A stretch of DNA of 24,335 bases from Candidatus Jordarchaeia archaeon (GCA_029856435.1 JAHQXB010000019.1:1-24335), one strand, 5' to 3'; counted from the stretch's first letter, positions 1-24,335 are shown. The notes: a model not told the origin generated them from the sequence alone. A program made the numbers and translations.

Positions 1-53
1 TTGGACTTTTCTGGATAATGTCCCCCACTCTGGAAAAGAAAAAATAAAGTAGC

Positions 54-74
54 CCTCCTTTCAGGGAAAGGAGG
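54..74 (-). terminator. Perfect 9-bp hairpin followed on the minus strand by a T-rich tract; candidate terminator downstream of the HIT-like gene
   Basis: CCTCCTTTC-AGG-GAAAGGAGG at 54-74. The minus strand continues into ACTTTATTTTTTCTTTTCC (31-50). Confidence 0.45.
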
Positions 75-112
75 CATATAACACCAGGTCGGCTTCCGGG
101 AGCTAAACACTT

Positions 113-174
113 ATACACTAAAGCGCTTCAGACAAAGGATGAAAACCTCAAGTTTTTTCATAGCAACCTACATA
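113..174. repeat. Dispersed intergenic repeat, copy 1
   Basis: 123-174 aligns by hand to 6213-6266 with 46 identities in 54 columns. Weaker similarity extends about 10 bp further left. Confidence 0.85.
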
Positions 175-183
175 CCAAATAAG

Positions 184-453
184 TTATTTATAAACAGTTT
201 TGTATCTGACCACGTGAAAATGAGGATGGTTGGGGATAGATGACCGCCACATTCGGAAATAAACTTCGCCGAATAGTTCACGACACTTGGCTTTGGCTTT
301 TTCATACATTTCTTCTGGAACCTCTTCGTGAGAGCGGAACACCACCATGGGTACTCTGCATAAATCGCATTCTATTATGACATAGTCTTCACATTCAAAA
401 TACCACGTGGTTATCTTTTTCAGTTCACATAACTCACAGACCACATCTATCAA
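184..453 (-). CDS. Small HIT-like (histidine triad) protein with two CxxC motifs, 89 aa
   Basis: C-terminal SIPNHPHFHVV matches HxHxHxx. It also has CELC, CDLC and a central His. TTG start. Confidence 0.7.
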   Translation of the reverse strand: MIDVVCELCELKKITTWYFECEDYVIIECDLCRVPMVVFRSHEEVPEEMYEKAKAKCRELFGEVYFRMWRSSIPNHPHFHVVRYKTVYK

Positions 454-560
454 CTCTCAACCAGTAAATTATTGTGTTTAATTTATTAGGATGGTATGTA
501 TTTTTAAAATTTTAGTGGTTTAAAGAATTTTCTGGCGTAATTTTTGTGTACCTCTAGATG

Positions 561-576
561 GAGATTTAAAAATCTC
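561..576. promoter_or_regulatory. Palindrome GAGATTT-AA-AAATCTC, possible operator upstream of the HIT-like gene
   Basis: Perfect 7-bp inverted repeat with a 2-bp spacer in the intergenic gap. Confidence 0.25.
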
Positions 577-645
577 TGAATCGTTTCGGAGACCCGCATA
601 TCGCCTTAGAGGAAATGTTTGAATAGTAGGATTGTTTTTGAGTGT

Positions 646-1116
646 TTATAGTTGAATTATTTTGTTTCCCCCAGACCTTTTGGCCTTTTGCAATGCTTTC
701 CAAGCCCTGTTTCCTAGAGGGTTTTTGACTATCTCTCTTCTACCTTGGGGTTTTATGTTATAGATGTTTCCGTAAGCTACTCCAATGCTTATAGTGGCGT
801 TGGATTTTGTCTTTTTTCCCAGCATCTCAATTTCTTTTCGAATGTTTTCCAAGTCGCGGTTTAATCCCTCTATGTCTGGCTCCACCACTTCCAAGTAAGC
901 TTCTTCTGTTCCTCTTTCTTGGTCCAGTCCCCATAGGATGTTAGCGGTGTGTTTTGAGGCGAATGATTGTATTAGTTGGGTAAGATTTCCGGTGATTGCA
1001 TTGGGCTTGAATTCTGTCCAACCCATTTTTTTCATAATTTCTTTAAAGTTATCTAGGTCTAGGAATATACCGGCTCCACTGGTTTGGGGTGCCTTCTCTT
1101 TTTTTATTCCTCGCAT
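646..1116 (-). CDS. Standalone degenerate GGDEF-like (palm-fold nucleotidyl cyclase/transferase-like) protein
   Basis: FLDLDNFKEI, RGTEEA (GGDEF position), TISIGVA and AWKALQKAKRSGGNKI follow the GGDEF motif order. The start overlaps the tgtA end by 13 bp. Confidence 0.7.
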   Translation of the reverse strand: MRGIKKEKAPQTSGAGIFLDLDNFKEIMKKMGWTEFKPNAITGNLTQLIQSFASKHTANILWGLDQERGTEEAYLEVVEPDIEGLNRDLENIRKEIEMLGKKTKSNATISIGVAYGNIYNIKPQGRREIVKNPLGNRAWKALQKAKRSGGNKIIQL

Positions 1117-2720
1117 TGGGTTGCTTCCCTCAAAATTTTTTGTAAGGCTTCCATGTTCCTTTTGGAGTCTTCTTCTACCCTAACTATGTGTAAGTCTATG
1201 TTTTTTTCACCACAGACTTTTCGTATGGGCTCGAAACTATCCTCCTCCGGAGGTGCGACTTGAATAATGACTTTGCGGTAATTGTGAGTTTGCAAGTAGC
1301 GGGTTATGACTTTGGTGGTGTGCTGCAGGGTTATTAGGTCAGGTTTCAGATCTATGTGCTGTGATAGGGGGTAAACTTCTTCTAGTTCTAGGGGTATTAA
1401 TCCAAAAATTGTAGACTTTGTTGCTATCTGAATTTTTTTCTGTTGATCTTCTTGGAAGCTCTTAATTATTTTGATTATTTCTGAATGTTCTTTAGATTTG
1501 TGAAAGGGTTTGGTTTTGGGTTCTAGAAGTATTAGGAGAGTGTCTGTTTCTTCTGGTTGTGGAAATGTTTCCAATTTTTTCAGATGTCGAGTAACTTCTG
1601 GCCTTTTTAGTGTTTCTGGGCCGCAGTAGAAGATAGCATGGGGCTTGGTTGTGGGAGTGAAGATTTCTAGAACATCACTGTAATCCCCCAGCCTCCTTAG
1701 GGCTTCAAGGAGGTAGGGGTGGGATCTAGCCCTTATTTCTAGCAGTTCCCAGAGTGTTCCCTCAAGTATGGATTGGCGGATTGTTTTTACCTCCATTAGT
1801 GAAACATAGAGGTTGTGTCTTGCTAGCAGCGCTTCTCTTTCTTTTTGTGGTTTTTCCAAGAGTTCTTGGGGGGAATTCTCTCTGCACACCGGGCAAACAC
1901 ATATATCATATTTGAGTTCCTCCAGCCTTACTGTGCCGGTGGGGGTCAGATATCTATTATTTCTGGCGTATAGGGAATAAGCAGCTGAGTCGAATGTATC
2001 GATCCCCATAGCCACTGCTAGAGAAAACATCATAGGGTGCCCTGCTCCGAACAAGTGGACTGGCCTTTGTAGGGGGAGGTTCTGTTTCGCGACCATAACT
2101 AGGTCAACCAACTTTTCAAACTGGTACTTTTCCATAAGTTGTGTGACGCTGCCTATGGCGTGCAAGTCAAAGTCGAGTTTTCCAATTTCCTTTGCACATT
2201 GTTCAACTAGGTCTAGATATATGCCTCCCTGAACTGGGCCAACCCAGAGTATGTCGTCTCGCGTTCTCTGTGTTTGACTGTCTTTAGCGTTTTTTATGGT
2301 CTGTTTCACCCCATTCTCTACTTCTGAATAGGTGGCATCAACACTTGAAGGTATGTCTAGGATTATGGCGATATCAGTGTTAATTTCTTCCTGTACTCTT
2401 ACAATCTCTTCTGAGGACACGTCAACCTCGCCATATACCAGTAGTTGATAAGCTCCACTATCGGTCATTATGGGCCCCTGAAAGTTTAAAAAATCGTGGA
2501 GTCCTTCCTTCTTGGCTTGTTCATAGAAATTCTTCTTGATGATAAAAGCATTGGTGATGATTGCTTCACATTTGAACTCCTTCTTCATAATGTTGGGGGG
2601 GATAATTTGGTTTTTGGGATCTATGACGGGTAGTAGGGCCGGAGTTTGAAAACTTCCGCTTTTTGTTTTGATTTGGCCGATTCTAGCCATTAGGTCACGG
2701 TATTTTATTTCAAAAACCAT
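1104..2720 (-). CDS. tgtA: Archaeosine tRNA-guanine transglycosylase (7-cyano-7-deazaguanine tRNA-ribosyltransferase), no PUA domain recognised
   Basis: N-terminal ARIGQIKT..TPALLPV, MTDSGAYQ, HLFGAGHP, DTFDSAAY and the Zn site CVCPVC...HN. Confidence 0.95.
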   Translation of the reverse strand: MVFEIKYRDLMARIGQIKTKSGSFQTPALLPVIDPKNQIIPPNIMKKEFKCEAIITNAFIIKKNFYEQAKKEGLHDFLNFQGPIMTDSGAYQLLVYGEVDVSSEEIVRVQEEINTDIAIILDIPSSVDATYSEVENGVKQTIKNAKDSQTQRTRDDILWVGPVQGGIYLDLVEQCAKEIGKLDFDLHAIGSVTQLMEKYQFEKLVDLVMVAKQNLPLQRPVHLFGAGHPMMFSLAVAMGIDTFDSAAYSLYARNNRYLTPTGTVRLEELKYDICVCPVCRENSPQELLEKPQKEREALLARHNLYVSLMEVKTIRQSILEGTLWELLEIRARSHPYLLEALRRLGDYSDVLEIFTPTTKPHAIFYCGPETLKRPEVTRHLKKLETFPQPEETDTLLILLEPKTKPFHKSKEHSEIIKIIKSFQEDQQKKIQIATKSTIFGLIPLELEEVYPLSQHIDLKPDLITLQHTTKVITRYLQTHNYRKVIIQVAPPEEDSFEPIRKVCGEKNIDLHIVRVEEDSKRNMEALQKILREATQCEE

Positions 2721-2735
2721 TTTGGGGGCAGCGTC

Positions 2736-4067
2736 CTATTCCTTCCAGCCTATTCCCTTATACTTGAATCCCTCTCTCTTAACAATATCGGGGTTCAGTA
2801 TCCTTCTCCCATCTACAATGAAGCGGTTCCGCATTAAACCTTTTATTTCGGGTAGGGGTAGATTTTTGAATTCGTCCCACTCAGTAACTATTAATAAACA
2901 ATCAGCATTTTTTACAGCTTCTAGGATATTTGGAGCATATTTTATTTTCTTTCCAAAAATTTTTTTGGCATTATCCATCGCAGCAGGGTCGTAGACTGCG
3001 ACTTTTGCCTTTTCACCTAACAAAGTGGAAATTATTTTTATAGAAGGCGCTTCTCGCATATCATCTGTATTGGGTTTGAATGACAGCCCCAGTACGGTAA
3101 TATTTTTATCATTAAGGTTTCCCAGAAGCTCCTTTGCAAGTTCAATTAATTTTAGTGGTTGATTTTTATTTACTTCTAGCACCGAATTCAACAATATGGG
3201 ATTAACGCCCACACCTTTTGAGGCTGAGATTAGTGCCTGCACATCCTTAGGAAAACAAGAGCCACCAAAACCGGCGCCTGCTCTTAAAAAGTGGGGATTG
3301 ATTCTAAAGTCCAAGCCTATACCCTCCGCCACCTTATTGACGTCCACTCCGAGTTCTTTGCAGATATTGGCAATTTCGTTTATGAAGGAAACTTTTGTTG
3401 CGAGAAAGGCATTGTTGGCATACTTTATCATTTCAGCCGTGCGAATATCGGTTCTCAAAATAGTTGAATTAAAAGGCTTAAAAATCGCCTCTAGGACATC
3501 CCCCGCTTTTTCGTTGTTGCTTCCGATTATTATTCTGTCAGGATTTCTAAAATCATAAACCGCGGAACCCTCCCTGAGAAATTCGGGATTAGAACAGACA
3601 CCGAAGTCTACCCCCTCTTGTTTTTTAGAGCTTTTCTCAATTATGGGTATAACAACGCGCTCCGTGGTTCCTGGAATTACAGTGCTTTTAACCACCACAA
3701 CGTGATAAGAATTTTTTTCCGCCAAGCCTTTTCCAATGGTCTCGGAAGCAGATCTTACTGCCGTTAGGTCAATTTTCCCCTTCACAGTGGGAGTTCCCAC
3801 CGTGATGAATGTTAATTGGGAATCTACTACTGCTTTCTGAATGTCTGTTGTTGCAAGGAGTTTATTTCCTTCCAGCGCCCTTTTCATTAGCTTCGGGACC
3901 TCTGGCTCAAATATGGGAGACTTACCCTTATTAACCAACTCGATTTTTTCTTTGTCAATATCGGCACAGATTACATTGTAGCCCATATCGGCTAAACATG
4001 TACCAGTCACAATTCCAACATAACCAAGTCCAATAACAGAAATTGTTTTTATTTCATAGTCAAGCAT
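2736..4067 (-). CDS. ugd: UDP-glucose/GDP-mannose 6-dehydrogenase family protein
   Basis: Rossmann motif GLGYVG, VGTP, KSTV.PGT, NPEFLREG, catalytic GFGGSCFPKD and FKPNTDDMRE. Confidence 0.93.
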   Translation of the reverse strand: MLDYEIKTISVIGLGYVGIVTGTCLADMGYNVICADIDKEKIELVNKGKSPIFEPEVPKLMKRALEGNKLLATTDIQKAVVDSQLTFITVGTPTVKGKIDLTAVRSASETIGKGLAEKNSYHVVVVKSTVIPGTTERVVIPIIEKSSKKQEGVDFGVCSNPEFLREGSAVYDFRNPDRIIIGSNNEKAGDVLEAIFKPFNSTILRTDIRTAEMIKYANNAFLATKVSFINEIANICKELGVDVNKVAEGIGLDFRINPHFLRAGAGFGGSCFPKDVQALISASKGVGVNPILLNSVLEVNKNQPLKLIELAKELLGNLNDKNITVLGLSFKPNTDDMREAPSIKIISTLLGEKAKVAVYDPAAMDNAKKIFGKKIKYAPNILEAVKNADCLLIVTEWDEFKNLPLPEIKGLMRNRFIVDGRRILNPDIVKREGFKYKGIGWKE

Positions 4068-4114
4068 AATTCGTGGTCTCCAGCAAATTTACCGAGATTT
4101 GAAGTCTGCTAAGT

Positions 4115-4714
4115 TTAAAAAATTTTACGTCCTTTAATTGAAAGTCGCGGCTCTAATTTTTGTTTGACCACTTGACGAGGATTCAAAAGTTTAAGACCGT
4201 TTTTTGCGACTGGGTCTTTGGCTTCACGTGTTATAATCTGGTCATTCTTTAGATCAATTAGAAAAATAGCGAGCTCCCTCTTTTGGTATCTTTTGACGAA
4301 ATCGACAGCCCTATCGGTGAAACCATGTTCGGAAACTATTCCCAGCCAGGCCCAAGTAATATCATTTTTTGCCATGTAAACTCTAGTGGCGCGCACCGCC
4401 CGTTGCAAAAAAGAAACTTTAGGTTCTCTTGCCTTTTCTATAAAGAATATTGCTCCAGTATCCCAGTCAGGTACAGTCATAGCCGCCGACATCTTCGCTA
4501 AAAAGAAGCCACCTACCCTTTTCATGTTACCCTTTATCGCCAAATCCGCTTTAGCTATGCCTAAATCAACATTCCTCTGAGTCTCATACCAGCTTGATAC
4601 ACCTTTACCCTTCTCATAAATCATCTTCTCAACCTTATTTAGATACTCCTCGTTATCCATGGGAACACCACTAAAAGCAAATTGATTTCTCTCCATTAGT
4701 CTTTTCTGAGACAC
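4115..4714 (-). CDS. Hypothetical protein with a degenerate restriction-endonuclease-like (Mrr/PD-(D/E)xK-type) fold
   Basis: The element order ADLAI...FFIEK...WLGIVSEHGFTDRAVDFV...IFLID resembles Mrr-type domains. The catalytic motif is not canonical. GTG start, with alternative downstream ATGs. Confidence 0.45.
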   Translation of the reverse strand: MSQKRLMERNQFAFSGVPMDNEEYLNKVEKMIYEKGKGVSSWYETQRNVDLGIAKADLAIKGNMKRVGGFFLAKMSAAMTVPDWDTGAIFFIEKAREPKVSFLQRAVRATRVYMAKNDITWAWLGIVSEHGFTDRAVDFVKRYQKRELAIFLIDLKNDQIITREAKDPVAKNGLKLLNPRQVVKQKLEPRLSIKGRKIF

Positions 4715-4863
4715 TTATTTAAGAGTATGGTTTCAAAAAAATAGGGGAAGTCTACTCAGATCAAGTTCCAACCTTGTATGTAAAATAAGCTTAACAGTGA
4801 GAATAATATTGTTATTTGAATAGTGATTTGGATTTGGCTATTTATCCTCCCAATTCTGGAGTT

Positions 4864-5808
4864 TTATCCATCTACACGCCAATATCTTTTAATTCCCTCT
4901 TTTGTTAGATCTATTAGGTACCCTTTGAGTATACCTTCGCCGTATTCTGACCCGGGATTGAGGCACAGTGTTCTCCCATATCTTTTCTCTCCGGCCGATT
5001 CATGAACATGGCCGTGTAGACCCAGCTTCGGCATGTATGTTTTCATGAGTTTCTGAAGAGATTTAGAGCCCACTGGAATAAATTCTGGTTTACCCATAAC
5101 ATATTTTACTCGCATATTTTTGTCAAGCTTGGGGGCCAGATCCAAATTGCTTTTATAGGGAGGCACGTGAAAGTTACAGATTAAGTTGTCATAGCTGTCA
5201 ACCCGTTTAAACTCGGTTTCGAGTTTTTTACCCAACTCTTCTTCAGATACCTCTCTTGGCGAATTCCAAGGTGTGGGATTCGACCAGCAGCAGCTTATCA
5301 TTTCATGGTCTCTGTCTATTTCAACAACTTTCTCTTCAGGATAAATTACCCGTTCACTCTCTTTGATTACATTATCGATAACGAATCTATCGTCGTTTCC
5401 AGGTGAGAGTATGATTTTAACATTTTTATTGACCCGCCCGTCTGCCATCCCCAGCCATCTTCTCAACTCTTCAACCATGAGAACGTCAAAAAGTTTATCA
5501 ACCTTCTTTTTGTCAGCCTCGAGCTCCTCAACTTCACTCTCACTACAAACATAAGGATAGTAACCGCTGAACCTTATCTTGCTTTTTAAGTCCTCAACCT
5601 CTTGTTTAGTAGTTAATGTGTAATCGTTTCCAAAAACTGAAGTGGTGAACGTCCCATTTTTGTGTTCAACTATGGGGATTATGAGTTTGCCAGTCACATC
5701 CCCGCCCATGATAATAACGTCTGCTTTGTAGAATTCTGCGGCGTTTAGGAATTTCACCCAGCATTTTTCTGAACCATGGATGTCTGATGTGAAAAATATA
5801 AGAGTCAA
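4864..5808 (-). CDS. Calcineurin-like (Icc-related) metallophosphoesterase
   Basis: Motifs SDIHGS, GGDVTG, PGNDD, FHVPP and GHVHES. GGAGG lies 7 nt upstream of the TTG start. Confidence 0.9.
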   Translation of the reverse strand: MTLIFFTSDIHGSEKCWVKFLNAAEFYKADVIIMGGDVTGKLIIPIVEHKNGTFTTSVFGNDYTLTTKQEVEDLKSKIRFSGYYPYVCSESEVEELEADKKKVDKLFDVLMVEELRRWLGMADGRVNKNVKIILSPGNDDRFVIDNVIKESERVIYPEEKVVEIDRDHEMISCCWSNPTPWNSPREVSEEELGKKLETEFKRVDSYDNLICNFHVPPYKSNLDLAPKLDKNMRVKYVMGKPEFIPVGSKSLQKLMKTYMPKLGLHGHVHESAGEKRYGRTLCLNPGSEYGEGILKGYLIDLTKEGIKRYWRVDG

Positions 5809-5894
5809 TGCTCATCCTCCACTATTACATTTATTTAATTTTTACAAAAAGACTAACTTCTAATAAATCTTTCCAATAATTAACCAGATATACA

Positions 5895-6180
5895 ATGGCA
5901 CGCTGTCTTATTTTGGTGATGATAGGGCTGCTGTTGTTGTGATTTCTGCCAGTCCTCCGATTCCCAGAGTGATTCTCACAAGCGCCGCCACCAAAAGGTT
6001 GAAGCCCCTCGTCCCACCGAGGCTGCTCCAAACATTTTCCATACGGTTGTTAGTGATGAACAAGCTTCGGAAGGCCTCAAGGACCCGTGCACAAACAAGC
6101 CTTCAGATAAGCCCTTTCCGCTCCCTCAACCCAATTTTTCGAACATTATTGTGGTCAGCCCCCTCTCTGACTGAGCGAGA
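5895..6180 (-). pseudogene. Possible heavily decayed coding relic, transposase-like
   Basis: GC-rich segment (136/260 GC over 5921-6180, hand count). Broken minus-strand frames read VEGAERAYLKA and LFITNNRMENVWSSLGGTRGF, loosely like the DG..Y and NNxxE motifs of DDE transposases. Confidence 0.2.
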
Positions 6181-6290
6181 AGCTTTTTCATAGAAAACCC
6201 CCATACGCTTACGCGTTTTAGATAAAGGATGAAACCCTAAAGATTTTTCATAGCAAAACCTACATAAGCTTCGCTTTTTAGATAAATACA
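6181..6290. repeat. Degenerate tandem repeat, about two units with ~60-bp period, containing dispersed repeat copy 2
   Basis: AGCTTTTTCATAG-AAAACCCCCATACGCTTACGCGTTTTAGATAAA (from 6181) versus AGATTTTTCATAGCAAAACCTACATAAGCTT-CGCTTTTTAGATAAA (from 6241). Confidence 0.8.
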
Positions 6291-6349
6291 TACGAAAAAA
6301 TTTACCACTAAAATATGTTTGACATTGAGGGAGTATATTTTTGGTAATT

Positions 6350-7018
6350 TTAAGCATTTTGGATTTTTCTCCAGATTTTTTCCATTAGTTCCTCATAAGT
6401 AGTTCCTTTTGCGATTCTACTTATTATTTCTCGAAAACTTTTAACCTGGTCAACTAATGGCTTTGCTTCTTCCGGGAATCCTTTTAAATTATAAAGTTCA
6501 ATTCTAGTAGCGTGAATTATTGATTCTAATATTAAATTAGGAGCTCTACAGACCGGTGTGGCGCATGAATCAATTATTTCTGCGTCTTTTACGCTAAACA
6601 CCACTTCACATCTGTCTTCATCGATTTTTCGCATATTGTCTACTGTAACCTCTATGTAAGCCGAAGCGGAGACTAGAATTGGTGCATTTACAGTCTTTGA
6701 GGGCTTAAATATTTCCTCTCCCAGACTCCTTTTATCTAGTGACGTTCTGTAAAAAAGAGCAATGTCGTTTGTAATATTTATCACAGCGCATCCCTTTTCT
6801 TTGATGTTTCTGTAGGTTTGACTTGAAGTGAATATTTTTGCCACAATTTTCTCCATATCGGGGGTGCTTATTCCCATCGGCGCCGCGTTAGGCTTAGAAC
6901 TCCCATTGTAAGTTGTGAATATGGTCTCATATACACAATTTGGAATAATCTTTAATTTTTTGAGTATCTCGGATCCCATGCCACTCTCAACCACACTAAT
7001 ATGTTTAAAAAGACTCAT
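6350..7018 (-). CDS. DUF447-family protein (FMN-binding split-barrel-like, associated with tetrahydromethanopterin synthesis genes)
   Basis: YETIFTT..PNAAPMGI, SQTYRNI....AVINIT and RAPNLILESIIHATRI. The start may be a downstream ATG (MGSEIL). Confidence 0.85.
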   Translation of the reverse strand: MSLFKHISVVESGMGSEILKKLKIIPNCVYETIFTTYNGSSKPNAAPMGISTPDMEKIVAKIFTSSQTYRNIKEKGCAVINITNDIALFYRTSLDKRSLGEEIFKPSKTVNAPILVSASAYIEVTVDNMRKIDEDRCEVVFSVKDAEIIDSCATPVCRAPNLILESIIHATRIELYNLKGFPEEAKPLVDQVKSFREIISRIAKGTTYEELMEKIWRKIQNA

Positions 7019-7133
7019 AAATCAATTAAGTTCAAATTCTTGAACGCCTAAATTAATTTTGATACAAACTATTAATATAGTCTTGTGGCATATTTTAAAA
7101 CGATAGAATCTTTACGTTATTGAGGGTTTAAAA

Positions 7134-8081
7134 ATGAGTTCACCAACCGAATTGGAGGATTTGCCTGGAGTTGGACCAGCCATAGCGAAGAAACTATCCG
7201 AAGCAGGTTATAGAAGCCCGGAAGCAGTGGCAGTAGCTACCCCCAAGGAATTAGCCGCTGCAGCAGACATTGGAGAATCTACTGCCACTAGGATAATTGA
7301 GGCCGCCAGAGAAATGCTAAACATAGGCTTTGTTTCCGCCCAGGAGTTTTTGGAACAGAGGAAAAAAATATCCACCATAACCACAGGCACCAAAAATCTT
7401 GACCAATTACTTGGTGGGGGAATAGAAACAAGAGGTATAACCGAATTTTTCGGAGAGTTCAGAACTGGTAAAACTCAGATATGCCTCCAGCTATCCGTCA
7501 CTGTACAATTACCAGAGGAAAGAGGAGGGCTCAACGGAGAATCTATTTACATTGATACAGAGGGGACCTTCAGGCCGGAACGACTCGTACAGATAGCTTT
7601 AAAATTTGAGTTAGACCCTAAAGAGGTTTTAAAGCGAGTCATATACGCCCGAGCCTACAACTCGGACCATCAACTATATCTTTCCCAAAACATTGATGGA
7701 TTAATAGAGAAGGGTAGAAACATAAAACTAGTCGTTGTAGACAGTATGGTGGGACACTTTAGGTCCGAGTATATTGGTCGGGGAATGCTCGCTGAGAGAC
7801 AACAGAAACTAAACAAACACTTACACACATTGTTGAGATTAGCGGAACTCTACAACCTCGCAGTGGTGGTAACTAATCAGGTTATGGCAAAGCCGGATGC
7901 CTTCTTTGGCGACCCCACATCACCTGTTGGAGGACACATTGTCGCCCACAACTGCACCACTAGGGTATACCTTAGAAAAAGTAAGGGTAACCAGCGAATA
8001 GCCCGCCTTGTAGATAGCCCCTACCTTCCAGAATTGGAAGTACTATTTGCAATAGATGAAAACGGTGTAATCGACGCTTAA
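7134..8081 (+). CDS. radA: DNA repair and recombination protein RadA
   Basis: N-terminal Hh[18 protein letters not shown], Walker A GEFRTGKT, Walker [18 protein letters not shown] and TNQV. No intein. Confidence 0.98.
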
Positions 8082-8323
8082 CAACTCTAACAAGCGAATC
8101 AAGCTTCAAAATACGGAAAAGCTCCTCAGGTGAAATTGTAAAACTGTAGGCAGTAAAGCCCTTGAATCTAGTTGAGGGGCGCGTCAACTTCTATACCTTC
8201 TTTTTATAATATTTGGTTTAAGTGTAAACATAAATATTTGAAAAAAGTTGGAGACAAGCTTGGTTTTGTCAACGTTTCCTGAACTTAAATTGTAAATTCT
8301 TTAAATGTGAATAAGAGTCAAAA

Positions 8324-9685
8324 TTATGCTTTGCGTAAACTAAGCATTTTTATTATTCTCTCTGATTTTTCGATGGATTGCTGTGCGGCTTTGGTGGTTC
8401 TTTTCATTAGTTCTTCTTTATTTAGTGGTGATTCTTCCCCGACGAGTTTTTTAACTTTGGTGTAAGCTGCCTCGCGGTAGAGGGGCTGTAATGATTTGAT
8501 TTCTCCATCAGATATTAATTCGGCTCTTTTTGGAGTGTCAACTACCGCCCCTATAATATCACACTTGATTTTTGCTTTTCTTAACGCCCACAAGATTTCC
8601 TCTGAGTATTTTGGAGGGTTAAAAATTAGAAGAGAGTCTATCGAGACTCCGAGGTAGTCTATCTTGAAGTCGCGAAGCATTTTAAGCACTGTAGAATTTA
8701 CTAGTTTTTCTAACTTGTCCTCGTAAATTTTTATTCCCACATTAGCAGTTTTACAAATTTCGTTGCAGTCTCCCCTTAGCCCCCCATTGGTCCAATCGGT
8801 AGCAGCGTGTATTTTTTTAAACAAGTTTCCCTCCATAAGTATTTCACAAGCCTTTATGAACTGCAGATTCAAAGTCTCCATAATCACCTCTGGCCTTCCA
8901 CCATAAATCGCAGTGGTAGCTATTGTGCCTCCCCCAGCACCTTCAGTCATAATTATGTCGTCTCCCGGCTTGACCTTAGCTCTCGCCGCAATAAGGTGGG
9001 GTTCTCTGACTACACCCACCGCTCCAACACAAGAAACAAATCTGGTTCCTATAACCATGTCTCCTCCAATTCTAAGTGTGGATCCAGCTACGAGGGGCAC
9101 TCCAGTCAACTTGGAAACCGTTCTTACACCCGCCATAAAGTCAAACAGCTTTCCCACATCACCATCATCTGCAAGATGAAGATCTGTGAGTAACGCTAGG
9201 GGTTTTGCTCCTTTAATATAAACATCCCTCATGGTGGCTCTGGTCACGTGAAAACCTGCAATGAAGGGGAACTCTGTGAGCCTTGAATGGGTTCCATCGA
9301 CAGAAATAACTATTACGTCATGCTTACCCTTAACTGCACCAGCATCGTCTTGAGCGCCAGGGCCTAATATGGTGTTTATTCCCACATCGCTTATTTTTGC
9401 AAGCAATCTATGAACAAAGAAGTCGCCCTCTCCGCGGCAGCCAACACCCAAATCATGCATACTCGCCCCACATTCTGGATAGTTTAGTATATCCGCAACT
9501 TTTTTTGAAGTTCTCTGATTAATTGCAGTCATAGTGTCAGAAAAAACCGCATTAGCCAGCTCTAAGGCTTCCGCATCTGATAAGTCCTTATATATTTTTA
9601 TTTCATCAACCAGACGGGATAGGATCTCCTCTTGGGAACACTTTTTAGCGTGTAGCTTTTTAATGAGCCCCTCTAAATCAGCCAA
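8324..9685 (-). CDS. AIR synthase-related (PurM/HypE/SelD fold) ATP-binding protein, archaeal family of unknown function
   Basis: GVGCRGEGDFFVH, QDDAG, VDGTHSRL, DVYIKGAKP, HAATDWTNGGLRGD. TTG start with GAGGAG upstream. Confidence 0.85.
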   Translation of the reverse strand: MADLEGLIKKLHAKKCSQEEILSRLVDEIKIYKDLSDAEALELANAVFSDTMTAINQRTSKKVADILNYPECGASMHDLGVGCRGEGDFFVHRLLAKISDVGINTILGPGAQDDAGAVKGKHDVIVISVDGTHSRLTEFPFIAGFHVTRATMRDVYIKGAKPLALLTDLHLADDGDVGKLFDFMAGVRTVSKLTGVPLVAGSTLRIGGDMVIGTRFVSCVGAVGVVREPHLIAARAKVKPGDDIIMTEGAGGGTIATTAIYGGRPEVIMETLNLQFIKACEILMEGNLFKKIHAATDWTNGGLRGDCNEICKTANVGIKIYEDKLEKLVNSTVLKMLRDFKIDYLGVSIDSLLIFNPPKYSEEILWALRKAKIKCDIIGAVVDTPKRAELISDGEIKSLQPLYREAAYTKVKKLVGEESPLNKEELMKRTTKAAQQSIEKSERIIKMLSLRKA

Positions 9686-10123
9686 ACGAATCTCCTCAAA
9701 ACCTTTTTTAAAACCAATAATCCCTTCAGTAAAGAAAATTGCTCTTTAAATTAGTACTTTACAAGCAACCACCGTCAACCTATAAAGGGTAAATTATGCT
9801 TGAATTTACTTTTCTCTACTAAAAAATTATTTGGGGAGTGTTATTAAACATTTACTGGTGAGTTTTCCATTAATTTTATGATTTGTATAGTCAAAAATCT
9901 GGAACGTTACTGCCCAAAGAAGTATTTAAGCCAACTTCGATATTTTTGTCCAATATTTGTAAACGTGTTTAGGGGCAAAGAATTAAATAAACAATTTGGA
10001 AAAGGGATTAATTGAAAGATTCGTGGAGAATATAATTTTTTTGTACTTGAATTCCAATTTTCATAATTAACGTTCTATTTGGATAGGGATTGGTTAAATT
10101 ATTGTTTTAGAGAGAGTTGGTTT

Positions 10124-10531
10124 ATGTCAAAAACTAAAGAATTTGAGGAAAGGGCTAAAAGGTACTTTGGGAAAGAGGTGACGGATAGGGATAGGGCGAT
10201 ATTTGAGGGTGGGATAACACTTGGCGCTATTTATCACCAATTTGTCGGAACGCCCATTTCTAGGGACGCCACTGTAGTTTCCGCACTTGAAAAGGCAATA
10301 GAGAAGACCATGTCACTTCAACCCTACATTGAAAGGGTGGAAGTCAAAATTGATACAAGTGAGATGCGCCAATCTTCACATCCCTATGACTATGGCGAAG
10401 TTGGAGGAAGGAACCTTTCAGTTAAGCTTGTATCTAAATATGGTAAAGCCCGAGTTTACATGAAAATGTTCTTTGTTCCAGAGCTTAATTATCCCCTTAT
10501 GTTTATAGAAAAAATTGAGGAGGAGAGTTGA
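10124..10531 (+). CDS. mptD: Archaeal dihydroneopterin aldolase
   Basis: DRDRAIFEGGITLGAIYHQFVGTP and ELNYPLM are signatures of the family. ATG 10124 is preferred over the ORF-track start at 10079. Confidence 0.9.
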   Translation: MSKTKEFEERAKRYFGKEVTDRDRAIFEGGITLGAIYHQFVGTPISRDATVVSALEKAIEKTMSLQPYIERVEVKIDTSEMRQSSHPYDYGEVGGRNLSVKLVSKYGKARVYMKMFFVPELNYPLMFIEKIEEES

Positions 10532-11970
10532 TGTTGGAAAGCCGAGGCGAAATATGGCCGTATCTAATTTTTCTACCAGCCGATCCCGAAAACCTGAAAA
10601 TATTTCTTACTGAAGTTCTGGGATCCCCCATAAGTTTGGATATTCTCGAAAAAATAAATGAGGGAACAGTATGCCAAAAAGATATTATTCGAAAACTTAG
10701 TTATTCAAATAAAACCATTCTTGCTCACTTAAAGACCCTAGTTGATTTACGTGTCATCCAAGAGTATTTCCAAGTTGAAGGCGGACGCAGAGTCATATGT
10801 TATAAGCCCAGCGATATAGGGCGCTGGATACTACTCATGTTTCAGAGAAAATTTTCCACAAATGATCTCGGTGAAATGTTAGAAGAACTTTTTAGTGTTT
10901 ATCTGAACAACGCGTTAGAACTATGCTTGAGCAGCGGTATTGACTTCACACGGTTGGCAACAATCTTTTCGAGATCTATGAGTGAAGGATTAATTAAACT
11001 CTCCGAATCTTCAAAATTGGAAACGCCCAGCGTGCTGGTATTCGGCTCGGTGGCCCTAGACACATTTTCTACTTTGGAGGAAAAAGGTGAATCAGGAGGT
11101 TCTAGGTTATTATACGAGCTGTACGAATTCCCAGGAGGCTCAGGAGGCAATGTAGCTGTTGCCCTCTCAAGGCTTGGTGTAAATACAAGTTTTATTGGAA
11201 AGCTAGGTGGAGACGCCGCGGCTTGGCAACTACTGAGTGATTTTATAAAAGAGGGGGTTAATGTTTCCGGCGTTGTAATTGATAAAGAGAAGAGGACTTC
11301 TAGGAGTTTCATAATTGCTGGGGAAACGGGAAAAAAGAGAACATATATTTATGCCACGAGAGATACAGCCCTATCAATTTCAAATCCTGACGAAATCAGA
11401 TGGAATCTTCTGAAAGATGCAGAGGTCTTCTACATAGGTGAAACCTTTCTTGAAATCAGCGAATTAATAGCAGGGTATGGCAAAAACCTTGGCAAAACAG
11501 TTGTATACCGCCCCACCATCCACTACTTAATCCAAGGTCTAGAAAAACTGGAGGGAATACTGAGAAATACAAACATTTTCATTATAAATGAAACGGGATG
11601 GCAAATCCTGAAGGAGAGGGGAGTCAAAAATAAAATGGAAGTTTTGGAAAAGGGGCCAGATATTTTCATAATTACCAGAGGAACCAAGGGTTGCGACACT
11701 TACACTAGAGAGTTTAGCTTCCATGTAGACGCTTATAGTGTTAAGACTACGGACGAGACTGGTGCTGGCGACGCATTTGCAGCAGGACTAATCGCCGCCC
11801 TATTGCAAGAAAAAGGTTTTGAGGAGTTAAAGGACTGCGTACTTTTTGCTTCTGCCTGCGCAGCTCTGGCTACCAGAAAAACGGGAGCAAGATCTTCATT
11901 ACCCAGTTTCGACGAAGTATTAGAGCTTTTAAAGAAGGAGCCTAAAGATGCCCAAAAAATTGAGCTTTAA
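10531..11970 (+). CDS. Winged-HTH (ArsR-like) plus PfkB/ribokinase-family kinase fusion protein
   Basis: N-terminal QKDIIRKLSYSNKTILAHLKTL (HTH) with wing. PfkB motifs PGGSGGNVAVALSRLG and DETGAGDAFAAG. ATG overlaps the mptD stop (TGATG). Confidence 0.85.
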   Translation: MLESRGEIWPYLIFLPADPENLKIFLTEVLGSPISLDILEKINEGTVCQKDIIRKLSYSNKTILAHLKTLVDLRVIQEYFQVEGGRRVICYKPSDIGRWILLMFQRKFSTNDLGEMLEELFSVYLNNALELCLSSGIDFTRLATIFSRSMSEGLIKLSESSKLETPSVLVFGSVALDTFSTLEEKGESGGSRLLYELYEFPGGSGGNVAVALSRLGVNTSFIGKLGGDAAAWQLLSDFIKEGVNVSGVVIDKEKRTSRSFIIAGETGKKRTYIYATRDTALSISNPDEIRWNLLKDAEVFYIGETFLEISELIAGYGKNLGKTVVYRPTIHYLIQGLEKLEGILRNTNIFIINETGWQILKERGVKNKMEVLEKGPDIFIITRGTKGCDTYTREFSFHVDAYSVKTTDETGAGDAFAAGLIAALLQEKGFEELKDCVLFASACAALATRKTGARSSLPSFDEVLELLKKEPKDAQKIEL

Positions 11971-12724
11971 CGAGTGGAACTCTTGGTACCATAAAATCAT
12001 CAAGGATTTTGGATACAGCGAAGATACAGACACGGAGGCAGCGCTGGTTCTTGAAAAAATTCTTGGCGACCAGAACCCAAAGGAACAGCTAAACCTTCTC
12101 AAAGAAAAAATCCATAATAAATGTGTTTTAATATATGGCTGTGGACCATCGCTTGAGAGAAATATTTCTGAAATCAAAAGAATAGGGCTAAATAAGATAT
12201 GCACCCAGATTGCCGCAGACGGCGCCACCTCAGCTCTACTCAAAGAGAACATTGTGCCAGAAATAATAGTTTCAGACCTCGACGGACGCATAGAGGATTT
12301 AATTTCGGCAAACAGTAAAGGTTCTATTTTAGTTGTTCACGCCCATGGAGACAACATTCCCGCCCTTAAAAGTTACGTGGGGAAAATGCCCGGGGTAGTG
12401 GTGGGAACGACACAAACTAAGCCCTTAACCCGCGTATTCAATTTTTTTGGATTTACCGATGGGGACAGAGCCATATTTTTAGCCCATGCCTTTGGCGCAC
12501 ACACAATTCTCCTGGCGGGATTTGACTTAGGTGAGAGGGTTGGAAAGTACTCAAAACCAGAATACAAGGAAGAAACGGCAATGACTCCAACTAAAAGGAA
12601 AAAGTTAGAATACGCTAAAGAACTGATAAAATGGTTAGCCTCTCAAACAAATACACTTATAGTCAATTTAACTGGAGCTGGGGAAGTAATACCCGGGATA
12701 AAAAATTTAAAATGGATAACTTGA
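11948..12724 (+). CDS. mptE: Archaeal 6-hydroxymethyl-7,8-dihydropterin pyrophosphokinase
   Basis: GCGPSL, AADGAT, IVSDLDG, VHAHGDN, GTTQ and GFTDGDRA. Overlaps the upstream gene by 23 bp. Confidence 0.9.
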   Translation: MPKKLSFNEWNSWYHKIIKDFGYSEDTDTEAALVLEKILGDQNPKEQLNLLKEKIHNKCVLIYGCGPSLERNISEIKRIGLNKICTQIAADGATSALLKENIVPEIIVSDLDGRIEDLISANSKGSILVVHAHGDNIPALKSYVGKMPGVVVGTTQTKPLTRVFNFFGFTDGDRAIFLAHAFGAHTILLAGFDLGERVGKYSKPEYKEETAMTPTKRKKLEYAKELIKWLASQTNTLIVNLTGAGEVIPGIKNLKWIT

Positions 12725-12747
12725 GAACGTAAAAAGATTTTCCTTTT

Positions 12748-13134
12748 TTAGATTTTGTAACCTTTTGGAATAGTAATACTCACTTCGATGACCTTGGAGT
12801 ATCTTACAGTGTCCTGCAAAAGATCTACAAGATTCTCAGAAATATCAATGGAGCCCATCACCCCCACAATTCTTACCCCCACTATGTAAGTCTCCATAAG
12901 AAACACAACCTTCCCTCTCTGGTCGCTTAGGGAAATTATAATAAAGGTGTTCGTGTATCTTCCCTTACCCTCTGGACCTACAACAAACAAATCTCTTTCA
13001 ATCACCCTCCCCTTTTCGGCCAAGTCACGCAAAAATTCCGGCCTGAGAACCTGTCTTCCCGTAACTCGACGGGTATCCATAAACTCGTATGGGGCGGCCT
13101 CCGGAGAATCCATTCTTACCTTCCAATAAGACAT
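12748..13134 (-). CDS. Hypothetical protein, paralogue A of 14217..14615
   Basis: Clear similarity to 14217..14615 (DTRR.TG..VLRP.FL..LA..G and PEGK..Y..TF). ATG 13134 follows GGGGTG and aligns with the paralogue start; GTG 13143 is an alternative. Confidence 0.8.
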   Translation of the reverse strand: MSYWKVRMDSPEAAPYEFMDTRRVTGRQVLRPEFLRDLAEKGRVIERDLFVVGPEGKGRYTNTFIIISLSDQRGKVVFLMETYIVGVRIVGVMGSIDISENLVDLLQDTVRYSKVIEVSITIPKGYKI

Positions 13135-13338
13135 CAATTTCACACCCCAGAAAAGAGGAAATCACTAATAAATGTTTTAGAGGTTTAACCCCCTAATAAA
13201 ACTTTCAAAAAAAGCTAAGAAATACATTAAAAATTTAAAAGGAACAATCTTCGGCGTTTTTCGAACAAAAAATATTTATTCCTCCACTTATTCGAGAACA
13301 TGGAAACCCAAATAGTTTTTAAAATGGGAGATGAATAG

Positions 13339-14103
13339 TTGACGCAACCAAAAATAATTGCAGTATCAGGAAAGGGTGGAGTGGGTAAGACGAGCTTTAT
13401 CGCTCTTGCCCTAAAAACTCTGCTAACGTCTAATCACGGGGAGATACTTGTGATTGATGGTGACGCTGACTCCAACCTACCAGAAGTTTTAGGAGTGAAT
13501 GTCAAAAAAACTGTGGGAACAATTGTGAATGATTTTAAAAGAAATATGGGTGGATTACCTCCAGGGGTTGACAAGAAGGATTACCTGGAGTCTCTAATCT
13601 TTAGCATCTTGCAGGAGGAAGAAAATTTCGACTTACTAGTTATGGGTGCAACTGAAAGGGAGGGCTGCTACTGCAGCGTAAACAATCTTCTAACAAAAAT
13701 AATGGACACCTTAACAAAAAATTATAAGTACACTCTACTAGACTTGCCTGCGGGTCTTGAACACGTAAGTAGAAGAACCAGTAAAAACATAAACCACATG
13801 TTCCTAATCACAGACGCTTCAAAAATGGGGTTGCAGACCGCAGCCCGAATTAGAGACCTAGCAAAGAGTCTCAAATCCAACTTCGAGCACATATACCTAG
13901 TCGGAAATAAGGTGACACCAGACATAGAACCTTTAGTAAAAGAGCAAGCACAAAAATACAATCTAGAATACGTTGGAAGCATCCCACCAGACGAGGAATT
14001 AGCACAATACAATCTGGAGGGAAAACCGCTACTCCTACTCCCAGAAACCAACCCCGCATACCAGACTGTGTCAAAAATTATAAAGTCCAAAATAACAGAG
14101 TAA
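13339..14103 (+). CDS. cooC: CooC/AcsF-type nickel-insertion ATPase (CODH/ACS maturation)
   Basis: Deviant Walker A GKGGVGKT, IDGDADSNL, metal-binding GCYC and DLPAGLEH.SR. Close to the ACDS operon. Confidence 0.88.
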   Translation: MTQPKIIAVSGKGGVGKTSFIALALKTLLTSNHGEILVIDGDADSNLPEVLGVNVKKTVGTIVNDFKRNMGGLPPGVDKKDYLESLIFSILQEEENFDLLVMGATEREGCYCSVNNLLTKIMDTLTKNYKYTLLDLPAGLEHVSRRTSKNINHMFLITDASKMGLQTAARIRDLAKSLKSNFEHIYLVGNKVTPDIEPLVKEQAQKYNLEYVGSIPPDEELAQYNLEGKPLLLLPETNPAYQTVSKIIKSKITE

Positions 14104-14216
14104 ACCAGAAATAACAAAATCTCAACTTATGAATATTAAACTAGTAAAGAAGAACGTTATTAACCCATTGTTGCTTAATTATGTGTTTTTGGCCAGATTA
14201 ACAGTTTTTATTGGGG

Positions 14217-14615
14217 CTATTGGTTTGTGATGTTTAATCTGTAGGTGGGGGGAAGAATGATTTTGAGTTTGTGGTTTTCTGTATTGGCGATTTGCTGAAG
14301 ATGTTCAAGGATTTTCTGAGCTCTTCGGGCACCATTAATAATGCCAACCATACGGATACCCAAGTCTATGCAGTGCTCAAAAAGCATTGTTACCTCTCCT
14401 AACTCGTCCCTTAGAAGTATCACAAGGAAGGTGTCAGAGTATTTCGGTTTGCCCTCTGGATCTATGACCTTAATTTCTCGTCTCACAATTTCTCCGTGTC
14501 GGGCTAGATGTTGAAGAAAAAGCGGCCTCAAAACAGCTTTTCCTGTTTGTCGCCGTGTGTCTTTGAATACAAGGCTTTCTGTTTGTGGTTGAATCTGAAC
14601 TTGCCAGTTACCCAC
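14217..14615 (-). CDS. Hypothetical protein, paralogue B of 12748..13134
   Basis: About 35 identities in about 80 hand-aligned residues with paralogue A. GTG start with GAGG upstream. Confidence 0.8.
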   Translation of the reverse strand: MGNWQVQIQPQTESLVFKDTRRQTGKAVLRPLFLQHLARHGEIVRREIKVIDPEGKPKYSDTFLVILLRDELGEVTMLFEHCIDLGIRMVGIINGARRAQKILEHLQQIANTENHKLKIILPPTYRLNITNQ

Positions 14616-14681
14616 CTTATTGACCTCGAAACATTTTTCCTTAAATTAATTTTGATGTGAATTTTGCTTATAACCCTTTTT

Positions 14682-14704
14682 ATTATGTAGCATAATTACA
14701 TAAT
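14682..14704. promoter_or_regulatory. Inverted repeat ATTATGTA-N7-TACATAAT, candidate operator in a divergent promoter region
   Basis: Perfect 8-bp arms between the divergent starts of paralogue B and the GNAT gene. Confidence 0.4.
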
Positions 14705-14825
14705 GAACCTACGTAATTTGAAGTTATTGGTACGAAAGGAATTTATAGAATATATAAAAATTTAGAAAGCATATAGCTACATTTATATTTTAAAAATATA
14801 AGTGTGGACGTGTAATTTTTATCCA

Positions 14826-15278
14826 ATGACGAACTTCGCAATTGAAAGGGCTGAAACCAGAGATATAGAAGTTCTGAACGAAATAGAGAGGGAATGCTTC
14901 GCAGAACAAGCCTTCCCAAAAAGCTTCCTAAAATACCTTATTCTCTACCCCCACTCCATTTTCCTTAAGGCCATGATAGGTGGGGAAATTGTGGGATTCA
15001 TAGCAGGCATTTTGCAAGCCTCACACAGAGTGGGTAGAATTTACACCCTTGACGTCAAGCCGGAATTTAGAAGAAGGGGTATCGCCTCAAAACTACTACA
15101 AACTTTGGAAAGCGAATTCAAAAACAGAGGAATAGCTTTCTCTGTACTTGAAGTAGAGGTGACCAACACAGCGGCTATAGGGCTATACCAAAAATTCGGA
15201 TATCGCTCCGTGAGGGTGCTGAAAAATTACTATGGAAAAAATCGCAACGGGTTGCAGATGGTGAAAAACTTGGTCTAA
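14826..15278 (+). CDS. RimI/Ard1-like GNAT N-acetyltransferase
   Basis: IYTLDVKPEFRRRGIASKLL (acetyl-CoA motif A), LEVEVTNTAAIGLYQKFGY and YYG. ATG 14826 is preferred. Confidence 0.9.
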   Translation: MTNFAIERAETRDIEVLNEIERECFAEQAFPKSFLKYLILYPHSIFLKAMIGGEIVGFIAGILQASHRVGRIYTLDVKPEFRRRGIASKLLQTLESEFKNRGIAFSVLEVEVTNTAAIGLYQKFGYRSVRVLKNYYGKNRNGLQMVKNLV

Positions 15279-15387
15279 CCCATCCGAAAAATATTATACT
15301 AGGATAGTGAACCTACTCATGAGGTTACCAAAACTGTTTAATAAGGACTGAGTTTGAGTTTCAAATTTTAAAAGAGGTGTATCAAAA

Positions 15388-15861
15388 GTGGTTTATGAGG
15401 AGAAACTGATTCAAAAAGTACTAGTGGCAATAGACGGTTCCATGTACAGTGACAAAGTGGCAAGATACGGAGAGGAGATAGCAAAACATCACAACGCAGA
15501 AATCACACTAATACACGTGGTTGAGCCACCAAAAATCATACTGCCCATGAGTGGTATGGAAACCACCCTACCCATGGCCGAAATAGAACTCACAGAAAAA
15601 CTAGCCACAGAAATGGAGAAAAAAGCCAAAAAGCTACTCAACCAATACAAAAAGGAAATGGAAAACAGAGGCATCAACGCTAAAATACTCATAGAAAGAG
15701 GAAACGTTTCTGAAACAATATTGACAATCGCCGAAGAGGAAGGTTATGACTTAATAATAGTAGGTTGCCGAGGACTGGGAAACATTAAGCGCTTCGTACT
15801 CGGAAGCGTTTCGGACAAAATAAGCAAACATGCAAACTGCTCAGTATTAATAGTACGCTAG
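15388..15861 (+). CDS. Universal stress protein (ATP-binding USP type)
   Basis: VLVAIDGS, IHVV and DLIIVGCRGLGNIKRFVLGSVS (G-2x-G-9x-GS). Confidence 0.95.
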   Translation: MVYEEKLIQKVLVAIDGSMYSDKVARYGEEIAKHHNAEITLIHVVEPPKIILPMSGMETTLPMAEIELTEKLATEMEKKAKKLLNQYKKEMENRGINAKILIERGNVSETILTIAEEEGYDLIIVGCRGLGNIKRFVLGSVSDKISKHANCSVLIVR

Positions 15862-16020
15862 AACAGCACCGTCTAAACCTACACCCCCTTAACAAAAAAC
15901 ACAATCCGTACATAATCAACGCGACAAAAGGAAGTTACAAATACGTGAATATTCCATAATTTTTACTACAGATCCCTTTAAGGGGTATTATTTTATTTTA
16001 ATGATGAATGTTTTTATCTG

Positions 16021-16250
16021 GAGCTGAAGCTAGCAGCCATTCTGACCCAGCGTTAACCTTGCGTAGCTTTAGGTCTTCATCCCTCGGTTTCGTGGAGAGG
16101 CTTTCTCCCGGGGAACGGTTGAAGCAGTTACATCTCTTTTGCTTTCGGTAGGGGATGTTCCCAGTTGTGGGCCCTGCCCCCTTTGAGCTTTTTCGAACTT
16201 CCCGCATTCCGAGTTGGAATCGGCTGCACGGCACATATTATGTGCATGGT
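16021..16250. other. Unexplained GC-rich intergenic island with hairpins (ncRNA or decayed element)
   Basis: 122/230 GC by hand count amid AT-rich flanks. Hairpin at 16202-16223 and palindrome GCACATA-T-TATGTGC at 16231-16245. Confidence 0.3.
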
Positions 16251-16469
16251 TGTTTTTAAGGGATAATAGATTTTGTTTTTTTAAGCCCTGTTAACAGTTG
16301 GAATCAAGTTAACAAACTTTATTCTAAATAGAAGCAGTTTTAACACCCCTAACCTTTTACCACAAAGGTTTACCAGAACTAAGTGTTATTTAAAAGTGGG
16401 AGTGGATTTACTTTTGCCACTATTAAAATATAGATAGCAAGCATTTTTGGTGGAAGAAAAATTTTGTTT

Positions 16470-16554
16470 ATTTTACCACCTTTACCAAGCGTAACCAAAA
16501 GGATAAGAAAAGAGCTACAAGTAGCCACTTTGTTGGGTAAAAAGGTGGTAAAAT
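16470..16554. repeat. 14-bp perfect inverted repeat downstream of cdhE
   Basis: ATTTTACCACCTTT (16470-16483) and AAAGGTGGTAAAAT (16541-16554), with imperfect extension inwards. Confidence 0.75.
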
Positions 16555-16614
16555 CGGGCGCCATTTTATGGTGCTAAAAATGGATTGTAAAAAGTAGGAA
16601 AATAAAAGGGGGAA

Positions 16615-18384
16615 TTATTTCTTTATAGCGTCCGGAATCTTTTCTGGAGGTAAGACTTTAACTTTCCATTTTGTGGCGCTCTCAATGCTAGTCTTCAGAG
16701 ACTCGGCAGCCGGCGGAATGATGAGTTCCTTTTTAGTTATTTGCTCGTCAGCGCCGCCCTCTTGCATAACCTTTTTTATAGCTTCAGCATCAAGCTTCTT
16801 CTCTTTAACAGCAGTTTCAAAGTCTAAGCCCTCAGTATCCACGACAAGTAGCCAAGCTGAAGCGTTTGCATCAAGTAGTGGCCTCTTGATTTCATAGAAT
16901 GACTTGATGTTGTTTGTGGCGAGAAACACTGGACTTTCCTTACCGGGGTCGCCTACATATTTAAGACCCGTAGGTGCTCTATACTTGTCTCTCAGGAAGT
17001 CGCCGATGGCGCCGGAGTCCTTGGGGCCAACATACACGTCCCAACCGCTCAGATCTTCGATTTCGCCTTTGAATCTTGCAGCCATCCCGGGTATGATTAA
17101 AGCCCTGTGATTAACCTTTTCGGCGACCTTGAACTCAGCTAGAGCATCAGAAATGCTGTTGGCATTGAGCTGACCGCCGGCAGCGGAAGACTCAACGCCT
17201 ATTCCGCCCGTATCCATAATTATTAGCCAAGCATTTATTTTAGCTTGTTCTAAGTCGGATTTTACTGTGTATGCTGTTAGGGCAAAGTTTGTAGTTATCA
17301 TCACTGGACTGTTTTGGTCTGGTGTACCTATGGGCATTAGCTCAGGTGTTACCGCAGGGTGTATCCTGGGGTCTTCGTAGAGGTTGCTCACTAATACCAC
17401 TAGTGGTAAGAATGTCCAGAGTTCTGATGAGTGTATGATGAGTAGGTCGGCATATCTAGCGACTAGCATTGCGGATAGGACTGTTTCTTTGAAGGCGGTT
17501 TCTAGTCTTTCGCCTTCGGAAACTCCTTCTTTGCCTATCCATATTGTGGCTGGGACTCCTATGAGTGGCCAGCCCACATCTTTATCGTCCATCTCTATTG
17601 CAGCCCTTCGAAGCATAGTGAAGTTGTTTATGGTGTCTGAGAGTAATCCTTCTCCCCAGAAGGTTCCGGGGTCGAGAGCCAGTTCTTGAACTCCTGCTTG
17701 GTAGAGTGATTTTGCCAAGCTTTTTAGGAGATCTAGGTCTCCGGGTGCCGCTACCACTAGAGGTAGTTTTTCGCTTCTCGCGATTTCTCCTACTTCTTTC
17801 CAGTTGTCCTTGGTGGCTGCATAAAGTAGCGGCTTCTTCCCCGCCGCGGCTTTTATTCCCGCCTTTAAGCATTCGGGTTTAAGTGAGCATAGTATTATGG
17901 GCCAGTCGGTATTTTTCACGACTGTAGATACAGCTTTGGCAAATTTATTGGGATCGCCGGACACACATTTTATAGCTATAGCGTCCAGCATGAGGGTTTT
18001 TCCAATGTAGAAGGTTCCCCAGTGTGTGATGAGGTCTACCCTTTTTACTAGTTCACTTTCGTCCATCTCGTCGTGGACATCTATGGCTAATACTGTTGGG
18101 TTGTACCAAGTGAGCTCATGGCGACGCATAACTTCTTTTCCGCCAATGGTTTTGACGTGTTCACCTTCACCGAATCTTATAGCTCTTACTGGTGGTGTTA
18201 ATATTTCTTTGAGTTTATCGTAGTTTTTCTTGTTTTTAGGGTCTAGTATTGGTTTGCAGACTTCCAATTCTACTTCATGGTTGATGAGCTTGTAGGCGAA
18301 TGCCATACACGTGTCGTCACCGCACTCCTTGCAGTTAGTTTTGGGTAGTAAATTGTATACGTCTAAAGGTTTCAGCCTTGACAT
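16615..18384 (-). CDS. cdhE: ACDS complex gamma subunit (corrinoid Fe-S protein large subunit) with duplicated C-terminal domain
   Basis: N-terminal KTNCKECGDDTCMAFA...C Fe-S motif, TIM-barrel region, then SPVMITTNF/DTGG/IIPG/VGPKDS. An extra ~119-aa repeat follows. Confidence 0.96.
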   Translation of the reverse strand: MSRLKPLDVYNLLPKTNCKECGDDTCMAFAYKLINHEVELEVCKPILDPKNKKNYDKLKEILTPPVRAIRFGEGEHVKTIGGKEVMRRHELTWYNPTVLAIDVHDEMDESELVKRVDLITHWGTFYIGKTLMLDAIAIKCVSGDPNKFAKAVSTVVKNTDWPIILCSLKPECLKAGIKAAAGKKPLLYAATKDNWKEVGEIARSEKLPLVVAAPGDLDLLKSLAKSLYQAGVQELALDPGTFWGEGLLSDTINNFTMLRRAAIEMDDKDVGWPLIGVPATIWIGKEGVSEGERLETAFKETVLSAMLVARYADLLIIHSSELWTFLPLVVLVSNLYEDPRIHPAVTPELMPIGTPDQNSPVMITTNFALTAYTVKSDLEQAKINAWLIIMDTGGIGVESSAAGGQLNANSISDALAEFKVAEKVNHRALIIPGMAARFKGEIEDLSGWDVYVGPKDSGAIGDFLRDKYRAPTGLKYVGDPGKESPVFLATNNIKSFYEIKRPLLDANASAWLLVVDTEGLDFETAVKEKKLDAEAIKKVMQEGGADEQITKKELIIPPAAESLKTSIESATKWKVKVLPPEKIPDAIKK

Positions 18385-18401
18385 TCCTTTTCACTCCCTT
18401 T

Positions 18402-19637
18402 TTAGACCTTTGTGGTTACCCAGTTTAGTAGTGGGCTGGGTTTGTCTTTCTTTTTGGATGTGAGGTATTCAACTACGGTTTTGAAGATTTGTACACTGGC
18501 GGGGTGGAGCATCATGAAGATGTCGCAACCGTTCAGTGCTAGTGATAGTCCAGTGATAGCTTCCCATAGTGGCCCTCGAAAGTTTATGGTTCCCCATTCT
18601 GCTCCCTTCTTTTTGTCGCTCATGTAGGCTTCTCGGGCTCCCCACGCATTGGTGGTTCCTGAGGAAAGGGGCATTTGTAAGTCTTTTTCGCCTTTTAGAG
18701 CAGCCATCCTGATCCTTTCATAGACACTAAAGGAGTATTGTAGTCCGTATCCTAGCGCCGCAGTGGTGGCGTCTTGTACTATGTGATCTTTGGGTAGCCC
18801 AGCGTCTAGTAATAGTTGGTTCATTTTCTTTTGGTTGTTGACATCTAGTTGGGTCCATGAGAGCACGTTGTGGTTGTATTTTTTGGCGGCTTCGACTATC
18901 CGTTTCCAGTCAAGGTTTTCTGATGCCGAGTTTAACATGAGGCGTTCATTTTGGGCTGCGGCGGCTGCGGCCTCAAGGACTTCTGGGTCTTTGTCTGGAT
19001 TTCCCGATCCTCCTATGAGAAGGGGGGTGTCTATGGCTTGTAATACATCTTCGATGGTTTTTGCGGCTTTTTTAGCAGGTGTATCTTTGATGTAGGGATC
19101 GGTGCTGATAAGGTGTACGGTAACAAGATCAGCGCCATATTCCTTAATGGCCTTTTTAGCCCACTCTGCAGGGTCGTCCATTACTTCGTCGAAGTGGTCT
19201 TTGATGGGTTTGGGTAGGTTCATTCTCATGTCAAATACATCAAATGTAACTAGGGGTCGGTTGGGATTATCGTATTCGAAGCGGTAGAATGGCGGAACTC
19301 TTTCTCCGCCTATTTTTCGGATTTCTTTTCGGGTGCCACCTTCCTTTCTGGTTTGACCGAATTGTACCTCCACTATCTGGCCAGGATATTCCTGTATTGG
19401 TGGTTTGAATTTTTCTTCTATGAACTGGAAGGGTTTTACTGCAGGTACGGCTGTAGGTATGACACCCGGGGCTAGGGCTCTCGCTGCTGGGGGAGGAGCT
19501 AGGGCGGCTACTCCCGCCGCCATTTTCAACACTAGCTCGTCAGCCTCTATAGTAACATCTACTAGTTCTAGTTCGCCGAACTCCTCCAGAATTTTTAATA
19601 TGTCTTTGCCAAGCCTTGTAATATCATCTGTCGGCAT
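18402..19637 (-). CDS. cdhD: ACDS complex delta subunit (corrinoid Fe-S protein small subunit)
   Basis: IGGERVPPFY.F, FDVFD, GADLVTVHLISTDP, IGGSGNP.KDP and TTNAWGAREA. Confidence 0.96.
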   Translation of the reverse strand: MPTDDITRLGKDILKILEEFGELELVDVTIEADELVLKMAAGVAALAPPPAARALAPGVIPTAVPAVKPFQFIEEKFKPPIQEYPGQIVEVQFGQTRKEGGTRKEIRKIGGERVPPFYRFEYDNPNRPLVTFDVFDMRMNLPKPIKDHFDEVMDDPAEWAKKAIKEYGADLVTVHLISTDPYIKDTPAKKAAKTIEDVLQAIDTPLLIGGSGNPDKDPEVLEAAAAAAQNERLMLNSASENLDWKRIVEAAKKYNHNVLSWTQLDVNNQKKMNQLLLDAGLPKDHIVQDATTAALGYGLQYSFSVYERIRMAALKGEKDLQMPLSSGTTNAWGAREAYMSDKKKGAEWGTINFRGPLWEAITGLSLALNGCDIFMMLHPASVQIFKTVVEYLTSKKKDKPSPLLNWVTTKV

Positions 19638-19648
19638 TATCTATTCCT

Positions 19649-21136
19649 TCATTTTTTACCTTTTTCTTCTCTCTTGATTATCAATTTGTCAACTTTTATC
19701 TTCACGTTTTTGAAAATTAGTTGGAAACCTTCTCCTGGAGCCGCTCCAGGGATTCCGCCGGGTAGTTGCAGGACTCCTTGTAATAATGCTACGGGGACTC
19801 CTCCGGGCACCGCTGCCATTGTTGCGGGCATTGTTACTTGTGGAAGCGTATATTCTGTGGGAGCTGTCGGGTAGACTGCTTCTGCGGGGGCTTCGGTGAC
19901 CTCAGCTACTACTTCTTCTTTCCACTGTTTGACAATGGGGTGTCCTTTGTCTTTGAGCCATTGTCTTAGTTCTGTGGTGTTGGTTACGTCTTTTTCGGTG
20001 GCGATTTTATCTCTCAGTCCTTCTGGTATAGCGTCTAGAACTCTTTCTTTTACGTTGGAGGGCAACCATACTACTCTATTCCATCCTCCGTCGGCTTGCA
20101 GAAATCTTGGGCTTCGCATATATTCTATTGCTATGCCGTTGAATCCTTCAACCTGTTTGCCTCCTCCAGTCTGGTTGGCCATTGTAGAGAATGCTAGACC
20201 GTTTACTGCGGTGCCTTCGTAGCCTCTGTCTACGATTCCTATTCCATCCACTTCAGGTATGTAGAATGCTATGGCTTCAAAGCATCCACAGCTGGTGTGT
20301 GGATATCCGAACATGCTGTACATCCAGACCCTTTCTACTTCGCCTAGTGATTTCTGCTTTGCTACCTCGTTTACTCCTGAGTATTCTCCGTGAATTTCGT
20401 CAAGTAGTTCGCCTTTTGGAACCATAAAGTTGGGTCCTTTGGGGTCTACACGCGCAGCTGCGCGAGCGTCGAACCAGTTGATGGCGCCACACAGTGAGAT
20501 TCTGTTTGGGGATATGATGCATACGTGGCTGGGTGCAAAGCTTTGACATAGGACACACCCGTAAAATTCAGTTACATCTTCGTCTTTCATTCCCCTGGCC
20601 CTTGCATCTCTTGCCTCATATATTTGTAGTGCTTTCTTATACCACTCGGATATTTTCTTGGGGTCTGTTATGAATGTTACCTGTATTTTTTCTATTATGG
20701 GGAACTCTGATTTGAAGAGTCTGGTGAGAACTTTTCCCAAGAATTGGAATGAGTTGAATCCTTTCTTGTAGGAAGCTTTGCTTAGTCTCAGCCAAATATC
20801 GTATCGCTGGTTTAGGTGCATGAACCCTTCCACGAAGTTTATGAATTCGTGTATTCGCCTCTCAAGAACTGCCTCAAGGTCTTTTTCTATTTCTTTGCCT
20901 GCGACTTCTACCAGTATGCCTAAGGGGTAGGATTTTCCTTCCTCCAGGTCTTTCAAGTCTGGTCCTTGTATAATGATTTTCCCATCCTCGATTTCTTTCA
21001 TGTCACGGGCTTGCACTAGTTCGAATTTCTGTTCGACGTTTGGTCCGCCGAACTCAAATTGCATATCTTTTCCGCGAATTCGTTCTCCTTCGTAGACTAC
21101 TCCTACGTCCACAGGGATGTCGTCAAACATGCTCAT
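19649..21136 (-). CDS. cdhC: ACDS complex beta subunit (acetyl-CoA synthase, A-cluster)
   Basis: YEGERIR, HLNQR, GCVLCQSFAPSHVC and HTSCGCFE. AGGAGG Shine-Dalgarno site upstream. Confidence 0.97.
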   Translation of the reverse strand: MSMFDDIPVDVGVVYEGERIRGKDMQFEFGGPNVEQKFELVQARDMKEIEDGKIIIQGPDLKDLEEGKSYPLGILVEVAGKEIEKDLEAVLERRIHEFINFVEGFMHLNQRYDIWLRLSKASYKKGFNSFQFLGKVLTRLFKSEFPIIEKIQVTFITDPKKISEWYKKALQIYEARDARARGMKDEDVTEFYGCVLCQSFAPSHVCIISPNRISLCGAINWFDARAAARVDPKGPNFMVPKGELLDEIHGEYSGVNEVAKQKSLGEVERVWMYSMFGYPHTSCGCFEAIAFYIPEVDGIGIVDRGYEGTAVNGLAFSTMANQTGGGKQVEGFNGIAIEYMRSPRFLQADGGWNRVVWLPSNVKERVLDAIPEGLRDKIATEKDVTNTTELRQWLKDKGHPIVKQWKEEVVAEVTEAPAEAVYPTAPTEYTLPQVTMPATMAAVPGGVPVALLQGVLQLPGGIPGAAPGEGFQLIFKNVKIKVDKLIIKREEKGKK

Positions 21137-21180
21137 TCATATATCCTCCTTTTTATTAATCATAATTTTTGATCATCAAA

Positions 21181-21723
21181 TCATGCTTTTAGTTCAGCTA
21201 CTAAATCGTCCAATTCTTTCTTCCATTCGCTTATCTTTAGGTTGTTAAAGCTAAAACTGGCGTTGGGTTGGTACTCTCTGTCCAGACTTATGGTCAAAAT
21301 GTCCGGGGCAAAGTGTTTCAGAGTGGAGAGAGACTGGCTTTGAATATAGTATATTCCTCCCAAGTATAGTACACAGTCGTAATGTCCTTTTCCGTCTAGT
21401 CCCTTCCATTTTGGGTCTCTTAGCCTGTTTGTGATGTCCGCTAGCTGCATATCCACTGCCTTGTCGAATCCTGCTTGTTTTAGTTCTTTAACCATGTTTG
21501 CTGTTGCAACTACTGGAATTCCTGCCTTACCGATTTCAACCGCATAGTCCACTAGTCTTTTTCCGTCCAACTCTCTGATTGCGTTGGCACTGACAATGAG
21601 TAAGCATCTCTTCTTCTTTTTTATCATCTTGGCGGCGACTTGTCCGCTCATAAGGACGCTAGCATTTTTTGATCCGCCCCAGTTAGCACTTTGCCAAGGG
21701 GTTGGTGCTTTAGCAGCCATCAT
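21181..21723 (-). CDS. cdhB: ACDS complex epsilon subunit
   Basis: PTPWQ.A, W.GLDGKGHYD, YYIQSQ.LS.LKHFA and A.FSF.N. Lies between cdhA and cdhC; AGGAGG upstream. Confidence 0.93.
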   Translation of the reverse strand: MMAAKAPTPWQSANWGGSKNASVLMSGQVAAKMIKKKKRCLLIVSANAIRELDGKRLVDYAVEIGKAGIPVVATANMVKELKQAGFDKAVDMQLADITNRLRDPKWKGLDGKGHYDCVLYLGGIYYIQSQSLSTLKHFAPDILTISLDREYQPNASFSFNNLKISEWKKELDDLVAELKA

Positions 21724-21734
21724 AATTTCCTCCT

Positions 21735-24098
21735 TTATTTTTTGGCTTTAACTAATCTTTCGTACAGTGTGGGGTCTGGTATCTCAGAAGGTTTCCAGTT
21801 TCTGTCCTTAAGAACTTTCATTAGGTCTTCCTTGAAGGTCACCGGGATGTCGCCCTCAACCCTTATGTATTTATGTATATCGTCTGGGAAGTCCTTTCCA
21901 TACTTTCTGCGGTAAAGGTCTATCCAGTGGCTGAGCTTAATAGCCCTACCCTTAGAGGTGTCGTTGGGCCTCAAACACAGCTTGGCTGTCTGCACAATGC
22001 ACTCATCCATATTTTCAGCCGCAACTATTAAGTGTTCAGGAGTTGGACCGACATACACTTTGTCTCCGGTTCGAGCATTGTACACATACCAATCTTCATC
22101 AATGTCGCTGCGGCCGAGGTACATTCTTCGATACTTGGAACCATGTGGCCCCACAATCACGGGTATACCATACATGTTAACGCCTGTTGCTATGGAAGCT
22201 GCCTTTTGACTGTAGGCTCCCCAGGCAACACCAACAGCTCCCACTCTGTTTAGAACATAGTCTGCTATCTCTTCAAAGTTTGCTCTAAGTGGTCTTCTGG
22301 CGAATATGTTTGCAATCTTTATCGCTGCTCCCACAATATGACTATTGGATACGCAGGAGCCGACGTTTACAAGTCCTCCGGCGTCGAAGTCACCGGGATA
22401 TTTTTCGTAGAGTGTTAGTCCTTCTTCGTCCTTGTATCTGGCGATGTCCATGGCGGAGCATCCGCTGACAACTACTATGTATCTCCTTTTGAGGAACTCT
22501 TCAGCCATCTTAGCCACCTCTGTGGGCCCTGCGGGATAGTTCGCACAACCAACGTAGGCAATGACACCCGGAATCTCACCTAAGACGATTGGGGCACCCA
22601 CGTTTCGTATCTCGGTGTCTTTAATTGGACCTCGCCCAACTCTAACTTTATAAACATCGCTTTTGATTTGGTTCTGAGACGCCGCATCTATCAATTCCTT
22701 AACGGGTATATCCTTCCTGCAGGCGAGGCTGCACCTTCCGCAGCCCACACAGTCCTCGTACAGAGACTCAAGCAGGCTTAGGTCACCTGAAGCAGCGGCC
22801 TTCACCGCTTCCGAGGTGAGCAAGTCATTTGGACACGCTCTCTCACAGTCATAACACTCGGTACACAACTTGGCAAATTCGGTAATCTGCTTCTTGTCGG
22901 GGACGTTCTTAAACTTCTTTCTTAGGGGAGCAAGTTTCATTGCTGTTCTAACCGCAACCTCACCGGCCTTCTCGCCATCAAGTATGAGCGCACCATTTGC
23001 CTCACCTGCCATAGCATATTTGACTAGGTCCTCAACTATCTCCTGTACGGGATCAAAGGTTCTATCTTTTAGTCCCAAGCAGTTTTTCTCATTTGTGGCT
23101 ATGAACGCTGCTTTAACCTTGGCAGCCTCCTCGATAATATCGGTACGAATACACTGCTCATCAACCATTACAACATCGGGAATACCAGACCTGACGAAGG
23201 TTAGCTGCCGAGCTATTGAGCCTATAATCTTATAACCAGGATTGTATCGGGTTAAGTCTAGGGCGGTGCAGCATATTCCAGCAAGCTCTAAGTTTTCCTC
23301 CAAGTTGTGTTCACGTAAGTAATCTATAACGCCCACACTGGGAATAACATTGTGGCCAATTACTAGGATCATGGGTTTTTCTGGGTCTACACAACCCAGA
23401 CCAATTTCTACTAGGGGGGTGTTTCCCTCACCCTTTGGAAAATTGAGTGCTGTGATCTGAATCAGGTCGGCTGTTTCCATTCCCACAAAATCCATTAAGC
23501 CGATGTGTAGGGCCTTAGCCTCAAAGTCAATGTAGCTTCCTTCTTGTCCAGTGTGGCATGCCGCAACTCCTTGTACTATTTGGTTCTCTACATAGTCTAA
23601 CACTTCTTCTAGGTCGCCTAGTTTCTGAGGCCTTATCCCGAGCACATTTCTAATGATGGGAGCCTCTACTGCAATGTCATTACCTAGGTTAATGGGATAG
23701 TCGGGGCCGACTCTTTTGATGAGGTCATGTAGCATGTGTCTTGCGTGACCTGCATGCGCTGAGGCGCCTATGGTACAAGCTAGGAGAACTATTCTTCCCT
23801 GAGTGTCTTCTATTGTGATTCCGCATGCTCCGCGTTTGCCTGCAGTTAGGTCGCAGTGACCATAGGTACAGAGGCAGCAGCGGTCGCAGAATGGAGCGTA
23901 GAAGGGGCGATACCTTTTAAGAAGTCTGTCTACAGTCCAAGATCTAAGCTGTGCTAGAGTGGGTTTGGGTGTGGGTCCCATAGGTTCCCATTCTTCCTCT
24001 TCCACTATGACTTTGCCTATTTGTACCTCTAGGTTTTTGAATGATGCTAGGGGTGTTTTGAGCTCGTCTGCCTTCAAATATCCCGAAGTTTTTGCCAT
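21735..24098 (-). CDS. cdhA: ACDS complex alpha subunit (Ni-Fe-S carbon monoxide dehydrogenase)
   Basis: MGPTPKP, CDRCCLCTYGHC...ACG, C-cluster ligand motifs GHNV, CCT, DEQC, GCAN, GCS and GSC. Two ferredoxin-like motifs CTECYDCERACP and CVGCGRCSLAC. GGAGG upstream. Confidence 0.98.
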   Translation of the reverse strand: MAKTSGYLKADELKTPLASFKNLEVQIGKVIVEEEEWEPMGPTPKPTLAQLRSWTVDRLLKRYRPFYAPFCDRCCLCTYGHCDLTAGKRGACGITIEDTQGRIVLLACTIGASAHAGHARHMLHDLIKRVGPDYPINLGNDIAVEAPIIRNVLGIRPQKLGDLEEVLDYVENQIVQGVAACHTGQEGSYIDFEAKALHIGLMDFVGMETADLIQITALNFPKGEGNTPLVEIGLGCVDPEKPMILVIGHNVIPSVGVIDYLREHNLEENLELAGICCTALDLTRYNPGYKIIGSIARQLTFVRSGIPDVVMVDEQCIRTDIIEEAAKVKAAFIATNEKNCLGLKDRTFDPVQEIVEDLVKYAMAGEANGALILDGEKAGEVAVRTAMKLAPLRKKFKNVPDKKQITEFAKLCTECYDCERACPNDLLTSEAVKAAASGDLSLLESLYEDCVGCGRCSLACRKDIPVKELIDAASQNQIKSDVYKVRVGRGPIKDTEIRNVGAPIVLGEIPGVIAYVGCANYPAGPTEVAKMAEEFLKRRYIVVVSGCSAMDIARYKDEEGLTLYEKYPGDFDAGGLVNVGSCVSNSHIVGAAIKIANIFARRPLRANFEEIADYVLNRVGAVGVAWGAYSQKAASIATGVNMYGIPVIVGPHGSKYRRMYLGRSDIDEDWYVYNARTGDKVYVGPTPEHLIVAAENMDECIVQTAKLCLRPNDTSKGRAIKLSHWIDLYRRKYGKDFPDDIHKYIRVEGDIPVTFKEDLMKVLKDRNWKPSEIPDPTLYERLVKAKK

Positions 24099-24335
24099 TT
24101 TATTTCCTCCATAAAAATGCGCAGTAATGAAATAATCACTCCGCCTAACGGGAGATTTTTTTAGTTTTAAACTTTACTATGAACACAGTAGAGACCTTGT
24201 CGTAAGTATGTAGTTTGTTGACATGGTATGTGTGCAGGGTTAGCTGGTCTTACTCCTTTTTTTAGGCTTACTTGGAAGGAAGCCCTGTAAAGCCTCCTTT
24301 TTTGGAGAGGATCAAACGATTACGCATAGAAGAGA

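Follow-up and report, generated by a model that had tools for sequence, protein, structure and literature searches.

The closest described relatives of the protein analysed here are the CFeSP large subunits/CdhE proteins with a single corrinoid-binding domain, and structures are available from C. hydrogenoformans (2H9A/2YCL), M. thermoacetica (4DJD) and C. autoethanogenum (9FZY). These proteins consist of an FeS domain, a TIM barrel and a B12 domain with a cap helix, and they stop ∼15–25 residues past a VGP motif. In the CFeSP-type fold the corrin lies over strands 1 and 3, the nucleotide tail is held between the sheet and the helices, and a short cap helix leaving strand 2 runs below the corrin with an uncharged residue nearest to the cobalt; this residue is Thr in CFeSP and Leu in Mmp10 (PMC13331322). 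The role of the cap helix is taken here as set out in PMC13331322 and PMC4934906. The corrinoid domain of HgcA has the same four-stranded Rossmann fold with a cap helix but a Cys ligand at the position under the cobalt, and the polar contacts conserved between CFeSP and HgcA include HgcA Thr60 and Thr66, which form hydrogen bonds to N3 of the benzimidazole and to the phosphate (PMC7305189). The small cobalamin-binding fold, again with an uncharged residue below the cobalt, is also found in class 2 cobalamin-dependent radical SAM enzymes (Mmp10, DUF512), but in another enzyme context and as a single cofactor-loaded domain (PMC13331322).

The travel of the B12 domain from the methyl donor to acetyl-CoA synthase is actively studied (C. 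autoethanogenum cryo-EM, 10.1101/2024.08.05.606187; M. acetivorans ACDS, PMC13370988). In the bacterial complexes the B12 domain turns by ∼47 degrees, bringing the cobalt to 6.7 Å from the A-cluster nickel (10.1101/2024.08.05.606187), and in Methanosarcina the ACDS supercomplex is built on the CoFeSP as its scaffold (PMC13370988).

The CdhE protein described here is collinear with the single-domain proteins over residues 1–468 (E = 5e-80 to 3e-65) and has their FeS domain, TIM barrel and B12 domain with cap helix. Where they stop, however, it continues for another 120 aa, which form a second copy of that B12 domain. The window, meaning the whole stretch of DNA that was analysed, comprises 24,335 nucleotides from Candidatus Jordarchaeia archaeon (GCA_029856435.1, JAHQXB010000019.1:1-24335).

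The cdhE gene and its operon

All of the genes and domains located below lie on the minus strand. The cdhE gene (16615..18384 including the stop codon, 589 aa) encodes the ACDS gamma subunit, i.e. the CFeSP large subunit, and is the last gene of a cdhA-cdhB-cdhC-cdhD-cdhE operon. The operon comprises cdhA (21735..24098), the CODH alpha subunit, with PF03063 and ferredoxin-type 4Fe-4S domains; cdhB (21181..21723), the epsilon subunit, with PF02552; cdhC (19649..21136), the acetyl-CoA synthase beta subunit, with PF03598 and PF19436; and, adjoining cdhE, cdhD (18402..19637), the delta or CFeSP small subunit of 411 aa, with PF03599 (E = 4.4e-70). Pfam matches to CdhE were PF04060 and PF03599, and the whole protein scored 630.4 bits against NF003195, the NCBIfam CdhE equivalog, for which the cut-off is 306. 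The same window contains H4MPT-related pterin genes (MptD-type aldolase, MptE, DUF447) and a CooC-like ATPase which, together with the cdhABCDE genes, fit an archaeal H4MPT-dependent ACDS, and in this the protein resembles other archaeal ACDS gamma subunits. The source genome (3.54 Mb, 181 contigs, ∼98% complete) has one cdhE and one cdhD, the latter being its only PF03599 gene besides cdhE. Scans for Rfam families and tRNAs in the gap that follows cdhE gave no meaningful match.

Domain layout of CdhE

The N-terminal [4Fe-4S] domain, aa 1–60 (18205..18384), matches PF04060 over aa 13–45 (E = 3.4e-12). Its cysteines C21, C26 and C43 are invariant and C18 is nearly so (at least 90%) in 70 CdhE/AcsC homologues. 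The central TIM-barrel domain, aa 61–340 (17365..18204), falls within the PF03599 match of aa 69–463, and in the AF2 model it consists of alternating strands and helices with pLDDT mostly >90. The canonical corrinoid-binding Rossmann-like domain with its terminal helix (copy 1) occupies aa 345–469 (16978..17352; HMM envelope 345–458) and aligns with residues 309–439 of 2h9a. It contains T364, T370 and the cap-helix residue S399, as a corrinoid-binding domain of this family should. The cap helix itself, aa 397–403 (17176..17196), was located from the AF2 helix H397–403 and the 2h9a alignment, in which S399 is placed opposite Thr374 of the C. hydrogenoformans CFeSP.

The degenerate second domain with its own terminal helix (copy 2) extends over aa 470–589 (16618..16977; HMM envelope 470–583). 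Its equivalent of the cap helix is aa 522–528 (16801..16821), where small residues have given way to Lys-Glu-Lys and T524 occupies the Thr374 position. The full-length AlphaFold model has a pLDDT of 92.3 and the linker between the copies is only ∼5 residues long with a pLDDT of ∼89. In the AF2 model the secondary structure of copy 1 recurs in copy 2, shifted by 125 residues and complete with beta0 and the terminal helix, which indicates that the whole domain of ∼125 aa, from beta0 to the terminal helix, was duplicated.

A tandem copy of the B12 domain

The earlier note on this DNA had aligned aa 347–454 with aa 472–579 by hand without gaps, and its count of 36/108 identities was reproduced exactly. 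BLASTP of the copy 1 half against the copy 2 half gave E = 4e-21, and the BLOSUM62 score of the alignment was 161 as against −94 ± 21 in 20,000 shuffles (z = 12). Two C-terminal matches had been anticipated in an HMM scan; the Pfam CdhD and NF003195 profiles each reported two stretches, and copy 2 alone matched positions 326–435 of the 450 in NF003195 (E = 5e-23). All four substitutions listed previously were found, namely TNF to TNN, SAAGG to AVKEK, IPG to IPP and VGP to VLP. The statement that the protein runs on beyond the usual terminus also held, as the solved CFeSP large subunits (2h9a, 4c1n, 4djd and 9fzy) stop at positions equivalent to CdhE ∼461–468.

A tandem repeat of this kind could be an artefact of assembly or gene calling, arising from a collapsed repeat or from two genes wrongly fused. 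The two copies are however just 33% identical in protein and thus cannot be mis-assembled onto each other, and they lie in one unbroken frame. In addition, an independent contig from a hot-spring metagenome covered the 1.1 kb around the junction in full at ∼95% identity without any indel in the coding region, the only indels being downstream of the stop codon, and the three closed chromosomes CP147778, CP147779 and CP147780 carry a double-domain cdhE as well. The artefact explanation, whose probability is negligible, is refuted.

The AF2 model of copy 2 alone had a pLDDT of 93.4. In a Foldseek search with this model the B12 domains of 4c1n, 4djd, 2h9a, 2ycl and 9fzy were matched over 123 residues with TM-scores of 0.89–0.93 and rmsd values of 1.4–1.6 Å. 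These five CFeSP entries and the HgcA model 9a0b were the only matches at E ≤ 0.001. A different fold for copy 2, which had been named as a finding that would overturn the duplication, is excluded by the matches to CFeSP B12 domains: copy 2 is predicted to have the same four-stranded Rossmann-like fold as copy 1, with beta0 and a cap helix. The match to a class 2 radical SAM enzyme was weak (9cg1, E = 0.05). The HgcA profiles NF040863 and NF043039 matched both copies, again weakly, with NF040863 giving 101.6 bits for CdhE against a cut-off of 275; copy 2 scored far below the HgcA cut-offs. HgcA has a cobalt-ligating Cys in its cap helix and a transmembrane domain, whereas copy 2 has neither; a check of CdhE for these features found no Cys in either cap helix, where HgcA has one within an N(V/I)WCA motif, and no domain past aa 589.

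Distribution of the double domain

A six-frame search of 400 Asgard genomes was made with copy 2 as query, and tandem matches lay in open frames of 589–623 aa. In total 15 genomes, distributed over four Asgard families, encode the double domain, and three of the 15 are closed chromosomes. It was found in 6/6 genomes searched in the genus of the window (family f1), in all five genomes searched of a second Jordarchaeales family (f2; copy 2 48–51% identical), in three genomes of Atabeyarchaeia (f4; copy 2 39–43% identical) and in one MAG labelled Baldrarchaeia (f5). Across the 400 genomes the other Asgard families had one domain in frames of ∼470–500 aa, and no double domain was seen in them.

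A profile of copy 2 was also searched against 5.8 billion proteins. The matches came from Freyarchaeota/Jordarchaeaceae/Jordarchaeum and from Candidatus Atabeyarchaeum deiterrae, with one protein labelled ‘Njordarchaeota’ (84.5% identity to an Atabeyarchaeia protein) and one labelled ‘Baldrarchaeia archaeon’ that is identical to that of f5. Double-domain proteins scored 258–278 bits in this search and single-domain proteins 109 bits at most. A peptide pattern specific to copy 2 occurred, among 185,579 species genomes, in Freyarchaeia/Jordarchaeia and Atabeyarchaeia records only. Freyarchaeia and Jordarchaeia are two names for one group, of which Atabeyarchaeia are the sister, and the CODH/ACS genes of Freyarchaeia/Atabeyarchaeia are expressed in situ according to wetland soil metatranscriptomes (PMC11291895).

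Two earlier searches had given a narrower picture. A word-based search with copy 2, which found only relatives of at least 72% identity, suggested a very narrow spread, and an exhaustive search of 1.84 billion 50%-identity representatives returned just one with the double domain. In both the spread was underestimated, since the remaining families are grouped into the same cluster or have few words in common, and both were corrected by the genome search. Protein P0066 (631 aa), taken at one point for an independent double, really has one domain and an N-terminal extension.

The double domain is thus an old trait common to Jordarchaeia/Freyarchaeia, Atabeyarchaeia and one Baldrarchaeia-labelled lineage. 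The earlier note had called the architecture unfamiliar among characterised ACDS complexes. This stands to the extent that no description of a tandem domain in CdhE/AcsC was found in the literature searched, but the trait, being shared and old, is not a peculiarity of this genome. Conversely, the genome and protein searches and the searched literature do not bear out the possibility that double-domain CdhE is widespread and already described.

Origin of the second copy and selection upon it

A tree of 82 domain sequences grouped every one of the 15 copy 2 sequences into one clade (SH-aLRT 99), within which the branching order, f5, f4, then f2 with f1, parallels that of copy 1. Branches were about twice as long for copy 2 as for copy 1. 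The double-domain proteins are collinear end to end at 51–63% identity. A tree of the N-terminal 340 aa placed them in one well-supported clade together with three single-domain proteins, and an AU test on the same region did not reject monophyly of the double-domain proteins (p = 0.35). The copy 2 clade, the collinearity and the AU test are consistent with one gain, whether or not losses followed. Most probably the extra domain has a single origin, in an internal tandem duplication that took in the entire unit of ∼125 aa. On this phylogeny the duplication would have occurred in the shared ancestor of Jordarchaeia/Freyarchaeia, Atabeyarchaeia and the Baldrarchaeia-labelled lineage, with the domain being retained afterwards.

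Within the genus the mean pairwise identity was 81% for copy 2 as against 85% for copy 1. The dN/dS of copy 2 was ∼0.06–0.08, values which are rough since dS was saturated in most pairs. The dN of copy 2 was 2–5 times that of copy 1 in f2 and f4 and equal to that of copy 1 within the genus of the window. These substitution rates indicate that copy 2 is under purifying selection.

The cofactor face of the second copy

Residues in contact with the cofactor were taken from PMC7305189 and PMC13331322. T364 and T370 appear to match Thr60 and Thr66 of HgcA, an assignment made from their six-residue spacing and their invariance and not from a printed alignment. They are two of only 13 residues invariant in 70 CdhE/AcsC sequences and are 97–98% conserved in 107 single domains. 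Copy 1 kept 84% of the family-conserved columns, including T364, T370, G433 and G453, whereas copy 2 kept 56%.

The invariant Thr pair is lost in copy 2 of the window, where the residues are A489 and S495. Across the copy 2 sequences of the four families T364 is replaced by A or V or remains T, and T370 is replaced by S, D or E, being acidic in two families. Other changes at this face are F367 to N, A or G, L369 to K or R, and A402 to K or S; like that of T370, these replacements occur in all four families. The Gly of the IPG motif, G433, has become P, E or A in 4/4 families, and that of VGP, G453, has become L, V or A in three of the four, with f5 keeping G. At the position under the cobalt copy 2 has T/S in the genus of the window, E in f2, Q in f4 and E in f5. 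Not every residue lost in copy 2 is essential, since 9fzy, the CoFeSP of C. autoethanogenum and a genuine corrinoid binder, lacks both the VGP glycine and the TTNF asparagine. Copy 2 in the genus of the window and in Atabeyarchaeia also retains Thr/Ser at some of the positions that contact the nucleotide tail.

Conservation between families was then compared element by element. The mean cross-family BLOSUM62 score for the loops after beta1–beta4 and the cap helix was 3.7–6.5 in copy 1 and 1.5–2.75 in copy 2; for the loops at the C-terminal edge alone (TNF, DTxG, IPG, VGP) it was 4.3–6.5 and 1.5–2.75, respectively. Strands beta2 and beta3 and helix alpha1 had the same score in both copies. The loops and the cap helix, the best-conserved elements of copy 1, are therefore the least-conserved elements of copy 2, a pattern showing that selection was lifted from the old cofactor face while it persisted on the fold. 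The loss of family-conserved columns, the Glu or Gln under the cobalt in three of the four families and the relaxed cofactor face support the earlier proposal that copy 2 probably has no normal cobamide binding, and we infer that it most likely no longer binds cobamide. The relaxed face speaks as much against a new ligand at this site as against a second cobamide, and it is compatible with the docking, oligomerisation or regulatory roles that the note had also raised.

Possible roles of the second copy

Elsewhere, carriers are duplicated in the multiple lipoyl domains of 2-oxoacid dehydrogenase E2 and in tandem ACPs, where each copy keeps its prosthetic-group site, and such tandem domains raise flux in these swinging-arm enzymes. 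CdhE resembles these arrays in having a mobile carrier domain in tandem, and copy 2 might likewise be a second working corrinoid carrier, so that two methyl-shuttling cobamides in tandem allow a higher flux. The unchanged fold with the cap helix in place and the strong purifying selection would suit such a carrier, as would the tail contacts that persist in two of the lineages and the tolerance of some motif changes that 9fzy reveals for the family. In copy 2, however, the site is degraded. The parts that should hold the cofactor are the least conserved across families, a Glu or Gln lies under the cobalt in 3/4 families, an acidic residue stands at the phosphate-binding Thr position in 2/4, and the IPG and VGP glycines are replaced in most or all of them. 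The genome moreover has a single cdhD, and thus only one CdhD to cover a corrinoid and no second cap subunit for a second cofactor. We consider a second carrier distinctly unlikely. Rossmann-like domains change their ligands readily and copy 2 has about twice as much Lys + Arg as copy 1, which could mean that it now senses or binds some other small ligand; the earlier note had suggested a site for a different ligand. The site expected for such a ligand is the C-terminal sheet edge, but conservation of this edge from family to family is poor, copy 2 was matched by no profile of another family, and the structural matches were confined to the CFeSP entries and the HgcA model given above. The relaxed conservation of the cofactor face tells against this suggestion, to which little probability can be given. 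The faster evolution of copy 2, in branch length overall and in dN within f2 and f4, is what a functionless, slowly decaying relic would show, but a relic would hardly have retained an open frame, an undiminished length and a fold predicted with confidence in 15/15 genomes of four families, nor a dN/dS so far below unity, nor a dN equal to that of copy 1 within the genus. This explanation is very improbable.

Given that the cofactor pocket has decayed, copy 2 is most likely structural or docking and not a second cofactor carrier. We therefore favour, with a probability of about 0.7, a normal CFeSP large subunit to which a cobamide-free pseudo-B12 domain is attached and retained as a structural or docking module. 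A comparable case is the beta subunit of Propionibacterium methylmalonyl-CoA mutase, a duplicated B12-binding module which has lost its cofactor and been kept for structure, although it has the MetH-type B12 domain fold, is a separate subunit and not a tandem domain, and belongs to another pathway. The short linker would also suit a structural or docking module. Copy 2, a compact domain of ∼120 residues, would be tied by this confidently modelled link of five residues to the helix that terminates the swinging domain, which should force it either to move with the swinging B12 domain as one body or to anchor that domain. It might in this way shape, restrict or park the movement of the B12 domain, or it might dock CdhE to another component of the ACDS. 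Helix alpha1, with the motif I-K-x-aromatic-Y...P-L, is the best-conserved surface element of copy 2 and hence a candidate protein-contact surface; on conservation it is the most likely contact site of copy 2. Comparison of single- and double-domain lineages revealed no change in the size of CdhD (397–437 aa) or of CdhC that would indicate a partner. An active part in the methyl shuttle of a few Asgard ACDS, with copy 2 as its regulator, is a further possibility, though an unlikely one. It would act either as a second carrier with a carboxylate or amide under the cobalt or as a cap or parking domain. As a cap or parking domain it would shield or position the copy 1 corrinoid between the pterin site and the A-cluster, and in either form the hand-over of methyl groups by the ACDS would be altered.

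Implications

Double-domain proteins are named in the databases as a plain gamma subunit, and the current ‘subunit gamma’ annotation conceals the extra domain. The double domain is a clean synapomorphy for the part of the Asgard tree that comprises Freyarchaeia/Jordarchaeia and Atabeyarchaeia. A twin of the B12 domain that has been kept for so long, rigidly attached and apparently cofactor-less, would be a natural probe of what limits or guides the swinging and of how the supercomplex holds together.

Surroundings of the cdh operon

The window holds both the ACDS operon and genes for H4MPT-type pterin biosynthesis, these being a MptD-like aldolase, a wHTH-PfkB fusion, MptE and DUF447 (10079-12724 and 6350-7018). 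Situated near the cdh operon is a plus-strand gene for a CooC/ParA-type P-loop ATPase (13339-14103; PF01656, PF10609). This ATPase may be a CODH/ACS accessory protein for nickel insertion.

The usp gene and the cdhE end are separated by a gap of ∼750 bp, whose GC content is 29-33% apart from an island of 47-55% GC at 15990-16270. The island gave no match to Rfam or to tRNA, contained no open reading frame with a family hit and was not found when nine related double-domain cdhE loci were searched using blastn. A small structured RNA is one candidate identity for the island, a remnant another.

The cdhD and cdhE genes abut in all of the operons examined except that of a single-domain Asgard relative (locus L033, G305:C134, 5472-7009, family f28), where they are separated by ∼1.5 kb.

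Variation among CdhE proteins

PDB 9fzy chain F is the CoFeSP large subunit of C. autoethanogenum. Its corrinoid-binding domain, a genuine one, has TVDF and ISS in place of the family consensus TTNF and VGP. Thus neither motif is strictly needed for cofactor binding.

Several database orthologues of 562-563 aa (P0009-P0013, P0018 and P0019) gave no Pfam hit for the FeS domain, solely because their gene calls begin at an internal methionine, Met27, so that the annotation cuts off the Cys motif upstream. The CdhE-like protein P0066 (631 aa) has a single corrinoid domain at residues 508-618, a position which implies an N-terminal extension of >150 residues. P0066 is another architectural variant within the CdhE family, differing from the double-domain form.
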